Shown piece by piece: positions 1-64,000 of a stretch of 64,000 bases of DNA; position 1 is the stretch's first letter, and the number at the start of each line of letters is the position of its first letter. The notes beneath the pieces are model-generated. The model saw nothing but the letters and a program-made list of their open reading frames with translations. It made no database searches and was not told where the DNA came from. The position numbers and the translations under genes are program-made. The DNA is from a virus, in IMG/VR virus record IMGVR_UViG_3300021424_002547, positions 1 to 64,000 of that record; one strand, written 5' to 3'.

Positions 1-86
1 TTTTCTACAGGAATGTATCAACAACGGTTGGCTGAAGCCTGTGGCCTACATGACGGAACGAGAACTGCTGTTTGGAGGACTGAGCA

Positions 87-335
87 GTGAATAATTTTAA
101 TTATCAACCAAACTATCCTATTGCTAGTACCAATGTTAACATCGGTATTGATCCAGAATATGAGCAGCACCAAAATAGCCTCACTATGATCGCAGGCGGA
201 TGCGAAATGATGCGTGTGGCGCCAGATGGGTTCTATGTTCGAGGTATCAAGGTTCCTGTGGATGACAAAGAAGCAGAAACCGTGTATAATGCTTTTAAAC
301 AGTTTCTAACTTGGGCCGAGTTAAATCGGGGATAA
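87..335 (+). CDS. hypothetical phage protein
   Basis: ORF with GGAGGA upstream; tightly packed with neighbours. Confidence 0.6.
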   Translation: MNNFNYQPNYPIASTNVNIGIDPEYEQHQNSLTMIAGGCEMMRVAPDGFYVRGIKVPVDDKEAETVYNAFKQFLTWAELNRG

Positions 336-337
336 AA

Positions 338-571
338 ATGGATATTCAATCAGCAGTAAATTTTTTAGTAGGATCGGTATTATTTTCAGTATCACTGATC
401 GTCATTGGATTAGCAATTTTGGCTTTAAATAATCTATTCAGCAGATATTGGAAATCTATCAAATGGCAGATTTTTGATCCTCATGATATAACTGTCGTAG
501 ACCACAAGGTCATAGAAGAATTAAAGCACTCGTTGGAAAAACAAAAGACTGATAAGAAAGACGACAAATGA
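338..571 (+). CDS. small membrane protein
   Basis: MDIQSAVNF... with one hydrophobic helix; ATGA overlap with next ORF. Confidence 0.65.
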   Translation: MDIQSAVNFLVGSVLFSVSLIVIGLAILALNNLFSRYWKSIKWQIFDPHDITVVDHKVIEELKHSLEKQKTDKKDDK

Positions 572-783
572 AAACATATATCGATCCTCCCAGTGGTTGG
601 CGTTATGGATTCCCTAAGATCCACGATGGCAGCAAAGATGGAGACATCTTGGCGTGGTTAGTAGAGCAGGGCTATCCACAGTCGGAGATCGACAGCCTAG
701 GCGAGCAGTTCTATTGGCGTTCTTGGGAGGTCAAGGATCAGCCTCCGCAGTTTCAACATGGTATCGCAACTAAGAAAGGATGA
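568..783 (+). CDS. hypothetical phage protein
   Basis: IDPPSGWRYGFPK motif; overlapping start/stop. Confidence 0.65.
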   Translation: MKTYIDPPSGWRYGFPKIHDGSKDGDILAWLVEQGYPQSEIDSLGEQFYWRSWEVKDQPPQFQHGIATKKG

Positions 784-787
784 AGCG

Positions 788-1495
788 ATGATTACAGTTA
801 AAGAATGGATGGAGTTGGTAGAGTATCGTATCACTGAAGGTGACAGTTATCTGTGGCGGTGTTTTGGCGACAATGCATTCAGCCTCAGCGCATGGAATGG
901 AGACCAAAACGGTTGGAGCATGAACATGGTGTTTGACACCCAAACACAGACCGTCTACACCGTGGAAGTCTGCGACTATGCTCGTGACCGTGCTTACCGC
1001 ATGATTAATCCCGATTTCAAGCAGGCGCACGATGAAGAAGCACGTGATGGTGGTGTCAATGCCAAAGAAGCCTGGGACGATGTTAAATATGTAGATCTGG
1101 AAGATGACGAGGACTTCTGTGAAAAAGCAGAGGCCATACGTGACGGCATAGAATATGACACCCGTGTAAATGTTCCGTTGACCGTGCCCGACGACGTACT
1201 TTTTGAATTGATGAAACGGGCGCACGAACAGGACATCACGCTGAACCAGTTGGTAGAACAGGTCCTATGGGAAGCCATCCGTGCCGAAGAATCCAAAAGA
1301 AAATCGTTTGATAGAGAAGAAGTCTTAGACAGCCAATATCCTGACGGTGATGGCTATTGGCGAGACGAAGACGGTTGGGATGAGATCGCAGAAGATCGCT
1401 GGGATGATGACGGGGACGAAATGCCCAGTGATCTTCAAGATTTTAAACCAGCAGCCAAGATGAAAGCCAAGAAAAAGAAAAAGCAGAAAGGATAA
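788..1495 (+). CDS. hypothetical phage protein with acidic and Lys-rich tail
   Basis: Long ORF, start MITVKEW after AAGGA. Confidence 0.7.
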   Translation: MITVKEWMELVEYRITEGDSYLWRCFGDNAFSLSAWNGDQNGWSMNMVFDTQTQTVYTVEVCDYARDRAYRMINPDFKQAHDEEARDGGVNAKEAWDDVKYVDLEDDEDFCEKAEAIRDGIEYDTRVNVPLTVPDDVLFELMKRAHEQDITLNQLVEQVLWEAIRAEESKRKSFDREEVLDSQYPDGDGYWRDEDGWDEIAEDRWDDDGDEMPSDLQDFKPAAKMKAKKKKKQKG

Positions 1496-1498
1496 ATC

Positions 1499-1819
1499 GT
1501 GAATAAGGAGCGTATGTTTGAAGCCCTGAAAGGCCTGCGCCGTGTAGTCATCAACGACTGCTATGGCGGATTCGGCCTTTCAGATCGCGCTCTCACAGAA
1601 TACAAGAAACTGGCAGGCATCACTGACCCAGAATTCTATGATCGCGATATACCCAGAGACGATCCCTATCTGGTCAAAGTGATCAAAGAAATGGGCATGG
1701 CTGCCAACGGTCGACACAGCAATCTCAAGATCGTAGAGATACCCGGGGATATTGAATGGTTGATACAGGAATACGATGGTGCAGAATGGGTAGCGGAGGC
1801 ACACAGGACTTGGTCATGA
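1499..1819 (+). CDS. conserved hypothetical phage protein
   Basis: VVINDCYGGFGLS...EYDGAEWVAE pattern typical of phage proteins. Confidence 0.7.
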   Translation: MNKERMFEALKGLRRVVINDCYGGFGLSDRALTEYKKLAGITDPEFYDRDIPRDDPYLVKVIKEMGMAANGRHSNLKIVEIPGDIEWLIQEYDGAEWVAEAHRTWS

Positions 1820-2640
1820 AAATTGGGATATCTGTGATTTTATTAGCGGCGTCTATGTCTGTATGGGCCAAACCGCCCAGCACACTGATCTTCGACCAGA
1901 ACAAGGACGAGATCATAGAATGCCGAGAGTGCAACATACCTAGACCCATCGCTAGCCTCACCAAAGTGATGACCGCGATAATCGCTCTAGAGTATGACAG
2001 CAATCTCTCAAAACCAGTGCGGATAGGAACAGGTTCCAAGATCCCGCCTGGCATCACTACTCGCGGAGATCTTTTCGCGGCCCTGCTGGTGCGCAGCGAT
2101 AATCAGGCTGCGGAGATACTGGCCCAGGATTATCCCGGAGGGAGAAAAGCATTCATCGCTGCCATGAATCGCAAGGCTAGATCTCTAGGCATGGATTTCA
2201 CCAAGTTCGTAGATCCTTCGGGACTGGGTGCGAATAACATGGCCAAGATCGGAGAGATGGCTACCTTAGTCAAGTTTGCCGCACTACAGCCCATCATCGC
2301 AGATACTTCAGTGTTGCCTCAGGTGGAGGTCAAGAACAAGAAGTACAAAGTCCTGCTGGATAACACCAACAAGATGCTGATCGCGGACTTCAACGAGATC
2401 AAGTTTTCAAAGACTGGATTCACTGGAGCCGCAGGTTGGAACGTGGCCATGATCTTAGAACGTAATGGACAGAGATTCGTGGTCATTGTCCTAGGTGCCC
2501 GCGACAAGGTAGAAAGATACAACCTAGCTAGATCTATGATAATCCGGCATTTCGCAGACATAGAATACACCAAGGTCTTAGAGCAGAAAGAAATATCTAT
2601 GTGGCAGAAAATCATAGAAAGAATGTTTGGCACACAATGA
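1816..2640 (+). CDS. D-alanyl-D-alanine carboxypeptidase/endopeptidase (peptidase S11, PBP5/PBP7-like)
   Basis: Signal peptide; SxxK (ASLTK), SxN (SDN) and KTG (KTGFT) motifs; MN..A..LGM..T.F.DPSGL. Confidence 0.9.
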   Translation: MKIGISVILLAASMSVWAKPPSTLIFDQNKDEIIECRECNIPRPIASLTKVMTAIIALEYDSNLSKPVRIGTGSKIPPGITTRGDLFAALLVRSDNQAAEILAQDYPGGRKAFIAAMNRKARSLGMDFTKFVDPSGLGANNMAKIGEMATLVKFAALQPIIADTSVLPQVEVKNKKYKVLLDNTNKMLIADFNEIKFSKTGFTGAAGWNVAMILERNGQRFVVIVLGARDKVERYNLARSMIIRHFADIEYTKVLEQKEISMWQKIIERMFGTQ

Positions 2641-2852
2641 CTGAAATAAAACTGGGCCGCGAATACTATCACCATATCCGAGATATTGAACGGTGGTGCC
2701 GAGATAATGTCGGTGCGGGTGATTGGGCCACTAGGTCAGAGTTTCGCGAGGATCGAGACATCCAGTGGAGCATCAATCAGATCTTTGGTAACACATTTCT
2801 ACGATTCCGCAGAGATTCGGATGCTACCTTGTTCACACTACGATGGCGGTGA
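2637..2852 (+). CDS. short 'FxLRW' family paralogue
   Basis: WC..N.G ... DATLFTLRWR. Confidence 0.7.
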   Translation: MTEIKLGREYYHHIRDIERWCRDNVGAGDWATRSEFREDRDIQWSINQIFGNTFLRFRRDSDATLFTLRWR

Positions 2853-2896
2853 AGACTGCTGACATCCATGAGATCTTGGCCACCAGACTGGTAAAT

Positions 2897-2944
2897 TTTC
2901 CTGATGAAAAAGCATATATCATGTTTCTGTTGAGGTGGTCATGA
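2897..2944 (+). pseudogene. C-terminal remnant of an 'FxLRW' paralogue
   Basis: Reads FPDEKAYIMFLLRWS* with no intact upstream frame. Confidence 0.45.
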
Positions 2945-3165
2945 ACACTGATCGGTTCCCCTATGAAGTGATCATACATAAGTCACGTCATTATGAAGCA
3001 GAAGCGTGGTGCCGTAAGCATTTTGGACCGAGGTGGGCGGCCATAGGCAATCTGGATGGCAGGTGGTGTTGTTTCTGGACAGGCCGTGAACGATTTGGTG
3101 GCTACAGATATCATTTCGCTGACGAACGAGATATGCTGTTGTTTAGTTTGAAGTGGACATCATGA
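2941..3165 (+). CDS. short 'FxLRW' family paralogue
   Basis: WCRKHFG ... DMLLFSLKWTS. Confidence 0.7.
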   Translation: MNTDRFPYEVIIHKSRHYEAEAWCRKHFGPRWAAIGNLDGRWCCFWTGRERFGGYRYHFADERDMLLFSLKWTS

Positions 3166-3557
3166 CGAGAACATTGAAACGAAAAGTCATCATCCGCGAA
3201 ACGGATTTCGCTAAAGTCAAGCATCGGGCTTTCATGCCTATAGGAGTCGATGTACTCTACGATCGTGCGGAATGGCGGCCCCTGACCCGAGAAGACATTG
3301 AACGAGATATGATCATGCGAGGTCTCAAGGGTGAACAGATGCCTCGTGGCGGATCGTGGTTGATTCCCGAGGACTATCTCCTGTATAATCAAGACAGCCT
3401 ATACAATACCAGATACTCGCGGTGGAATCCCGGCTACGATGAAGATGGATATATGACCGTACAGCCAAGGAAGAATCTACCTAGAGTGAGATTGGGTTGG
3501 GCCGTGTTTGAAAAAGATCTGGAGCAGATCATGCTGGAGTTATATGACCGGGATTGA
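3162..3557 (+). CDS. hypothetical phage protein
   Basis: ORF coupled by ATGA overlap. Confidence 0.6.
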   Translation: MTRTLKRKVIIRETDFAKVKHRAFMPIGVDVLYDRAEWRPLTREDIERDMIMRGLKGEQMPRGGSWLIPEDYLLYNQDSLYNTRYSRWNPGYDEDGYMTVQPRKNLPRVRLGWAVFEKDLEQIMLELYDRD

Positions 3558-3900
3558 TTCGGGCTCCGCTTATCGCCACGGTTATATAGGTCCCGCTCCC
3601 ACCAAGCATACATACAAGTATATGCGAGTAGGAGATAGGGTGGAAGAAGTTAGAAATATCGTCGTGCATGAGTTCTCTATGGGCGATGTAGAAGATCCAG
3701 ATCTCTACGCTGCCGACCCTTTGATCACGTGGGAGAAAAGCGAACAGGGGCAGTGGGTGATGAACAATGCCGTAGAGACTCCCTCGTGGCACAGGATGGC
3801 GGATGTGGCCATGATGGGCTACAAATATCAGATCCGCGCCAAACTCACGGGACCTGCACTGACAGAATGGTTGCTGAGATATGGCCACACTAGAAGATAA
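3544..3900 (+). CDS. hypothetical phage protein (divergent FxLRW-like end)
   Basis: VHEFSMGDVEDPDLYAA...TEWLLRYG. Confidence 0.65.
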   Translation: MTGIDSGSAYRHGYIGPAPTKHTYKYMRVGDRVEEVRNIVVHEFSMGDVEDPDLYAADPLITWEKSEQGQWVMNNAVETPSWHRMADVAMMGYKYQIRAKLTGPALTEWLLRYGHTRR

Positions 3901-4144
3901 TCCCACCCTGAGCATAATGCGGGCACAGAGGGCAGAAGAGCATGTCAAAGTTGACGAGAAGTTGATGGATCTGCTCGCATCGTATCACATGATAAGATTG
4001 CCCGATGAAGACTTTTCTGAAAAACTGACCTGGTGCTTGCAGCATTGCCAGTGTAAATTCCGAGATTTGAGCGACACGAGAGGAAGGGCATGGTATTTCC
4101 AAAATGAACAAGATGCAGCACTGTTCGCTCTACGGTGGACGTAA
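3881..4144 (+). CDS. short 'FxLRW' family paralogue
   Basis: WCLQHC ... WYFQNEQDAALFALRWT. Confidence 0.7.
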   Translation: MATLEDNPTLSIMRAQRAEEHVKVDEKLMDLLASYHMIRLPDEDFSEKLTWCLQHCQCKFRDLSDTRGRAWYFQNEQDAALFALRWT

Positions 4145-4169
4145 GTTCCATAGCGTATGGATAGATGAG

Positions 4170-4400
4170 ATGGCTGCCATAGATAAAAAGATCAAATGGA
4201 TACAGAGTGAAGGTAAACTACGTTTGGCTGCTCGTGCAGAAATACAGCCTCTCGGATGGGAGGTAGGTTTAACACAGGCAGAAATGGATGCTGTCCACGA
4301 ATGGTGCGAACAGCACCATTGCGGACGAAGGACCAGTTTCGACACATTCCAGTTTAAAAGCAAGAAAGAAATGACTGTATTTTTATTACGATGGGGGTGA
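4170..4400 (+). CDS. short 'FxLRW' family paralogue
   Basis: WCEQHHCG ... EMTVFLLRWG; start uncertain. Confidence 0.65.
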   Translation: MAAIDKKIKWIQSEGKLRLAARAEIQPLGWEVGLTQAEMDAVHEWCEQHHCGRRTSFDTFQFKSKKEMTVFLLRWG

Positions 4401-4642
4401 TGATGGATTTTATGAATGAAGAATCTAAGAGATTGATCATAGCGGTAGTGGCAGGATTCCTCGTGGGATTCCTACCAATGATGGCGCAATATTGGGATCG
4501 TGGATACTCTAGAGCAGATATGGCCAAGGCCTACCAAACGGGCCACGACGAAGCACTAAAGGTCAATCCCGCCAGCGATCGTTTAGAGATAGTCTGCGCG
4601 GCACTTTGGTTTGATGATCTAGCACAGAAAGGGAAAAAATGA
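4400..4642 (+). CDS. small membrane protein
   Basis: N-terminal hydrophobic helix. Confidence 0.6.
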   Translation: MMDFMNEESKRLIIAVVAGFLVGFLPMMAQYWDRGYSRADMAKAYQTGHDEALKVNPASDRLEIVCAALWFDDLAQKGKK

Positions 4643-4905
4643 TACGCGATCATCTCTGGCAGGTGGTACAGATCCTGCCCACCGACTACACGGACTATGG
4701 TGGGGGCGTGGAACGCTGGGCAGATCCCACAGAAAACTATCCCGACTGCTCATCAGGATGCAGGCACTTCCGCAGATTGTCCAGCGATTTGGAACCAGGC
4801 CTAGAAGATGCAGATTGGGGAGTCTGTGCCAACGTCCACAGCCAGCGTGTGGGACTTCTAACATTCGAGCATCAGGCTGGCCATCAATGTTGGGAGGGAG
4901 CATAG
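4639..4905 (+). CDS. hypothetical Cys-rich protein
   Basis: DCSSGCRHF...WGVCAN...HQC. Confidence 0.6.
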   Translation: MIRDHLWQVVQILPTDYTDYGGGVERWADPTENYPDCSSGCRHFRRLSSDLEPGLEDADWGVCANVHSQRVGLLTFEHQAGHQCWEGA

Positions 4906-4909
4906 ACAG

Positions 4910-5125
4910 ATGTTCGAAGTATATCTCAATGATGCTCGTATGGACTACGATGAATCGGAACGGCATTTCCATAATGCCGATCATTGGGCACGAGAACATT
5001 GTGAGAGTTATGTCAGCCACGACGTCCAAGATGTTTCGGATGTCAGTTATTACTATGACAACATCGCCCTTTACCTATTCCGTGAAGAACGAGATGCATT
5101 GATGTTTCGGTTAAAATGGGCTTGA
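4910..5125 (+). CDS. short 'FxLRW' family paralogue
   Basis: WAREHC ... FREERDALMFRLKWA. Confidence 0.7.
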   Translation: MFEVYLNDARMDYDESERHFHNADHWAREHCESYVSHDVQDVSDVSYYYDNIALYLFREERDALMFRLKWA

Positions 5126-5144
5126 AGTCTACATTGGAGGATAG

Positions 5145-5333
5145 GTGACTGATCGTCGATACGTAGCCATTCTCGAAACCAAAACATTCTTCCTCGCCGA
5201 TTTTCAATTTTGGGCAGAGCATGAGCAGGAATTGGATGCGTGGTGTGCGAAAAATTTCTGTCAGCGTAAGGGCATGGTTGTCACTGCATTGAACGACTAT
5301 GGTTATATGCTTTTTGGACTACGGTGGAGTTGA
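5145..5333 (+). CDS. short 'FxLRW' family paralogue
   Basis: WCAKN ... MLFGLRWS; GGAGG RBS. Confidence 0.65.
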   Translation: MTDRRYVAILETKTFFLADFQFWAEHEQELDAWCAKNFCQRKGMVVTALNDYGYMLFGLRWS

Positions 5334-5358
5334 CTGGATATCGTTTTGATAGTATAAT
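5330..5358 (+). promoter_or_regulatory. sigma70-type promoter
   Basis: TTGACT-N17-TATAAT. Confidence 0.75.
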
Positions 5359-5389
5359 ATATCATCAAAGAACATTTCGGAGTTGAAGA

Positions 5390-5809
5390 ATGAACGAACG
5401 ATTAGATCAAAGATTGGTAGAAAAATATCCTAAGATATTTGCCAACCGGTACGCTGACATGAAGACCACGGCCATGTGCTGGGGATTCGAACACGGTGAT
5501 GGATGGTACGATATCATCGACAGCCTCTGTGCCAACATACAGAATCACATCGATTGGCAAGAAAAGATGGGCAATGAGATTGCTCAGGTAGTGGCCACTC
5601 AGGTCAAAGAAAAGTTTGGAACGCTGAGATTCTACTATGACGGCGGGGATGACTACATCTCTGGACTGGTCAGTATGGCAGAATCCTGGTCTGCGGTGGC
5701 CTGCGAAGAATGTGGAGCACCGGGCACACAGAACGACGGGGGCTGGATCAAAACGCTCTGTGAAACCCATAGACGAGAAAGAGACGAACGATATGAAAAT
5801 AGGATTTAG
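5390..5809 (+). CDS. conserved hypothetical phage protein
   Basis: GDGW...QVKEKFGTLRFY...CEECG motif. Confidence 0.75.
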   Translation: MNERLDQRLVEKYPKIFANRYADMKTTAMCWGFEHGDGWYDIIDSLCANIQNHIDWQEKMGNEIAQVVATQVKEKFGTLRFYYDGGDDYISGLVSMAESWSAVACEECGAPGTQNDGGWIKTLCETHRRERDERYENRI

Positions 5810-6197
5810 CCTAGGTCGCTGTGTTAGAGACATAGTAAACGGAGAAGTCAGCATCGACGATGTGGCCTTCATCATCACCGCTACCAGTATCTCGGAGAGA
5901 GAACAACTGGGCAACGTGATCCTGATGTACAGATCAGAACCCAGGTATCTCCAAGGACTAGACCATCAACAATGCCTGGCTGTGGCGGAGCAGCTCTGGG
6001 ATTCGAATCGAATCCTACAGCCCAGAAAACAGGGTCTACATCGCCACGCACAGCCAGAAAATAGCATTTGGGTGGACATGTTCCCCACGGAACTCAGCGA
6101 AAACGAAGCGGTCAAGAACGCTTGGTCCGCCTACAGATTTATGCTACATATGGTAGAAAACGTGGACACAGAGGCCACGGAGGTTTTCAGGACATAA
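5793..6197 (+). CDS. hypothetical phage protein
   Basis: MKIGFSLGRCVRDIV start. Confidence 0.65.
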   Translation: MKIGFSLGRCVRDIVNGEVSIDDVAFIITATSISEREQLGNVILMYRSEPRYLQGLDHQQCLAVAEQLWDSNRILQPRKQGLHRHAQPENSIWVDMFPTELSENEAVKNAWSAYRFMLHMVENVDTEATEVFRT

Positions 6198-6207
6198 GGA
6201 GTGGACT

Positions 6208-6393
6208 ATGATCAAAATGGGCAGCAAATGGACCAGCAGCGATGGAAAGATTTTTATAGTTTTGGGCACCGTGGATCTAGAGGGTAAACGATGGGTCTAC
6301 TACAGATCGGAAACTTCGGAAGCGCATTTGCCCAACGAATTCAGCTGTTTTGAAGAGAGTTTTTTGGCTAGATTTCGCCCGGTAGTTGAATAA
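6208..6393 (+). CDS. hypothetical protein
   Basis: AAGGAG RBS; short ORF. Confidence 0.6.
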   Translation: MIKMGSKWTSSDGKIFIVLGTVDLEGKRWVYYRSETSEAHLPNEFSCFEESFLARFRPVVE

Positions 6394-6447
6394 TACTATG
6401 CTATAATTATCACAGTGATAAGTAGTAGTGAACGTTAAGGAGATATC

Positions 6448-7023
6448 GTGTCAAAAAGATTGGACGATTTCAACGCCCAAGACCGCCAGAATGTTAAATT
6501 CCAAGATGCAGGAGTACATTTCCTCGTCGGGGAGATAGATGAGGAAAGCGTAAACGAAACTGTTAAATGGCTGGCCTACGAGAACATAGATCCTAGACCA
6601 GATCGAGTGCTGACTCTTTATGTCAATAGCCAAGGAGGAGATCTCTACGAAGCACTTGGACTCATAGACATGATGAGGAACAGCCGGATTCCCATACGGA
6701 CTATCGGATATGGATCTGTGATGAGTGCCGCTTTCCTCATCGTGGCTTCCGGTTCAAAGAGTGAACGTTATGTTACCAAAAACTGCGGTATCATGTGCCA
6801 TCAGATGTCATCCACAGAAGAGATGGGCAAGTATCATGATATCAAAGCACAGAGAAAAGAAACAGATCGACTTAATCAAGCCATGTACAATGTCCTGAAA
6901 GAAACCACAGGACTAGATGGTCGCATCATCAAGACCCGACTTCTGCCTGCACACGATGTCTACATGACCTCAGAAGAGATGATCGAGTTCGGCGCTGCCG
7001 ATCAGATATTAGAAAGGGGATGA
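6448..7023 (+). CDS. clpP: ClpP-like serine protease
   Basis: LYVNSQGG, nucleophile region GSVMSAA, IMCHQ, D.YMTSEE..EFG.AD. Confidence 0.85.
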   Translation: MSKRLDDFNAQDRQNVKFQDAGVHFLVGEIDEESVNETVKWLAYENIDPRPDRVLTLYVNSQGGDLYEALGLIDMMRNSRIPIRTIGYGSVMSAAFLIVASGSKSERYVTKNCGIMCHQMSSTEEMGKYHDIKAQRKETDRLNQAMYNVLKETTGLDGRIIKTRLLPAHDVYMTSEEMIEFGAADQILERG

Positions 7024-7024
7024 C

Positions 7025-7261
7025 ATGAAAGTGGTATCTATCGATCCTAAGATCAAAATCGACGAAAAGAGAAAGACCGAGATGCTAGAAGTCCTAGACG
7101 AAATGAAACGCATGGTAGAAACAGGGGAGATCGAAGAATTCGTGGCCTGTTCCACAGGCAATGGGGAATGTAAGATACATGCCAGCTGCCTAGACCATGT
7201 GGGTGGTGTGGGTCTGTTCGAAGTTGGTAAGCACTTACTGATCCAGCGTGAGATCGACTAA
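7025..7261 (+). CDS. hypothetical protein
   Basis: ORF directly after clpP. Confidence 0.6.
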   Translation: MKVVSIDPKIKIDEKRKTEMLEVLDEMKRMVETGEIEEFVACSTGNGECKIHASCLDHVGGVGLFEVGKHLLIQREID

Positions 7262-7298
7262 ACGGACAAAAAAGCCACATTTCACTACGAAAAAATCG

Positions 7299-7327
7299 TT
7301 GACAACTAAATAAAGTGTCTATATAAT
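7299..7327 (+). promoter_or_regulatory. sigma70 consensus promoter of leader/tRNA operon
   Basis: TTGACA(7299-7304)-N17-TATAAT(7322-7327), A-tract upstream. Confidence 0.9.
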
Positions 7328-7334
7328 AGGGACT

Positions 7335-7445
7335 ATGATGAAACAACTTCATTCGATTAGAACCAGTGCAAAACAGATGGCCATAACATATTGGTCAGAG
7401 CCCTGTTTTGGCCTAGGAAATGATCGTACAAGGGGTTCCGCATAG
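7335..7445 (+). CDS. putative attenuator leader peptide, 36 aa (MMKQLHSIRTSAKQMAITYWSEPCFGLGNDRTRGSA)
   Basis: ATG lies at the expected +1 (leaderless); 19/20 amino acids and 31 distinct codons; 3' end overlaps antiterminator strand. Confidence 0.75.
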   Translation: MMKQLHSIRTSAKQMAITYWSEPCFGLGNDRTRGSA

Positions 7446-7476
7446 TCTAGGACGATACAAGATTACACGGAACCCC
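7432..7476 (+). promoter_or_regulatory. antiterminator helix
   Basis: GGGGTTCCG(7432-7440) is the exact reverse complement of CGGAACCCC(7468-7476), which overlaps the 5' arm of the terminator. Confidence 0.75.
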
Positions 7477-7502
7477 AGGATCGAAAGACCTGGGGTTTTT
7501 TT
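7471..7502 (+). terminator. intrinsic terminator (attenuator)
   Basis: AACCCCAGG-a-TC-GAAA-GA-CCTGGGGTT followed by T7 tract (7496-7502). Confidence 0.9.
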
Positions 7503-7601
7503 ATCACAGTGCATGTGGAAACGAGGTCCTTTCAGCACTCTAAAAAATAAACGGGCGGCCTACCGGATGGCTTATCCTTGTGTGGATAAAAAAATGGTAG
7601 A

Positions 7602-7672
7602 GTAGTAAAATGTTTTCCTACTCCCGTTGACAAGGAGGACACCCGACATAGTCGCGGAGAGCATTTTACTAC
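7602..7672 (+). ncRNA. unidentified structured RNA
   Basis: 17-bp closing stem 7602-7618/7656-7672 with G-U pairs, two internal hairpins. Confidence 0.55.
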
Positions 7673-7700
7673 ACACTCTCCACCTCCGCCTGCACAGCGG

Positions 7701-7729
7701 TTGACAGCATAGCGGGAGAGTGTTATAAT
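7701..7729 (+). promoter_or_regulatory. second sigma70 consensus promoter, immediately before tRNA-Tyr
   Basis: TTGACA-N17-TATAAT, lying inside inverted repeat 7673-7681/7715-7723. Confidence 0.7.
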
Positions 7730-7737
7730 TTTTCACT

Positions 7738-7823
7738 GGATGCGTGTGCCGAGCAGCGAAGGCAGCGGTCTGTAAAACCGTGACAGGGAAACATCGTAGG
7801 TGCGAGTCCTACCGCATCCACCA
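7738..7823 (+). tRNA. tRNA-Tyr(GTA)
   Basis: Cloverleaf, GCGGT-CTGTAAA-ACCGT, long variable arm, CCA. Confidence 0.9.
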
Positions 7824-7960
7824 TTAAGTGATAGCATGGCTCGTAGGGATCGATCAATCCCAACCTTGTCCGAAGCGGGAAGCCTGTGATACCGGTAAAC
7901 GGCAGATATAATCTGCCAACATCAGGTAGCAAGAGGATAGTAAACCGTGCTATCACTTAA
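7824..7960 (+). ncRNA. unidentified structured RNA between tRNAs
   Basis: 16-bp closing stem TTAAGTGATAGCATGG/CCGTGCTATCACTTAA and internal hairpins (GGCAGAT/ATCTGCC, GGGAT/ATCCC). Confidence 0.6.
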
Positions 7961-7961
7961 T

Positions 7962-8036
7962 GGTTCCATAGTATATCGGTTAGTATAGCGCCCTGTCACG
8001 GCGCAGGGACGGGTTCGACTCCCGTTGGGACCGCCA
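7962..8036 (+). tRNA. tRNA-Asp(GTC)
   Basis: Cloverleaf, GCGCC-CTGTCAC-GGCGC, CCA. Confidence 0.92.
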
Positions 8037-8059
8037 AGGATTGTGATAAGTAGATTTAC

Positions 8060-8134
<75 letters not shown>

Positions 8135-8144
8135 AGTTTTAGAT

Positions 8145-8218
8145 GCGGCGGTAGTTCAATGGTAGAATGAGAGACTTCCAATCTCACGACAAGGGTTCGA
8201 TTCCCTTTCGCCGCTCCA
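8145..8218 (+). tRNA. tRNA-Gly(TCC)
   Basis: GAGA-CTTCCAA-TCTC, U73, CCA. Confidence 0.88.
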
Positions 8219-8228
8219 AGTTTTCCGT

Positions 8229-8304
8229 TCCGGAGTAGCTCAGTTGGTAGAGCGTTGGTCTGTTAAACCAAATGTCGCTGGATCGTGCCCAGCCTCCGGA
8301 GCCA
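8229..8304 (+). tRNA. tRNA-Asn(GTT)
   Basis: TTGGT-CTGTTAA-ACCAA; atypical T-loop (ATCGTGC). Confidence 0.85.
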
Positions 8305-8311
8305 ATATAAT

Positions 8312-8386
8312 GGGGATGTAGTGCTAATGGGAACACACCTGTTTTGCAAGCAGGAATTGAGAGTTCGATTCTCTCCATCTCCACCA
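8312..8386 (+). tRNA. tRNA-Ala(TGC)
   Basis: Anticodon TGC, G3:U70 pair, CCA. Confidence 0.92.
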
Positions 8387-8394
8387 TAGTTTTT

Positions 8395-8473
8395 CCGAGT
8401 GTAGGATAGCCTGGTTCATTCCGCCTGCTTTGGGAGCAGGATGTCGCAAGTTCGAATCTTGCCACTCGGACCA
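8395..8473 (+). tRNA. tRNA-Pro(TGG)
   Basis: CCTGC-TTTGGGA-GCAGG, CCA. Confidence 0.92.
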
Positions 8474-8477
8474 TTTT

Positions 8478-8551
8478 GCGTCGTTCGTCTAATGGTAGGG
8501 CCGTGCCCTTACAAGGCACAGACGGAGGTTCGATTCCTTCCGGGGGTGCCA
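8478..8551 (+). tRNA. chimeric tRNA-Val(TAC) with non-cognate 3' acceptor strand
   Basis: Anticodon arm GTGCC-CTTACAA-GGCAC; 5' GCGTCGT does not pair with local CGGGGGT but pairs perfectly with ACGACGC at 9265-9271. Confidence 0.75.
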
Positions 8552-8562
8552 TAAATAGGGTT

Positions 8563-9201
8563 ATGAAAAAGTTATCTGTTTTTTTAAATCATCCTCAATG
8601 TAGTGTGCAAAGCGCACACGGAATTATAAGAGCATTAAGCGACGACTGGGAAATAGATTGCATAGAACGTCATCATCTGAGAGATTCTATTTTAAAAAAA
8701 TATGAAGTTTTAGCTGTGCCGGGCGGACTAGGAGATAGTGATACTTGGCACAATATAATGGAACCTTTCAAAGATACTGTGCTAAATTTTTTGGCAAGAA
8801 ACAAAAAGTATCTTGGTATTTGTATGGGTGCATACTGGGCAGGCTCGTATTATCTTAATGCACTTCAAGGCGTTGAACCTGTACAATACATAAAAAGACC
8901 TAGATCTGAAATTAAAAGAAGTTTTGGAACAGTTGCAGAAATAGATTGGTTAGGTGAAACTGAATCTATGTATTTCTATGACGGATGCACCTTTGAGGAT
9001 CAAGGTGGTGATTACAATATAGTAGCTAGATATGCTAATAAAGATCCAGCTGCTATTATACAAAACAACATAGGCCTAATAGGACCTCATCCCGAAAGTG
9101 ATATCTATTGGTATGCTAAAGGTTATCTAAAACCCCACTGGCATGAATATAGACATCATTTACTGCTGCGTAATTTTGTTCAACAGTTAGTAAAGAATTA
9201 A
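8563..9201 (+). CDS. class I glutamine amidotransferase-like (BPL_N-type) protein
   Basis: VPGG.GD, YLGICMGAY, GPHPE; TAAATA 5 nt before ATG. Confidence 0.8.
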   Translation: MKKLSVFLNHPQCSVQSAHGIIRALSDDWEIDCIERHHLRDSILKKYEVLAVPGGLGDSDTWHNIMEPFKDTVLNFLARNKKYLGICMGAYWAGSYYLNALQGVEPVQYIKRPRSEIKRSFGTVAEIDWLGETESMYFYDGCTFEDQGGDYNIVARYANKDPAAIIQNNIGLIGPHPESDIYWYAKGYLKPHWHEYRHHLLLRNFVQQLVKN

Positions 9202-9202
9202 T

Positions 9203-9275
9203 ACCTCTGCCAATAGATTGGGAGCAGGTCTTCTAAGCCAGCTATCTGAGGGTTCGATTCCTTCACGACGCACCA
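9203..9275 (+). tRNA. chimeric tRNA-Arg(TCT)-like 5' part joined to tRNA-Val 3' end
   Basis: CTTCTAA loop, atypical D arm; 5' ACCTCTG pairs with CGGGGGT at 8541-8547. Confidence 0.6.
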
Positions 9276-9282
9276 GTGTTAT

Positions 9283-9357
9283 GCACGGTTCGACTATCGG
9301 TTAGGTCAACAGCCTTTCACGCTGTAGAGACGGGTTCGACTCCCGTACCGTGTACCA
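9283..9357 (+). tRNA. tRNA-Glu(TTC)
   Basis: ACAGC-CTTTCAC-GCTGT, CCA. Confidence 0.92.
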
Positions 9358-9378
9358 ATATCAACTATAAGTATAATA

Positions 9379-10023
9379 ATGAAGAACTATGTAGACCTTT
9401 TTCCTGTACCTATCGCTAGATATCACAGAGATGATCATGAAGATCTAAGGATCAAATTCCTAACGATATTAGACCAATATCCCAAAGAACGAGCCTACTG
9501 TGAGACGCCGGGGCTGATACATTTTTTCCAAAATGGCGATCTTGATCTCCGGCAATACGAACAATTTCATGATCTACATCGATGGATTTTATCCAGTGTG
9601 AAAGATTACGGCGAGAAATTTTTTGGCATCACAGAGACAGAATTCCTAGATCTAAATGTATGGATCAATGCTAACATAGGAGGTTTCCAGCATCCCCATA
9701 ACCACGGAAATAGTCTCTTCAGCGCCACATACTACATACAGTTTGATTCTGAGATACACAGCGGTCTAGAGTTTCATAACCCTAGGTCACCTAGCAGTCT
9801 GTTCAAACCTTATCTAGACGTTAACGGCAGCAAGGAAACTGAGCACAGTAAACACAAACATCTGATACCTGTGTCCCAAGGGGATCTATTAATATGGCCC
9901 AGCGAACTGATGCATGGGTACGATCAACAGAAAGTCGCTGTGCCTAGGGTGTCGATGAGCATGAATTTCTTACCAGAAACGGTAAAGAGTCATGTCTATG
10001 GTTTTAAAATCAGTAAATTATGA
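9379..10023 (+). CDS. putative 2OG-Fe(II) oxygenase (TIGR02466-like)
   Basis: LFP.PI, HNH..S.FS..YY, WPS.L.H, R.S.SMN. Confidence 0.8.
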   Translation: MKNYVDLFPVPIARYHRDDHEDLRIKFLTILDQYPKERAYCETPGLIHFFQNGDLDLRQYEQFHDLHRWILSSVKDYGEKFFGITETEFLDLNVWINANIGGFQHPHNHGNSLFSATYYIQFDSEIHSGLEFHNPRSPSSLFKPYLDVNGSKETEHSKHKHLIPVSQGDLLIWPSELMHGYDQQKVAVPRVSMSMNFLPETVKSHVYGFKISKL

Positions 10024-10024
10024 T

Positions 10025-10099
10025 GCGGGTATAATTCAGGGGTAGAATGTTTCCTTGCCAAGGAAAATGCCGTCGGTTCGAATCCGACTACCCGCTCCA
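10025..10099 (+). tRNA. tRNA-Gly(GCC)
   Basis: TTTCC-TTGCCAA-GGAAA, CCA. Confidence 0.92.
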
Positions 10100-10105
10100 A
10101 GTTTT

Positions 10106-10200
10106 GCTCCCATAGCTTAACGGTAAAGCTCCCGGCTTATATCCGGGCGATGCCTCTAGATGAGGGGATGATCTAGGTTCGAATCCTAGTGGGAGTACCA
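10106..10200 (+). tRNA. tRNA with TAT anticodon (Ile, AUA reader) and long variable arm
   Basis: CCCGG-CTTATAT-CCGGG; 7-bp acceptor, T arm CTAGG/CCTAG; about 25-nt extra arm. Confidence 0.8.
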
Positions 10201-10206
10201 TTTTAT

Positions 10207-10281
10207 GTATCGGTAGTGTCAACGGCAGCACGACAGTCTCCAAAACTGCTAGTGAGGGTTCGAATCCTTCCCGGTACGCCA
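10207..10281 (+). tRNA. tRNA-Trp(CCA)
   Basis: CAGT-CTCCAAA-ACTG, G73, CCA. Confidence 0.9.
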
Positions 10282-10299
10282 CATTCAAGAAAGGAGGGC

Positions 10300-10911
10300 A
10301 TGATGCCTAGCGTATTTTTAGTATCGGACACGCACTTCGGACACGCTGGCGTGTGCCGATTCACTCGAAATGACGGAGTAACGAAGTTAAGACCTTGGAC
10401 AGATCCAGATGAGATGGATGAGGCTATGGTCAAGGCTTGGAACGAAAAGGTCAAGCCCACGGACAAGGTCTACCATCTCGGTGATGTGGTGATCAATCGT
10501 AAGGCTATGAAAACCTTGGCTCGTTTGAACGGTGATAAGGTTTTGATCCGCGGTAATCACGATATCTTTCGTGATGACGAATACCGCGAATACTTCCGTG
10601 AGTTACGTGCTTACCATGTGATGAATGGAATGATCTTGTCACACATTCCTGTACACAGTGACAGTTTGGGTCGCTTCGGTACCAACATTCACGGACACTT
10701 ACACGCCAACCGTGTAAAGAAAGCCCGCGGAGTTGATGCCAGAACGGGTGCTGTTTTGTACAGCGATGAGATCGATCCTAGATACCATTGTGTCTGTGTA
10801 GAACAAACTCCCGATTTCGCACCAATCTTATTCGAAGATGTCATAAAGCGTATCCAAGAGGAAGGTGGCGAAATAGGTTTCCGCAGCGGTAATGGCCCTA
10901 TCGTAGATTAG
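10300..10911 (+). CDS. calcineurin-like metallophosphoesterase
   Basis: SDTHFGH, LGD, GNHD, HGHLH; AAGGAGG RBS. Confidence 0.9.
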   Translation: MMPSVFLVSDTHFGHAGVCRFTRNDGVTKLRPWTDPDEMDEAMVKAWNEKVKPTDKVYHLGDVVINRKAMKTLARLNGDKVLIRGNHDIFRDDEYREYFRELRAYHVMNGMILSHIPVHSDSLGRFGTNIHGHLHANRVKKARGVDARTGAVLYSDEIDPRYHCVCVEQTPDFAPILFEDVIKRIQEEGGEIGFRSGNGPIVD

Positions 10912-10957
10912 AGTTTTTCTCGGTTCTCTTCTAAATAAAAACCGAGACCAAATGCAT

Positions 10958-11035
10958 GCAACGGTGGCAGAGAGGCCCAATGCAAGAGTCTGCAAAACTC
11001 TAAAACCGTGAGTTCGAATCTCACCCGTTGCTCCA
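10958..11035 (+). tRNA. tRNA-Cys(GCA)
   Basis: AGAGT-CTGCAAA-ACTCT, U73, intact acceptor stem. Confidence 0.9.
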
Positions 11036-11039
11036 GAAC

Positions 11040-11120
11040 GCCCCTATGGCCAAAATGGTAAAGGCGGCTCTCTCAAAAGGAGTGTTATAACTATCGGTTC
11101 GATTCCTACCGGGGAGGCCA
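11040..11120 (+). tRNA. chimeric tRNA-Leu(CAA) with foreign 3' end
   Basis: 5' two-thirds nearly identical to 11730-11810; T stem ATCGG/CCTAC mismatched. Confidence 0.65.
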
Positions 11121-11133
11121 TATTAAATATTCA

Positions 11134-11382
11134 ATGAACTGGATAAAAATTAACAGTCTTGAATTTGCTCAAGAAGTAGTCCGAGACAGTGATCACGGAC
11201 CAGTTACTTGGTTATATATCCGTGGACCTCAAGGTACGGTCAGAGCCTACGACATAGGCTTTATCACTGATGGGTACTATGAGCAGTATCCAGATCGGTT
11301 ATGGGATCTTTACCTGGATATACTTGCTGTACTAGCAGGACACTATCACTGTTGCTTGTCGGGCAGAGTTTGGAATTTTTGA
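11134..11382 (+). CDS. hypothetical protein
   Basis: TAAATA 4 nt before ATG. Confidence 0.55.
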   Translation: MNWIKINSLEFAQEVVRDSDHGPVTWLYIRGPQGTVRAYDIGFITDGYYEQYPDRLWDLYLDILAVLAGHYHCCLSGRVWNF

Positions 11383-11552
11383 AAAGATCTTTGTTGCCAC
11401 CACATAAGCCACGGACTTATGTGAGCCAGACACATTACTAACCACATCATGGGCATTTCTATACCATGATGAGAATTCAAATAACTTATCACGGCTCCTA
11501 GTAGAAACACAGGTGCCGGAGCAAGACTAAAGAATGTATTAATTTTTTTCAT
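11346..11552 (-). CDS. small membrane protein
   Basis: Two hydrophobic helices; TAAATA 5 nt before ATG on minus strand. Confidence 0.6.
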   Translation of the reverse strand: MKKINTFFSLAPAPVFLLGAVISYLNSHHGIEMPMMWLVMCLAHISPWLMWWQQRSFQKFQTLPDKQQ

Positions 11553-11567
11553 ACAAGTATTTATAAT

Positions 11568-11639
11568 GCCTCTGCAGATGGAGCTGTGCCAGGCCTTCTA
11601 AGCCAGGTTATGAGGGTTCGAATCCGATTGGGGGCACCA
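11568..11639 (+). tRNA. chimeric tRNA-Arg(TCT)-like 5' part joined to tRNA-Leu 3' end
   Basis: GGC-CTTCTAA-GCC; 3' CCGATTGGGGGCACCA complements the Leu(CAA) 5' half at 11040. Confidence 0.55.
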
Positions 11640-11647
11640 AAGATTAT

Positions 11648-11725
11648 GGAAGTGTGGCAGAGAGGCCCAATGCAAGAGTCTGCAAAACTCTAAAGCCGTC
11701 GGTTCGAATCCGACTCCTCACTCCA
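11648..11725 (+). tRNA. chimeric tRNA-Cys(GCA) with Ser-type 5' acceptor strand
   Basis: Body duplicates 10958 copy; 5' GGAAGTG is identical to Ser(TGA) at 11818 and does not pair with 3' TCCTCAC. Confidence 0.65.
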
Positions 11726-11729
11726 GTAT

Positions 11730-11810
11730 GCCCCTATGGCCAAATAGGTAAAGGCGGCTCTCTCAAAAGGAGTGTCATAACTATCGGTTCGAATCCGATT
11801 AGGGGCACCA
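11730..11810 (+). tRNA. tRNA-Leu(CAA)
   Basis: Intact cloverleaf, CTCAAAA loop, CCA. Confidence 0.88.
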
Positions 11811-11817
11811 GTATTAT

Positions 11818-11907
11818 GGAAGTGTGGCAGAGCCTGGCTGAATGCACCTGTCTTGAAAACAGACGATCCGAAAGGGTCCGTGAGTTCGAATCTCACCGCT
11901 TCCACCA
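11818..11907 (+). tRNA. tRNA-Ser(TGA)
   Basis: CTGT-CTTGAAA-ACAG, long variable arm, CCA. Confidence 0.9.
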
Positions 11908-11911
11908 AACT

Positions 11912-12002
11912 ATGTTCCAGTCTTTGTACAGTGAATCCAGCCGGGTGCCTATAAGGTTAGTAGAGACTATGCTGTCGCGGGTAAGCAGCATCTCGGGAAC
12001 AT
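11912..12002 (+). ncRNA. unidentified structured RNA
   Basis: Closing stem ATGTTCC/GGAACAT; internal AGTCT/AGACT and ATGCTG/CAGCAT. Confidence 0.45.
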
Positions 12003-12077
12003 CGGTCCGTAGCTCAGTGGAAGAGTTCTGGTCTTCGAAACCAGCAGTCGGGAGTTCGAATCTCTCCGGACCGGCCA
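12003..12077 (+). tRNA. tRNA-Arg(TCG)
   Basis: CTGGT-CTTCGAA-ACCAG, CCA. Confidence 0.9.
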
Positions 12078-12095
12078 AACATAAAGGAGAATGAT

Positions 12096-12299
12096 ATGAA
12101 ACCCGTAACATTTAGAAATCGATTGAATGGTGAGCGATTCGTCTGCGAAGATACTCGTGCCGTCGAGCAGATTGACGGAGTAGAATATCTCATAGTCCAT
12201 CGTCCCGACGAGCATCGCTCATTCAAGATGCGCAGAGATGCGCTGGAGAAAGATACCGCCGTGGTGAAAGGGATATCACGAAACTTTGCGAAGGTTTAG
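12096..12299 (+). CDS. hypothetical protein (3' end overlaps tRNA-Arg(GCG))
   Basis: AAAGGAG RBS. Confidence 0.65.
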   Translation: MKPVTFRNRLNGERFVCEDTRAVEQIDGVEYLIVHRPDEHRSFKMRRDALEKDTAVVKGISRNFAKV

Positions 12300-12329
12300 T
12301 TTCACGTTCGACTCGTGGCGGCGGTGCCA
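12255..12329 (+). tRNA. tRNA-Arg(GCG)
   Basis: Acceptor ACCGCCG/CGGCGGT, D arm GTGA/TCAC, AAACT-TTGCGAA-GGTTT, CCA. Confidence 0.8.
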
Positions 12330-12335
12330 AACAAT

Positions 12336-12411
12336 GCAGGGGATAGTGTACCGGTGCGCACAACTGTCTGTGAAACAGTAAGATAGGGTTCAACTCCCGT
12401 CCACCTGCCCA
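12336..12411 (+). tRNA. tRNA-His(GTG), imperfect stems
   Basis: ACTGT-CTGTGAA-ACAGT, G-1/C73; acceptor and T stems have mismatches. Confidence 0.65.
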
Positions 12412-12413
12412 AA

Positions 12414-12489
12414 CCCGATTAAGCTAACCTGGTGGAAGCGTCTGTTTGAAGCACAGAAGGGCTTGGTTCGATTCCAAGAGTTGGGACCA
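12414..12489 (+). tRNA. tRNA-Phe(GAA)
   Basis: TCTGT-TTGAAGC-ACAGA, CCA. Confidence 0.85.
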
Positions 12490-12497
12490 TATTTCCG

Positions 12498-12526
12498 TTG
12501 ACAACTGAAGATTTAGAATACATAAT
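12498..12526 (+). promoter_or_regulatory. sigma70-type promoter before tRNA-Leu(TAG)
   Basis: TTGACA-N17-CATAAT. Confidence 0.7.
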
Positions 12527-12541
12527 ACTATTAAGATTAAT

Positions 12542-12624
12542 GCCCCGGTGGTGGAATGGTAGACATGACGGTCTTAGAAGCCGTTGCCTAGTGCGTGAGA
12601 GTTCGAGTCTCTCCTGGGGCACCA
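12542..12624 (+). tRNA. tRNA-Leu(TAG)
   Basis: ACGGT-CTTAGAA-GCCGT, variable arm, CCA. Confidence 0.92.
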
Positions 12625-12629
12625 AAGAT

Positions 12630-12788
12630 ATGAAACTATACGAAGCGACGATCAGAGAACCCGGGCCTGGCACAGAAGAACGCAAGGTTCGGATAGGTGC
12701 CGAAAGCGCCGAAGAAGCCCGCAGGCTGCTACAGCAGCTCTACGGGCCGAGATCAGTTCCCTATCTGCCTCGTGTAGTCCCAAATTAA
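12630..12788 (+). CDS. small hypothetical protein
   Basis: MKLYEATIR... between tRNAs. Confidence 0.55.
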   Translation: MKLYEATIREPGPGTEERKVRIGAESAEEARRLLQQLYGPRSVPYLPRVVPN

Positions 12789-12789
12789 T

Positions 12790-12877
12790 GGAGGGGTCCC
12801 ATAATGGTATTGGAGCAGATTGCTAATCTGTCGGTTGCGCAAGCGGCTTCGGGGTTCAAGTCCCCGTCCCTCCACCA
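12790..12877 (+). tRNA. tRNA-Ser(GCT)
   Basis: GCAGA-TTGCTAA-TCTGT, long variable arm, CCA. Confidence 0.9.
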
Positions 12878-12898
12878 ATATTTTTACAAAGGACTGAT

Positions 12899-13078
12899 AT
12901 GTTTCTAAAACCCACAGCAGCATTTCGATTAAATCAGCAGTCAAAAAGGATCATGGCTACCTATCTTGATCCTCACAAGAGAGGAGAATATAAACGTTCG
13001 ATGATCGAAGCACAATTGGCATCCCTGATCCAACCTAGAGTAATAAAAACTAAAAGAGATGAAAAGGACGCAGAATAA
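12899..13078 (+). CDS. hypothetical protein (59 aa, below ORF-track cutoff)
   Basis: AAAGGA RBS; MFLKPTAAFRLNQQSKRIMA...; TAATG overlap with next ORF. Confidence 0.65.
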   Translation: MFLKPTAAFRLNQQSKRIMATYLDPHKRGEYKRSMIEAQLASLIQPRVIKTKRDEKDAE

Positions 13079-13290
13079 TGGCAAATGTACAACACAGAGA
13101 TCCAATGAAGACCAAAACAGGCAAGACTAGATTGGGTCCTCTGAATCTCCGACAATTGACAGAAATGTTAGCCAAAGAAACCAGATCCAAGAACAAGGGT
13201 AGGATCCAAAACAGGATCCGTGCTTTGGAGAAAATGGGTTTCAAATTACCACAAGAACCGGTTGCAGACTCAGTCTCAGAGACTGTATAA
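13078..13290 (+). CDS. small basic hypothetical protein
   Basis: Coupled ORF; KTKTGKTRLGPLN. Confidence 0.6.
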   Translation: MANVQHRDPMKTKTGKTRLGPLNLRQLTEMLAKETRSKNKGRIQNRIRALEKMGFKLPQEPVADSVSETV

Positions 13291-13299
13291 TAAGTTTTG

Positions 13300-13540
13300 T
13301 CCAGTAGCGATACTGGACCGGTGAAGCGAAGGGTAGATGAGGATAGACACAATAGTTTCAGGCTTCATGCCCGAGACGACAATACTGGCAAAGCGACTTG
13401 AAATCGCTCCGTGCCCGTGTGCTCCGATCCTATACAGACCTGTCATTTGCTGATCGGATATAAGCAGGCCTCTGTGCTTTGTGCATTGTGGCTTGTCTAG
13501 GGAAATCTTAACAGATCCCGCTTGTACATTGTCCGGTCTA
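13300..13540 (+). ncRNA. candidate structured ncRNA
   Basis: About 240 nt with no ORF; GACCGG/CCGGTC closing stem and several hairpins. Confidence 0.4.
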
Positions 13541-13544
13541 TTAC

Positions 13545-13573
13545 TTGACCTTTCGTCGATCCGTCACTATAAT
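13545..13573 (+). promoter_or_regulatory. sigma70-type promoter
   Basis: TTGACC-N17-TATAAT. Confidence 0.75.
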
Positions 13574-13587
13574 ATAAAGGATAGAGG

Positions 13588-13803
13588 ATGGCTAGGATTA
13601 CTTCGCAGAAAGCAGCACAGGTATATGGTGGATTGTTCGATCTGGTACTAGGTGCTAGCCAACGGGCTCGAGAACTCAGGAGAGGCTCCTCTCCCAAAAT
13701 CGTCTGCGACAACGGTCCGGTAGTTACCGCTCTGAAAGAAGTAGAACAAGGTCTTTATACCAAACAAGATTATATGAAATCTCTTAAAGGAAAAAACAAA
13801 TGA
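13588..13803 (+). CDS. rpoZ: RNA polymerase omega subunit homologue
   Basis: MARIT...FDLVL.AS.RAREL..G..P.....P.VTAL.E...G. Confidence 0.85.
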   Translation: MARITSQKAAQVYGGLFDLVLGASQRARELRRGSSPKIVCDNGPVVTALKEVEQGLYTKQDYMKSLKGKNK

Positions 13804-14369
13804 ACATCACACTGCGCAAAGCCAACGCCGTACAAAACGCTATCCAAGAAACTATCCGCGGCATCGAGATCAAAACCCATATCGATATCAACGAATTCCA
13901 GGATGTTACTGCAGAGTTGCAGTCCGCCAACAATTCTCTGTTCGCCAATGACGCTCGCCGACAGAAATTATTGCTGGCGCTTTACAATATCCGTGGTCTA
14001 GTAGGTGCTGCCAACTCGCAGAGCGAAATCGACGTGAAATTAGCCACAGCCGCATTCGTAGACAAACGTGTGTCTCAATTAGAAGAACTGGCTCAGGTCA
14101 AGCCTGTGACTGATCTCGCAGTGATCAATGGTCGGTTAGACAAGATCCGTAATCGCAAGGATGACAGTCGCAGCCTCTACGGTCGAGATGAATCTGTTAA
14201 TACTTCAGTGATCGGTCAGGATCAACTCAAGCAGATCCGCGACGAGATCAAAAACCTCAAAAAGCAGAAGCAGAAGATCAACGACGAAATCCTCGAACTA
14301 AACATCAAGACCGAAATTCCTCTGAGCGACGATGTAGTAAATACTTTGACAGCAGAAGGATTGCTGTAA
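13800..14369 (+). CDS. coiled-coil hypothetical phage protein
   Basis: MNITLRKAN...; ATGA overlap. Confidence 0.7.
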   Translation: MNITLRKANAVQNAIQETIRGIEIKTHIDINEFQDVTAELQSANNSLFANDARRQKLLLALYNIRGLVGAANSQSEIDVKLATAAFVDKRVSQLEELAQVKPVTDLAVINGRLDKIRNRKDDSRSLYGRDESVNTSVIGQDQLKQIRDEIKNLKKQKQKINDEILELNIKTEIPLSDDVVNTLTAEGLL

Positions 14370-14370
14370 T

Positions 14371-14640
14371 CGACCCCGGGATCCCTACCCGTGATTATAG
14401 GGGGCGATTGCCGCAGCCATACTGACACGGCGCATACGGTCGATGCCGCGAGCCGGGCCTTGAGATTACCGTAGATGTGTGCATATCCATGCCATAAACT
14501 GAGATGACGGACGGAGTAACTGCCCAGCCTGGGTCCATCTGGAATTGTTAGCCAGACATATTCGAAGAGTAGATTGACGAGATGGTTATACCTGAGCAAG
14601 AGAAACTCCACAAGTCGATTTGCGATCCAAGAAGATTTAT
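14371..14640. ncRNA. GC-rich intergenic region, possible ncRNA
   Basis: No credible ORF; GC-rich relative to flanks; local hairpins (CCCTA/TAGGG). Confidence 0.3.
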
Positions 14641-14744
14641 AATCTCTAATCATCTATTACACAAAATCAAATATAGAAGATGCAGTAAATATCCCATAAA
14701 TAAAGAAAATATAATATCTTAGCACTGTTAATTTAGGAAAAAAT

Positions 14745-15356
14745 ATGTATTCAAAGATTCAAACTTTGGAAGATTGTAGCCCTTTTTACATACGATTTAC
14801 TTTCGATAAATTAGACTCAATTATTCAATTTGTAATTTCTAAATTATATACACTAAAAATTAGACATACCAGTACCTATTTCCATAAAGATTTTCCAGTC
14901 GAAATTTCTAAAGAAATAATTTCTTTGCTTCCGGATGATTTTAAATTTGATTTTATTTTAGATAGAGTTTCAATTTTCGAAACTCCGCCGGGCGGAGGAT
15001 GTGGAATCCATAAGGATGCGAAAGATCATAGGGTAAGTTTTAATATACCTATAGAAATTCATGATACCTTATGCACAACTTATTGGTATGATAACGATCA
15101 ATTTGATCATTTTAATCACAACATCAATAGACTAAAAGGTTATACTCGTAATATATATCCCGACTTCAATTCTATGAATAAGTTTACTCATAGTAAGTCT
15201 ATGGTAGCATCTGTTGGAGAAATGATATTATTTAATACAGAAATTTTCCATTCTTGGAAAAATGAATCTTCTTATTCTAGAAAAATTTTAACCTTAAGGG
15301 TAACGAATCCCGGATTTATGTATTTTGACGATGCAAAAAAAATATTAAACTTATAA
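14745..15356 (+). CDS. 2OG-Fe(II) oxygenase/cupin-like protein
   Basis: HKD...FNIPI...FHSW...R. Confidence 0.6.
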   Translation: MYSKIQTLEDCSPFYIRFTFDKLDSIIQFVISKLYTLKIRHTSTYFHKDFPVEISKEIISLLPDDFKFDFILDRVSIFETPPGGGCGIHKDAKDHRVSFNIPIEIHDTLCTTYWYDNDQFDHFNHNINRLKGYTRNIYPDFNSMNKFTHSKSMVASVGEMILFNTEIFHSWKNESSYSRKILTLRVTNPGFMYFDDAKKILNL

Positions 15357-15369
15357 GGTAAAATATTTA

Positions 15370-15948
15370 ATGAATCCCGTAATCGATCAAGACCAAACAT
15401 TCCGCAAATTCGACTTCAGTTCGCTGATAACAAAGAGAGACGACGCAGAGGCCTGCGGTATAATCAAAGACATAATCGCAGACGGTAATTACTTTACTAA
15501 CAGTCCACGATTCCAGACCAAAGAAAACATATTTGGAAGGCAAGAAGCCGTGTGGTTAAAGTACAGAATGAGTTTTTTGTTTTCTGTTTTTATGTATTTG
15601 GGCCGTGAAGTCCGTGTGTCTAACATGATGGCCTGGTCGTACATGACTAATCTCGAGACGCACGAAGACAGAGATAAACTCTGGCACAATCATTGGCATT
15701 CCCAAAATCCAAATGCCAAAATGCTCAGCGGAGTTTGGTATCTGCACATACCTGAAGATGTCCGAGACCGAGATTACTGTGGCACAGAGATGGCTCCAAA
15801 TGGTCCTGAAAAAGACGGTAAGTTTTTCGTCAGCCCCACAGACGGAAATTGGTTGATTTATCCCAGCAATCAATGGCACAGACCGGGCATTCCACAGAGC
15901 GAAAATTTTAGATTCATCTTGGCTGCGGATGTTCAATATGTTATTTGA
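15370..15948 (+). CDS. 2OG-Fe(II) oxygenase-like protein
   Basis: WHNH..SGVWYL..GTE..IYPS..WHRP..RFILAAD. Confidence 0.7.
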   Translation: MNPVIDQDQTFRKFDFSSLITKRDDAEACGIIKDIIADGNYFTNSPRFQTKENIFGRQEAVWLKYRMSFLFSVFMYLGREVRVSNMMAWSYMTNLETHEDRDKLWHNHWHSQNPNAKMLSGVWYLHIPEDVRDRDYCGTEMAPNGPEKDGKFFVSPTDGNWLIYPSNQWHRPGIPQSENFRFILAADVQYVI

Positions 15949-15981
15949 AATTAATAACCTAAAATTTTAGAATAATCAGGA

Positions 15982-16497
15982 ATGGAAACGGAATTATTTT
16001 ACTATATAGATAATCAATGTAATATTCTACACGAAATACATGATTACATCCAAAATGGTGTCACATGGTCCTGGGTACCTTTCGTATATACCTGCAAAGA
16101 TTTTAAGAAAAATTTCAGCCAGCATTTTATTGATAAAGATAATTTTTTACGATCATTACAAGAACATTTTAGAGAAACACATTTACACTTATACAAATTT
16201 CCATCTATGACCTTTTATACATGGCACAAAGACAAAAACGTAGGATGTTCACTTAACATGGTACTAGATGATTACAATTCTAAAACTATTTTTATGCCTG
16301 ACCCCGGAAAAAAATTATTGAATGATATAGTAGAATTAAAATATCAAAAATATAAATGGTATCTTTTCAATTCTCAAATTACTCATTCAGTAATAAATCT
16401 AGACACCAGAGATAGAATTCTACTAACTCTAACCTTTCCATTAAAAACCAAATTTTGTCAGGTAAAATCTTTTATTCAGACGGATTTAAATATATAA
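15982..16497 (+). CDS. 2OG-Fe(II) oxygenase/cupin-like protein
   Basis: WHKD...THSV.N...R. Confidence 0.6.
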   Translation: METELFYYIDNQCNILHEIHDYIQNGVTWSWVPFVYTCKDFKKNFSQHFIDKDNFLRSLQEHFRETHLHLYKFPSMTFYTWHKDKNVGCSLNMVLDDYNSKTIFMPDPGKKLLNDIVELKYQKYKWYLFNSQITHSVINLDTRDRILLTLTFPLKTKFCQVKSFIQTDLNI

Positions 16498-16516
16498 GTA
16501 TTAATAAGGATAAATT

Positions 16517-17347
16517 ATGAAAAATTTTATTTTAATTTTATTATTGTTGTCATCTACTATATCATTAGCAAGCGCTAACGAAAAATGCACACTGTTAATT
16601 CCTTTCCCCCCCGGGGGTGCTAGCGAAATAAATGCTAGAAGTTTACAAATAGGTAATAGTAATATTGGTATTGAATACAAACCAGGAGCTTATGGGAATA
16701 GTGCAATCAATTATATGAACAAATCTAAGAATACATTTTTATTATCACCTGCTATGATGTATTCAGCAAATAATCCTAATAAGGATCTCAATGTGAAGAT
16801 GAATAGAATAGTGTTCGGATCATCAGTTAAAATTATTACTATCAAGAACTACACTCTGAATGACCTTTTGACTAAACCTCTAAAAATAGGCATCCATAAC
16901 CCAGGCAGTCAATTTGAAGCATTTGCTAAAGAAATTAAAAACAAAAATACAAAAATCATAATCGTAATAACTGGAAGTGATGTAAAGGCTCTTCCGATGA
17001 TAATGAATGGAGATTTAGATGTTTATTTTAGCACAGGTCCAAATGTTGACGCATGGACGAAAATGTTTGATAACATAAAAGTAATCGGTGAAATACCATT
17101 CAATGAGACTATTAATATAGGTGAAATAAAATTAAAAAATCTTTCGTTTGCTGCTATCTTTACGAATAAAGGGTTAACAAAAGAAGAAGAAATAATTATT
17201 GATAACTGTTTAGACCAGGCCACTAACAATCAAAAGTTCAGCGAGTATGTTATTAAGAATAATATTCCTCATCTCAAAGTAGACAAAAATGTTAGTACAA
17301 ATCTCTTAGAAGAATATATAAAATATCTTCAGAATTATGGATTATAA
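16517..17347 (+). CDS. TctC/Bug-like substrate-binding protein (divergent)
   Basis: Signal peptide, PFPPGGASE..AR, KPGA.G; adjacent to tctBA. Confidence 0.7.
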   Translation: MKNFILILLLLSSTISLASANEKCTLLIPFPPGGASEINARSLQIGNSNIGIEYKPGAYGNSAINYMNKSKNTFLLSPAMMYSANNPNKDLNVKMNRIVFGSSVKIITIKNYTLNDLLTKPLKIGIHNPGSQFEAFAKEIKNKNTKIIIVITGSDVKALPMIMNGDLDVYFSTGPNVDAWTKMFDNIKVIGEIPFNETINIGEIKLKNLSFAAIFTNKGLTKEEEIIIDNCLDQATNNQKFSEYVIKNNIPHLKVDKNVSTNLLEEYIKYLQNYGL

Positions 17348-17350
17348 AAA

Positions 17351-17542
17351 ATGAATAACATAAAAAACATTACGACCGGTGTTTTATTTTTAATTATCGG
17401 TATTACTTTTTTAATATATTCTTTACATTACAATATAGGGAACATAGCAGATATAGGCACAGGTTTTTTTCCCTTAATAATATCTATTCTTCTTTCATTA
17501 ACAGGATCAATTTTAATTTTTAAAAATGTTAAATGGAACTAA
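17351..17542 (+). CDS. TctB-like small membrane subunit (short)
   Basis: Two TM helices with G.GFFP loop. Confidence 0.65.
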   Translation: MNNIKNITTGVLFLIIGITFLIYSLHYNIGNIADIGTGFFPLIISILLSLTGSILIFKNVKWN

Positions 17543-19020
17543 TTAGTGGTGTTTCTCTAGGAGTCTTGCATTTTTTTACTCTCGATAACATTTTACTCTG
17601 TTTCGCAGGAGTATTCATTGGAACATTTGTAGGAGTTCTTCCTGGTCTAGGAAGTTTAGCAACTTTATCTATCCTTCTGCCTATTACGTTTTACATTTCT
17701 TCCCCATTGTCATCAATTGTTTTTCTGGCAGGAGTATATTACGGAAGCCAATATGGTGGATCTGTTTCATCTATATTAATGAATTTACCTGGAGAACCAA
17801 GCTCAGTCATTACTACAATAGATGGATATCCGATGACTAAAAATAATCAAGCAGGCTCAGCATTATCAATATCAGTCATTGGATCTTTTATCGCGGGCAC
17901 TATTTCTACATTTTTAATTATTATTTTAGGGGGTTGGATAGCAAAAGTATCATTAATATTTGGACCGGTCGAATACACAATGTTTATGATCATGTGTTTA
18001 TTATTATCTATTATATTTGCTAATAATAATAATTTTTACAAATCCTTAGGAGTAGTTTGTATCGGAATTCTATTAGGATTAATAGGAGTAGATAATAATT
18101 CTGGTCAAGAAAGATTTACCTTTGGTCTTATAGATTTATATGATGGATTACAAATTGCCATCATCGCTATGGGAGTTTTTGGTCTTGGTGAAATTCTTTA
18201 TAATTTTTTCCACGCGAAAACTTCTTTAAAAATACCTCATATCCAAAAAATTTATCCAGATAGATCTGATATCAATAAATCTATTCGCCCTATATTAAGA
18301 GGAACTTTTATAGGATCAATTTTAGGATTTTTGCCAGGAATAGGACCGCTGATAACATCTTACATTAGCTATTATGCAGAAAAATATTTTAGCAAAACTC
18401 CAGAAAAATTTGGTAAAGGGGCAATAGAAGGAGTGGCATCTCCGGAAAGTGCTAACAATGCCGCATCTCAGACTAACTTCGTTCCAACTTTGGCATTAGG
18501 AATACCAACTACTCCAGCTATGTCTATCATCTTAGCTGTATTAATAATAAACGGAATAGCAGTTGGTCCAACTCTGGTTCAAAATAATTCTGAAATTTTT
18601 TGGGGATTAATAGTTTCTATGTGGGTAGGTAATTTATTTTTATTAATACTTAATTTACCATTAATTGGAATATGGATATCTATTTTGAAAATTCCTCAAA
18701 AAATGCTATTCTCTTTTATAGTAATAACCTGCTTCTTCGGAGCTTATATAATATCAAACAACCTATTCGGATTTTATATATTAATATTTTCGGCCATACT
18801 TGGATATATTTTAAAATTTTTAGATTGCGATTTATCACCTTTAGTAATAGGATTCCTTATCGGAAGATTATTTGAAGAATATTTTCGAAAATCGCTTATG
18901 CTAAGTGACGGAAGCCTAATGATTTTTATAGATAAACCTATCTCTTTTTCAATTATTATCCTGACAATGATTTTTATATCTATAAAATTGTGGCTATATA
19001 CAAAGTCTATTAGTAAATAA
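17533..19020 (+). CDS. tctA: tripartite tricarboxylate transporter permease
   Basis: GVLPGLG, YYGSQYGGS..SIL.NLPGE, DGYPM, PESANNA, LGIP. Confidence 0.92.
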   Translation: MELISGVSLGVLHFFTLDNILLCFAGVFIGTFVGVLPGLGSLATLSILLPITFYISSPLSSIVFLAGVYYGSQYGGSVSSILMNLPGEPSSVITTIDGYPMTKNNQAGSALSISVIGSFIAGTISTFLIIILGGWIAKVSLIFGPVEYTMFMIMCLLLSIIFANNNNFYKSLGVVCIGILLGLIGVDNNSGQERFTFGLIDLYDGLQIAIIAMGVFGLGEILYNFFHAKTSLKIPHIQKIYPDRSDINKSIRPILRGTFIGSILGFLPGIGPLITSYISYYAEKYFSKTPEKFGKGAIEGVASPESANNAASQTNFVPTLALGIPTTPAMSIILAVLIINGIAVGPTLVQNNSEIFWGLIVSMWVGNLFLLILNLPLIGIWISILKIPQKMLFSFIVITCFFGAYIISNNLFGFYILIFSAILGYILKFLDCDLSPLVIGFLIGRLFEEYFRKSLMLSDGSLMIFIDKPISFSIIILTMIFISIKLWLYTKSISK

Positions 19021-19024
19021 AATT

Positions 19025-20218
19025 ATGATTTATGATTATCAAACAGCCGTTAATCTATCAATGTTAAAAAAAAGAGGATTCTGGCAAGTGAACCAGAAAT
19101 GTTTTTTTAACAAAATTGAATGTTTAAAATACGCTAACAAAATTTGTAATAATCAGATTAGATTTCATCTTTTTGATGAAATCTATAATTCTTTCGATTG
19201 GAAAAAAGAAATAAACGATTCTATCGATGATATCTATAAACAACGTGCTATTCAACTCAGAGACAACTATAGATATCTAGCTTTGGCTATAAGTGGGGGT
19301 GCAGATTCTACAAATATGCTAATGAGTTTTTTAAAAAATAATATTAAAGTTGACGAAATAATTTGTTCATTTCCAATTAAGGCTATAGAAAAATATATAA
19401 AAAATTTTGATCCTAGAGACGATGATCCTAAAAATTACATGTTTGAATATACTCATGCTGCATATCCATTGATAAAATATGTTAACACGTATTATCCTGG
19501 AATAAAAATTACTGTATTAGATTACATAGACGAAACTTTAGAAATTATAAAAAACAATGAATTTCATAAATTTTCACAAAGTGGAGTACTCTTATCTGTA
19601 GCAACAGGTTGGCAATACAGTATTTTTTCTCATTTAAAAAACAAAAACAAAGCCGCTATAGTTTACGGTATAGATAAACCCAGGATAAGATTCAACCGAG
19701 AAAATAAAAAATTCGAAAGTTTTTTTATAGACATCAACGGTGTGTACGGTCATTTTGATGAGTTAAACTTTGAATACGTTCCGCAGGTAGAATATTTTTA
19801 TTATACCCCCGACATGCCACAAATAGTAATAAAACAATCTCAGCTTATCAAACAATATATAGAAAATATATTACTATCAAAGAATATCTATCAATGTAAA
19901 GATTTATGTTTAGAAAATCCTCAAGGTAATAAAAATCTTAAAATTGTGTTTAATGTTCATTCAGATCCAATAAAAAAAATATTATACAAAGATTGGAATA
20001 CTGAAGTGTTCCAGGTTAAAAAAATATTCAGTATGTATTATTCAGAAGTAGGATATTGGTTTTATAAAGATAATTATATTGATGATAAAATTAAAAAATA
20101 TCATCAAGGACAATTAAATGAAATTCTGCATGGTGTAAATTATAATTTTTTAACTTTTGATTCAGATAACCGGCCTAGTCAATTGAAAGTTATATCTACG
20201 ATGTCCTATGATTTATAA
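19025..20218 (+). CDS. PP-loop (adenine nucleotide alpha hydrolase) family protein, paralogue 1
   Basis: SGGADS, G.DKP, EYFYY.PD....KQ. Confidence 0.75.
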   Translation: MIYDYQTAVNLSMLKKRGFWQVNQKCFFNKIECLKYANKICNNQIRFHLFDEIYNSFDWKKEINDSIDDIYKQRAIQLRDNYRYLALAISGGADSTNMLMSFLKNNIKVDEIICSFPIKAIEKYIKNFDPRDDDPKNYMFEYTHAAYPLIKYVNTYYPGIKITVLDYIDETLEIIKNNEFHKFSQSGVLLSVATGWQYSIFSHLKNKNKAAIVYGIDKPRIRFNRENKKFESFFIDINGVYGHFDELNFEYVPQVEYFYYTPDMPQIVIKQSQLIKQYIENILLSKNIYQCKDLCLENPQGNKNLKIVFNVHSDPIKKILYKDWNTEVFQVKKIFSMYYSEVGYWFYKDNYIDDKIKKYHQGQLNEILHGVNYNFLTFDSDNRPSQLKVISTMSYDL

Positions 20219-20221
20219 AAA

Positions 20222-21103
20222 TCAACCAAACATTAATTTTTTTACGATATCCTCAACTCTAAGCACTTCCCCTATCTCATCTACCGCTTTACCTAAATAG
20301 ATATGGCCACCAGATGTTGGATCTTTTATTCCGATATTTAAACCATTTGATTGATTCATATTGTCTTTTTGATCTATTGATCCGAAAAACAGACCTTGCT
20401 GTTTAAATTTACCAATACGTGTTAAATCTCTATACGTAGAATTTACAATTTTATCTTTAGTTTCATCGCTAACAGGACTTTCTAGTGAAGCAGCGAACAG
20501 ACTCCCTATACCGACTAAATCTGCTCCTGCTGATAATACTGTTTCAATATCAGATTTATTTGTTATTCCCCCAGAGGCAATTATTGTTAAATTTGGATGT
20601 GCTTTTCTTAGAGCTATCGTCATATCTATAAGAGATTCACCATCCGGAATAGATCTTCCGGCGCCTAATGGACCTTTAAGAATCACTGCATCACAGCGCA
20701 TTAATGGCGTTGAATACATACACTTAATTATTAATCTAAAATTTAAATTATTTTTTATCTTTTTGATAGAATCAAAAGTGCTGGGATTAACATCTTGGCA
20801 TAATTCTATATACTGTAAATCATATTTTTTAATTAAATTTTGTACTTTAATATCAAAAAGATGATTAGCACTCATGCTAATTATTAATTCTCCGCTGTTA
20901 GTCTGTTCAACGAAAATTTTTACATCTTCTTCGAATTTTTGTAAATCATAATCAGAGATCTGTAGATTATCAGTATAATAGTTATAAAAAGAAATACTAG
21001 GAATTATTCCCGCGTTGTAACAAGCCAACGCCAAATTTAAATTAGATACCGAATTCATCGCTACCGCAACTATGGGATATCTACAGTTAAAAAATTTATA
21101 CAT
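20222..21103 (-). CDS. nitronate monooxygenase/FabK-like flavoprotein
   Basis: YPIV..AMN.VS, IIASGGI, GAD.V.IGSLFAAS.ES. Confidence 0.75.
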   Translation of the reverse strand: MYKFFNCRYPIVAVAMNSVSNLNLALACYNAGIIPSISFYNYYTDNLQISDYDLQKFEEDVKIFVEQTNSGELIISMSANHLFDIKVQNLIKKYDLQYIELCQDVNPSTFDSIKKIKNNLNFRLIIKCMYSTPLMRCDAVILKGPLGAGRSIPDGESLIDMTIALRKAHPNLTIIASGGITNKSDIETVLSAGADLVGIGSLFAASLESPVSDETKDKIVNSTYRDLTRIGKFKQQGLFFGSIDQKDNMNQSNGLNIGIKDPTSGGHIYLGKAVDEIGEVLRVEDIVKKLMFG

Positions 21104-21146
21104 ATAAAATATTTGATTAAGATGTAGTATTTAATAAATATCCCAT

Positions 21147-22334
21147 ATGATAAACAACAAATTAGGATACTATGCAATTGATAAATGTCTATATGATTCT
21201 AAAATTCTAGCCTGTATAGAGGGGACGAAATCTAATAAAGATATAAAATGGATATTCAACAATGATGTATTTGAAAAATATAATTGGACTGTAGAACCTG
21301 ATTTTACGCTAGACCAGTTGTACGACAAAAGATCTAGACAATTACGAGAAATGTATGACTATATCATCATAAGCTATAGTGGCGGAGCGGACAGTCATAA
21401 CATAGTTGAAAGTTTTATTCGTCAAGGATTACATATAGACGAACTAATAATCAACACGATGGAAAAAGGTAATAGTAAATTTACAATACTCGATCCTAAG
21501 ATAAAGAATCCCGAAAATGCCGCGTCAGAACACTATTTGCAAACTATACCTCGATTAAACGAAATCAAAAATAGATCACCAAAGACAAAAATAACTATCT
21601 TAGATCTTACTGATCATCTTTTCACACATTGGTTATCTAACAATGATGCATCGTGGATTCTAAACAAAAAAGAAGGACTCAATCCGTTAAATGTCACTAG
21701 GTTTAATTATCTCCATTTCAACGAAGTAAGGAAAAAATTTGATAAAGATAAAAAAATTGCAGTTATTTTAGGGATTGAAAAACCTCGAACGTTCATCCAT
21801 TCTAATAATAAATTTTACTTAAGATTTACTGATCGTGCTGCTAATATCGTTGGTATAGCAGATTATTTCAAAGATTACGTTAATTCAACCGTAGAATTTT
21901 TTTATTGGAGTCCTGACAGTTGCGATATACTATGTAAACAAGCACATATAATTAAACGTTGGCTAGAAAAAGACCCAATAAATTATTCTATATGGTTCCA
22001 TAAAAACATGACTAAACATATGTATAGATTAGTTCATGAAAGAATTTTGAGAACATTAATTTATACTACATGGGATAACACATGGTTTCAGTGCGATAAA
22101 GCAACCAAAGATTGGTATAGTGAATTTGATTCTTGGTTTATTAACAATCTTTCTGGAACTGATCATCATAATGTTTGGCTAGAAGGAATTAGATATGTGG
22201 AAAAGTATGCAGCTAAATTTGTTAACATAGATGATAACAAAGCCGATGGTTTAATAACTTTTTCATATAATTATTTCATAGGACAAATGAATCCTTCTAT
22301 CGATTTAAAAAAAATATACAATCCAGTTTACTAA
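21147..22334 (+). CDS. PP-loop family protein, paralogue 2
   Basis: YSGGADS, GIEKP, EFFYWSPD....KQAH. Confidence 0.75.
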   Translation: MINNKLGYYAIDKCLYDSKILACIEGTKSNKDIKWIFNNDVFEKYNWTVEPDFTLDQLYDKRSRQLREMYDYIIISYSGGADSHNIVESFIRQGLHIDELIINTMEKGNSKFTILDPKIKNPENAASEHYLQTIPRLNEIKNRSPKTKITILDLTDHLFTHWLSNNDASWILNKKEGLNPLNVTRFNYLHFNEVRKKFDKDKKIAVILGIEKPRTFIHSNNKFYLRFTDRAANIVGIADYFKDYVNSTVEFFYWSPDSCDILCKQAHIIKRWLEKDPINYSIWFHKNMTKHMYRLVHERILRTLIYTTWDNTWFQCDKATKDWYSEFDSWFINNLSGTDHHNVWLEGIRYVEKYAAKFVNIDDNKADGLITFSYNYFIGQMNPSIDLKKIYNPVY

Positions 22335-22342
22335 GGCGGCAT

Positions 22343-23284
22343 ATGAAACTATATAATCTTTTTTTAAATATTGCTAAAAAATTTCCATCAAAACGAGCCG
22401 TTAATGATTGTTCATTTAACGATTTGTTAAATTTGATCCACAACAATGAATACAAACTTATTTCATCGGCAGTAGATGAGAATATTATCATCGATATTCT
22501 GCATGCGTCTTATAGGAATTTACCGTTAATTATTCCTCCAAAATATGATTCTGATAATATATTAATACCGGATGATTTAAATAATGTGTTTGAATTATAT
22601 CTTTATAGTAGCGGTAGCACGGGCACTATTAGAAAAGCAATAAAAATCCCCGAAGATATGATTTTAAAAAATTCAGAAATAGCTATTAATTCACAAAAAT
22701 TATCTGTTGATGATAATATCTTCACAGTCTGTTCGTTAAATCACACCGGTGGAATCAATGCTCAAACACTTCCTGCGTTATTAGCAGGATCAAGTGTAAT
22801 CATTAAAAAATTTAATGGATTCTCATTTTTTAAAGACGTTAAAAATTACAATATAACTAAGACTCATTTAGTTCCTGCAATGATAGACACATTAATTAAG
22901 TTAAATAATTTTCAATCAAACATGTTAAAATTAGTTGTAGCAGGTAGCGATTGTATTAAAAAAGAACATGTAGATTTTTTTTTACAAAATGGTGTCAATT
23001 TTATGTGTAACTACGGCTTGACTGAAGCTGGTCCTATTATAATAAATCACATCTTCAGTGAAAGAACAGAATTAGAAATTTTTGATCAAGGTATTCCGTT
23101 AGGAGATAAATGCTGGTGTGACTTTACGATTTTAAACTCAGAACTTATTTTAAAAGGAAAAAATGTGCATAAAGACGGATGGCTTCATACGGGCGATTGT
23201 GTTCATAAAATCAATGATTGGATATTTTACAATGGAAGAAAAACACATGGTTGTAAAATAATACCAAAGAAATACAGAATGTAA
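22343..23284 (+). CDS. AMP-dependent synthetase/acyl-CoA ligase (truncated type)
   Basis: YSSGSTG, YGLTE, WLHTGD. Confidence 0.85.
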   Translation: MKLYNLFLNIAKKFPSKRAVNDCSFNDLLNLIHNNEYKLISSAVDENIIIDILHASYRNLPLIIPPKYDSDNILIPDDLNNVFELYLYSSGSTGTIRKAIKIPEDMILKNSEIAINSQKLSVDDNIFTVCSLNHTGGINAQTLPALLAGSSVIIKKFNGFSFFKDVKNYNITKTHLVPAMIDTLIKLNNFQSNMLKLVVAGSDCIKKEHVDFFLQNGVNFMCNYGLTEAGPIIINHIFSERTELEIFDQGIPLGDKCWCDFTILNSELILKGKNVHKDGWLHTGDCVHKINDWIFYNGRKTHGCKIIPKKYRM

Positions 23285-23300
23285 TTGGAAAAATAATAAA

Positions 23301-24623
23301 ATGGCCTATAACATAGAAAGCTTCTGCCCGGAATTATGGTCTCAATTAGAAATTGATTTTTCAGGAGATTTTAAATTGTGCTGTTTAGCTAATCTCAGCG
23401 ACGATTTTGGAATGGCTAGAGATGATAATGACAGGGTGATGAATATTCTTACGGATTCTATAGAAGAGGCTATTAATAGCAAGACACATAAAGAACATAG
23501 ATTATGGCTGAAAGATAATATCAAACCTACTAGATGCAGAAATTGTTATGATTCCGAGGAAAGCACTCGCAGAGGTGGTTGGCCGGGTATTAGTAAAAGA
23601 CAACGTGTGCTCACTCAAACTAGTCCTACTATATCAGAATATGTTACAATTCAAAATGTAAATGAACACACTAACGACGACGGTTCTGTAAATTCTAAAG
23701 TCGTGAATTTAGATATAAGATTTAGTAACTTATGTAATCAAAAATGTATTATGTGTGGTCCTAGAGATAGCAGTCTTTGGTACGAAGATTACATAAAAAT
23801 ATCTAAAATTGGTCATAAAATACAAAAAGGCAAATATAAAATTTATCCGTTTGAAAAAGATAATCATGGAAAATTGCACATGCAAGGATTTGATGAATGG
23901 TGGAATAACCCTATATGGTGGGAAAAGTTTGATAAAATATCATCAGATTTAAGATACATTTATTTTACCGGCGGGGAACCATTACTGGTCCCTGCCATGC
24001 AAGAATGTTTAGACAGGTTAATAACTAAGGGATATGCAAAAAATATCCAATTACGGTACGATACCAATTTAAGTGTGCTTAACAATAAAATCATAGATAA
24101 ATGGAAAAACTTCAAAAAAGTAATATTATGTATAAGTTTAGATGATACTAACGAAAGGTTCAACTTAATACGATTTCCCGGAAATTACAATAAATTTATC
24201 GATAATTTAGATTTACTTGTGAAAAATAAAATACCAATAGCCTATCTTTCTGGGTGTATAGGAGTGGCGTCACCGTATTCCGTACAACGAGTTATAGAAA
24301 TAGCCGCTCAATATGATATAGAAGCGTACTTAAGATTTTTAGAAATTCCTACACACTTTGATATAAGACATTTTCCAAAAAATGCTAAGTTAGAAATCAT
24401 AGAAAATTTAGAAAAATTTGATTATGATTATAGATACAAAAAATGGGTATCATCAGAAATTAATATATTAAAAAAATATCTTGATGTTGAGAATCAAAAA
24501 GAAATACAAGAATTTGTAAGAGTAATGGATATATTAGATGTTAGTAGAGGTACTAATTGGAGAGATACATTGTCTGATGTAACTGATCTTATCAAACGCC
24601 ACTGTAAAGATGTTAATTTATGA
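23301..24623 (+). CDS. radical SAM protein with N-terminal twitch/SPASM-like cysteines
   Basis: CNQKCIMC, TGGEP; N-terminal C...CC...CxxC. Confidence 0.88.
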   Translation: MAYNIESFCPELWSQLEIDFSGDFKLCCLANLSDDFGMARDDNDRVMNILTDSIEEAINSKTHKEHRLWLKDNIKPTRCRNCYDSEESTRRGGWPGISKRQRVLTQTSPTISEYVTIQNVNEHTNDDGSVNSKVVNLDIRFSNLCNQKCIMCGPRDSSLWYEDYIKISKIGHKIQKGKYKIYPFEKDNHGKLHMQGFDEWWNNPIWWEKFDKISSDLRYIYFTGGEPLLVPAMQECLDRLITKGYAKNIQLRYDTNLSVLNNKIIDKWKNFKKVILCISLDDTNERFNLIRFPGNYNKFIDNLDLLVKNKIPIAYLSGCIGVASPYSVQRVIEIAAQYDIEAYLRFLEIPTHFDIRHFPKNAKLEIIENLEKFDYDYRYKKWVSSEINILKKYLDVENQKEIQEFVRVMDILDVSRGTNWRDTLSDVTDLIKRHCKDVNL

Positions 24624-25267
24624 CCATAGAAAATATTGCTAAAATAGCTAAAGATGTCAACATTGATTTTCCTTCTAATTGTATACCCTACGTAATAAAT
24701 TGTCTCTACCACGATGAAATATCATCAGAGATAAAATTCGAAGAGATAAGAGATGCATTCCGACTTAAACAAATACAATCAAAAGCTTGGTTACTAAATT
24801 ATATAAAAAAATTTACTATAGATAGCAATGTGGATATCTCTGATAAAAAAATATTAGTCATAGGATCATGGATCGGATTTACTAGTTTTTGTTTAAAAAA
24901 ATTAGGTTTTAATCACATTGATGAAATTGATCCTGATCCGAGGTTAGAAAAGTTTTCAAATTTCCTAAATAGGCATAATCGATTTTTTAAGCATTACACT
25001 GATGACGTTAATAATATAGATATTGAAAATTACGACTATATTGTGAATACCAGCTGCGAACATATCAAAAATAATCAATGGTTTGATAATATCTCAAATC
25101 GCACTTTAATTTTCTTGCACAGCAACAACCTCGAAGGATATGATCATGTTAATATCTGTAAGAATCTTGAAGAAATGATTCTCAAATACAAAATGAATTT
25201 AATGTTTCAAGGAAGACTGGAATTAGGGAATTATGATAGATTCATGTTGATAGGACACAAAGAATGA
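24620..25267 (+). CDS. class I SAM methyltransferase-like protein
   Basis: SK.WL, VIGSWIG, NTSCEH, RFMLIG; paralogue of 46146. Confidence 0.65.
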   Translation: MTIENIAKIAKDVNIDFPSNCIPYVINCLYHDEISSEIKFEEIRDAFRLKQIQSKAWLLNYIKKFTIDSNVDISDKKILVIGSWIGFTSFCLKKLGFNHIDEIDPDPRLEKFSNFLNRHNRFFKHYTDDVNNIDIENYDYIVNTSCEHIKNNQWFDNISNRTLIFLHSNNLEGYDHVNICKNLEEMILKYKMNLMFQGRLELGNYDRFMLIGHKE

Positions 25268-25956
25268 AGTCTATATTTTTGACTGGAGATCATACAAAAT
25301 TAGTTCAAGAATTCTGTGATGAATGTAAAAAGCATGGTTATTTAAATAACAGTTCGTTAAAATTAATGAAATTTAATGGAGAATATGATCTCAAAGAAAT
25401 TCCGTGTTTTTGGGGAATTTACCATGACAAGAAGTTAATTTCAATCAGTGGTTCCCATTGTTGGTATGGACAAGGGGAGCTAGAAGGGGTTCCATTCATG
25501 AGATGCCTTTTTAGGAGTGCTACATTACCAGAATATCAAAAATTAATTAGTGGTCTTAGCAAAAACCATATGAACAGTTTACCTTTCGGCGTACTTCTTC
25601 CTTATCAAATTAACAAAGGTTTACGAGAAGGAGTTGAACATTTCTATATTACTACAAGCAATGGCGATCATGATGCCAGTGGTAAAATGAAAAGGACTCA
25701 CAGAATCTTACAGTTGCTAGAAAAAACGAAAATTGTAAAATATGCAGGAGATGGAATATTTTATAGCACTCCTCAAACTAAATGGGAACTAAATGTGGTA
25801 AACTATTACGAAACTTTAAAAAAATTTCATCCAACTAGATTAAATTACAACATAGATGTCAGCCAAGAATATCTTTCTATTATAGAAAATGGGTTTGAGG
25901 GTGTTTGGAAAGATTTTATGACTCCAAAAAAAACAATAAGCTTAGAAAACTTATAA
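25264..25956 (+). CDS. GNAT-like protein
   Basis: ISISG.H...R.LFR.ATLPEY pattern. Confidence 0.45.
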   Translation: MKSIFLTGDHTKLVQEFCDECKKHGYLNNSSLKLMKFNGEYDLKEIPCFWGIYHDKKLISISGSHCWYGQGELEGVPFMRCLFRSATLPEYQKLISGLSKNHMNSLPFGVLLPYQINKGLREGVEHFYITTSNGDHDASGKMKRTHRILQLLEKTKIVKYAGDGIFYSTPQTKWELNVVNYYETLKKFHPTRLNYNIDVSQEYLSIIENGFEGVWKDFMTPKKTISLENL

Positions 25957-26005
25957 AAATCTATGAAATTAGATAATTAATTAAAAACAATTAATTATAA
26001 TACCT

Positions 26006-26689
26006 ATGGATATAGATATTTTTTTCATAAGTTACAAGGAATCTAATTGTGAAAATAATTGGATTAATGTTCTTTCTTTTCATCCTAATGCTAAACGAGT
26101 ACACGGAATCAATGGTATCGATAAAGCACATTTAATTTGCGACATGATTTCAACCACTGAATTTTTCTGGACAATCGATGGAGATAATGAATTAATATCC
26201 CCTTTAAAATATGCAAAGCAAATAGAACATGATTTACTCATGTTTAAGTCTATTGATCCGCTGTTCCAAAAAATTACTTTATTAGGAGGAGTGAAGTTAT
26301 GGAAAAAGAATTCTATTATCAATCCTAACTTAAGTAAAGGTGATTTCAGTCTTAATGCAACTAAAAATAAACAAATTGTAGACGAAGTATATTCCATAAG
26401 TAAATATAATTCTAGTCCGTTTGACGCATGGAAGACTTCATTCCGTCATTGTGTAAAATTAATGTCTTGCATATTTAGAAATAGGCCAAAGGCTTTAAGC
26501 ATAAATCTTTATATTGATAGATGGGCTAGTACTAAAAACATCGAAATAGAAAACGCAGCATGGGCATATCAAGGCTATCTTGATGCTAAAGAATTTGTTC
26601 AGATATATGACAATACTGACCAATTATATCAAATAAATGATTTTAATTATCTTGAGAATCATTATAAGAAGAAATATGAAACATCTTAA
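26006..26689 (+). CDS. glycosyltransferase-like protein
   Basis: FISY.E, RVHGI.GI..AH, FW.IDGDN, AW.T.FR.CVKL. Confidence 0.6.
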   Translation: MDIDIFFISYKESNCENNWINVLSFHPNAKRVHGINGIDKAHLICDMISTTEFFWTIDGDNELISPLKYAKQIEHDLLMFKSIDPLFQKITLLGGVKLWKKNSIINPNLSKGDFSLNATKNKQIVDEVYSISKYNSSPFDAWKTSFRHCVKLMSCIFRNRPKALSINLYIDRWASTKNIEIENAAWAYQGYLDAKEFVQIYDNTDQLYQINDFNYLENHYKKKYETS

Positions 26690-26873
26690 AGACGTCAACT
26701 CAGGTTACATTAAACACTTTTTCTATGCCAATTATTTTAATCTACTTGCGGTGTTGATACTGATCACTGGAGTTATACACAGTTTGTTTCCTTTCCTTTT
26801 TCCATTCACACCTTATAGGTTAGCAAAAAAAATAGTCGATGAAACAGAATGTCATTTTTTGAAAAATAAATAG
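26676..26873 (+). CDS. small membrane-associated hypothetical protein
   Basis: MKHLKDVN.GY..H...IHS.FPFLF. Confidence 0.55.
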   Translation: MKHLKDVNSGYIKHFFYANYFNLLAVLILITGVIHSLFPFLFPFTPYRLAKKIVDETECHFLKNK

Positions 26874-26958
26874 ATTTACTTGGTCTCTATAGTTACCTAA
26901 ACGTTCCTATATTATCGACTGAATTCATTCATCAATATAAAAAATAGAGAAATAATCG

Positions 26959-27996
26959 ATGGAAAAATATAAGTGTGCCTGGATAGAAAATATGATATCT
27001 ATCGAAACAGATGGGTTTACCCGACCTTGCTGTTTAGAAAACAGCACTAAAGCCAGAATAGCTGATGCCTCTCAAGGGCTAGTAAAGGCATTTAACCATG
27101 AGAAGTTGATCAAACTAAGAGACAATTTGTCTACTGGGTTTACCCAATACTCTAGATCGTTCTGTCATAGATGCGAAGAATTAGAAAATAGAGGACAGAA
27201 AAGTTTAAGAAATATGACGCCGTTTTTAAGTGAATCTAGAGAATTAAAAATGATACAATTTAAATTAAGCAATAGATGTCAATTAGCTTGTTTTCATTGT
27301 GGTCCTGATCAGAGTTCAACTTATGCGAAAAAATTCCATGTAAAGCCTATAATAAAAGATTCTATAGAAATTTCTATTAAGTTTCTTAACGAGCTATCGG
27401 AGCTTTTACCTACTTTATCAATTATAAAATTTACAGGAGGTGAACCTTTTTTAGATAAAAACCATTGGAAAATTTTAGAATATCTCAAAAAATTTAACAG
27501 AAAACATTGTGAATTGCAGTATATCACGAATGGGGTAACACCATTTAACCCAGAGTTGTGGGAAGGATGGAAATCAATTAATTGCTCGGTCAGTGTCGAC
27601 GGATACGAAGAAAGCTACGAATGGTTTAGACGAGGTAGCTCTTGGGAAAAAATATTGTCTGGCGTTAGCAGGTTAAAAAAATATAGTGATATCTCAATTA
27701 ACTATTCATTGACTCCTTTTACTGTGCAAGACTATATAAAATCTAAAGATTTTTGGAAGTTTAATATTACCGCAATACCTATAGTCAGTCCATCTTATAG
27801 CAGTTTAATTAATTTTCCAAAATCTATTATACAAAGTATCAAAGATTACGACAAGATACCATTTAATTCATACTCTGAAGACAATAATATAGATATATAT
27901 GTGGAACGGGCTAATAAATGGGATTCAATTTGGAATACTCCGGGGTGGGCGGACAGACTATTTTATTGGGTTAAAGAATACAATGATAGAAACTAA
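26959..27996 (+). CDS. radical SAM protein with twitch/SPASM-like cysteines
   Basis: CQLACFHC, TGGEP; paralogue of 23301. Confidence 0.88.
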   Translation: MEKYKCAWIENMISIETDGFTRPCCLENSTKARIADASQGLVKAFNHEKLIKLRDNLSTGFTQYSRSFCHRCEELENRGQKSLRNMTPFLSESRELKMIQFKLSNRCQLACFHCGPDQSSTYAKKFHVKPIIKDSIEISIKFLNELSELLPTLSIIKFTGGEPFLDKNHWKILEYLKKFNRKHCELQYITNGVTPFNPELWEGWKSINCSVSVDGYEESYEWFRRGSSWEKILSGVSRLKKYSDISINYSLTPFTVQDYIKSKDFWKFNITAIPIVSPSYSSLINFPKSIIQSIKDYDKIPFNSYSEDNNIDIYVERANKWDSIWNTPGWADRLFYWVKEYNDRN

Positions 27997-28600
27997 ACAA
28001 TATTTTAATGCTATAGATAAAACTATTATATCAAATATTATTGATTATTATCATTCAATAGGGAAATATGACACGCCGACTATGAATAAAGCCCCGGTTG
28101 GCAAAGTTTTAAGCGTATGCCAAGATATAATCGAAACATGTCTTAATAAAAAATTAGAGTATACACAGGGAAACTTTTATAAACACAATTCACCCTATCT
28201 TCCTCATACAGATTATAAAAGTTTCCAAAATGGAATTATCAACATAGTCATTCCTTTACATTACACCGAGTCGTTACCCCATCTTGTTATATTCGACCAA
28301 ACATGGAGTCTTGATAGTGTTACATGGTGTATGCATTTACCTGTTCAACGATTTGAAATTAACATAGGAGTTAAAGGCTGCCCTTATGAATATCCTGTAG
28401 AAAACCTTACAAACCATCCTATAGACGATAAGTTATATAAAGATTTCCTCACGCATTACCCCAAAGACACACTGTTTGGGTTAAGTGGTAACTCGTATAA
28501 ATTTGATCCCGGTAGTTTAATCGTATTCGATACACAAACGATACATTGCACGGCAAAAATGAAAGGTGAAAAAATAGGGTTGGCATTAAGATTCAAATGA
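27983..28600 (+). CDS. 2OG-Fe(II) oxygenase-like protein
   Basis: PHTD...NIVIPL...FD...IHC. Confidence 0.55.
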   Translation: MIETKQYFNAIDKTIISNIIDYYHSIGKYDTPTMNKAPVGKVLSVCQDIIETCLNKKLEYTQGNFYKHNSPYLPHTDYKSFQNGIINIVIPLHYTESLPHLVIFDQTWSLDSVTWCMHLPVQRFEINIGVKGCPYEYPVENLTNHPIDDKLYKDFLTHYPKDTLFGLSGNSYKFDPGSLIVFDTQTIHCTAKMKGEKIGLALRFK

Positions 28601-29100
28601 AATATTCTATCACAGGTCATACACATGGGATTGGTTTAGAAATTTATAACAGATTATCCCCTAACATAATAGGTTTCAGCAGATCAAATGGCTTCGATAT
28701 TTCTAATGCAGAAACACGGAAAAAAATTATAGAAATGTCTAAGAACGTTGATATCTTTATAAACAATGCTCACAACGGCTTTGATCAAACCTTGATGTTT
28801 TTAGAATTATGGAATATATGGAAGAACGAACCTAAAAAAACAATAATCAATGTTGGTAGTAGGATAGCTGATGTTAAATGTCTCACGCCAGAAAGACACA
28901 ATTTAATAAAATATCAAGCAGAAAAAGTAATACTAAAAGAGATGTCGGTCAGAGTATCAGGCAGGTGTAAAGTAGAATATGTTTCTTTTGGATATGTTGG
29001 TACTCCAACAATATTAAAAAAATATCCTAACATGATGGAAAAAGATTATATTTCTGTAGATCGAGCTGCCGATTTGATACAATCAAAATGTAATATATAG
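28597..29100 (+). CDS. short SDR-like Rossmann protein
   Basis: ITGHTHGIG, DIFINNA, IINVGS, YxxxK. Confidence 0.7.
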   Translation: MKYSITGHTHGIGLEIYNRLSPNIIGFSRSNGFDISNAETRKKIIEMSKNVDIFINNAHNGFDQTLMFLELWNIWKNEPKKTIINVGSRIADVKCLTPERHNLIKYQAEKVILKEMSVRVSGRCKVEYVSFGYVGTPTILKKYPNMMEKDYISVDRAADLIQSKCNI

Positions 29101-29104
29101 TTAT

Positions 29105-29743
29105 TTAAAAGAATTGATCAATGTCTTTAACCTTTCCATTAATTCTTACTTGTATTCTCTGGGAAACAACGGTTCCTACTCCATGCCAACAGTCGTCTTG
29201 AAAAATGAATACATCTTCGTCTATTTCAACCAATGAATCATCAAGCAGTGCAACTAATGGTTTAGAACCATTTTGCAAATTTAATGTTACACTTATATTT
29301 TTATCATAATATCCAGGTTGGCAGGCATCCTTATGCACGGGTCCGAAACCTGGGGGATCTATTATCATTGCCCTCACGTTCTGAACTTCGTAAAATCCAA
29401 GTTCTTTAACGATTTCTTGAAGGTAATTCGAGTTAAGTTCATACCGCCAATTCCATTCATCATATTGACTTCTTAAAGAATTTTTTCCCGATTTTGATTC
29501 ATTTAAACCCTTTTTATAAGTAAAAGATACTCCTTGCCAAGAATTTATTTTTCCTGCAATAATATTGCTTTCGTGAACTATGGTCAAATCGTTATAATCT
29601 TTTCCATCGATCAAACTGAATTTTCTACGTTTTAGAGTTAAAAAATCCGGCGGCATGTGGTGAAAATAGGGTCGATTGCTTAAAATTTCATTTATTAACT
29701 TATTTTTATCGTATTCATAGAATAGTTTTTGGTATTTTATCAT
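29105..29743 (-). CDS. 2OG-Fe(II) oxygenase/cupin-like protein
   Basis: VHKD...WHGV....R; start uncertain. Confidence 0.55.
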   Translation of the reverse strand: MIKYQKLFYEYDKNKLINEILSNRPYFHHMPPDFLTLKRRKFSLIDGKDYNDLTIVHESNIIAGKINSWQGVSFTYKKGLNESKSGKNSLRSQYDEWNWRYELNSNYLQEIVKELGFYEVQNVRAMIIDPPGFGPVHKDACQPGYYDKNISVTLNLQNGSKPLVALLDDSLVEIDEDVFIFQDDCWHGVGTVVSQRIQVRINGKVKDIDQFF

Positions 29744-29886
29744 GGTCAAAAGCAATAATTTCCTAATCATATAACGTTTATTTAAAAAAATAAGTATCGT
29801 AGTGATAAAAATTCTTAGTATTATTGACTGCAGTAATTTAGAACTAAACAATAAATACATGGATTAGCAATCTTAGGAGTCAAAAC

Positions 29887-31578
29887 ATGCCATTACAGAT
29901 CCGTAGAGGAACTACCGCTGAAGTTAACAGTATAACACCATTAGTAGGTGAACTGATTTACAATACACAGACAGGAAGTGTTCTTGTCGGTGACGGGGGA
30001 ACTGCTGGCGGCGTGCCTATCGCCGGAGTGTCATTAAACGAATCTAAAGATGCTGCTGCTGCCTCGATTCTAGCGGGAACACACAAAAATATAAGTTTTT
30101 CTTATGATAGTGTTGCAAAAACACTGAGCGCTACTGTTGATATTTTAACTCACGAAACGATCGTATCTGATGCTATCGTGACAGATAAAATTTTTAACAC
30201 AGCATCTACGGTGGTCATTGATGTAGATACTGCGACAGTTAATGGCACGTTGATCGGAAGTGTCACCGGCGATGTCAAAGGTTCCGTTTTCGCAGACGAT
30301 TCAACTCTTTTGGTAGATGCTATAGACGGTGTTCTTAGGGGAACATTAGTAGGAACCGTCACCGGCGATGTCAAAGGTTCCGTTTTCGCAGACGATTCAA
30401 CTCTTTTGGTAGATGCTGTAGACGGTGTTCTTAGGGGAACATTAGTAGGAACCGTTGCGGGTAACGTTTTGGGTAACGTTTTGGGTAACGTTTCGGGTAA
30501 TGTTTTGGGTGACGTTTCGGGTAATTTAACAGGAGATGTCAAAGGTTCTGTATTTGCAGAAAATTCGTCCATAATGGTTGATGCGACAAATGGTTCGATC
30601 AATTTAGATGGCACCGTACAGGGAGACGTGATACCAAATCAGAATGCAAGTCATGATCTAGGATCAAATACCAATTCATTCCGAGATCTGTATCTATCTG
30701 GTGACGCAACATTAAGGGGAAACTCAGTACGTACTTTTTCACTGGCTAATTTTACCTCAGATACATCCGCATCTATAATTAGTTTTAACAAATCCAGAGG
30801 AACAACGTCATCACCATCTACCGTGAATATAGGAGACCGATTAGGAAATATATTATTCAGAGGATTTAACGGATCCACAGAACTGACAGCGGCAGCTATA
30901 ACTTCTAACGTTGATAGCACTATTTCTCCTACCAATATTCCAGGCAATCTTGAATTTAACGTAAGAAATACACTTGGTGTATTACTAACTCCGCTCAAAA
31001 TATTAAATTCGGGTATAGTAAGAATACTATCTGATACCAATTTAACCAGTACTAAAGTTCTTTTAGCCAGCTGCCATCATGATAGCTCAGCGACAACCAC
31101 AGCGATAGGGTTATCAAGAAGTAGGGGATCAATAGAAGCCCCAACTGCTGTGCAAGACGGTGATCTTATCTATAATATAACATATGCTGGGTACGACGGT
31201 TTAGCTTATAGAGATAGCTCATCTATTCGGGCTGCGGTAGACGGATCTATTTCGAGTTCAATAGTTCCAGGGCGATTAGAATTTTATACTGCAAATTCGT
31301 CAGGTACACTAATAAAAAACGCTCAATTAGATAAAAATGGTGTGTTAAAAGTTGATAATATACAAGCCCTTACTAATACTTTATCAATTGTTGGGGATAT
31401 TGTTGGATCAGTTTTTTCCGATTCATCTACTTTGTTAGTAGACGGAACAAATGGATCACTTAAATATTATGCGACAGTTCCGGGAGATTGGAGTGGTTCT
31501 GCACCAACAACTGTAGGCGAAGCTTTAGATAGACTGGCCACCTTAGTGAAAACATTGAATGCTGGTGTAGGTGCTTAA
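29887..31578 (+). CDS. tail fibre/virion fibre-like protein
   Basis: MPLQIRRGT..GEL...GDG head domain; repeated GDVKGSVFADDS; KSRGT..SP repeats; AGGAG RBS. Confidence 0.75.
   Translation: MPLQIRRGTTAEVNSITPLVGELIYNTQTGSVLVGDGGTAGGVPIAGVSLNESKDAAAASILAGTHKNISFSYDSVAKTLSATVDILTHETIVSDAIVTDKIFNTASTVVIDVDTATVNGTLIGSVTGDVKGSVFADDSTLLVDAIDGVLRGTLVGTVTGDVKGSVFADDSTLLVDAVDGVLRGTLVGTVAGNVLGNVLGNVSGNVLGDVSGNLTGDVKGSVFAENSSIMVDATNGSINLDGTVQGDVIPNQNASHDLGSNTNSFRDLYLSGDATLRGNSVRTFSLANFTSDTSASIISFNKSRGTTSSPSTVNIGDRLGNILFRGFNGSTELTAAAITSNVDSTISPTNIPGNLEFNVRNTLGVLLTPLKILNSGIVRILSDTNLTSTKVLLASCHHDSSATTTAIGLSRSRGSIEAPTAVQDGDLIYNITYAGYDGLAYRDSSSIRAAVDGSISSSIVPGRLEFYTANSSGTLIKNAQLDKNGVLKVDNIQALTNTLSIVGDIVGSVFSDSSTLLVDGTNGSLKYYATVPGDWSGSAPTTVGEALDRLATLVKTLNAGVGA
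30262..30453 (+). repeat. 96-nt near-perfect tandem duplication (32 aa), followed by 12-nt GNVL/GNVS repeats
   Basis: Copies start at 30262 and 30358. Confidence 0.9.
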
Positions 31579-31643
31579 CACTGTAATTTGCTGAATTATA
31601 TTCATTCTTAAGAAATTCAAAAAAAATTTCCTATAAATATCGG

Positions 31644-32915
31644 ATGGAACTACCTACAAACCGATTTTATAAAGTCAAAGATAAAATATTTCATAATAAA
31701 ATCGAAGCGATTTTATATGCAAATAAAAGCAAAGAAGACGTCACATGGCATTTTTATCAAGAAATTTTTGATAAAGTAAATTGGTTAATCGAACCAGATC
31801 TCGGGTTAGATGAACTTTATGCAAAAAGAGCGGCCCAGATTAGAGATCAGTATGATTATATAGTTATATTGTGCAGCGGAGGAGCTGATAGTACAAATGT
31901 TGTAAAAAGTTTTATTAATAACGATATATTTCCTGACGAAATAATTGCATCGGCTCCGTTAGAAGGTTTGAATAACTACAATTTCAATGATACAGACAGT
32001 AGCCATTATAATACTATGTCTGAAACAAAATTTGCTCAACTACCGTTAATCAATGATATATCTCAAAAATATCCCAATATACGAATAACATTGCATGATT
32101 ATTTCAAAGACATTTTAGATTATAAACCTGAAGAATGGCTGTATTTGTGTGAAGATTGGGTCCATCCTTCGAGCTTGTCGAGGTATAGATTTGAAAGGCA
32201 TAAACATCTTAAAAATTTAGCTGAATCGGGTAAGAAAATAGCATTTGTTTATGGTATAGACAAACCAATTTTAGTCGTCGGCAAAAACTACGAATCGCTA
32301 ACGGTTAGTTTTTCAGATTTAACAGTTAATGTACAAAGACCGCCATTCAATGAAAACTATCCCAATGTAGATAACGTTCTTTTTTATTGGACAGCTGATT
32401 TGCCCGAATTAATGGTTAAACAAGCGCATGTTTTAGGTAAATGGATTTTTCAAAAAGAAAATTGGTACGCTCTGCGTTACCTAACTGTCTACGATAGGGC
32501 TATGAAAACAAGTTATGTCGACAACAGGATGAGACATAGCAAATACGAAAGAGCTATTGTTCCTTGCATATATCCGAACACTTACCGTAAAGTTTTTCAG
32601 GCTGAAAAACCATCTAGTCTATTTCTAGGAGAACATGATTTCTGGTTTTACAAATTACATAAAGATACGACTTCGTATCAGATGATGCTGTCAGATTCAG
32701 TTAATTTTCTAAATAAAATAGACTACAAATACCTTAATAGACAAAAATCCGGATTGGTCACGTACCATAACACCTATAGTTTAGGACCATTAAAAAAATT
32801 TTGTACAGCTAGCGAAACTTTAAAATCAATTATAAATTTAGAAACTTTTTTTGGAAAAAAATTAAGCGACACCAAGATTCCAGAAAATTTTATAGACCTT
32901 TATTTCGGAATGTAA
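31644..32915 (+). CDS. PP-loop family protein, paralogue 3
   Basis: SGGADS, GIDKP, FYWT.D.P...KQAH. Confidence 0.75.
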   Translation: MELPTNRFYKVKDKIFHNKIEAILYANKSKEDVTWHFYQEIFDKVNWLIEPDLGLDELYAKRAAQIRDQYDYIVILCSGGADSTNVVKSFINNDIFPDEIIASAPLEGLNNYNFNDTDSSHYNTMSETKFAQLPLINDISQKYPNIRITLHDYFKDILDYKPEEWLYLCEDWVHPSSLSRYRFERHKHLKNLAESGKKIAFVYGIDKPILVVGKNYESLTVSFSDLTVNVQRPPFNENYPNVDNVLFYWTADLPELMVKQAHVLGKWIFQKENWYALRYLTVYDRAMKTSYVDNRMRHSKYERAIVPCIYPNTYRKVFQAEKPSSLFLGEHDFWFYKLHKDTTSYQMMLSDSVNFLNKIDYKYLNRQKSGLVTYHNTYSLGPLKKFCTASETLKSIINLETFFGKKLSDTKIPENFIDLYFGM

Positions 32916-33523
32916 GTTCTGCTTTTCATAGGATTATATTCGTCTGTGGGACCGTCATCACTATCCGGATGAAAAGCAATTAAACTCATATCTGATTCAT
33001 TAGTAATGAACCTATGCGATTCAAATCTATTTAAAATAAAACAATCACCTATGTTAAGTTCCTGTGATCGATCGTTAAATTCTGCTACACCAGATCCTGA
33101 AATTATCATTCCTATTCTTATACTAGGATGAACATGAAATGTTTGTTTGATAAATTTTGGAAAATACAAATAATTTATACAAGGATCACCGTTCCTGCAA
33201 GGAGAAACTAGATTAGAATTAGAACATCCATCTATGTAACTTAAATTCCCAGGTAATCCCGGATTAATTAAACAAATATATTGATCAGGAAAGTTATATC
33301 CAAATAAATCTATAACTATTCCGTGGCCTACTATTTCAAACTCGACGTTTACTGACGCTGCAAAAACTCCAGAAAATTTAAATTTTTCTGATTTTAAATC
33401 ACCATTACACATGATAAATCGAGTGGTTTCTTTACTGGCAAATGATCGATTGCCATCTACTTTACTGACATAAATTCTATGTCTATCGTTATGCACAAAA
33501 TCATCATTTATTAACTTGAACAT
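32900..33523 (-). CDS. cupin domain protein
   Basis: SYIDGCS, FHVHPS.RIG, H.F.T, FHPDSD.GP. Confidence 0.7.
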   Translation of the reverse strand: MFKLINDDFVHNDRHRIYVSKVDGNRSFASKETTRFIMCNGDLKSEKFKFSGVFAASVNVEFEIVGHGIVIDLFGYNFPDQYICLINPGLPGNLSYIDGCSNSNLVSPCRNGDPCINYLYFPKFIKQTFHVHPSIRIGMIISGSGVAEFNDRSQELNIGDCFILNRFESHRFITNESDMSLIAFHPDSDDGPTDEYNPMKSRTYIPK

Positions 33524-33599
33524 AACTAATATCCTTTAAGTAATTTCATAATCGTACTTATATGATAAATACTTTTATATCTTCAAAAAAGGGCTAAAA

Positions 33600-33974
33600 A
33601 TGGAAATTGAAAAAGAAATAGAATGTACCAGAGAATCTATTGAAATTCCATGGTTTTTCGATTATATAAGAGACAATAAAGAAAAATTTGTCGATATTTT
33701 CTCTTATACAGAAGAAACTTTTATTATTCCTGGCGATATCTTGATAGAAAATAATACAAGCGGAAATGGATTAGTTCAGAATAAAAAAATATATTTTAAA
33801 AATTACAATGTTTTTGACAGATGGCAGAATGATCCAACTTTATTATTAATTCAAGAAGAAAATAAAAAATATAATGAAGAGAACGGGATAATAATGAATT
33901 TTATGCGTATAAAGGATTTAGTAACAGATATCGTTTTTGTGTCAAGATCTTCCGATTCTAATGATCCTGAATAG
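33600..33974 (+). CDS. hypothetical protein
   Basis: ORF divergent from cupin gene. Confidence 0.5.
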   Translation: MEIEKEIECTRESIEIPWFFDYIRDNKEKFVDIFSYTEETFIIPGDILIENNTSGNGLVQNKKIYFKNYNVFDRWQNDPTLLLIQEENKKYNEENGIIMNFMRIKDLVTDIVFVSRSSDSNDPE

Positions 33975-34413
33975 TCTGATTAACATTCTTGTAAACTATG
34001 GTCATCAAAGATTCGTATCCGACCGATTTTGAAATTTTGTCGATCATTAGTTTGTTTTGTAAATGTATAGATGAATATATTCTATTTTTCGATAGGTTAA
34101 TCGCTACGTGATTTAAATATTCATGCATAACTTTGTATAATCCTTTCTTCCTGTGATTTTTTTCAACAAATGCTATATTAATCCAAATAGCATTTTTATA
34201 TTTAAACTCGTCATAAAAAATAGATGCAGCTCTTTCTTCTGAGTTTTCAAATATGATAGCTCCTGTCGCTCTTGGTGGAACATGGTTTATCATTTGATAT
34301 CCTTCATTTTTGTATTTTTCATGGATAGATTCATAATATAAATTTAGATTGTCATCAATTTCTTGATACCAATTTAAATTGAAATTCATTAAAGAAATAA
34401 AAGTATCTGGCAT
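33958..34413 (-). CDS. GNAT acetyltransferase
   Basis: FV...HRKKGL motif A; N..M. Confidence 0.7.
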   Translation of the reverse strand: MPDTFISLMNFNLNWYQEIDDNLNLYYESIHEKYKNEGYQMINHVPPRATGAIIFENSEERAASIFYDEFKYKNAIWINIAFVEKNHRKKGLYKVMHEYLNHVAINLSKNRIYSSIHLQNKLMIDKISKSVGYESLMTIVYKNVNQTIQDH

Positions 34414-34446
34414 GTTTATAAATATTCCGTAAATTACTTATCTATT

Positions 34447-35334
34447 ATGATCACACCGAGATACAAAAATTACTACACTATCCAAGGTACCGGAATAAAT
34501 TTTAATTTAAACATATCAAAATGTTCTCGTGCGGTAGGTACATACCAAGAAGAGTTAATTAATAACGCGATCTTTCTAAAAGAAAATACAAAGAAAGACA
34601 TTTATGTATTCTATAGTGGGGGATTAGATAGCGAATACATAATTAAGATCTTTCTTTCTCAAAAAATTAAAATAACACCAATTATCGTTTCATTAGAACC
34701 AAATTATAATTCGTTTGATATTTCATACGCTATAGATTTTTGCAAATACAACGATTTAAAACCTATTATAATAAATTTTGATTTCGATAACTTTGTAACT
34801 TCGGGTGAGTTTCTTGAAGTGGCTCGATCTGCCAATTGCATTGTGTATCAATACCCGGTATTCTTAAAACTATCAAAAACGTTGGACGGTACTATAATAT
34901 TTGGTAGCGATCAACCCCATCTTTGTAAAGATGATAACTCTGATACTTGGTATTTTGACGAAAGAGAAAGGATAGTATCAGTTTGGTATAATTGGTATAA
35001 AAACCAAAATTTAGACGGAACCCCATCATTTTTAAATTACAATCCCGAAACATTGTTATCATTTCTATATGAACCAAGAATAAAAGATCTTGTGTCTAAT
35101 AAAATTAAAGGCAGAAAAGGTACTAGTTCTAGTAAATTAATGATTTATGATAGACATTTTAAAGATATGCGGTCAAGAAGCAAATATGATGGTTTCGAAA
35201 TTATACGAACATCTAAAATTTTTAGTCATCCCGATATTCAAATGATCAGAACTGATCCTATGGATTATTCTATACCCCACAATGGGTATTTTAAAATATC
35301 TTATAATTCATTGTTAAAAAAATTAACTCAATGA
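34447..35334 (+). CDS. PP-loop family protein, paralogue 4 (short type)
   Basis: YSGGLDSE; KYDGFE near C-terminus. Confidence 0.7.
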   Translation: MITPRYKNYYTIQGTGINFNLNISKCSRAVGTYQEELINNAIFLKENTKKDIYVFYSGGLDSEYIIKIFLSQKIKITPIIVSLEPNYNSFDISYAIDFCKYNDLKPIIINFDFDNFVTSGEFLEVARSANCIVYQYPVFLKLSKTLDGTIIFGSDQPHLCKDDNSDTWYFDERERIVSVWYNWYKNQNLDGTPSFLNYNPETLLSFLYEPRIKDLVSNKIKGRKGTSSSKLMIYDRHFKDMRSRSKYDGFEIIRTSKIFSHPDIQMIRTDPMDYSIPHNGYFKISYNSLLKKLTQ

Positions 35335-36194
35335 AACATAAAATTTTTATAACAGAAATTCCGAAAAAGTTTACAGTATGGCAGTGGATAATGAAAACCA
35401 CCGACATTAAAAAATTAATGTCAACTATAGTGTCGCCAGTAAAAACATATACGATTTTAGATCTTATACACAATATAGATATTAAAGGTCTGACCAAAAC
35501 TACAACAAAAATTATTGATACATTTGGATACCAAGGATGGAAGAACAATGTAGGAGAAGATCAAGCCTACGGGGGATTAAGCTTAACTTATAATCCCGAG
35601 TACCGTGATATCTCAAATGAGAATAGTCAAACTCTTGGGACATATCGCAATCAGAAAACAGAATATTTCTTTGATCAAACCCATAATTTCAATGACTTAC
35701 AAAATACGTATTATGATACATATGGGTTTAGAAAATTATCTCCCTGCGCAGAACTATTAGACGCATTTCTTTTAGATTTTGATAGAACGTTAATCAGAAG
35801 TAGGATAGCCATATTAAATTCTCAACATTTAGATCCAACAACTATAAATTCCTGGGGGTGGCACAGAGATGAATCTGTTTTTGAAAATATACGAATTAAC
35901 ATACCTATCCAAACTGACAATAATTATCTTTTTCAACTATTAGGAAAATCGACTCTACATTTAAAATATGGACACATGTATTCGTGGGATACCAACGTTC
36001 CCCACAGAGTATTTCCTTATATAAATTCGATAAAAAATAGAATACATATAGTTTTAGGATTTAGCCCATGGTTCGATTACAATCCTTTAGATCAATGCTG
36101 GTGCAGCAATGAATTCTATGGTAAAATACACCCGTTCGAAATGCTTATTTCGGGTTTAATAAATAAAAAGATAACAGGTGCAAATTATATATGA
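35331..36194 (+). CDS. Asp/Asn beta-hydroxylase-like 2OG-Fe(II) protein
   Basis: RSR...WHRD...RINIPI...PHR...R.H.V. Confidence 0.65.
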   Translation: MKHKIFITEIPKKFTVWQWIMKTTDIKKLMSTIVSPVKTYTILDLIHNIDIKGLTKTTTKIIDTFGYQGWKNNVGEDQAYGGLSLTYNPEYRDISNENSQTLGTYRNQKTEYFFDQTHNFNDLQNTYYDTYGFRKLSPCAELLDAFLLDFDRTLIRSRIAILNSQHLDPTTINSWGWHRDESVFENIRINIPIQTDNNYLFQLLGKSTLHLKYGHMYSWDTNVPHRVFPYINSIKNRIHIVLGFSPWFDYNPLDQCWCSNEFYGKIHPFEMLISGLINKKITGANYI

Positions 36195-36946
36195 AACTAT
36201 TTTCAGCTTCGGCTATATCTTTATCTATAATACAAATAATTTCTACAATTGGAGCTATAATTGGGCTATGGGTGTTTAGTTTTGACTATCTGTCTATTAT
36301 AGTTATTCTCGTATCATACTATCTATATAGTGGTATCGGAGTGAGTATGATGCTACACCGTTTTTACGCACACAAAAGTTTTGAATTTAAATATCCCATT
36401 TTAAAATATGTGTTTACCTGGTTCGCTTTAATGTCTGGACGAGGAAGTATTATAGGTTGGGTTCATGTACATCGAGAACATCATGCATTTTCTGACACTG
36501 AAAAAGATCCTCATTCTCCTAGTATAAAAGGATGGCGGGTGCTTTTTCCGCATTTGATGGATTACGGTAAAAAAATAAATGTAAGACTGGTAAGGGATTT
36601 ACTTAATAAAAAACAAATATATATTAATGACTATTATATGTTGCTAGTATTATCTTGTGTCTCTATTTTGATAATCATCGATCCTTGGATAGCATATTTT
36701 TGTTGGTTTGTCCCGGTATCAATTACTCATTTTGTTTTAAACACATTCATTTATTTTGGTCATAATTTAGGGTATACTAATCATAAGTATAAAGATAATA
36801 GCAAAAACCTTTGGGTATATGGCATATTGCTCTGGGGCGAAGGTTGGCATAATAATCATCATTCGAATGCCAAAAATTGGAATATGCAAGAGAAATGGTG
36901 GGAATTAGATCTGATAGCCCCCCTTATATACTTGGTAAAAAAATGA
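36191..36946 (+). CDS. membrane fatty acid (delta-9-type) desaturase
   Basis: His boxes HRFYAH, HREHH, HNNHH; DPHSP, GEGWHNNHH. Confidence 0.92.
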   Translation: MKLFSASAISLSIIQIISTIGAIIGLWVFSFDYLSIIVILVSYYLYSGIGVSMMLHRFYAHKSFEFKYPILKYVFTWFALMSGRGSIIGWVHVHREHHAFSDTEKDPHSPSIKGWRVLFPHLMDYGKKINVRLVRDLLNKKQIYINDYYMLLVLSCVSILIIIDPWIAYFCWFVPVSITHFVLNTFIYFGHNLGYTNHKYKDNSKNLWVYGILLWGEGWHNNHHSNAKNWNMQEKWWELDLIAPLIYLVKK

Positions 36947-37716
36947 AAAATATATTTTCTAGTAATACTTTAGGAGTCCAAATATTCGCTATCATAAGCA
37001 TAATCGGCACAATTATAGGAATTTACAGTCATGGATTAGACTATTTTGCTCTATTACTTATTGTTATTGGATATTTCTTATATGGATGTCTAGGAATAGT
37101 GGTCACATTCCACAGAAATCTCACCCATAATAGCTACGAGACTACTCCTATAATAAAAAATTTATTTTCACTACTGGGATGCTTCGGTAACACAGGTAGC
37201 CCATTAGCATGGACTGCTATCCATATCAATCATCATTTAAAAAGTGATAAAGTAACCGATCCTCATAGTCCTAAATACAGAGGATACAAAATATTTTCAT
37301 TATCGTATGATGCACGGGTGGATGGTAACACTAAATGGAAAATGAGAAAACTTATAACAGATAGATATCAACAATTTTTACATCGTTACTATTTTATAAT
37401 TTTATTTTTATGGAGCCTAATCCTATTCATATTAGGGGGATCATATCTGATGATATTTTTGCACTGGGCTCCTGCCTTGCTTACAGGGATCATGAGTAAT
37501 GTTGTAAACTACATAGGACATAAACCTAATTGGTTTGGAAGTTATCGTCGATATAATTTGAAAGACCAGAGCACAAACAATTGGCTATGGGCGATTCCTA
37601 GCTGGGGAGAAACATGGCACAACAATCATCATAGGCATCCTAAGAACTACAGTTGCGGTGAATCATGGTGGGAAATAGATGTATCAGCGATGATAATAAA
37701 AATAATTAAAATTTAA
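36943..37716 (+). CDS. membrane fatty acid (delta-9-type) desaturase
   Basis: HRNLTH, HINHH, GETWHNNHH. Confidence 0.92.
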   Translation: MKNIFSSNTLGVQIFAIISIIGTIIGIYSHGLDYFALLLIVIGYFLYGCLGIVVTFHRNLTHNSYETTPIIKNLFSLLGCFGNTGSPLAWTAIHINHHLKSDKVTDPHSPKYRGYKIFSLSYDARVDGNTKWKMRKLITDRYQQFLHRYYFIILFLWSLILFILGGSYLMIFLHWAPALLTGIMSNVVNYIGHKPNWFGSYRRYNLKDQSTNNWLWAIPSWGETWHNNHHRHPKNYSCGESWWEIDVSAMIIKIIKI

Positions 37717-37719
37717 TCA

Positions 37720-39243
37720 ATGGTTAATTGTGTCATACTTTATGGTAACTCAGATTTTCCTACAGGGCCTAAAGCAGCCGGTCCATTTAGAATAGCGTCA
37801 GAATTAAGAGATAACGGGTATACAGTACAGACGATAGATATAGCAATTTTTAAAAAGCTAGATAAAGACTTAAAAGATATTTTAACGAAGTTTGTAGGTG
37901 TAGAAACTTTGTGGATAGGTATAAGCGTAACATTTCTACATAAAATTTTAAGTTACCCTTTTAGTTTGCAATTAATAGATGATGAAAGATATAAATCGTT
38001 AAATTTTGAAACACTAGAAGAAGAAATACATAAACTTATTTCTTTCGTTAGATCAATAAATCCTAAAATCAAAATGATATATGGTGGAGCCAGAAATTAC
38101 CGATTAGATAAATTGGGGTTTATAAAATTTGAAAAATATGTCGATAAAGAAATTGTAGATTTTACAAACTGGTTGGCTGGAAAATCCAATAAAATAGACC
38201 TTCAATTTTATTCAAACCATATAGTCGGAAAAGAATTCGAAGGGTTTACAAAATCATCAATAAAATACACAAAATCAGATATAATTGATTCCAAAGACGT
38301 ACTTCCATTAGAACTATCCAGAGGATGTATTTTCAAATGCAAATTTTGTAGTTATCCTTTAAACGGTAAAACCAAAGGAGAATGGATTAAACAAAGCCAT
38401 GTCTTAAAAGAAGAGTTAAAAAGGAATTATAATGACTTTGGCGTCACTAATTATTCCTTTACCGATGATACATACAATGATAGTGTAGACAAACTTAAAA
38501 TTTTATATGACGAAGTTTATTCAAAACTTTCGTTTAAGATAAAATTTGCCACATACATAAGATTAGATTTATTAACAACTTTTCCAGAAACCTTAAAAAT
38601 TCTTAAAGAGTCTGGATTAAAAAGTGCAGTTTGCGGAATAGAAAGTACCAATCCAAAATCTGCTAAGTCAATTGGAAAAGGAATGGATCCAAAAAGACAA
38701 TTAGACTTTGTAAGAGAAATTAAACAGGACGTGTGGAAAGATATATTAATTTCTGGGAATTTTATAATCGGCTTGCCGCATGATACTAAAGAAACTATAG
38801 ATGATTTTGAATCATGGCTTTTAAGTTCAAGCAATCCATTAGATTATTGGTATGTTTTCCCGTTAGGAATATTTCCTTCTTATACGAAAAAATCATATTA
38901 TCAATCAGAATTTGATTTAAATTATGAAAAATATGGATATGAGATTTTAGATTCATCTAGTGAATTTTGGAAGGTATCTGGTTGGGTCAATAAAAACACA
39001 GGATTAGATTATGATTACTGCACTGCAAGATCAAAAGAGATTCGGCGTAAATCATCTTTTACGAATTGGAAATTTGGTGGTTGGCTATGGACTTTTTATC
39101 AAGAAATAGTTAATGATTATGATATAACTAATCTCTCTCAATCAGAAATAATAAAAAAATATGATCTACTATCATTTCGAAATAATAAAGTAAATGATTA
39201 CATAGATCAACTCAAGAATATCAATCACGTAATAGAAAAATAG
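37720..39243 (+). CDS. B12-binding-type radical SAM protein
   Basis: SRGCIFKCKFC, DDT.ND, GIES, FIIGLP. Confidence 0.85.
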   Translation: MVNCVILYGNSDFPTGPKAAGPFRIASELRDNGYTVQTIDIAIFKKLDKDLKDILTKFVGVETLWIGISVTFLHKILSYPFSLQLIDDERYKSLNFETLEEEIHKLISFVRSINPKIKMIYGGARNYRLDKLGFIKFEKYVDKEIVDFTNWLAGKSNKIDLQFYSNHIVGKEFEGFTKSSIKYTKSDIIDSKDVLPLELSRGCIFKCKFCSYPLNGKTKGEWIKQSHVLKEELKRNYNDFGVTNYSFTDDTYNDSVDKLKILYDEVYSKLSFKIKFATYIRLDLLTTFPETLKILKESGLKSAVCGIESTNPKSAKSIGKGMDPKRQLDFVREIKQDVWKDILISGNFIIGLPHDTKETIDDFESWLLSSSNPLDYWYVFPLGIFPSYTKKSYYQSEFDLNYEKYGYEILDSSSEFWKVSGWVNKNTGLDYDYCTARSKEIRRKSSFTNWKFGGWLWTFYQEIVNDYDITNLSQSEIIKKYDLLSFRNNKVNDYIDQLKNINHVIEK

Positions 39244-39751
39244 GATCAGGATCACATTTTACAGTGAGGCTTATTCTTGGAGAAAAATTTTCGTCCATTA
39301 TTACCTGATGAGGTGTCATTACTTTAAATACAGTTGGCATATCCAGTACAAAATTATCCACTTCAACTGCAGATTCTTGATCACATAAAATAAATGGAAG
39401 TTTATTTTTTTGTACTATTTTAACATTAGGTCTGGCTTTAAAAAATTTGGTTTGACTATGCTCACAGTTTAAAATCGGAATATTAATCCTGGTCTTATAT
39501 TCATAGGTATCAATATGAACTAGACTATCACCATTTTTTATTGTTTTATATAAATTAAATCTAACCGGAGTCAAATTTAATTTTAAGAAAAAGTATAGAG
39601 TATCTGCACAGTGATCAATAACACTCTGTTTGTTTAATGGTATAAATCCGATAGTTTTATCATTTAAAATATCAGTATGGACTTTGAGATAGGTTAAAAG
39701 CTCAGATTGAATACTTTTTATATTCTTTATATTAATTTTTTTATAATTCAT
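39221..39751 (-). CDS. 2OG-Fe(II) oxygenase/cupin-like protein
   Basis: VHID...RINIPILN...PHQV...R. Confidence 0.6.
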   Translation of the reverse strand: MNYKKINIKNIKSIQSELLTYLKVHTDILNDKTIGFIPLNKQSVIDHCADTLYFFLKLNLTPVRFNLYKTIKNGDSLVHIDTYEYKTRINIPILNCEHSQTKFFKARPNVKIVQKNKLPFILCDQESAVEVDNFVLDMPTVFKVMTPHQVIMDENFSPRISLTVKCDPDPIFLLRD

Positions 39752-40286
39752 CTAGCATGTGGACAGGGTCATTTTTAAATTCTAGTGCCATAGTTATTCT
39801 CGGAGTATTTTTTTCATTCATGATAGTGTTATGAGGTACGCTTGTCCTCATTATCCATGGACCTTTAATAACAATACTATCTCTAGCCCTGTAATTATTT
39901 CCTGGTTTGTAGCTTTTTACCCCAGAATCGGGATTTATCCATTCAACTAGATCTGATGATTCATAAAATATTGTTCTTGTATTATGTGCATTTAACAAAG
40001 GAATCAATACTTTGGCAGATGGAGGAGATATGTCTGTATGTACAGGAGAATGCTTATTATTGTACATAATAAAAATTGATGCGAAATAAGGCTCCATATT
40101 CAGTTTAGAAAATGCATCTAGTATAATCGGACAACAATTTAATAATTTATTAAAATTTAAAATATAATAACTTGCGTTATTCAATCTTCTATTATATATT
40201 TCGTCTATAGATTTAACAAAATTAAGAGATTTTTCGGTTATTTCTTCAATGTTTGGGATCTCTAAATACTTGTAATATTTGCTCAT
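39741..40286 (-). CDS. 2OG-Fe(II) oxygenase/cupin-like protein
   Basis: VHTD...IPLLN...PHN...R; paralogue of neighbour. Confidence 0.6.
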   Translation of the reverse strand: MSKYYKYLEIPNIEEITEKSLNFVKSIDEIYNRRLNNASYYILNFNKLLNCCPIILDAFSKLNMEPYFASIFIMYNNKHSPVHTDISPPSAKVLIPLLNAHNTRTIFYESSDLVEWINPDSGVKSYKPGNNYRARDSIVIKGPWIMRTSVPHNTIMNEKNTPRITMALEFKNDPVHMLDEL

Positions 40287-40324
40287 AAATATAATTTATC
40301 CTTATAATTTTAATAATATGTAAA

Positions 40325-40819
40325 ATGATAAAAATTTTAAAAAACTTAGATAAAACAGCCATTGAAGAAATTCTACGTACTTACCAGACATTAGATTCAC
40401 AAATCCAATGGCACAGTTCTGTAAACTCGAAACAAACAAGCGTACAATTCAAAAAAGGAGAAGATCATTGGGCAAGTTCTGTTGGTCGGCAAACAGGGGC
40501 AGAAACTGACTACGATCAATTAAATCCTTTTTTTAAGAATACAATTTTTGAAGATATCATAACAGAATATAATTTATATAGAAGTAGACTTATGTGGGTT
40601 TTACCTTATAGATGTTATAGTTTTCATAGAGATAGACTTCCTCGAATACATGTTCCTATCATAACTAATGAAGAATGTTATTTTTTATTTAGGACCGGGG
40701 AAATAAGGCATTTAACTGTAGATAAAATATGGCTAACTGATACCAGGCTAGCACACACATTTATTAATACTTCTGACTATGAAAGATTGCATTTTGTTGG
40801 TGTAACTGCTGATCAATAA
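40325..40819 (+). CDS. Asp/Asn beta-hydroxylase-like protein
   Basis: RSRLM...HRD..PRIH.PI.TN...HTF.N...R.H.V. Confidence 0.7.
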   Translation: MIKILKNLDKTAIEEILRTYQTLDSQIQWHSSVNSKQTSVQFKKGEDHWASSVGRQTGAETDYDQLNPFFKNTIFEDIITEYNLYRSRLMWVLPYRCYSFHRDRLPRIHVPIITNEECYFLFRTGEIRHLTVDKIWLTDTRLAHTFINTSDYERLHFVGVTADQ

Positions 40820-40820
40820 T

Positions 40821-41543
40821 CTAATCTAACGTGCTTAATATTTTATCATGCACACACTTATGGGTATGCTTCCCAGGATGACTTAAATCTCTCGCAAAAT
40901 CATTGTCTGCCCATATTTCATTTGTAAAAACTTCATTAGAATTGTAAGTCTTAAATTTAATTCGATATGAATTGCATATATTTTCAATCGCTAATATGTT
41001 CTTCTTTTGATTGAGGAAAGAATTATTATTGTTCAGCAACCACGTTTTATAAAATCCATTATTCAAATATTCCGATTTTTCGTGCCTAAAAAATAGCACA
41101 TCTTCATCATCCCAGAGTTCTAATCTAGTTGGTTCTGGACTAAGACAAATTACTATCTTTGGTAATAACTTCGCTATGTAATAATATGCAAGTCTAAATG
41201 AAGTATCATTAGAACTTGCACCCAGAGCTAGATTATAATATTTCATATTTAGGGATTTAGATAACTGATAAGCATATACTTCTTCTAATTGTAATCCGGT
41301 TCCAAATGTTAAACTACAGCCCAAAAATAATATTGAATTTCTATCGTGAGAGAACTCGTCTGATCGAAATCCTTCATTATTAAAATTATAATAAATTTTT
41401 TTTTCTAGCCAACCGTTGACCGCTAATAAATTTCTATTTTTTTGCAAATTACGAACGAATCTTTCCTTCGTATCAAATAATTCCCATTCTTGTGTGGTCC
41501 CAGAAAAAATTTTCCAAGGATGACTATTTAACGGAATTTCCAT
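40821..41543 (-). CDS. SGNH/GDSL-like protein
   Basis: GFRS.EF, LGCS.TFG, NLA..A.SND, D.SHPG. Confidence 0.6.
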   Translation of the reverse strand: MEIPLNSHPWKIFSGTTQEWELFDTKERFVRNLQKNRNLLAVNGWLEKKIYYNFNNEGFRSDEFSHDRNSILFLGCSLTFGTGLQLEEVYAYQLSKSLNMKYYNLALGASSNDTSFRLAYYYIAKLLPKIVICLSPEPTRLELWDDEDVLFFRHEKSEYLNNGFYKTWLLNNNNSFLNQKKNILAIENICNSYRIKFKTYNSNEVFTNEIWADNDFARDLSHPGKHTHKCVHDKILSTLD

Positions 41544-41582
41544 AAGCGTATTTATGGTCGAAGTTTATCAATAAATATAGTT

Positions 41583-42218
41583 ATGGACGATATTTTGTTC
41601 GCTAAAATCATTTTTCCAGATTTAAACAAAGAAAAATCTACATACGAAATTATGAAGATTGATAAATCTTATTGGTTTTGGGATCCCTATAGAGCAACCA
41701 ATATGCTTTCACTAATGACAAAAAATCCTGTCCCCGGACCATTTGGAACTAAAAATAATCTACAAGGAGAATTTCAATGGTTGGCTTATACTCCCCCAGT
41801 GATAATAGATTGGTTTGAAACATACGTTTTTCCGTGGATGGGAACTAAAACCAGAATTATGGCACTGCTTACAAACCAGAAATCTAAAAATTTAGAACAT
41901 GTAGATTGTGATAAAAATTCGATCTTCACAAAACAACATAAATTTAGAATAGTTTTAAAAGGAAAAACAGAAACACTGTATTTTAAAACTGATAAGCATG
42001 ATGTGTATGTTCCAAATATTACATCACCATTTTTAATGGACGGAAGTTGGCCTCACGGAATGAATAACTTCGACGATGATTATAAGTTGACTATAGCAGC
42101 CGGAGCTCCTTGGGTGGGTAACGATTCATACACCAACATAGAAATTTTAATGAAGAGATCAGAATTCGTTTTCCCAGAGGATTACAAAATTTATTTCAAA
42201 AAGGAATTTTCTACGTGA
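41583..42218 (+). CDS. 2OG-Fe(II)/cupin-like hypothetical protein
   Basis: EHVD...WPHGM.N. Confidence 0.5.
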   Translation: MDDILFAKIIFPDLNKEKSTYEIMKIDKSYWFWDPYRATNMLSLMTKNPVPGPFGTKNNLQGEFQWLAYTPPVIIDWFETYVFPWMGTKTRIMALLTNQKSKNLEHVDCDKNSIFTKQHKFRIVLKGKTETLYFKTDKHDVYVPNITSPFLMDGSWPHGMNNFDDDYKLTIAAGAPWVGNDSYTNIEILMKRSEFVFPEDYKIYFKKEFST

Positions 42219-42883
42219 ATGATTTTATCTTAAAAACTTATGACAATTTAACGATCCAAGATAAAGAATTTTTTTTTAATTTTTGCCGAGATGCTTCGAA
42301 AGAAACGGAAAAATCGGCGTCTGTTAATATGTGGGCTAGAAATACCTTTGTTAAACCATGGACTCTGGGATATCGATTAGAATCTACTAATGAATTTAAA
42401 GAACCGAATGGAAAATTTTATATTCTATACAATAACAACGAAGTAATTGGATGTAGCGGTATACATGTAAGCGAATTTCATCCTTTGATATTTTCGGCTG
42501 GAGTAAGGACTTGGATCAAAAAAGAGTATAGGAATCAATCTATTAACAAAAAATATTTTTTCCCAGAACAACGATCTTGGGCTATAAAGAAAGAAGCAAA
42601 AATAATATTTCTGTCATTTAATGAGTATAATAAAAATTTAATACAGGTTTTTAAAAGAAATAGATTAGGCGAAAATAAAGAAAGAGTTACAAATAGAAAT
42701 AAAAATGACCTATTCAGTAATGGACTTAAAATAATCGATTTTCCGCTGATTATTAATCAAACAAAGCAATGGATATGTTACGAAATTATAGATGAAGATT
42801 TTGATTACGATTGGACTCGACTTGCGTACTCAGATGATAGAAAAGAACAAATTTATACAAAAGATCTTTCAAAAAGATTTTAA
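42215..42883 (+). CDS. GNAT-like protein
   Basis: IGCSG...RTWI..EYR....LSFNEYN. Confidence 0.55.
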   Translation: MNDFILKTYDNLTIQDKEFFFNFCRDASKETEKSASVNMWARNTFVKPWTLGYRLESTNEFKEPNGKFYILYNNNEVIGCSGIHVSEFHPLIFSAGVRTWIKKEYRNQSINKKYFFPEQRSWAIKKEAKIIFLSFNEYNKNLIQVFKRNRLGENKERVTNRNKNDLFSNGLKIIDFPLIINQTKQWICYEIIDEDFDYDWTRLAYSDDRKEQIYTKDLSKRF

Positions 42884-42885
42884 AA

Positions 42886-44373
42886 ATGGCAGAAATAGTA
42901 TTGTTTACATGTATAGAAAGTGGAGGATTTTTCCGGAGTATCGGAGCTTATCAAATAGCTAATGCGTTAAGACAACAAGGCTATACAGTACAGGTAGTTG
43001 ATTGGTTATCTACTATTATTTCCAAAAATAATAGCATTTTCCTTAATATATTAGAAAAATATGTATCAAAAGATACCTTATGGATCGGGTTTAGCACTAC
43101 TTTTTTCTTTCATAAACCTAAAAAGAATTCAAATAAAATTAATAAAATCGATGAAACATTTAAAAACAATATTTTTGATAACAAACAAATTACCGAGATT
43201 AAAGATTACGTTTATTCAATATCTCCAAAATGTAAATTTGTTCTAGGGGGCGGCAGAGCATATATAGAAGATACTTCCGGACTAATAGATGTTTTTATTT
43301 TAGGATATGCAGATCAATCAGTAATAGAATTCACCAGATTTTGTCAAAACAAAAATCCATTTTTCCAATATAATTTATCCAAAGGAAAAATGATAATAAA
43401 CAATGATACAAAGGCAGTTAATTATGATTTTTCAAATTCCAAATTCAGTTGGCATGATTCGGATCATATAAATTTTATGGAAGCTCTGCCAATAGAAATT
43501 TCTAGGGGATGTATATTCAACTGTAGTTATTGTTCGTATCCGTTAAACGGTAAAAAGAAATTAGATTATATTAAAAATCCGGAAATATTAACAGAACTAT
43601 TTCTTTCAAATTACGAAAAATACCAGACTACAAATTATGTTTATTTAGACGATACACACAACGACAGCACTGAGAAATTAGAACTACTATTTAATAAAGT
43701 TTATTCTAAATTACCGTTTAAAATTAAATTTTGTACCTACCTTAGATTAGACTTACTGAATGCTCATCCAGAAACTATTGAATTATTGTTATCAAGTGGA
43801 TTAGTAAGTTGTTTTTTTGGCATAGAAAGTTTAAATTATGAATCTAACCGAGTTATCGGTAAAGGCATTAAACAAGATAAAATTATTTCCACTTTGCAAA
43901 AAATAAAAGACGTATGGAAAGAAGATGTTAGGACTGAGGGAGGATTCATAATAGGATTGCCAAACGATTCTGTCGAATCAGTTAAATCATGGGTGTCTAC
44001 TTTAGAAAATGAAAATTTATTACATAGTTATAGATTTCATTCTTTAGGAATTAATCAAGTTTTTAAACAGAAACCATGGTCAAGCAAATTTGATCAAGAT
44101 CCTATAAAATATGGTTACAAAATGTTACCAAACAATCATTGGATTAATAATAAAGGTATGACGTCGTTTCAAGCATGGCAAATTTATATAGAATTAGAAA
44201 AAAGGCTAGGCAATAAACTTCCATGGACTGGTATTTTTGATTTCCATAATCTAGGTGCAAATTTTGAAGAATGTTTTGTCAGTGATAGAATAGAAATGTA
44301 TAAAAAATATTATAACAATAAAATAGAACTATATAGTAGTTACTTAAGGAAACTGTTACATGAACAAATTTAA
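42886..44373 (+). CDS. B12-binding-type radical SAM protein
   Basis: SRGCIFNCSYC; paralogue of 37720. Confidence 0.85.
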   Translation: MAEIVLFTCIESGGFFRSIGAYQIANALRQQGYTVQVVDWLSTIISKNNSIFLNILEKYVSKDTLWIGFSTTFFFHKPKKNSNKINKIDETFKNNIFDNKQITEIKDYVYSISPKCKFVLGGGRAYIEDTSGLIDVFILGYADQSVIEFTRFCQNKNPFFQYNLSKGKMIINNDTKAVNYDFSNSKFSWHDSDHINFMEALPIEISRGCIFNCSYCSYPLNGKKKLDYIKNPEILTELFLSNYEKYQTTNYVYLDDTHNDSTEKLELLFNKVYSKLPFKIKFCTYLRLDLLNAHPETIELLLSSGLVSCFFGIESLNYESNRVIGKGIKQDKIISTLQKIKDVWKEDVRTEGGFIIGLPNDSVESVKSWVSTLENENLLHSYRFHSLGINQVFKQKPWSSKFDQDPIKYGYKMLPNNHWINNKGMTSFQAWQIYIELEKRLGNKLPWTGIFDFHNLGANFEECFVSDRIEMYKKYYNNKIELYSSYLRKLLHEQI

Positions 44374-44818
44374 AGAAAATCACTTGCGAACTATATCTAA
44401 GGTTATTTCTTGGAGAGTTCTTATAACAATCAGCCATATGGTTAATGCATTCATAGTAACAGGAAGTCTGCTAATGGGTGTTAAGATAGCAGGACTTGCC
44501 TTGGTAATTAACAGTGCTTTGTTCTGGATCCATGAACGTGCATGGAACATTTTTCAGTGGAATCGTCGAGAGAACGAAAAATTAAATTTCGCAGAAGGCC
44601 ATCCGAGATCTATTTCTAAAGTAGTATCTTGGAGAATTTTGATCACCGTAAGCAATTTCGTGATTCCATTTGTCATGACCGGTAGTTGGGGACAGGCTGC
44701 GCTATTTGCGGGAATGGCTACTGTAGTCAATATCATTCTATATTGGAGCCATGAAAGGATTTGGAATCGCATAAAATGGGGGAAATCTGTAGAAACAAAT
44801 ATATCATACATATCATAA
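44360..44818 (+). CDS. DUF2061-like membrane protein (tandem domain)
   Basis: Two copies of R.ISK..SWR...HER.WN. Confidence 0.75.
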   Translation: MNKFKENHLRTISKVISWRVLITISHMVNAFIVTGSLLMGVKIAGLALVINSALFWIHERAWNIFQWNRRENEKLNFAEGHPRSISKVVSWRILITVSNFVIPFVMTGSWGQAALFAGMATVVNIILYWSHERIWNRIKWGKSVETNISYIS

Positions 44819-44820
44819 AA

Positions 44821-45753
44821 ATGAATGAAATAGTTGATTATGGCATTAATTTTGGTTTTGATAATAATAAATTTTTTGTGGATTATATCTCGTGCGGGTC
44901 AGACATTGGAAATTATAGGGAAGAATTTAAAAAACGTGCAGTAGAATTATCTAAAGCAAGCAAAAAAATATTGTTAGGATTAAGTTCTGGGCTAGATAGT
45001 CAAGCAGTATTACATAGCTTTTTTGAGCAAGGCATTAAAATCGAATGTGCATTTTTATATCAACCTAAATTTAATGAAATAGAATACAATCAATTAAAAA
45101 TTGTTGCTAAAAAGTATAACATAAATCCTATTATTATAGAACTTGATCCTAATAACATTAAAGAAGAAATATTAGATCACTATAATCAAACAGGAATCCC
45201 TCCTAATCAACTGATACACAAAAAATTTCTACAACAATTACCAGAAGACTACGATTTTGTTCAAGGAGTACACGGTCCTGACATTTTTTATAGGAACAAT
45301 ACTTGGTATTCCCTAGATTGTGCAGATTCTATGGAAATTTCTAGGCTGAGAGGGTTCGGTATGCTGGAAAGGAAAGGAAAAATAATATGTTGGGAAAGGA
45401 CTGGTTCTATATTATTAAGTATTTTAACAGATCATATTACTACATCATTTATGTATTCGTATAACTATATCGCCAGTAACCATCTAAAAACTACAGGAAA
45501 AGAAATTAACTTTATGAAAGATCACTGGGATATCTACATCAAACCCTTTCTATATGGAAAATATTGGAAAAATGAGTTAGAATATTTTCCTAAATATCAA
45601 GGGTGTGAAGGTATTGATTATGTCATAGACGGACCAAAACACAATTATAGGAAAAATCGTGTAGTTATAAAATACGATGCATTAATAAAACATCTTAAAA
45701 ATCCTAAAGGAACAATTAAAAGAATTTATGAGTTTGAAGAAAATAAAAAATAA
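44821..45753 (+). CDS. PP-loop family protein, paralogue 5 (short type)
   Basis: LSSGLDSQ; KYQGCE near C-terminus. Confidence 0.65.
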   Translation: MNEIVDYGINFGFDNNKFFVDYISCGSDIGNYREEFKKRAVELSKASKKILLGLSSGLDSQAVLHSFFEQGIKIECAFLYQPKFNEIEYNQLKIVAKKYNINPIIIELDPNNIKEEILDHYNQTGIPPNQLIHKKFLQQLPEDYDFVQGVHGPDIFYRNNTWYSLDCADSMEISRLRGFGMLERKGKIICWERTGSILLSILTDHITTSFMYSYNYIASNHLKTTGKEINFMKDHWDIYIKPFLYGKYWKNELEYFPKYQGCEGIDYVIDGPKHNYRKNRVVIKYDALIKHLKNPKGTIKRIYEFEENKK

Positions 45754-45798
45754 CAATTTTCCATTGATTTTTAACTTGACTGAATATAAACTAAAAAC

Positions 45799-45910
45799 GT
45801 GGTCGTGAGCAAATTGGCAAAGCTCCCGCTGGACCCATAGTCCAGAATGGGGACGGGACGATGAGTATAACTCGCAGTCTTTGTAGGTTCGAAACCTACC
45901 GGCCGCACCA
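45799..45910 (+). ncRNA. tRNA-like RNA with anticodon arm replaced by a branched/pseudoknot insert
   Basis: Acceptor GTGGTCG/CGGCCGC-ACCA, D arm AGC/GCT, T arm GTAGG-TTCGAAA-CCTAC; no 7-nt anticodon loop. Confidence 0.7.
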
Positions 45911-45951
45911 TAACATAACATAAGTAAAATACATTTTATAAGGAAAACAAA

Positions 45952-46146
45952 ATGTCAAACACAGTAGAACAATTAAAAACACAATTCGACGCATTCCTGG
46001 CAGAAGATGCTAAATTTACAGCAGGCAATGGATCTGCCGGCACCCGTGCTCGCAAAGCACTGCAAGAAGTGGCCAAACTGGTCAAGGCCCGCCGTAATGA
46101 AATTACAGCAGAGAAGAATGCTCGCAAGGAAGCCAAGGCCGGGTAA
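45952..46146 (+). CDS. Hc1/histone H1-like small basic protein
   Basis: KF..GN.SAGTRARKAL.E..KL.K..R..I. Confidence 0.75.
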   Translation: MSNTVEQLKTQFDAFLAEDAKFTAGNGSAGTRARKALQEVAKLVKARRNEITAEKNARKEAKAG

Positions 46147-46694
46147 TGGACTACGATGCATTTTCTAGCGGTCAGGTCGTAAGCAAACTATGGTTAGCCC
46201 AAGAACTAGAACCGATCGCTAGAGTGCATGCTAATCCAGCCAGGATAGTTTTAGTAGGCGGTTGGTACGGAGTTTTTAATTTCATATTAAGGGTGAGATC
46301 AAATATGTCTATAGAATCTGTCAGAAGCATCGATATCGATGCAGACGCCTGTTCCGTAGCAGATAAGATTAACGATACTTGGGTCTGGCAAAATTGGAAA
46401 TTCAAATCTATTAATTCTGATGCCAACGACCACGATTATTCTAACAGTAACCTAGTCATAAACACCAGCGTAGAACACATAGACACGCATCGATGGTTTG
46501 ATAATATACCAAACGGGTGTTTGGTAGCATTACAAAGCAATGACATGGATCACGAAGATCATTGTCATAATCACGGATCGCTAGATGATTTCAAGGGCGA
46601 TTTTTCGTTATCGGAAGTTTTTTATTCTGGCATCAAGCATTTTGGGTATCCAGATTGGGGATTCAATAGATTCATGATCATAGGAAAAAAATAA
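46146..46694 (+). CDS. class I SAM methyltransferase-like protein
   Basis: AFS.GQ..SK.WL, GGWYG, SIDID, NTS.EH. Confidence 0.65.
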   Translation: MDYDAFSSGQVVSKLWLAQELEPIARVHANPARIVLVGGWYGVFNFILRVRSNMSIESVRSIDIDADACSVADKINDTWVWQNWKFKSINSDANDHDYSNSNLVINTSVEHIDTHRWFDNIPNGCLVALQSNDMDHEDHCHNHGSLDDFKGDFSLSEVFYSGIKHFGYPDWGFNRFMIIGKK

Positions 46695-46705
46695 AGGACG
46701 ATTTT

Positions 46706-47179
46706 ATGGACGACAAAGACAAAATAATTGGCAATGAAGATACTATGATCAATATCGATTATCTCGGTGGTGCCGCTGGACAATCTGTTCTGAGTTTTGA
46801 TTGTTCAGATACCATAACTTTAGATACATCGATAACCTCACCTTGTACTATCACCATACCAGGATACAGTGCGCACTACAATTACCCTAATACATTTACT
46901 ACCAGCAGCGGATCTGGCTATACGCTAGGTGGAAGTATTCTCAACGACGGTATAGTTAGTATAGGTAATGACGGTATTGATATCCGAGAAGGCGGGGACA
47001 TCAAGATCGGAAACCAAAGCCTCAAAGAATTTATGACGAAAATGGAACAGCGACTGGCTATCCTAGTTCCAGATCCTGCCAAATTAGAAAAATTTGAAGC
47101 ACTTAAAAAAGCCTATGAGCATTACAAAACCATGGAAAGCCTCTGTTTCGACGAACCGATCGATGATGAAAACAAATGA
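46706..47179 (+). CDS. hypothetical phage protein
   Basis: Ser/Thr-rich N-terminus, RLAIL.P....E....LK. Confidence 0.65.
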   Translation: MDDKDKIIGNEDTMINIDYLGGAAGQSVLSFDCSDTITLDTSITSPCTITIPGYSAHYNYPNTFTTSSGSGYTLGGSILNDGIVSIGNDGIDIREGGDIKIGNQSLKEFMTKMEQRLAILVPDPAKLEKFEALKKAYEHYKTMESLCFDEPIDDENK

Positions 47180-47727
47180 TAAAAGTCTACGATGATCTCA
47201 TTCCTGTACATCTGCAGGATTTTTTTGAATTATCTATCCTAGGACGCACCGACAGAGAAGACGAATGCCTACATCCCACCATAGATCTTCGTTGCAAATA
47301 CGAAAGCACGTCTAGGGAAAACGACCATACTCCGATAAGTTTTACGCACGTATTAAAATCCAGTTCTAAAGTTTCGAATCACCTAGATAATTTTGGTCTC
47401 ATTCCGCAGATCGTTTGCAGCGAAGAAAATGCTATCCTTAGAGAAATAATCACCGCAAGGATCTTTCTGACCGTTCCCCATAAGACAGACTTAAAAAATT
47501 ATGCTGCGCATACCGATTTTGATTTCCCGCATCATGTCTGTCTTTATTATGTAAACAACGCAGATGGACCTACAGCATTCTATGATCAGGAAGGAAAAGT
47601 CGTCGATGAAGTAATGCCTAAAAAGGGCAGAGTAATATTCTTCGATGGATTGATCAAACACGGTGGTGGAATACCTAGGAATGGCCCTAGATGCATCGTT
47701 AACTATGATATTTTAATAAAGGAATAA
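47176..47727 (+). CDS. 2OG-Fe(II) oxygenase-like protein
   Basis: HTD...LYYVN.ADG.T...PKKGR..FFDG..H. Confidence 0.75.
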   Translation: MIKVYDDLIPVHLQDFFELSILGRTDREDECLHPTIDLRCKYESTSRENDHTPISFTHVLKSSSKVSNHLDNFGLIPQIVCSEENAILREIITARIFLTVPHKTDLKNYAAHTDFDFPHHVCLYYVNNADGPTAFYDQEGKVVDEVMPKKGRVIFFDGLIKHGGGIPRNGPRCIVNYDILIKE

Positions 47728-47728
47728 C

Positions 47729-48412
47729 ATGAATGTTCGCTTGGTATCCTATTCAAAACCCTCAGATGAATTTGCAGTCCTCGGTATCCAAGATGCGCAG
47801 GAACTCATCGCGTTCTGCGCCCGTGTCAGCAATCCCGCAAACCAATTCAATTCAGAGACATCAGAGAAGCTTATCCGATATCTTATTAAACACGCACACT
47901 GGAGCCCCCTCGAGATGGTCTCTGCTTGCTTGGAAATCACGACGACTAGAGACATCGCAAGACAGATCCTTAGACACAGATCGTTCAGTTTTCAAGAGTT
48001 CTCACAGCGATATGCTAACCCTGTCGAGGATCTTAATTTCCACATTAGAGAAGCACGGTTGCAGGACACAAGAAACAGACAGAACAGTGTCGAATTGGAT
48101 ATGCAAGACCCCAAACAAAGAGAACTTGCACGTCTATGGGCGGAAAAACAACAGACTGTCATTAGAGCCAGTAGAGAAGCCTACACTTGGGCTGTATCTA
48201 ACGGTATAGCCAAGGAGCAGGCTCGCTGTGTCTTACCGGAAGGCAATACTGAAAGCCGGCTGTATATGAACGGCACACTGCGTTCATGGATCCATTATAT
48301 AGAATTACGTGCAGCCAATGGTACCCAAAAGGAGCACATGGACATCGCCCGAGCCTGTGCCGAAACCATAGCCAAAGTATTTCCAATGGCAGAATCATTA
48401 ATTTCCAATTGA
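47729..48412 (+). CDS. thyX: flavin-dependent thymidylate synthase
   Basis: RHRSFSFQEFSQRY motif, HWSP.EM, G.AKEQAR.VLP. Confidence 0.95.
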   Translation: MNVRLVSYSKPSDEFAVLGIQDAQELIAFCARVSNPANQFNSETSEKLIRYLIKHAHWSPLEMVSACLEITTTRDIARQILRHRSFSFQEFSQRYANPVEDLNFHIREARLQDTRNRQNSVELDMQDPKQRELARLWAEKQQTVIRASREAYTWAVSNGIAKEQARCVLPEGNTESRLYMNGTLRSWIHYIELRAANGTQKEHMDIARACAETIAKVFPMAESLISN

Positions 48413-48414
48413 TA

Positions 48415-48443
48415 TTGACAGGTTTTTAAAGATCTCGTATAAT
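48415..48443 (+). promoter_or_regulatory. sigma70 consensus promoter
   Basis: TTGACA-N17-TATAAT. Confidence 0.85.
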
Positions 48444-48470
48444 TAAGTTGTTCGACATAGAGAAAATATT

Positions 48471-49295
48471 ATGAGAGCAAACTACTGGTCATGTTCACGG
48501 TTCGCAGATTGGCTGCGGGGTACCGCTAAAATCAAAGCGGGCACCGGCAAAGAATGGCGCCTCTGGGAAGAAGAGGCCAAAACTAGCCATCCCATCCGTT
48601 ATTGGATCGTCGAAGAGGGTCTCGATTACCTCCAAAATTTCGTCAATTGGCCCGCGGATCGACTTAATGACATCCGCTATTATATCAACAATCGCTGGGT
48701 CAGCCATACTCACAGGCTTACTGCTCATCCTAGAGATATCAAACCAGGGTCCTGGTCAGACGTAGGAAATCGTTTCTTGCCTTGCTTGTTTAACGAACTA
48801 GTCGATTTTGTAGAAATCGAGCAGGCTTGGCATCATGTACTGTGGGACAAAGAAGCACGTGAAAAATATCAGACACCTTGGAGTCGAAATTTCTTTCGTT
48901 TTCGTACGTGGCGCTGTTCAGAAGCAGGCGTCGATCACTTGAAGTGGGCTATGACACTGACTAACGAAGAATTCTTAGACGAAGATGAGAAGCATCTAGC
49001 AGAACCTACCTATCAGGCCAAAGCAGCCAAAGAAATTCTAGAACTTTATACTTGGTGGAAAGAAGTCTATCCAAATCGTCCAGATGTCCACGATGCTTCA
49101 GGATGGACTGCCTACTGCGAAATGCGCCGTGAAAAAGGTTATAAGTTTCTCGATATGGAAGATAAGACTCCTGAAGAAGCGGAGATGTGTAAAACCGCTC
49201 TTGACAAATCACAAGAGTTGGAATTACAATATGCTAAAGAAGATGAAGAAATGATGATCCGATTAATCAAAATAAGAGAAAGTCTGTGGACCTAA
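48471..49295 (+). CDS. conserved hypothetical phage protein
   Basis: Long Trp-rich ORF ending LIKIRESLWT. Confidence 0.75.
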   Translation: MRANYWSCSRFADWLRGTAKIKAGTGKEWRLWEEEAKTSHPIRYWIVEEGLDYLQNFVNWPADRLNDIRYYINNRWVSHTHRLTAHPRDIKPGSWSDVGNRFLPCLFNELVDFVEIEQAWHHVLWDKEAREKYQTPWSRNFFRFRTWRCSEAGVDHLKWAMTLTNEEFLDEDEKHLAEPTYQAKAAKEILELYTWWKEVYPNRPDVHDASGWTAYCEMRREKGYKFLDMEDKTPEEAEMCKTALDKSQELELQYAKEDEEMMIRLIKIRESLWT

Positions 49296-49486
49296 AAATC
49301 ATTTTCAATAAGATCCAATCAGCCTTTGATTGGCTAGAGGATAATTTCGAGCCCATTGAAAATCGCTGGTTGGTATTTCTAGTGGCCTGTTTTTTGATCA
49401 TCTTGTTCAAGGCCGGGGGTGCGACGGGTATATCTCTCCTTATAGGGTTGTTCTATATCATGTATTTCGTAACCCTAAAACGATGA
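49286..49486 (+). CDS. small membrane protein
   Basis: Two hydrophobic segments. Confidence 0.55.
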   Translation: MDLKIIFNKIQSAFDWLEDNFEPIENRWLVFLVACFLIILFKAGGATGISLLIGLFYIMYFVTLKR

Positions 49487-49683
49487 TGTCTTTCCGAAAT
49501 TGGGTACATAATCTCTGGCTCGAAAACTGCGAGGAGCGTCAGACGTATTCAGTTGGTGTTCGGCTTACTGAGCAGGAATACTTTCGAAGATTCAAGTGGT
49601 GGCTGCGCCGAGAGTGGCGGCATCGCCGGCAACAAGAAATTAAAAGGGAGAAGATAAATGAACGATTCAAACGATGGGCTTGA
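49483..49683 (+). CDS. hypothetical protein
   Basis: Coupled ORF. Confidence 0.6.
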   Translation: MMSFRNWVHNLWLENCEERQTYSVGVRLTEQEYFRRFKWWLRREWRHRRQQEIKREKINERFKRWA

Positions 49684-49891
49684 ACGTCTGTATCAGGATT
49701 ATTGGATGATTCATGCACAGAAATTGGAAAAACATGATCCTATAGAAGTGGCTGCGGTGCTCGTAGCACATGCTATGACATTATACAAGACCGTCCTAGA
49801 CGACGAGGATTATAATAAAATGGTTGACGATATTGGGCGCATGAGAGATCGAGTAAAAACACTAACACCAGAACAGGGGAACTATCACTAA
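49658..49891 (+). CDS. hypothetical protein
   Basis: GGGAG RBS. Confidence 0.6.
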   Translation: MNDSNDGLERLYQDYWMIHAQKLEKHDPIEVAAVLVAHAMTLYKTVLDDEDYNKMVDDIGRMRDRVKTLTPEQGNYH

Positions 49892-50322
49892 TGAACGCAC
49901 AAACTCCAGCAGAAGGCATCATGAAGGTAGGCGATTATGGCAACGCTAAATTTTATAAGGTCGCTTGTCAGTGTGGTAGCCACGATCACGATCTTGATTT
50001 TGAAGTCGAAGCAGAAGAACCCAATGTCAATGTTAACACCTATGTACGAGTAAAGACAGACTATTGGACAGAATCCGTCAAGAAGCGTTACGATATCGAT
50101 AATCCTTATCTACAAGAATTAGACTGGACTCTAAAGGATATCTTTAACGGACTTATTACCCGCTTGAAGTTGACCTGGACCGTTTGGACCAAAGGTTACG
50201 TCAAATGCGAAACCACTATCGCTATGACCAAGCAGCAGGCTCTCAACTACGCAGAGACTATCCGATCTGCGGTCAACGATGTAGAAACTTTCGAGAAAGC
50301 ACAGAAGAATGACTCCCAGTAA
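49891..50322 (+). CDS. hypothetical protein
   Basis: CQCG..DH motif; TAATG coupling. Confidence 0.65.
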   Translation: MNAQTPAEGIMKVGDYGNAKFYKVACQCGSHDHDLDFEVEAEEPNVNVNTYVRVKTDYWTESVKKRYDIDNPYLQELDWTLKDIFNGLITRLKLTWTVWTKGYVKCETTIAMTKQQALNYAETIRSAVNDVETFEKAQKNDSQ

Positions 50323-50875
50323 AAGCCCAGATCGGCATACCTTCCAACGAGAGGGCTATGAGAAGCGCCAGGCTGAAAAAGGCGAGCCTGTCAACGACGA
50401 TTATCTCGATATGTTCGCCAAGATCATCGAGGATCACAATTGCAAATGGGACGATCCTCAAAGCAAAGAACAGAATATGGAGTGGGATTTGGTTACCACA
50501 GATTGGATCCTAGCCAAGGTCCGTGCCGACGAAGCCTACGCACAGAATTTGTATGCGGCTATGTGTAATAACGGTTTCATTAAACTGGAAGTGATCCCCG
50601 TGCTAAAAGGAGAAGAATGGTCTTGCTCCTGGCGCTATGCCGGAGGCATCGTCGCGGACATGCGGCAAGAAGGAGATTACATCGATTGGTATTGCTCTGG
50701 TATCCGAGATACCTTCTATGCCGACACCAAAGACTATACCGAAGAACAATTAGCTAGATTAGACATAACTAAAAGATATGTAGGCGAAGGTTGCATCACC
50801 GACGAGATCCGGACAGATCTCCAGCGTCTTGGTTGGGCGGTGGCGCCCGATGGAGATTGGCAAAACTTTGAATAG
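50309..50875 (+). CDS. hypothetical phage protein
   Basis: YAQNLYAAMCNN, SWRYAGG, DWYCSG. Confidence 0.7.
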   Translation: MTPSKSPDRHTFQREGYEKRQAEKGEPVNDDYLDMFAKIIEDHNCKWDDPQSKEQNMEWDLVTTDWILAKVRADEAYAQNLYAAMCNNGFIKLEVIPVLKGEEWSCSWRYAGGIVADMRQEGDYIDWYCSGIRDTFYADTKDYTEEQLARLDITKRYVGEGCITDEIRTDLQRLGWAVAPDGDWQNFE

Positions 50876-50892
50876 GAGATAAGTGAAACAAA

Positions 50893-51084
50893 ATGACCTG
50901 GGAACTATACGAGGTCTGGTCCGACACAGATGGACATGAAGAATTGGTAGACACTACCAAAAGCCGTAAAGAAGCACAGGCACTAGCCAAAAAAACCTTG
51001 AACGAGGGCGCAGACGAAGTTTGGATCTGCCGAGAAACCGGAGACGGGGACTACGAAGAAGTGGATCGATTGACAAATGCCTAG
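50893..51084 (+). CDS. hypothetical protein
   Basis: AGGAG upstream. Confidence 0.55.
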   Translation: MTWELYEVWSDTDGHEELVDTTKSRKEAQALAKKTLNEGADEVWICRETGDGDYEEVDRLTNA

Positions 51085-51098
51085 CCAGGCAGTATAAT
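51070..51098 (+). promoter_or_regulatory. sigma70 consensus promoter
   Basis: TTGACA-N17-TATAAT. Confidence 0.85.
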
Positions 51099-51130
51099 TA
51101 TTATATTAACTAGACAAGGAGCAGATCTAA

Positions 51131-52315
51131 ATGGCTGGCAAATCCAATCGTAAAAATTCCATCGCCGCATTGAAAACCGTACATCGCGAAAAACGAGTGC
51201 GTGATCTCAGTCCGAAATGGGATGGACAGGAAACTTGGACTACCGATCAGTTTCTAAAGTTTTTCAAAGACAGCATGGACTATTATCGTTTGGAAAAGTC
51301 TAACAAGGATCTCAAGCCCGAAGTGATCAATTGGATGGGCACAAACGGCTATACCAAGGACCAGATCAAGGCCTTTAAAGATACTAAAGATCACCGCTGT
51401 AACAATACCACAGGTGCTATCGCAGCCAATCTCAATCGTGGCATGCCACCGGTACGCAGTGATTTCAACAATGGCAAGAATACCGCGCTTTGGTTAGGCA
51501 ATCAGATCACAGAAATCCTAGAAGCAGGCAAGAATGACTACGAACTCGAAGTCGTAGACAACAGGCCCGCGGTTCCGCAGATCTCTATCCAGGATCGCTT
51601 GCGAGAAGCATCATATGCCATGACAGACGAAATCGAAGAGGCGCTGGATAGTTTCAGCCGAGATTATGAAAATTTCAATCCTAAACAGTTCAAAGTGCTG
51701 AATCTGCTCAAAGGCAAGCAGGCCAAAGCCGCACACGCTCGTATTATCCGCGATATCTATGCTTCGCAGTTAGCAGAATACGAAGAAGTCCTAGAAGGGT
51801 CGTGTCCACAACTCAAAGAGGGCTATGCTCATATCTCTAAGAAAAACATCAAGAAAATCATCGAATTCTATCAAGAAATCACCACAGCCTGCGAAATGTT
51901 GATGCAGGAAGCCAAGGTCAATAAAAAACCTCGGGTCCGCAAGGCTGTGCCCACCGAGAAAATCGTAGCCAAACTCAAATACTGCAAGAGCAACGAGCCT
52001 ATGAAACTAGTTTCCGTGAATCCCACAGAGATCGTAGGCAGCAAAGAACTGTGGATCTACAACACCAAAACCCGCAAACTAGGCAAATATGTAGCCGCAG
52101 AGTACCAAGAATTAACGGTCAAGGGCACATCTATCGTCAATTTCGATGCTAATCTCAGCAAACAGAAAAATCTGCGCAGGCCCGAAGAGCAACTCAAAGA
52201 GTTCAAGGCCGCGGGCAAAGTGGCTCTACGACGGTTCCTAGAAGATATCAAAGCCGTAGATATCAAACTCAACGGACGCATCAACGAAGACACTGTGCTG
52301 TTGAAAGTACAATAA
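51131..52315 (+). CDS. conserved myovirus hypothetical protein
   Basis: C-terminal SVNP..I.G..ELW.YNTKTRKL...LR.PEE.L...GRINE. Confidence 0.7.
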   Translation: MAGKSNRKNSIAALKTVHREKRVRDLSPKWDGQETWTTDQFLKFFKDSMDYYRLEKSNKDLKPEVINWMGTNGYTKDQIKAFKDTKDHRCNNTTGAIAANLNRGMPPVRSDFNNGKNTALWLGNQITEILEAGKNDYELEVVDNRPAVPQISIQDRLREASYAMTDEIEEALDSFSRDYENFNPKQFKVLNLLKGKQAKAAHARIIRDIYASQLAEYEEVLEGSCPQLKEGYAHISKKNIKKIIEFYQEITTACEMLMQEAKVNKKPRVRKAVPTEKIVAKLKYCKSNEPMKLVSVNPTEIVGSKELWIYNTKTRKLGKYVAAEYQELTVKGTSIVNFDANLSKQKNLRRPEEQLKEFKAAGKVALRRFLEDIKAVDIKLNGRINEDTVLLKVQ

Positions 52316-52345
52316 TGATTATTTTAAGGATTGATAAATACTGGT

Positions 52346-53221
52346 ATGAACAATACCAATCTCGATCAATCCTTGACAGATCTCAATAAAATAATCAAAG
52401 ATCTGGCGGCTGCCGCACACCAGCCCGTAGCGCAAGAAGTAACACAATTTCTAGAGTTTAGAGCCAAAAAAGGCGAGAATAACAATGGTAAGGGTGTTAT
52501 CTGGAGCGGTGATGGATACACCAAACAATTCATTTTTGCCGCCAATCCAGACAAATTTTTCAGTTCTGAAAGCATCGATCTAAACAAAGGCAAATCTCTA
52601 AGCATAGGAAATGTAAAAGTATTAGATGAAAAAGAACTGGGTCCTAACGTAGTAAAAAGCAATCTACAACAGGTCGGACGATTAAAAGGTTTGATCGTCG
52701 ACGGTTCTGTCAGTATCAATCAATATCTTATCTACAATGCCGCCACTGATCGATTGGGCATCGGAACAGAGGCTCCTAATGCTGCCTTATCTGTGGCTGA
52801 AAATGCCATAGAAGTGATGCTGGGGACCAACGACGAATTTCATGGTATGGTTGGCACTTATGCATCTACTGATTTTGATATCGTCACGGATAATACCACT
52901 AGAATCAATATCGGCGCCAATGGAAACATCCTATTAGGTAATTTTTCCAGAAATCCCATACAGGTTTCTATCAATGGTAAATTATCTATAGGCGTTAAGA
53001 ATCCAGATCCCACAGTAGATTTACATGTGGCAGGATCAGTGAGGTTCGCCAATCATCTCCAAACATATGGAGCAGCACCTCCCAGTGAAGGCACACATGC
53101 AATGGGCGATATCGTATGGAATAGTTCTCCAAGAGTCGGTGCTGGAATTGGTTGGGTTTGTCTGAGAGCAGGCAGCCCAGGTGCCTGGTATCCCTTCGGC
53201 GAAATCAAAGAAAGAGGTTAA
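52346..53221 (+). CDS. putative virion structural protein
   Basis: Beta/Gly-rich, GIGT..P, GDIVWN..P...GW.C...G.PG.W; late-type TAAATA upstream. Confidence 0.6.
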   Translation: MNNTNLDQSLTDLNKIIKDLAAAAHQPVAQEVTQFLEFRAKKGENNNGKGVIWSGDGYTKQFIFAANPDKFFSSESIDLNKGKSLSIGNVKVLDEKELGPNVVKSNLQQVGRLKGLIVDGSVSINQYLIYNAATDRLGIGTEAPNAALSVAENAIEVMLGTNDEFHGMVGTYASTDFDIVTDNTTRINIGANGNILLGNFSRNPIQVSINGKLSIGVKNPDPTVDLHVAGSVRFANHLQTYGAAPPSEGTHAMGDIVWNSSPRVGAGIGWVCLRAGSPGAWYPFGEIKERG

Positions 53222-53222
53222 T

Positions 53223-53885
53223 ATGCAGGCCCTAGCGATAGGGAACGGCGAAAGCCGTCGCAACATTGATATCAGTAGTTTTCAAAATCACACATTAATT
53301 GGTTGCAATGCCATACACAGAGAGTTTCAAGTAGATCATCTCATCTGTTGCGATCAACGCATGGTGCGAGAAGCCGTCGAAAATCCAAACACAATCAATA
53401 CTACTATCTATGTCCGGGATCTATGGTATCATTATTTCCGGAAGATACGCAAAAATAAAAATATAAGCCTACTGCCCGATCTTCCATACAAAGGAGATCG
53501 TAGACACGACCAACCTATACATTGGGGGAGTGGTTGTTACGCTGTGTTATTGGCTGCATTATTAGAGCATCGGGAGGTTTCTATGATAGGGTTTGATCTC
53601 TATGCCAGGGAAGATCGAGTAAACAATATTTACAAGGGCACTGCTAATTATGCTGGAATAAATTCGTCTCCGGTTGATCCAGCCTATTGGGTTTATCAAA
53701 TAGGACAGGTCTTCCATTATTTTCCCGATACTATTTTTAACATCTATAATTTTAGAGAATGGTCTATCCCGAAAGATTGGCAAAAAAATAACGTTCAGTT
53801 AATACCTATAAATATTGACACAGCATTCAATACATCTTATAATAATTCATCAGCGGTCTTCAATGGCATTCACCCCGCTTTATAA
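53223..53885 (+). CDS. DUF115/MptE-like or glycosyltransferase-like Rossmann protein
   Basis: IGNGESR, GCNA, WGSG, IGFD. Confidence 0.5.
   Translation: MQALAIGNGESRRNIDISSFQNHTLIGCNAIHREFQVDHLICCDQRMVREAVENPNTINTTIYVRDLWYHYFRKIRKNKNISLLPDLPYKGDRRHDQPIHWGSGCYAVLLAALLEHREVSMIGFDLYAREDRVNNIYKGTANYAGINSSPVDPAYWVYQIGQVFHYFPDTIFNIYNFREWSIPKDWQKNNVQLIPINIDTAFNTSYNNSSAVFNGIHPAL
53815..53843 (+). promoter_or_regulatory. sigma70 consensus promoter of queD
   Basis: TTGACA-N17-TATAAT. Confidence 0.85.
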
Positions 53886-53900
53886 ATTCTGCATGTCATC
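53852..53900 (+). promoter_or_regulatory. candidate preQ1-I-like riboswitch (H-type pseudoknot)
   Basis: P1 AGCGG/CCGCT, loop ..GGCATTCACC, A/T-rich tail then TGC/ATGTCAT able to pair with loop; 5' UTR of queD. Confidence 0.5.
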
Positions 53901-53930
53901 AAACTTGCTCATTTATAAAGGAGACTAGAG

Positions 53931-54437
53931 ATGGCAAATTTCCAACCAGTGACATACAAATATGTCAGCACCAAAGAATATCACGATTCATTTCCCTGTG
54001 CTTATCGACAATGGCGTGCCGATAGTCACTGCAATCTGATACACGGTTACAGTTTTTCGATGAAGTTTAATTTCGGAACCGACGACCTCGATGTACGTAA
54101 TTGGGCTGCTGACTATGGCGGACTCAAAGAATTAAAAGGTATCCTCGAAGATCAGTTTGACCATACGCTTCTTGTGGCTGAAGACGATCCTGAACTCGAA
54201 ACATTTAAACTTCTGCAAGAAAAGAAAATGGCCAAACTTACTATACTTCCTCGACTAGGGTGCGAAGGTTTGGCAGACATGCTGTACAAATATGTCAACG
54301 GTGTTTATATCCCCGATATGTGGGGGGCAGGAGAAGCAGAAAGACTTTGGTGTTTCCGCGTAGAAGTGAGAGAAACTCAGAGCAACATGGCTTTCCGAGA
54401 AGGTCATAGATGTTGGAATGAAGAGTTGTTAGGATGA
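53931..54437 (+). CDS. queD: 6-pyruvoyl-tetrahydropterin synthase / 6-carboxytetrahydropterin synthase
   Basis: C..IHGY, DYGGLK, FDHT, E..A, VEVRET. Confidence 0.8.
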   Translation: MANFQPVTYKYVSTKEYHDSFPCAYRQWRADSHCNLIHGYSFSMKFNFGTDDLDVRNWAADYGGLKELKGILEDQFDHTLLVAEDDPELETFKLLQEKKMAKLTILPRLGCEGLADMLYKYVNGVYIPDMWGAGEAERLWCFRVEVRETQSNMAFREGHRCWNEELLG

Positions 54438-55615
54438 AGATAGCCGTAGTTGGTGCTGGTATCACAGGAATAACTGCCGCCTACTACCTGGCAAAAGATG
54501 GTCACGAAGTAACAGTCTACGATCAAGAACCATATCCTGCGATGCGTACTAGCTATGCCAACGGAGGTCAAATATCTGTATCTAATTCAGAAACTTGGAA
54601 TACTTGGGCCAACGTCGCTAAGGGATTCAAATGGATGTTTACTCAAGATGCTCCTCTCTTGATACGTCCTGATCTAGATCTAGACAAATATGCATGGCTG
54701 ATGCGATTCCTATGGCACACGCTGAATGGTTCTCAGAGACAGAACACCATAGATACTATCAATCTAGGTCTAGAAGCTAGATCATTGTACAAAGATATCA
54801 TCCAATCGGAAGGGCTAGAGTTCGATCAGAGTTACTGTGGTATCTTGCACTTTTATAAAAATCAACGATATTTTGACGCCGCTGTTGACATCAAAGGCCT
54901 CTACGAAACCAACGGCAGCGAATGGGATATCGTAGATCTCGAGAAGATCATAGACATAGAACCCGCACTGAAATCCAGTTCCGGTATCATAGGAGGAGCA
55001 TGGACTGCCAGTGATTGGACTGGCGATATACATAAATTCTGCTACGATCTCTCAGAAACTATGACAGAAAAATATCAGGTAGAATTCCAGTTCAACGTCA
55101 AAGTAGAAGATCTACAGGAATTGAAAGCCTACTATGATGCGGTGGTAGTCTCCAATGGTGTAGGCAGCGTAAAGTCCGCTAGAATGGTCGGTGATGATCT
55201 GCCTATCTATCCTGTCAAAGGCTACAGCATAACCATTGAGCTCGATGACCAGAGTCTTGAACATGCCCCATCAGTCAGCCTGTTAGACGATGAAGCCAAG
55301 ATCGTCACGGCGAAACTAGGTCGTAGATTGCGAGTAGCAGGCACTGCGGAGCTCTGTGGTGAGAATTACGATATACGGAGATCCAGGATCGAACCCCTGT
55401 TGAGATGGGTCCATGAAAATTTCCCCGAGATCAACACCTCTCAATATTCCAGTTGGGCCTGCCTGAGACCTATGACTCCAAACATGATGCCCATAGTCCG
55501 GCAGAGCTCACGAGAACCTAAAATATTTTATCACACTGGACATGGTCATCTAGGGTGGACCATAAGTCCAGCCACAGCTAAAAAATTGGTTAAATTATTA
55601 TATGAAAAACTTTAA
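54434..55615 (+). CDS. dadA: D-amino acid dehydrogenase
   Basis: [44 protein letters not shown]. Confidence 0.9.
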
Positions 55616-56426
55616 TATTGGCAAAACAGTGGCCAGCAATGAGAATAAAATTTTCCTCATCGCAGGCCCATGTCAAATAGAATCAGACACTCATGCTCAA
55701 CATCTCGCAGGATCTATCAAAGAAATCTGCGACGAACTAGACATAGATCTCATATACAAAAGCAGTTTCGACAAAGCTAATAGATCCAGCATCGATACCA
55801 AAAGAGGCGTAGGTATCGATCGAGGACTGCAGATATTAAATGATGTAAAAAAGAAATTTGATCTATCAATTTTAACAGACATACACGAAACAAATCAGGC
55901 TACAGAAGTCGCTGCCGCAGGTGTTGATGTTCTACAGATTCCCGCTTTCCTGTGCCGGCAGACTGACCTATTGCTGGCTGCGGGCAAGACCGGATGCGCC
56001 ATTAACGTAAAGAAAGGCCAGTTTCTCGCACCTCACGATATGAAGAACGTTGCTGAAAAAATCGCCTCCACTGGCAATGAAAGGATAATGTTATGCGAAA
56101 GAGGTTACACTCATGGATACAATAACTTGGTTGTGGATATGCGTAGTCTACCCATTATGGCAAGCACCGGGTATCCGGTGGTCTTTGATGCCACACATTC
56201 TGTACAGCAGCCTGGAGGAATGGGAACGAAATCAGGCGGAGATCGCGAAATGGTGCCCTACCTGGCGAGGGCTGCTGTAGCCACGGGCTGTGTAGCAGGA
56301 GTGTTCATGGAAGTGCATGAGGATCCTGATCGTGCTCCTTCAGATGGTCCTAACATGGTCAATATAAAAAATCTCTATGAGATTTTAGAAAAATTGCTAG
56401 AAATTGATAAAATAGTAAAAATATAA
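55602..56426 (+). CDS. kdsA: KDO-8-phosphate synthase
   Basis: [45 protein letters not shown]. Confidence 0.95.
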
Positions 56427-57251
56427 ATGGAACACGATAGAGGTCTTCTTAAAGAAATCCTTAACAAGCAGCAATGGAAACATTATAAAAGTACAGGAGA
56501 ATTGCCTCCTGATTTCGTATATCCAGAAGCCGAACCTATCCCAACAGACCCTACGGATTTTATCACTGTGCTCTGCGTGAGATTCGGCAACAAATATGGT
56601 CCGGAGTATGTAGAAAAATTGCGTAACATGGTCGCTAGGCACTTAACGATACCATATGAGTTCTGCTGCCTCACAGATGACCAACATCCGATCGAAGGTG
56701 TGAGATCTATAATTAGACCCAACGAAGGTTACACTAAAGGTTGGTGGCACAAGGTTCATATGTTCGATCCCAATCTAGAGTTGAAAGGCAGAGTATTATA
56801 TATGGATCTCGATGTTATCATACATGATAACATCAATAGATTAGTCGTTGGTCAAGAAAAACGCTTTATGGGAATCAGAGATTTCAATAGAAAATTCAAT
56901 CCTAATTGGAATATCCTCAATAGTTCGGTGATGAGTTGGCCAGCAGGACTACATCCCGATATTTTTACTACCTTTAAAACTGATCCAAAAAAAGCCCAAA
57001 GATTACACGGGGATCAAGATTGGATCTGGCAGGTAGCCAAATCTCGCATTACCTTTTGGCCGGATCGATGGATACTTAGTTACAAGTGGGAAGTCAGAGA
57101 TCGCAGTGAAATTTTATATTCGGGAATTCAGCGAACATTCAAATCTATAAGGAATGCTCCGATACCTAGAGATTGTTCGATATGTGTATTTCATGGAGAT
57201 CCAAATCCCCATGATATAAAAGATCCATATGTTGTTGACAACTGGCGTTGA
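56427..57251 (+). CDS. glycosyltransferase (GT-A, DxD)
   Basis: G.KY..EYV..L, WW.K, YMDLD, NSSVM, GDQ, FHG.P.P. Confidence 0.8.
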   Translation: MEHDRGLLKEILNKQQWKHYKSTGELPPDFVYPEAEPIPTDPTDFITVLCVRFGNKYGPEYVEKLRNMVARHLTIPYEFCCLTDDQHPIEGVRSIIRPNEGYTKGWWHKVHMFDPNLELKGRVLYMDLDVIIHDNINRLVVGQEKRFMGIRDFNRKFNPNWNILNSSVMSWPAGLHPDIFTTFKTDPKKAQRLHGDQDWIWQVAKSRITFWPDRWILSYKWEVRDRSEILYSGIQRTFKSIRNAPIPRDCSICVFHGDPNPHDIKDPYVVDNWR

Positions 57252-57263
57252 TCATAATATAAT
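57235..57263 (+). promoter_or_regulatory. sigma70 consensus promoter, leaderless uvsE
   Basis: TTGACA-N17-TATAAT with ATG 6 nt after -10. Confidence 0.8.
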
Positions 57264-57269
57264 AATACT

Positions 57270-58331
57270 ATGACTAAACGTATCGGTTTCGCCTGCAAAT
57301 GGATCGACTATCCCGGACAGGTTGATGGAATCAAACCCAAGGACGACTGTAAAAAATACAACACAGGTTCTACTACTGTCGCTTGGTTAAATAGACAGAC
57401 CAAGGACGTGGCTGTAGAAAAACTATGGTCATTGATGCAACAGAACATTGAATCTACACGCCTCCTTGTAGAACGAGTAGGAGCATTAGATGAAAATCTT
57501 AGAATGGTACGACTCAGCAGCGATATCCTTCCTGTGTACACTGAGCCAACTTGGAGCTGGTTTTGGCGGACTGCCGATGTCAGAGCCTATTGCCAAAGAG
57601 AATTTGGACGAGTGGGAGATCTTGCTCGCGAGAAAGGTGTTCGCCTTAGTTTTCATCCTGGCCAGTTTACTGTGCTTGCTTCTGATAATCCAGATATTGT
57701 AAATAGAAGCATAGAGGAGTTTGAATATCATGTGGATATGGCTCGCTGGATGGGATATGGCAAGACGTTTCAAGACTTTAAAATCAACGTCCACATCGCA
57801 GGCAGACAAGGTCCAATGGGAATCGTTGCTGCGCTGGCTCGTATGACTCCAGAAGCTCGCAATACACTGACCATCGAAAATGATGAGATTACATGGGGCA
57901 CCGATGCCAGTCTGGAACTGGTAGAACACTGTGCTTTAGTGTTAGACATACACCATCATTGGATACACACAGGAGAATATATCAATGCGGAAGACGACCG
58001 TGTTAAAAGGATTATTGACAGTTGGCGCGGTGTGCGTCCTGTCATACATTATAGTGTGTCACGGGAAGAGCATCTTACTGACCATCCCGGACACCAACGC
58101 CCCGATCTTCGGACGTTACTAGAACAAGGACACAAAAAAGCCAAACTCCGTGCTCACAGCGATTTTATGTGGAACACTGCCTGCAACAAATGGGCATTAG
58201 AACACGGCGAATGGGCCGATATTATGGTAGAGGCCAAGGGCAAAAATCTTGCCAGCTTTGCCCTCTACGAAGAAGCTAAAAGGATTATTTCTTTGCCGCT
58301 GGCTTGCGACCACGAGTCGTTGCTTTCTTAG
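57270..58331 (+). CDS. uvsE: UV damage endonuclease
   Basis: IGFAC, RLSSD, HPGQF.VL.S, IENDE, D.HHH, AHSD, E.K.K. Confidence 0.92.
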   Translation: MTKRIGFACKWIDYPGQVDGIKPKDDCKKYNTGSTTVAWLNRQTKDVAVEKLWSLMQQNIESTRLLVERVGALDENLRMVRLSSDILPVYTEPTWSWFWRTADVRAYCQREFGRVGDLAREKGVRLSFHPGQFTVLASDNPDIVNRSIEEFEYHVDMARWMGYGKTFQDFKINVHIAGRQGPMGIVAALARMTPEARNTLTIENDEITWGTDASLELVEHCALVLDIHHHWIHTGEYINAEDDRVKRIIDSWRGVRPVIHYSVSREEHLTDHPGHQRPDLRTLLEQGHKKAKLRAHSDFMWNTACNKWALEHGEWADIMVEAKGKNLASFALYEEAKRIISLPLACDHESLLS

Positions 58332-58596
58332 CAGCAGTTTTGGCTTTTGTAGCAGCCTTTTTAACTTCTGTTTTAGCTTTTTCAACAACTACAGAAACAT
58401 CTGACGCATCGACTTTACCGTCTTTGTTCACATCAGCAGTGGTCTGTACACCGCTAACTGCATTTTGTACAGCGGCTTTGACATCATCGGCGTCAACTTT
58501 ACCGTCGTTGTTAACGTCTAAACCTTTAGAATTTCTGTTGAAATAGATAAGGGCGCCAACGACTACTGCTGCTGCGATTGCTAATAAGATTTCCAT
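58285..58596 (-). CDS. membrane-anchored protein with two DVNxDGKVD (EF-hand/dockerin-like) repeats and Lys/Ala tail
   Basis: N-terminal TM; AGGAG RBS. Confidence 0.7.
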   Translation of the reverse strand: MEILLAIAAAVVVGALIYFNRNSKGLDVNNDGKVDADDVKAAVQNAVSGVQTTADVNKDGKVDASDVSVVVEKAKTEVKKAATKAKTAAKKATTRGRKPAAKK

Positions 58597-58639
58597 GGTT
58601 AAATCTCCTTGTAGGTTATTTACCACGGTAAATACAGTC

Positions 58640-59197
58640 ATGCTACATTTTATTAAAAGTCTGACCGAAAGCACAGATCGCAGAGAAATCTACCAAGAAA
58701 AACTAAAATTTGGTAAAAGTGAACTGGCTCCGGTTATGAGCGAAGATACTATTAAGTATCACTATGATGGACTGGCTGCCAAGTATTCAGAGCGTTATAA
58801 TAAAGGCGAAGGTGATCCAGATTTTAATTATGGCGGTGCTGTTCTGCACAATATTTTCTTTGCTAACTTGACCCCTCCCAGAGCTGCTAATAAACCAACG
58901 GGGCTCAGTAAGTCTTTGATAGAAAATAAATGGGGAAGTTTTGACGAGTTTAAAGACGAAATTGAAAAAACTGTTATGTCAATTCAAGGTAGCGGGTGGC
59001 TATATATGGATACCACCGGAGAAATAAAAACTATACGCAATCACGAGTATAAGAAGAACATGAAGATTGCTCTGTTGATAGACTGGTGGGAGCATGCTTG
59101 GGCTCTTGATTATCAACAGGACAAAGTTAAATACCTTAACAATATTTGGCGTATCATCAACTGGGACACAGTTGACATTAGACTACAAGGAGCGTAA
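58640..59197 (+). CDS. sod: Fe/Mn superoxide dismutase
   Basis: HN.FF, GSGW, DWWEHAW..DY. Confidence 0.88.
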   Translation: MLHFIKSLTESTDRREIYQEKLKFGKSELAPVMSEDTIKYHYDGLAAKYSERYNKGEGDPDFNYGGAVLHNIFFANLTPPRAANKPTGLSKSLIENKWGSFDEFKDEIEKTVMSIQGSGWLYMDTTGEIKTIRNHEYKKNMKIALLIDWWEHAWALDYQQDKVKYLNNIWRIINWDTVDIRLQGA

Positions 59198-59198
59198 A

Positions 59199-59324
59199 AT
59201 GTTAGATATACTATTTTGGATAGCAGTAGGGGCATTCATTGGTTGGAATTTTCCACAGCCATTCTGGGCTAAAATGATCCAAGAAAAAATTCAAAACATG
59301 CTGGCGAAAAAACCGCAGGAGTAA
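59199..59324 (+). CDS. small membrane protein
   Basis: GAFIGWNFPQP.WAK; AGGAG RBS. Confidence 0.6.
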   Translation: MLDILFWIAVGAFIGWNFPQPFWAKMIQEKIQNMLAKKPQE

Positions 59325-59327
59325 TAA

Positions 59328-59717
59328 ATGGCATACAGCGATAAGGTTATTGATCATTATGAAAATCCACGCAACGTAGGTTCATTTGATAAGAACGATG
59401 AAGATGTTGGTACAGGAATGGTGGGAGCGCCAGCATGCGGAGACGTGATGAAACTGCAGATAAAGGTCAACGAAAATGGCATTATATCCGATGCACGTTT
59501 TAAGACGTATGGATGTGGTTCAGCGATCGCGAGCAGTTCGCTGGTTACGGAGTGGGTCAAAGGTAAAACTCTTGAGGAAGCTGGTACTATTCGAAACACG
59601 GAGATTGCCAAAGAACTTGCTCTACCGCCTGTCAAGATCCATTGCTCGATCCTCGCGGAAGACGCCATCAAGGCTGCGATAGAAGACTATAAGAAAAAAC
59701 ATTCAGAGGCGAATTAA
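59328..59717 (+). CDS. iscU: Fe-S cluster scaffold
   Basis: MAYSDKVIDHYENPRNVG, GAPACGD, GCGSA, LPPVKIHC. Confidence 0.97.
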   Translation: MAYSDKVIDHYENPRNVGSFDKNDEDVGTGMVGAPACGDVMKLQIKVNENGIISDARFKTYGCGSAIASSSLVTEWVKGKTLEEAGTIRNTEIAKELALPPVKIHCSILAEDAIKAAIEDYKKKHSEAN

Positions 59718-59719
59718 CA

Positions 59720-59956
59720 ATGGAACACCTCATCATGTATTGGGCATTAGTCGTTGCTCCTGCAGATTTAGGTAGAGTAGATACTGTTTTTCAAACCTAC
59801 GAACCTTGCCGCGTCCAAGCAGAACAGTATAGACGCATGGGGTACAAAGCAGACTGCGTACCCACTAACCAACTAGAAATTTCTCGTAGCGAACAGCAAT
59901 TACGTAGTCTAGCAAATTTGCTCTATGGTAACACTGACAGAACTAGCAGCCACTAA
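59720..59956 (+). CDS. hypothetical protein
   Basis: ORF between iscU and iscA. Confidence 0.5.
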
Positions 59957-60245
59957 GGTCAAAACTAATCTAGAACGCAGAGGGCAAGGCCTTGGTATCC
60001 GTCTAGGTGTTAAAACTACAGGATGTTCTGGTCTTGCCTATGTGTTAGAATTCGTAGATAAAGAATCATCCAACGACTTAAAATTCACTAGCCATGATGT
60101 AGATATTTTCGTGGATCCCAAAAGTCTTGTCTATATCGATGGTATAATCATGGATTGGCAAAAACGGGGCCTTAACGAAGGTTTTGAGTTCATCAATCCG
60201 CAGGAAAAGGATCGCTGCGGCTGTGGTGAAAGTTTTCGAGTTTAA
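59925..60245 (+). CDS. iscA: A-type Fe-S carrier
   Basis: GCSGL.Y, CGCGESF. Confidence 0.95.
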
Positions 60246-60529
60246 AATTTTCCCACTGGCCAATCTATACTGGCAGGCATGTCCCAGATTTTTTTACGTT
60301 CAACACCCTTGCGCTGGGCGAATCTCTTAGCATCACAATTATTGCAGCAATGGAAATAATTATTGCTGAGCCTCCTGTGATCGATCTTTTTCAAATCTCT
60401 TTCAAACAGTTCATCGCAGTTATCACAACGGAATATCGCTACGACTTTTTTCCGTAGATAACGATGTGCGACACCTAGTTTACTGAATCTAGAATATTGA
60501 TTATCGACGGTTTTCTTTTTTAAGAACAT
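60242..60529 (-). CDS. small Zn-ribbon hypothetical protein
   Basis: CDNC...CCNNC; TAAATA 4 nt before ATG. Confidence 0.65.
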
Positions 60530-60596
60530 CAAGTATTTACATTCGGCTTATAAAATTCTTTGGTAAATATACTATAACCATTTACTAGGGTAAAAT

Positions 60597-63500
60597 ATGG
60601 CACGTAAAATCATTGATATAGGTACAGTAGGCAACGATGGTACCGGCGATAGTATTCGCGATTCCTTCCGCAAAGTTAACGATAACTTCCGTGAATTATA
60701 TAGTTCATTGGGTCTTGGAGAAAGACTTACATTTATTGGCCTAGATGATACTCCCGGCGCATACGTTGGGCAGAATGATTCCGAGTCCGGAAACACTCCT
60801 GTGCTCACGGTCAACAATACCGAGTCCGGTCTACAGTTCAAAAAAATAGTGCCGGGCGAAGGAATAAGCATAGATTTTACCACTGACCCTAATGAAATAT
60901 CCATCAGTTCTGAATTTTCGCAGGTTGTGGGAGATCCTAGTCCACAACTAGGGGGAGATCTCAGTACCAAGTCAGGAGGTTTTCAGCATAGGATCATCGA
61001 TCTAGGGACGACCAATGATCCTCTATTTCCAATATTCGAGCATGAAGCAACCAGCAAAGGTTATGTAGATACCAAACTCAGTATAGCAGGTACGGAGGCC
61101 ATAGACCCACGAACTGGATTGAACGATACCAGTTTTGGACGCATGACCGGGCCATTGGTATTGGCTCGTGATCCCGTTCCCGATGACGACGAAGTCTTCG
61201 GAGGATTGGTCGCAGCCACTAAAAGATATGTAGATAACTCTGCATTCGGCAGCGCCGTGAACCTATATGTGGCTACCAGCGGAGAAGATGATCGCCCAGG
61301 AATCGCTTTAGAATTCCAAGGTAGGGCTCTGGCCTATGCTTATCGCACACTAGAAGCGGCATTAAAACGAGCAGAAGAAATCATGCTCGAATCTAGATTA
61401 GAGATAGGGCCATACAAAAAAGTTCTAACATACGACAATGGTGCCAATGACTGTACTCTAGAAGTTATCGACGATGCTCCTAGTGCCGGTAGCGGATTCA
61501 GCGGACAGGTGCTGATGAGCGTAGATTCAATTTCCGTCGTTTATCCAGGAGTGAACTATCTAGTAGGTGATATCATCACCGTGGCAGGAGGAACGTTCAT
61601 AGAACCTGCCAGATACCAGGTACTTTCAACAACAGCAACACCCGGAGGAATAATCACTGTTAGACAATTAAGTTCCGGAGTCTATACAGCATTACCGGGG
61701 TCTACAAACGTAGACACCACTGATAATAGTCCTATACCACATCCGGATATTGCAGACCGGGTGAAATTCGATATCACCTATAAGGTTAACAATGTACAGG
61801 TATTACCAGGAAACGGAGGTAGCGGGTATGGCCTAGTTTCTGTTCGTATCGTCGGTGGCGGGGGAACTGGGGCATTCGGTACCGCAGATGTCGTCGGAGG
61901 ATCGGTGGTCAGCATAACCATAGACGACTCCGGTACTGGTTTTACCAGCCTTCCTGCAGTACAGGTCAGCCTTCCTAGATTCCTAATCGAAACTAATGGT
62001 CAACGAACAGACTTTACCGGCGATGTATCCACTAGCACACCCGAAGCGATACGCACTAGAGACCTCAGAGAAGGATTATTTCTAAGAGGAGAAACTTCAG
62101 GTGCTTTAGCACAGATACTAGCACATAGCGGAGAACTAGACAGCGGTGGTCGAGAAATATTTGACGTAGATATCAAGTTTGGCGCTTTCCAGATCGGAGA
62201 AGTTATATCTTATGGCGATGTATCTAGACAAACACAGATAACAGTGTTAGTAGAAAGTGGCATCTACGAAGAAAATCTTCCATTAAGAATTCCCCAGAAC
62301 ACTTCTATCGTGGGAGACGAATTTAGACGTTGTATCATCCGACCGAAACCAGGTATAAGTTCTAGCCCCTGGGCTTTTCTAAAATTCCGCAGAGATCTAA
62401 CCATAGGCGAAGATGGTACTGACCAGATCTCGCTGACTGATAGATTATTCGGATATCATTATCTCACAGATTCGGCAGATCCGGTATATCCTTTGATCAA
62501 TAACAGAGGAGCCTATAGATCAGCGGCACAATTATTAGTTTTAAATAGATCTTTTCTACAAAAAGAAGTCATAGGGTGGATCGACTATCAGATTACTAAT
62601 AATATTGCTCCTTTCGTAGCGGCCTTTGACTATAATAGGAACCTCTGCGAAAGGGATGTAGGTCTTTTGATCGATGCTATGGTGTTCGATCTACGCTATG
62701 GTAGATCGGATAGAACGGTCAGCGCCGCATTAAAATATTATTCTAATGCCAGCGGATTGATCGCTATCGGAGCGCAGTTAGACGAAACTGTAGCGGCGAT
62801 CAGACGACTAGGAGTCCTGGCGCAGGCTGTGATACGCAATATTGAAATCACAGAGTTATATCAAGAAACTTTTTTACAGGTAATAGATGGAGCATTCATC
62901 GCAGAGGTTGGCACAGGCGGTACTTCTTTCAATATCGCAGGTGCCGGTAATTTTGATCCTGTGATAATCACTTCCGCCACTCCACACGGTCTAATCAATG
63001 GTGATAATGTGATCATCGATGCAGTAGGCGGTATGACTGAACTTAACGGCAATGATTATTTCGTTTCGGTAGTGGATAGTACTTCTTTTAGATTGTTCAA
63101 CGATGCAGCATTGACAGATACCGTAGATGGTACTACGCTAGGTACATACACTAGCGGCGGCACGGCCTATAACAACGGCGGAGTGATCGGTGCGCTGATC
63201 AATGTCATCATAGACGTTATCGACGAATCTGGTCCGGGATTTGGATCTGTAAACACACCCAAGAACAACGATCAGATGGATATGTTCTTGTGCAACGACA
63301 GCGTACGGTTACAGGCCATCACTGGTCAAGGACATGGCGGATTCATGATGGTCTTGGACCCTACGGGGCAGATATTGGCCAAGTCTCCTTATGCCCAAGA
63401 ATGCGCCAGTTTTTCCAAGAGCACAGGCAGACAGACATTCGCTGGCGGACAATACATCGATGGATTTACTGGAAACATAAAATTTGAATTAGTTGGTAAG

Positions 63501-64000
63501 AGAGAGATCGCTGTCGCTGCTATGCTCGCAGGAAGATCCTATACTATCAAGACTCCCGGCAGCACCACTTTTACATCACTAGGGGCCACAGATAATAATA
63601 TAGGAACAGTCTTCAATTACAACGGATTTCCAGTCGCTGGAAACGGTACCGTGGAAGATAACAGTTTCTTGTTAGTAGAAGGACTGGATAGATTTCCCCA
63701 ACTGCCGGCATCTTTCATCGTACAAGACACAGTTTATAGAATCAACTATGTTAGAGATTTTACTTTCAATGTGGCTGGATCTACGGCATCATTCGTTCTA
63801 GACGAAGCCACACCCTGGCCATTCGGTATATTTTCATACGATGACGATATCTGTTACAGAGATGTAGGATTGATCATCGACGGCCTGGGTTATGACATCG
63901 TGCTCGGTACTAACTACCATATGCGCAAAGCAGGCCTGACCTACAGGCAGGCCAATGCGGCCGTGGTGATTGTTGATCAATTGGATCTCACTGCCAGAGC
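60597..64000 (+). CDS. very large virion structural (baseplate/tail) protein, 3'-truncated by window edge
   Basis: MARKIIDIGTVGNDGTGDSIRDSFRKVNDNF start; C.RDVG.IIDA-type repeats; absent from track presumably because no stop in window. Confidence 0.8.
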   Translation, partial: MARKIIDIGTVGNDGTGDSIRDSFRKVNDNFRELYSSLGLGERLTFIGLDDTPGAYVGQNDSESGNTPVLTVNNTESGLQFKKIVPGEGISIDFTTDPNEISISSEFSQVVGDPSPQLGGDLSTKSGGFQHRIIDLGTTNDPLFPIFEHEATSKGYVDTKLSIAGTEAIDPRTGLNDTSFGRMTGPLVLARDPVPDDDEVFGGLVAATKRYVDNSAFGSAVNLYVATSGEDDRPGIALEFQGRALAYAYRTLEAALKRAEEIMLESRLEIGPYKKVLTYDNGANDCTLEVIDDAPSAGSGFSGQVLMSVDSISVVYPGVNYLVGDIITVAGGTFIEPARYQVLSTTATPGGIITVRQLSSGVYTALPGSTNVDTTDNSPIPHPDIADRVKFDITYKVNNVQVLPGNGGSGYGLVSVRIVGGGGTGAFGTADVVGGSVVSITIDDSGTGFTSLPAVQVSLPRFLIETNGQRTDFTGDVSTSTPEAIRTRDLREGLFLRGETSGALAQILAHSGELDSGGREIFDVDIKFGAFQIGEVISYGDVSRQTQITVLVESGIYEENLPLRIPQNTSIVGDEFRRCIIRPKPGISSSPWAFLKFRRDLTIGEDGTDQISLTDRLFGYHYLTDSADPVYPLINNRGAYRSAAQLLVLNRSFLQKEVIGWIDYQITNNIAPFVAAFDYNRNLCERDVGLLIDAMVFDLRYGRSDRTVSAALKYYSNASGLIAIGAQLDETVAAIRRLGVLAQAVIRNIEITELYQETFLQVIDGAFIAEVGTGGTSFNIAGAGNFDPVIITSATPHGLINGDNVIIDAVGGMTELNGNDYFVSVVDSTSFRLFNDAALTDTVDGTTLGTYTSGGTAYNNGGVIGALINVIIDVIDESGPGFGSVNTPKNNDQMDMFLCNDSVRLQAITGQGHGGFMMVLDPTGQILAKSPYAQECASFSKSTGRQTFAGGQYIDGFTGNIKFELVGKREIAVAAMLAGRSYTIKTPGSTTFTSLGATDNNIGTVFNYNGFPVAGNGTVEDNSFLLVEGLDRFPQLPASFIVQDTVYRINYVRDFTFNVAGSTASFVLDEATPWPFGIFSYDDDICYRDVGLIIDGLGYDIVLGTNYHMRKAGLTYRQANAAVVIVDQLDLTAR

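Follow-up and report, generated by a model that had tools for sequence, protein, structure and literature searches.

Why phages carry large tRNA arrays, and when these arrays are expressed, are open questions. The locus described here raises them in a specific form: does a short open reading frame (ORF), placed between a promoter and a terminator ahead of a phage tRNA array, govern transcription into the array according to how well the ORF is decoded? The window, by which we mean the whole stretch of 64,000 nucleotides analyzed, is the first 64 kb of a 99,685-bp viral contig from IMG/VR. The contig is estimated to be 28% complete, and therefore it probably derives from a jumbo phage; it is present in approximately 20 lake-water DNA metagenomes. 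A collection of cultured phages yielded no close relative of the source phage, no DNA match to positions 7200-7760, and no protein match to a gene embedded in the tRNA array (8563-9198). ARAGORN identified 22 tRNA genes, interspersed with ORFs, between positions 7738 and 12877, rather than the approximately 25 that an earlier note on this DNA had counted, and these 22 are all of the tRNAs found in the 99.7-kb contig. The leader element lies 236 nt upstream of the array, which is its presumed regulated target. The array and the parts of the leader region described below are on the plus strand.

The element begins with a sigma70 promoter, P1 (7299-7327), consisting of TTGACA at 7299-7304, a 17-nt spacer, and TATAAT at 7322-7327. 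The claim that this promoter is perfect held, because it scores 12/12, and it is one of only two such matches within positions 5000-14000. P1 is kept in the closest relative, L110, and a promoter scoring 9-12 out of 12 is found upstream of most other leaders. P1 is followed by a leader ORF of 36 codons and a stop codon (7335-7445, with the stop at 7443-7445) that encodes MMKQLHSIRTSAKQMAITYWSEPCFGLGNDRTRGSA. As had been reported from the ATG at 7335, the ORF contains 19 amino acids and 31 distinct codons, and Val is the sole absentee. The leader mRNA is probably leaderless, because the AUG is located 7 nt past the -10 element; the transcription start site is inferred and unverified. We found no Shine-Dalgarno site for the ORF of the window, and therefore its translation depends on this unverified leaderless start.

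Toward its 3' end the element carries two alternative structures. The antiterminator 5' strand, GGGGTTCCG (7432-7440), lies within the last four codons of the ORF and forms a 9-bp duplex with the 3' strand, CGGAACCCC (7468-7476); the resulting hairpin has a predicted energy of -24.1 kcal/mol (z -6.8). The last six bases of the 3' strand belong also to the 5' arm of an intrinsic terminator (7469-7502), which folds as a stem GGAACCCCAGG/CCUGGGGUUUU with a GNRA-type loop, UCGAAAGA, and is followed by a U tract (-19.9 kcal/mol and z -4.4 for 7469-7499 with the U tract). Both structures use the 6 nt AACCCC at 7471-7476, and therefore terminator and antiterminator are mutually exclusive, which confirms the overlap of a 9-bp antiterminator with a strong terminator that the earlier note had pointed out. 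Minimum free energy folds further predicted a long hairpin inside the ORF (7353-7425). The shorter hairpin at 7369-7410 that had been put forward as a pause site lies within this structure, which is a candidate for a pause or region-1 structure; its function is inferred only. The entire 169-nt transcript has a predicted energy of -56.5 kcal/mol (z -4.9). A complete promoter-to-terminator unit with a z-score this low could also be a stand-alone small gene, encoding either a structured sRNA of approximately 170 nt or a micropeptide, that sits beside an array driven by its own promoter and in which the alternative pairing serves folding or stability. RNAs released by attenuators can act in trans in other bacteria, as in the case of rnTrpL (PMC6614838), and such action would favor a stand-alone product.

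We considered whether an ORF of this composition could lie between a promoter and a terminator by chance. Under a null of independently drawn codons with L = 36, the mean was 16.2 distinct amino acids (sd 1.4), and the probability of obtaining at least 19 was 0.03, which by itself leaves room for a chance ORF. Among the stop-free 36-codon stretches of the 64-kb window, 1.3% reached 19 amino acids, 0.7% reached 31 codons, and 0.1% reached both. Both values were attained by the leader ORF alone among 126 ATG ORFs with 30-45 codons. Synonymous-codon diversity beyond that given by the amino acid sequence was weak (p = 0.077), and in the relatives described below it had a mean z of only +1.1. The description of the leader as "pan-codon" is thus strongly supported for amino acids and only weakly for codons. 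The diversity signal at the single locus is modest, and its strength comes from the relatives.

A blastn search of the element against 84 related loci gave no match, because the families are too diverged. Relatives were instead found through their architecture and terminator motifs. With the protein encoded at 8563-9198 as bait, we obtained 80 related viral loci, and tRNA arrays are present in many of them. In several such arrays, a short ORF and then a strong terminator lie 50-540 nt ahead of the first tRNA, and these ORFs hold 19-20 amino acids. Two terminator motifs taken from these ORF-terminator units were then used to scan IMG/VR, and 48 viral contigs were retrieved solely by the terminator motif CCCC..ATCGAAAGA..GGGGTTTTT. 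Where a tRNA was found within 1300 nt downstream of the terminator, a short ORF of 33-54 codons with 18-20 amino acids was present in every case (31/31, a count that includes five cases checked by hand in which the ORF caller had overrun). An ORF with 18-20 amino acids was found in none of the 13 viral motif contigs that lack a tRNA and at none of approximately 120 bacterial loci with the same terminator motif. These control-based contrasts contradict a chance ORF, a reading that we regard as practically ruled out. When all ORF-plus-terminator pairs were considered, those with ORFs of 19-20 amino acids were near a tRNA in 41 cases and not in 12, and those with ORFs of 18 or fewer amino acids were near a tRNA in 29 cases and not in 170.

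Two comparative predictions of the earlier note, namely a conserved position of the ORF and a high diversity despite sequence divergence, could be examined in these relatives, and both were borne out. A short ORF ends 22-35 nt before the array-head terminator in approximately 40 distinct relatives, and the ORFs keep 18-20 amino acids while the peptides themselves diverge strongly. Of 43 distinct array-head peptides, 39 hold at least 18 amino acids, and Trp is present exactly once in 13 of 15 family representatives. A strict family-level Fisher test, with single-linkage clusters represented by their worst member, a threefold correction for frame choice, and non-leaders kept, gave only p = 0.0045, and therefore we rely on the control-based contrasts given above.

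Not every array has such a leader. We found none at the related arrays L006, L007, L029 and L033. When the neighboring ClpP gene was used as bait, its four relatives had no tRNAs nearby, and no relatives were found for a 78-amino-acid upstream ORF. Among cultured phages, Serratia phage BF and Xanthomonas phage XbC2 had no such ORF within the 24 kb examined, and in the cultured-phage collection the leader regions of L048 and L104 matched tRNA genes only. KVP40 has one 37-codon ORF with 19 amino acids and a terminator 77 nt before a tRNA block; we do not claim this ORF as a member, as no clear antiterminator was seen.

The relatives also bear on whether the ORF is translated and in which frame. 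Leaderless initiation requires ATG. The starts of the leader ORFs fall into two classes. Those of the window, L110, L114, L115 and the L048 group belong to the first, with the start codon 6-7 nt past the -10 element, and in this class all 11 of 11 starts are ATG. In the second, a Shine-Dalgarno motif precedes the start codon by 5-7 nt, and besides ATG, GTG or TTG serves as start codon. Comparison of the window with L110 showed 85% DNA identity and a leader peptide identity of only about 66%. All indels within the ORF are multiples of 3, and the spacers carry 1-nt and 6-nt indels. One site has changed from E to V and another from G to E, so that Glu is kept and Val is gained. Strain variants of the leader in other lake samples differ by single residues. 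Judged from sequence, the pattern of in-frame indels with kept composition fits selection on frame and composition rather than on the peptide sequence. An untranslated sRNA would leave the in-frame indels, the division into ATG-only leaderless and Shine-Dalgarno starts, and the kept 19-20 amino acids unexplained, and a micropeptide would be expected to conserve its sequence, not its composition alone. Translation of the leader ORF remains an inference, since the evidence is only indirect and includes no RNA or ribosome data.

We examined the switch itself in 38 leaders. In these, the tail of the ORF pairs with bases just upstream of and including the 5' arm of the terminator (mean z -3.2), and the duplex leaves no more than 1 of the first 8 nt of the arm uncovered. 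Relative to the stop codon, the end of the antiterminator 5' strand is at -2 to +7 nt, and the terminator stem is 22-35 nt away. Some misplacements of one column in the MAFFT alignment (A1) put it out of register, and therefore we built no covariance model and used a comparison of cognate and non-cognate duplexes instead. Cognate tail/arm duplexes had a mean of -18.0 kcal/mol, compared with -12.2 kcal/mol for non-cognate duplexes (Wilcoxon p = 8e-8). The extensions of the pairing past the shared G/C core covary between loci, as in TTCCG/CGGAA, TTCTTG/CAAGAA, and TTTATGTAA/TTACATAAA. Between the window and L110, two changes in the stem (C to T and A to G) keep the pairing as G.U, and the loop varies freely. 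Covariation of terminator and antiterminator, the third comparative prediction, was therefore met in the form of locus-specific pairing.

Folding of the nascent RNA, before the 3' arm of the terminator emerges, predicted that the terminator arm is sequestered in 33 of the 38 leaders. With a ribosome footprint placed at the stop codon, the terminator formed in all 38. Full-length equilibrium folds favored the terminator in 27 of 38, and therefore the model needs kinetic, co-transcriptional control. If the helicase edge of the ribosome is taken to lie approximately 8 nt past the A-site codon, the antiterminator would stay free during a stall at 18.9 of the 19.4 amino acids per leader, on average. 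A wider footprint places one or two residues of each leader, N29 and D30 in the window, so near the antiterminator that a stall at these might mask it.

Mutually exclusive terminator and antiterminator structures in a highly structured leader are also what would be expected of an RNA switch that works without translation, in the manner of a riboswitch or T-box, which would bind a ligand or uncharged tRNA and in which the ORF would be incidental; the link to tRNA genes would make tRNA sensing attractive. However, an Rfam search at E <= 1 matched no family, T-box included, to 7299-7502, and in 6500-14000 tRNA was the sole family matched in the relevant stretch at this threshold. The sequence outside the stems is poorly conserved between families, and the features of the ORF would be left unexplained, with a composition signal that is at the amino acid level. 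We therefore consider a switch of this type very improbable.

The direction of the switch is inferred, and folding leaves room for an attenuator of another logic, in which the untranslated state terminates through a region 1:2 hairpin or the element mainly shields the array against transcription from upstream and reports general ribosome availability instead of individual aminoacyl-tRNAs. The ORF RNAs of the relatives are structured (mean z -2.2). When the ORF was folded by itself, the 5' strand of the antiterminator could pair with a more upstream part of the ORF in 33 of the 38 leaders; therefore a state like region 1:2 of trp is possible. Folding leaves the default state of the untranslated RNA undecided. 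A sensor of general ribosome availability would nevertheless need neither every amino acid nor the block-matched cores presented below, and we judge such alternative logic to be quite improbable.

If leader decoding controls the array, the composition of leaders could be related to the tRNAs that follow them. In the window, the array supplies a tRNA for 16 of the 19 leader amino acids, and neither the leader nor the array has Val. Lys, Met and Gln are present in the leader, but no tRNA for them was found in the 99.7-kb contig. More generally, the arrays that follow pan-amino-acid leaders serve the complete or nearly complete set of amino acids. We dropped the idea that codon choice in these leaders tracks the phage anticodons, as the fraction of leader codons cognate to phage anticodons was 0.78 compared with 0.75 expected, showing no enrichment.

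Relatives with split arrays, which were found by scanning metagenomes with the conserved stretch after the terminator, allowed a sharper comparison. The leader of the L382 type is made up of 17 amino acids, with D and E missing; all 17 have downstream tRNAs, and the tRNA-Asp and tRNA-Glu genes lie upstream of the leader. E, H, R, V and Y are missing from the L386-type leader, and the block upstream of it consists of Glu, Tyr, Asp, Arg, His and Met tRNAs. The hypergeometric p-values for the match between leader and tRNAs were approximately 0.016 (L382-type) and 0.005 (L386-type). No leader was found before the Glu/Asp blocks of L382 and L387. A leader core matches the tRNA block behind it most clearly in L141, where two paralogous leaders share their ends but differ in their cores. 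The leader with the core KHKHFSKSSKWF (MRTIN-KHKHFSKSSKWFSNKS-...) precedes Lys/His/Phe/Trp/Arg/Ser tRNAs, and the leader with the core LNMINVNNTLNTVMVLNTLCIR (MRTIN-LNMINVNNTLNTVMVLNTLCIR-...) precedes Asn/Ile/Arg/Thr/Leu/Cys tRNAs. Block-matched leaders are also found in L223. Because the cores match the tRNAs of the following block, decoding of the leader is linked to the tRNA genes. As far as sequence can tell, this match follows the regulatory-codon logic of attenuation, and the product here is tRNA genes. Neither an sRNA nor a micropeptide accounts for the matching cores, nor for the constant overlap of the antiterminator with the terminator arm and its end at the stop codon.

The array of the window does not depend on P1 alone. 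As the earlier note had cautioned, further sigma70 promoters are present at 12498-12526 (11/12) and at 7701-7729. The latter, P2, consists of TTGACA, a 17-nt spacer, and TG-TATAAT (12/12), and ends 9 nt before tRNA-Tyr. Therefore the array can be expressed without read-through, and the attenuator would modulate only the share of transcription that comes from P1. P2 and approximately 30 nt upstream of it are invariant between the window and L110. A second promoter between the terminator and the first tRNA, present here and in most relatives, is what a stand-alone gene beside an independently driven array would predict. The family B / L048 group (L048, L074, L197, L227) is the only one that lacks P2, and there the tRNAs begin 50-54 nt after the terminator, an arrangement that speaks against a stand-alone gene. 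Together with the evidence on frame, composition and block matching, it leads us to regard a stand-alone sRNA or micropeptide gene as unlikely.

Between the terminator and P2 the window carries a boxA-like element, GCACTCTAAAA (7535-7545), with 2 mismatches to GYTCTTTAANA, the rrn-type boxA consensus for Nus processive antitermination (PMC5725501). It is part of 73 nt that hardly differ between the window and L110. Of 39 related arrays, 26 have a boxA with no more than 1 mismatch at 25-30 nt ahead of the first tRNA; none of 39 control stretches has one. The window and L110 depart from the usual order of the relatives and have terminator, boxA-like element, P2, and therefore only RNA from P1 read-through would carry the element; P1-derived transcripts may thus be its sole carriers. 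With respect to rrn-type boxA, this is a neighboring element in the phage arrays and not the switch itself, and the copy in the window differs in its 2 mismatches and in its position upstream of P2.

Taken together, we consider it probable that the element is a ribosome-mediated, leader-peptide transcription attenuator that gates P1 read-through into the tRNA array. This conclusion was reached without expression data; it rests on the architecture, its conservation, the covariation, and the match in content between leaders and tRNAs, all of which we observed. The attenuator reading of the earlier note passed its three comparative tests, with the qualifications that the codon-level signal is weak and that the switch is not the sole control, given P2. 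In the proposed mechanism, P1 would start the RNA at or beside the AUG at 7335, and a ribosome would translate the 36-codon ORF behind the moving RNA polymerase. When decoding is fast, the ribosome at the last codons or the stop codon (7443-7445) would cover GGGGUUCCG (7432-7440), leaving the C-rich strand at 7468-7479 free for the terminator to form, and transcription would end at 7502. If the ribosome were held at any earlier codon, or were absent, GGGGUUCCG would pair with CGGAACCCC and block the terminator, and the polymerase would pass the boxA-like element into the tRNA genes. Nearly every amino acid is present in the ORF, most of them one or two times, and therefore array transcription would rise whenever almost any aminoacyl-tRNA is decoded slowly, which would amount to a demand-driven supply loop.

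We lean toward a broader statement, that many uncultured phages run a demand-driven tRNA supply in which each tRNA block is placed behind a "test" ORF made of its amino acids, the leader of the window being the version for the whole set. Slow decoding of any such codon, whatever its cause, would open the terminator and raise the matching tRNAs. Starvation, phage-induced loss of host tRNAs, and tRNA-cleaving defenses are possible causes, and which of these, if any, is the physiological trigger is a matter of inference. If the model is true, tRNA supply is set by measured decoding speed and is not constitutive, and the phage has a built-in counter to tRNA depletion, a concrete response to host tRNA loss or anticodon nucleases. 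The element would also be a directly testable sensor of global aminoacyl-tRNA status: its promoters are consensus sigma70 promoters, which makes E. coli reporters suitable for testing the 220-nt element.

Full-text literature searches did not turn up any report of tRNA genes controlled by a leader peptide. The closest published parallel is the tRNA L-array of Anabaena. The long tRNA array (trn operon) of Anabaena sp. PCC 7120 is induced by translational stress, and a repressor, TrcR, binds to repeats that cover its -10 element and its transcription start site (PMC8421152, PMC10272220). Neither of these papers mentions a leader peptide, attenuator or terminator for the array. The likeness is that of a supernumerary, horizontally mobile tRNA array switched on by impaired translation, which in the phage is our inference; the difference is that control in Anabaena is by TrcR repression at the promoter. 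If our reading is true, the phage element would be the first known ribosome-mediated attenuator controlling tRNA genes.

Ribosome-stalling attenuators that induce resistance genes under translation inhibition are known from the "ribo-regulators" identified by Term-seq, such as the vmlR and lmo0919 leaders. The phage element resembles these in that stalled translation on a short upstream ORF would lead to terminator read-through. In those leaders, a drug or an arrest peptide leads to resistance proteins, whereas the output of the phage element is tRNA, and the composition of the phage leader points to sensing of aminoacyl-tRNA supply.

Attenuators of amino acid operons include trpL, hisL, leuL and pheL, as well as the multivalent thrL and ilvGMEDA leaders. 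Like the trpL/hisL type, the phage element has a short ORF, inferred to be translated, before an intrinsic terminator, an antiterminator that overlaps the 5' arm of the terminator and that a ribosome finishing the ORF would mask, and leader codons that correspond to what the regulated genes supply. Unlike that type, it regulates tRNA genes and not biosynthetic enzymes, and it has no run of a single amino acid, the leader of the window having 19 amino acids with none dominant. In the phages, many starts are of the leaderless type, and a second promoter and a boxA or boxA-like element follow the terminator. We conclude that the element probably works like the trpL/hisL attenuators but is not a member of that subfamily, and, if true, the model extends classical attenuation from amino acid synthesis to tRNA genes.

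Leaders placed ahead of individual tRNA blocks were found in several viral contigs related to the window. L141 carries two in minus-strand orientation (3344-3463 and 6265-6381), L223 has one on the minus strand (27-137), and L382 has one at 5006-5110; leaders in L386, L387, L376 and L378 are also block-specific. The paralogous leader ORFs have common ends and different cores, and each core is composed of the residues served by the tRNA block immediately downstream. The amino acids absent from the L382-type and L386-type leaders are those with tRNA genes upstream.

We also found an rrn-type boxA (GYTCTTTAANA, at most one mismatch) ahead of 26 of the 39 related phage tRNA arrays, located in these relatives 25-30 nt 5' of the first tRNA. 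The copy in the window (7535-7545) has two mismatches to this motif and lies upstream of P2, the second perfect promoter. As a matter of motif occurrence, the presence of boxA ahead of these arrays suggests that Nus-dependent processive antitermination acts on them. P2 itself, which has an extended -10 element, and the roughly 30 nt preceding it (7671-7729) are unchanged relative to L110, the closest relative of the window, whereas the flanks are variable, and this segment may be a regulatory site.

Across four lake metagenomes, the summed contig depth at 7511-7611, just after the terminator, was roughly threefold that in the flanking sequence, and therefore we conclude that this stretch is common to several co-occurring phages. 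A metagenome scan found 15 contigs carrying it. Between tRNA-Tyr and tRNA-Asp, the window contains a 137-nt long-hairpin element (7824-7960). From sequence comparison alone, this element is an insertion/deletion polymorphism, because it is absent from L110 and because, in one lake contig, 7823 is followed immediately by 7961. It is possibly a small mobile element. On a larger scale, a 30-kb block of the window (16000-46000), dense in ORFs, has about 30% G+C compared with about 46% elsewhere and, by its composition, resembles a foreign island.

A tRNA-Ile(UAU) of 92-95 nt with a long extra arm is kept in three related arrays (window 10106-10200, L382 6697-6788 and L377 3297-3391). ARAGORN predicted, within the arrays of three related contigs, a conserved tRNA-like gene whose two-base "anticodon" is irregular (L382 6395-6482, L388 1917-2004 and L390 1728-1815), as well as a tmRNA gene with the tag ANDSVYSLAA in the phage-like contig L387 (942-1330), about 3.5 kb 5' of the tRNA blocks of that contig.

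Among cultured phages, Vibrio phage KVP40 has a 37-codon ORF containing 19 amino acids and followed by a terminator (9261-9427). The ORF overlaps an annotated minus-strand hypothetical gene, and no clear antiterminator was seen. The unit lies 77 nt 5' of a tRNA-Pro block and, with that reservation about the antiterminator, may be a distant analogue of the leader in a cultured phage.

Follow-up and report, generated by a model that had tools for sequence, protein, structure and literature searches.

Two reciprocal tRNA-Val/tRNA-Arg hybrid genes around a small cargo gene in a phage tRNA array, and their probable origin by recombination on the T-arm

In the tRNA array of the viral record IMGVR_UViG_3300021424_002547 two tRNA genes that flank a single small gene have exchanged their 3' ends: a tRNA-Val(TAC) gene carries the acceptor 3' strand of a tRNA-Arg, and an atypical tRNA-Arg(TCT) gene downstream carries that of the tRNA-Val. 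The window, as used below, is the whole stretch of 64,000 nucleotides analysed (positions 1 to 64,000 of the record); the record itself is 99.7 kb long, about 28% of the genome by CheckV. This reciprocal hybrid structure, observed in an earlier note made from the letters of the window, is real, and the observation was correct. Homology-driven recombination on the T-arm, by way of either a circle or a copied patch, is in our view the likely process by which the two hybrid genes were made.

The left gene opens with the 5' part of the resident tRNA-Val(TAC) (8478-8540, + strand), supported by sequence reading, ARAGORN and Rfam. It comprises the acceptor 5' strand GCGTCGT (8478-8484), the D arm, the anticodon arm with TAC at 8510-8512, and the T-arm GGAGG/TTCGATT/CCTTC (8524-8540). 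The acceptor 3' strand CGGGGGT, the discriminator G and the CCA that follow (8541-8551, + strand) are of Arg type and foreign to Val: a canonical tRNA-Arg(tct) of another phage (L085) ends in the same 28 nt as positions 8524-8551, and 8527-8551 are identical to the 3' end of tRNA-Arg(acg) in L086-L088. The Val T-arm and that of the canonical Arg(tct) have 17 identical nt in common. The local acceptor strands pair at 4 of 7 positions, two of these being G-T (manual count), and a contiguous tRNA-Val(UAC) cloverleaf with a 7-bp acceptor stem is absent from 8478-8551. ARAGORN calls no tRNA in this segment as it stands, and the Rfam tRNA model matches 8487-8540 only (model positions 10-63), a stretch that comprises the body but no acceptor stem.

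The right gene begins with the 5' part, through the T-arm, of an atypical short-D-arm tRNA-Arg(TCT), hereafter the odd Arg (9203-9264, + strand), as identified by alignment to intact family members. Its acceptor 5' strand reads ACCTCTG (9203-9209), its anticodon loop CTTCTAA with TCT at 9232-9234, and its T-arm GAGGG/TTCGATT/CCTTC (9248-9264); 58 of its 62 nt match the intact odd Arg genes of L123 and L124 (manual count from the alignment). It then continues into the acceptor 3' strand ACGACGC, the discriminator A and the CCA (9265-9275, + strand), assigned to tRNA-Val by pairing and by an intact relative. Here 3 of 7 positions of the local acceptor strands are paired (manual count). The Rfam tRNA model gives no match to 9203-9275 at E<=1, and ARAGORN does not call the gene as it stands.

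Read crosswise, the strands fit. As the earlier note had it, the Val 5' strand (8478-8484) pairs with the distal 9265-9271 (7/7 Watson-Crick), and the Arg-like strand 9203-9209 pairs with 8541-8547 through five Watson-Crick and two G-T pairs. Its statement that excision would restore both tRNAs agrees, for the tRNA-Val, with an in-silico exchange of the 3' ends, after which ARAGORN calls a tRNA-Val(tac) of 74 nt; the Val 5' part and the distal end at 9265-9275 together make a complete tRNA, of which an intact homologue is known. An identical 14-mer, GGTTCGATTCCTTC, is indeed present at both junctions, the left copy, which marks the crossover region, at 8527-8540 and the right copy at 9251-9264 (both + strand). 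Since this 14-mer is conserved T-arm, the repeat alone is unsurprising, and 10-12 similar copies occur in the tRNA array; the above-chance feature is the crosswise acceptor fit, not the repeat. In a control with a strict ARAGORN-based script, run over 66 array strands from all fetched loci, exactly one reciprocal pair was found, that of the present locus; CCA-bearing T-arms without a local acceptor stem numbered 31 in the 66 array strands.

The junctions fall in a repeated motif, and the earlier note had allowed for an assembly chimera, in which two tRNA genes would have been mis-joined at their common T-arm. The contigs speak otherwise. Logan contigs of lake metagenomes, from four of four independent runs, read through both junctions and show no difference there, one of these runs coming from another study and year, and a single contig spans 8434-10061, and with it the whole insert; the common stretch, at 14 nt, is also below the usual assembly word length. 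We give a chimera practically no credence. At least 92% of the sampled words occur in each of 20 runs. In the contigs of the four runs, which drop rare variants, none skips 8541-9264 and no circle form appears. Contig joints at 8033-8232, 8252-8423 and 8254-8358 have short sides of 20-22 nt that lie within other tRNAs, and are taken as tRNA genes of other organisms.

Could the hybrids instead function as RNA, either as a crosswise-paired split or domain-swapped tRNA pair, or with the Arg pieces forming a permuted tRNA gene? Both crosswise stems are possible, the internal arms of both bodies are intact, and the arrangement is stable in 20 runs. However, the ribosome would hardly accommodate a covalently separate dimer with two anticodon domains, the layout is conserved in no other array (1 of 66 strands), and the run search returned no RNA run with this stretch (0 RNA rows). 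Neither bacteria nor phages are known to process split or permuted tRNAs, and we hold this reading to be very improbable.

The earlier note had also suggested looking for an intact tRNA-Val among relatives, and one was found. The related phage IMGVR_UViG_3300036770_008028 has an intact Val gene with the same 5' and 3' strands, matching the window in 59 of 63 nt of the 5' part (94%; manual count) and in 11 of 11 nt of the 3' end. The empty-site arrangement itself is seen in L107, which is syntenic (Asp-Thr-Gly-Asn-Ala-Pro-Val(tac)-Glu-Gly(gcc)-Ile(tat)-Trp-Cys...), has no ORF at the corresponding site, and shows the same Val-Glu spacing of 7 nt as here. Set against the preferred explanation, the Val allele of L107 differs in sequence, and the identical-allele relative has its Val elsewhere in its array, not at the syntenic place. 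Two Pro-Val(tac) pairs occur in the single L107 array. A megablast search of 7700-12900 against 50,697 phage records yielded single-tRNA matches only, at 1-2% coverage, and no close cultured relative. A match in G001 upstream of tRNA-Glu was considered as a Val remnant and rejected as an ordinary neighbouring tRNA-like gene. A link of the broken Val gene with the leader peptide of the window (from 7335, 36 aa), in which only Val is missing, was likewise rejected. The earlier note had allowed for coincidence, and in L046 and L072, too, Val alone is missing from the leader while an intact tRNA-Val(tac) is kept; the leader of G001 has all 20 residues.

The 724-bp insert runs from the Arg 3' end through an 11-nt spacer and a BPL_N-like gene to the odd Arg 5' part. 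The cargo gene (8563-9201, + strand, 212 aa) had been called BPL_N-like in the earlier note, and the open reading frame indeed matches Pfam PF09825, a family of class I glutamine-amidotransferase-like fold, with an E value of 6.2e-7 (29 bits against a cut-off of 24.2). It has more than 600 relatives in phages, the best at 66% identity. Searches of PHROGs, NCBIfam and PDB sequences with the cargo ORFs of both this insertion and a second one described below gave nothing usable, a single PDB row with an E value of 0.36 being dismissed as chance, and no nuclease family matched these ORFs in Pfam or PHROGs. The GC content of the cargo gene is 0.357, as against 0.41-0.48 in its neighbours and 0.393 in the record, a difference that is not decisive. 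Among 160 fetched loci with relatives of the BPL_N gene (80 viral and 80 from metagenomes), none has an odd Arg arm beside that gene, and none shows the exact order Arg - BPL_N gene - odd Arg expected of a donor. In close relatives of the ORF a Pro(tgg) gene lies just upstream of it, with the order Pro-ORF in L127 and L128; in L131, whose ORF is a close relative of the BPL_N gene, the order is Pro-Arg(tct)-ORF.

The tRNA-Leu(CAA) gene is split in a similar way by a second insertion, at 11040-11639. Its left junction (11040-11120, + strand) joins a tRNA-Leu(CAA) 5' part, up to 11102, to an Arg-type 3' end (11103-11120), and its right junction (11568-11639, + strand) joins an odd tRNA-Arg(TCT) 5' part, up to 11621, to the tRNA-Leu(CAA) 3' end (11622-11639). 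The cargo between them (11134-11552) consists of an ORF of 82 aa on the + strand (11134-11382) and a convergent ORF of 68 aa on the - strand (11346-11552), with no family match. An exchange of ends at GGTTCGA gives a tRNA-Leu(caa) in ARAGORN, equal in 77 of 81 nt to a second Leu gene, and the odd Arg body (11568-11625) agrees with its intact counterpart in L107 at 57 of 58 nt (manual count). In L207 the 13-nt spacer and the ORF start of this module stand after an intact canonical tRNA-Arg(tct); the two Arg pieces here clearly derive from two different Arg genes. A module homologous to the second insertion recurs in 9 viral contigs. A third kind of chimera, in which the 5' strand and D-loop start of a tRNA-Ser(TGA) are joined to a tRNA-Cys body (11648-11725, + strand), marks a Cys-Leu tandem duplication by unequal crossover (repeats D4 and D9). 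As the Leu(CAA) insertion and this D-loop chimera lie in the same array, conserved tRNA loops are recurrent crossover points here.

It may be asked whether any insertion is needed, as a longer array of the form Pro-Val-...-Arg-ORF-odd Arg-...-Val-Glu could have lost two stretches by separate T-arm deletions. The two Pro-Val(tac) pairs of L107 and the position of Pro(tgg) just upstream of the BPL_N gene (in L127/L128, and in L131 with Arg(tct) between) are in keeping with this, as are the evidently common T-loop and D-loop crossovers of the array. Against this, two independent and exactly reciprocal deletions would be required at the present locus and two more at Leu(CAA), together with duplicate Val and Leu genes with matching ends, while one insertion per site is simpler; the identical 14-mer at both junctions also counts against it. 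We regard the two-deletion course as improbable.

The earlier note proposed a Campbell-type integration into tRNA-Val of a circle with a single tRNA-Arg. The part that stands is the splitting of a resident Val gene in its T-arm by an insert with the BPL_N gene and Arg pieces; a single tRNA-Arg gene as the source of both Arg pieces is doubtful, in that the left piece matches the canonical Arg(tct) and the right piece the odd Arg family. The explanation that we prefer is as follows. A resident tRNA-Val(UAC), lying between tRNA-Pro and tRNA-Glu in the tRNA operon of a lake jumbo phage, would have been interrupted within its T-arm by recombination that used the conserved T-arm as a short homology of 14 to 17 nt. 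As for the order of events and the form of the donor, a circle may have been excised between two T-arms and integrated in Campbell fashion, with homology in place of an integrase. Alternatively, a co-infecting relative with the arrangement Arg - ORF - odd Arg may have served as template for a patch: after a break in the Val T-arm, the two broken ends would have annealed to the two T-arms of the donor. A patch from such a donor fits as well as a circle. Either route would have produced two reciprocal hybrid genes whose acceptor stems are unable to form, and since neither stem could form, tRNA-Val(UAC) and this tRNA-Arg(UCU) would be lost to the phage. The cargo gene would ride in the transcript of the tRNA operon.

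With regard to the enzyme, the earlier note had seen no integrase, and PF00589 (integrase) and PF00239 (resolvase) indeed have no match in the 99.7-kb record, with controls positive in 14 and 12 of 14 genomes, respectively. GIY-YIG (PF01541), HNH_3 (PF13392), HNH (PF01844) and phrog_14736 likewise have no match in this record, and neither RecA nor RecT was found in it. The only ORF of the 724-bp insert is the BPL_N-like gene, and no recombinase lies in or beside the element. As the record covers about 28% of the genome, either kind of enzyme, recombinase or nuclease, could be encoded in the remainder. The absence of an exact donor from the fetched loci and of an identified recombination enzyme from the record both weigh against the preferred explanation.

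Both insertions of the window begin with an Arg-type 3' end and finish in a 5' part of the same odd Arg family, a regularity that plain microhomology does not predict. The odd Arg body consists of the acceptor 5' strand, a 3-bp D stem abutting the acceptor, an anticodon arm with an A-A mismatch, and the T-arm. Its cloverleaf has 21 predicted pairs, 14 of them with compensatory changes on both sides among 12 intact members, and on this alignment it is a conserved, covarying and widespread family of predicted phage tRNA-Arg(TCT). The Rfam tRNA model misses all six of the members searched at E<=0.1; ARAGORN calls the odd Arg in 11 of 16 loci. The window copies lack their own matching acceptor 3' strand; beyond the T-arm or T-loop they continue with the 3' end of Val or Leu. 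The acceptor stem is intact at the other 13 distinct loci, and the odd Arg is not usually a junction. The upstream neighbours of intact odd Arg genes have T-arm runs of 4-12 nt in common with it, nothing striking. In L126 an ORF starts 18 nt downstream of an intact odd Arg, and it is a relative of the L116 HNH endonuclease. The L116 ORF matches a PHROG HNH endonuclease (E 4e-26) and an ORF of L115 a PHROG endonuclease (E 7e-9), with nothing in Pfam for either. HNH relatives were found at 4 of 13 distinct odd-Arg loci as against 2 of the other fetched loci, these sets having been fetched in different ways.

Such neighbours bring in another reading, in which the odd tRNA-Arg(UCU) would mark a dedicated mobile system: a T-arm homing endonuclease, SegB-like or HNH, supplied by a co-infecting phage or by an unseen part of the genome, would have cut the Val gene, and repair would have copied the cassette (ectopic homing), the odd Arg being a travelling spare tRNA. 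The constant ends of the two insertions, the 17 nt of the Val T-arm identical to the canonical tRNA-Arg(UCU) T-arm, the arrangement in L126 and the HNH relatives in 4 of 13 odd-Arg loci all favour it, as does T4 SegB, whose recognition site includes an 11-bp T-psi-C motif and which drives the inheritance of tRNA genes in its neighbourhood (PMC2330249). Yet neither insert has a nuclease gene inside or near it, the 99.7-kb record as a whole yielded none, and the odd Arg keeps its acceptor stem in all 13 other distinct loci. Moreover, in L126 it lies upstream of the nuclease gene while here it lies downstream of the cargo, and the HNH enrichment compares loci fetched in different ways. We consider this reading unlikely, if worth keeping in mind. 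It is conceivable, though doubtful and decidedly speculative, that phage tRNA arrays harbour a system of cassettes that works without an integrase and has the odd tRNA-Arg(UCU) as its hallmark, a system in which genes bounded by two Arg T-arms would be excised or copied as units and would land at matching T-arms, triggered by a T-arm-cutting homing nuclease of a co-infecting phage. If this were true, T-arms would be the counterpart of integron attC sites, and tRNA arrays would serve as an expression platform.

Among large phages the gene order of tRNA arrays and their interspersed accessory genes vary greatly between relatives, and the shuffling behind this is poorly documented. The searched passages of one paper (PMC6409571) include one on homing nucleases and are without the terms recombination, pseudogene and chimer. 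Our full-text literature searches returned no paper on tRNA genes hybridized reciprocally at the T-arm, nor on cassettes bounded by tRNAs in the arrays of phages. Under the preferred explanation, the Val/Arg locus would be a clean natural scar that records how tRNA clusters get shuffled; both reciprocal junctions are visible because the recombining tRNAs are non-cognate. No integrase would then be required: a conserved T-arm of 14-17 nt would suffice for the transfer of a gene into a tRNA gene. There is also a practical side: tRNA finders miss the hybrid Val and Arg genes, yet call the broken Leu (11039-11120) and Cys (11652-11725) genes, and phage tRNA complements can therefore be miscounted, while a widespread short-D-arm tRNA-Arg(UCU) family escapes the Rfam tRNA model.

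Prophages and genomic islands integrate in tRNA genes according to the Campbell model, with crossovers in the T-loop, the anticodon loop or the 3' end; Reiter et al. in 1989 and Williams in 2002 are said to have described such integration. The present locus resembles these cases in that the insert lies inside a tRNA gene, with junctions in the T-arm and a short direct repeat on both sides, and in that recombination between the repeats would in principle restore the target. It differs in that no integrase was found and that the element, at 724 bp, holds one non-recombinase gene. Further, the 3' end supplied is of Arg type and not a copy of the Val end, by which the target would be destroyed, and the 'attachment site' that the insert brings along belongs to another tRNA (Arg). 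It is also unlike an integron cassette: there is no PF00589 match, and the junction repeats are tRNA T-arms rather than attC hairpins.

Permuted and split tRNA genes are known from Cyanidioschyzon merolae and Nanoarchaeum equitans and are expressed by means of archaeal or eukaryal bulge-helix-bulge splicing. In common with them, a tRNA 3' end here stands upstream of the 5' part that matches it, and the two complementary strands of an acceptor stem are encoded at a distance from each other; unlike them, there is no sign of repair at the RNA level, and the arrangement is best read as a scar in the DNA.

The SegB protein of phage T4 is a free-standing GIY-YIG homing endonuclease encoded in the T4 tRNA cluster (PMC2330249). 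The likeness to it lies in the setting in a phage tRNA cluster, in an event centred on the T-psi-C stem-loop, and in relatives without the inserted gene, in our case L107 at the same place; in T4, neighbouring tRNA genes are co-transferred between co-infecting phages (PMC2330249). Reciprocal hybrid tRNA genes are not described for SegB homing in the available part of that paper (PMC2330249). The present insert, moreover, has no endonuclease gene inside or beside it.

Hybrid tRNA genes that arise from unequal crossing-over between neighbouring tRNA genes are familiar from classical E. coli and T4 genetics. Crossovers in conserved tRNA segments and chimeric genes are common to those cases and the present array, and the Ser/Cys chimera at 11648-11725 is exactly such a product. 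Unequal crossing-over, however, yields one hybrid together with a duplication or deletion, whereas at the Val/Arg locus two reciprocal hybrids flank foreign DNA, and an insertion is therefore needed, either of a circle or of a patch with two crossovers.

Within an array of 22 tRNA genes on one strand (7738-12877, ARAGORN) with several small protein genes interspersed, tRNA-Val(TAC) begins at 8478 with the 5' strand GCGTCGT, and its D arm, anticodon arm and T-arm are all normal up to the T-stem end CCTTC (8536-8540). Directly after this, from 8541, stands CGGGGGT-G-CCA, which does not pair with GCGTCGT. A 212-aa BPL_N-like ORF follows (8563-9201), separated by a single base from a second tRNA-like body with the 5' strand ACCTCTG and TCT in its anticodon loop, which extends from 9203 to its T-arm end at 9264; there the sequence continues with ACGACGC-A-CCA, which complements the Val 5' strand perfectly. 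An identical 14-mer is present at 8527-8540 and 9251-9264. On re-reading the sequence, the structure described in the earlier note, two hybrids with swapped 3' ends and a common 14-mer, proved exact.

The local acceptor pairs number 4/7 and 3/7 in the two hybrids, so judged from sequence an acceptor stem cannot form in either. As a result no working tRNA-Val(UAC) or tRNA-Arg(UCU) is present within the 99.7 kb of the IMG/VR record seen, which contains no tRNA genes outside the array. Oriented in the same sense as the tRNA operon, the cargo gene would be co-transcribed with it. ARAGORN calls neither unmodified hybrid, and the Rfam tRNA model recognizes no more than the Val body, at model positions 10-63. 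According to the earlier note, excision would restore both tRNAs. Exchange of the 3' ends in silico yields a tRNA-Val(tac) of 74 nt with a perfect acceptor stem that ARAGORN calls, but the "restored" Arg is not called. This missing call is no sign of decay, because tRNA finders poorly detect the unusual tRNA-Arg family to which it belongs (odd Arg hereafter). As a control for chance, the arrays of all fetched loci (66 strands) were screened for CCA-bearing T-arms without a local acceptor stem, reciprocity being defined as 7/7 pairing in which up to two G-T pairs were allowed; among 31 such stemless T-arms the sole reciprocal pair was that of the Val/Arg hybrids.

An assembly artefact was considered by aligning Logan contigs of four metagenome runs (X1, X12, X18 and X20) to window positions 7900-10100. 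X1 and X12 each have a 701-nt contig corresponding to 8424-9124 and a ~960-nt contig from 9103 to ~10065, with zero differences in both; X18 has a single contig (8434-10061) with three differences, and X20, from another study and another year, has contigs 8444-8681 and 8890-10069. This explanation is rejected because contigs bridge both junctions in all four runs. No contig in these runs omits 8541-9264; rare variants are dropped from contigs, so rare excised forms would be invisible. The population is nearly invariant at the locus (four differences, each in a single contig) and the internal arms of all the tRNA pieces are still intact, which suggests that the event may be recent. The window stretch is present in 20 runs, from lake or freshwater.

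The resident gene can be recognized from the syntenic relative L107 (IMGVR_UViG_3300047481_001076), which has the same tRNA order as the window, namely Asp, Thr, Gly(tcc), Asn, Ala, Pro, Val(tac), Glu, Gly(gcc), Ile(tat), Trp, Cys, Ser(tga), Arg(tcg), a 67-aa ORF, Arg(gcg), His, Phe, and so on, with 77-95% DNA identity over the common parts. Its Val, an allele differing in sequence from that of the window, is whole, has Pro and Glu as its neighbours and is separated from Glu by 7 nt, as in the window. No BPL_N-like, 2OG oxygenase, phosphoesterase or 82-aa ORF is found between the corresponding tRNA genes of L107, which has a phosphoesterase relative elsewhere (75% DNA identity). L107 keeps a whole Val between Pro and Glu without the ORF, so the gene already in place was Val, and the ORF with its Arg pieces is what was inserted. 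In the window a 2OG-Fe(II) oxygenase gene (9358-10024) lies between Glu and Gly and a phosphoesterase gene (10282-10957) between Trp and Cys, pairs that are directly adjacent in L107; neither gene has a tRNA scar beside it, indicating that ORFs enter or leave the array by other routes too. A conserved 63-67-aa ORF between tRNA-Arg(tcg) and tRNA-Arg(gcg) is retained in several relatives (L107, L116, L111); in the window the end of this ORF, at 12096-12299, overlaps the start of Arg(gcg) at 12255-12329, and in L111 and L112 it comes after Arg(tcg) with no called Arg(gcg).

The earlier note had also pointed, as a possible coincidence, to the upstream leader peptide (7335-7445, 36 aa), in which Val is indeed the only residue absent. 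A link to the insertion did not hold up: the leaders of two relatives (L046 and L072) lack only Val even though tRNA-Val(tac) is retained there, and in other relatives both Val and Glu are missing, so the Val-less leader is a family trait rather than a result of insertion. Leader-like peptides with 18-20 different amino acids are found upstream of many related arrays (window, L046, L072, L086, L087, L163, L092); Val is the residue most often absent (window, L046, L072, L163; together with Glu in L086/L087), regardless of whether the array has a tRNA-Val gene.

The origin of the four tRNA pieces can be traced individually. The right-junction 25-mer has one IMG/VR occurrence outside its own record, in IMGVR_UViG_3300036770_008028, where an intact tRNA-Val(tac) ends with it. 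This gene matches 8478-8540 at 59 of its first 63 nt, the four differences leaving the anticodon stem paired, and its last 11 nt are identical to the window's Val 3' end; a whole tRNA-Val, as sought among relatives, is found both here and in L107. The left-junction 25-mer occurs in four other contigs, and in each of them it closes an intact canonical tRNA-Arg gene (tct in one, acg in three). The perfect match to the tct gene, that of IMGVR_UViG_3300017917_002068, extends over 28 nt and takes in the T-stem GGAGG, so that the Val and Arg T-arms share 17 identical nt. The right hybrid matches the odd Arg of L123/L124 at 58/62 nt up to the T-arm end, and then continues as the Val 3' end.

A second, similar insertion has split tRNA-Leu(CAA) at GGTTCGA (11040-11639), and comprises an Arg-type 3' end, two convergent ORFs of 82 and 68 aa, and an odd Arg(TCT) 5' part. 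Exchange of the Leu ends gives a tRNA-Leu(caa) by ARAGORN, identical at 77/81 nt to the intact second Leu gene; the broken left Leu gene is itself still called tRNA-Leu (11039-11120). In locus L207 a relative of the 82-aa ORF (88% identical) sits 13 nt after an intact canonical tRNA-Arg(tct), and 11 positions of this spacer match that of the window. The 3' piece CGGGGAG pairs with the odd Arg 5' strand at 5/7, counted as non-pairing. This context and non-pairing together indicate an insert that starts in the T-loop of a canonical Arg gene and ends in that of an odd one, and on such sequence comparison the involvement of two Arg genes is settled for this case only.

For the Val insertion, the earlier note proposed a circle with a single tRNA-Arg. 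The crosswise ACCTCTG/CGGGGGT stem does form, with two G-T pairs and an A1-T72 pair, and is compatible with one Arg gene; but the pieces belong to different families, as the odd members closest to the 5' piece end in CAGAGGC, whereas the 3' piece CGGGGGT is identical to canonical Arg genes. The nearest BPL_N gene contexts, Pro-ORF in L127/L128 (66% aa) and Pro-Arg(tct)-ORF in L131 (58% aa), are consistent with a canonical-Arg-to-odd-Arg donor here too; no donor with an odd Arg downstream of the BPL_N ORF was found among the fetched ORF-relative loci.

The anticodon-arm motif of the odd Arg is found in 23 viral contigs, 13 of them with distinct tRNA-like genes having their own matching acceptor strands (loci with odd Arg: L104, L105, L107, L109, L111-L113, L115, L116, L121, L123-L126). 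Twelve intact members give a common cloverleaf in which a 7-bp acceptor stem abuts a 3-bp D stem, the anticodon stem has a conserved A-A mismatch and the T-arm is normal; compensatory changes affect 14 of 21 predicted pairs. These genes, of ~72 nt, are widespread in phages and show strong covariation. The Rfam tRNA model matched none of six members searched at E<=0.1 and neither window copy at E<=1, and ARAGORN calls the odd Arg in 11/16 loci. L107 has an intact odd Arg between Phe and Leu(tag), with none at the corresponding window site (12490-12541). In both, Leu(tag) has a promoter-like TTGACA/TAnAAT pair in front of it; the window's array is preceded by a similar word (7619-7633). The array of L124 contains a full-length GOLLD RNA (6032-6498, minus strand; Rfam RF02032, 217.8 bits).

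Two reciprocal hybrids surrounding foreign DNA require an insertion. Two T-arms might have recombined to form a circle, which then integrated into a third T-arm; alternatively, a patch might have been copied from a co-infecting relative after a break in the Val T-arm, both ends annealing to two donor T-arms. The left junction offers 17 nt of homology and the right one 14 nt. The reported lack of an integrase extends to the whole 99.7-kb record, in which no integrase, resolvase, GIY-YIG, HNH_3, HNH, RecA or RecT was found; this record, whose first 64 kb form the window, is ~28% complete by CheckV, so that the phage is probably larger than 300 kb, and ~72% of its genome lies outside. On the absence of recombination and nuclease genes from this portion, the insertion is read as homology-driven. 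A T-arm-cutting homing nuclease is a possible trigger: the T4 SegB recognition site includes an 11-bp T-psi-C motif (PMC2330249), and related odd-Arg arrays encode HNH endonucleases, as in L116 (7137-7745, minus strand; PHROG E 4e-26) and in L126, where the HNH gene begins 18 nt after the odd Arg (HNH match 9588-9791, odd Arg 9945-10018, reverse strand). The L126 HNH gene is AT-rich in a GC-rich phage, and HNH relatives occur in 4/13 distinct odd-Arg loci.

The use of the same odd Arg family by both window insertions is the main observation that plain microhomology leaves unexplained; there is a smaller chance that this tRNA marks a dedicated cassette system. The second "tRNA-Cys" (11648-11725) is a chimera that opens with the 5' strand and the first part of the D-loop of tRNA-Ser(TGA), continues as a Cys body and finishes with a Gly(GCC)-like 3' end; it lies in a Cys-Leu duplication (10956-11106 and 11646-11796; 88% identity over 151 nt), and is what simple unequal crossover at a common D-loop word would be expected to produce. 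Full-text literature searches returned no account of tRNA genes forming reciprocal T-arm hybrids, or of gene cassettes bounded by tRNAs, in phage arrays. The locus is a clean record of gene acquisition by such arrays, and its parts are already known: recombination at tRNA genes, Campbell-type insertion, unequal crossover and homing nucleases in tRNA clusters.
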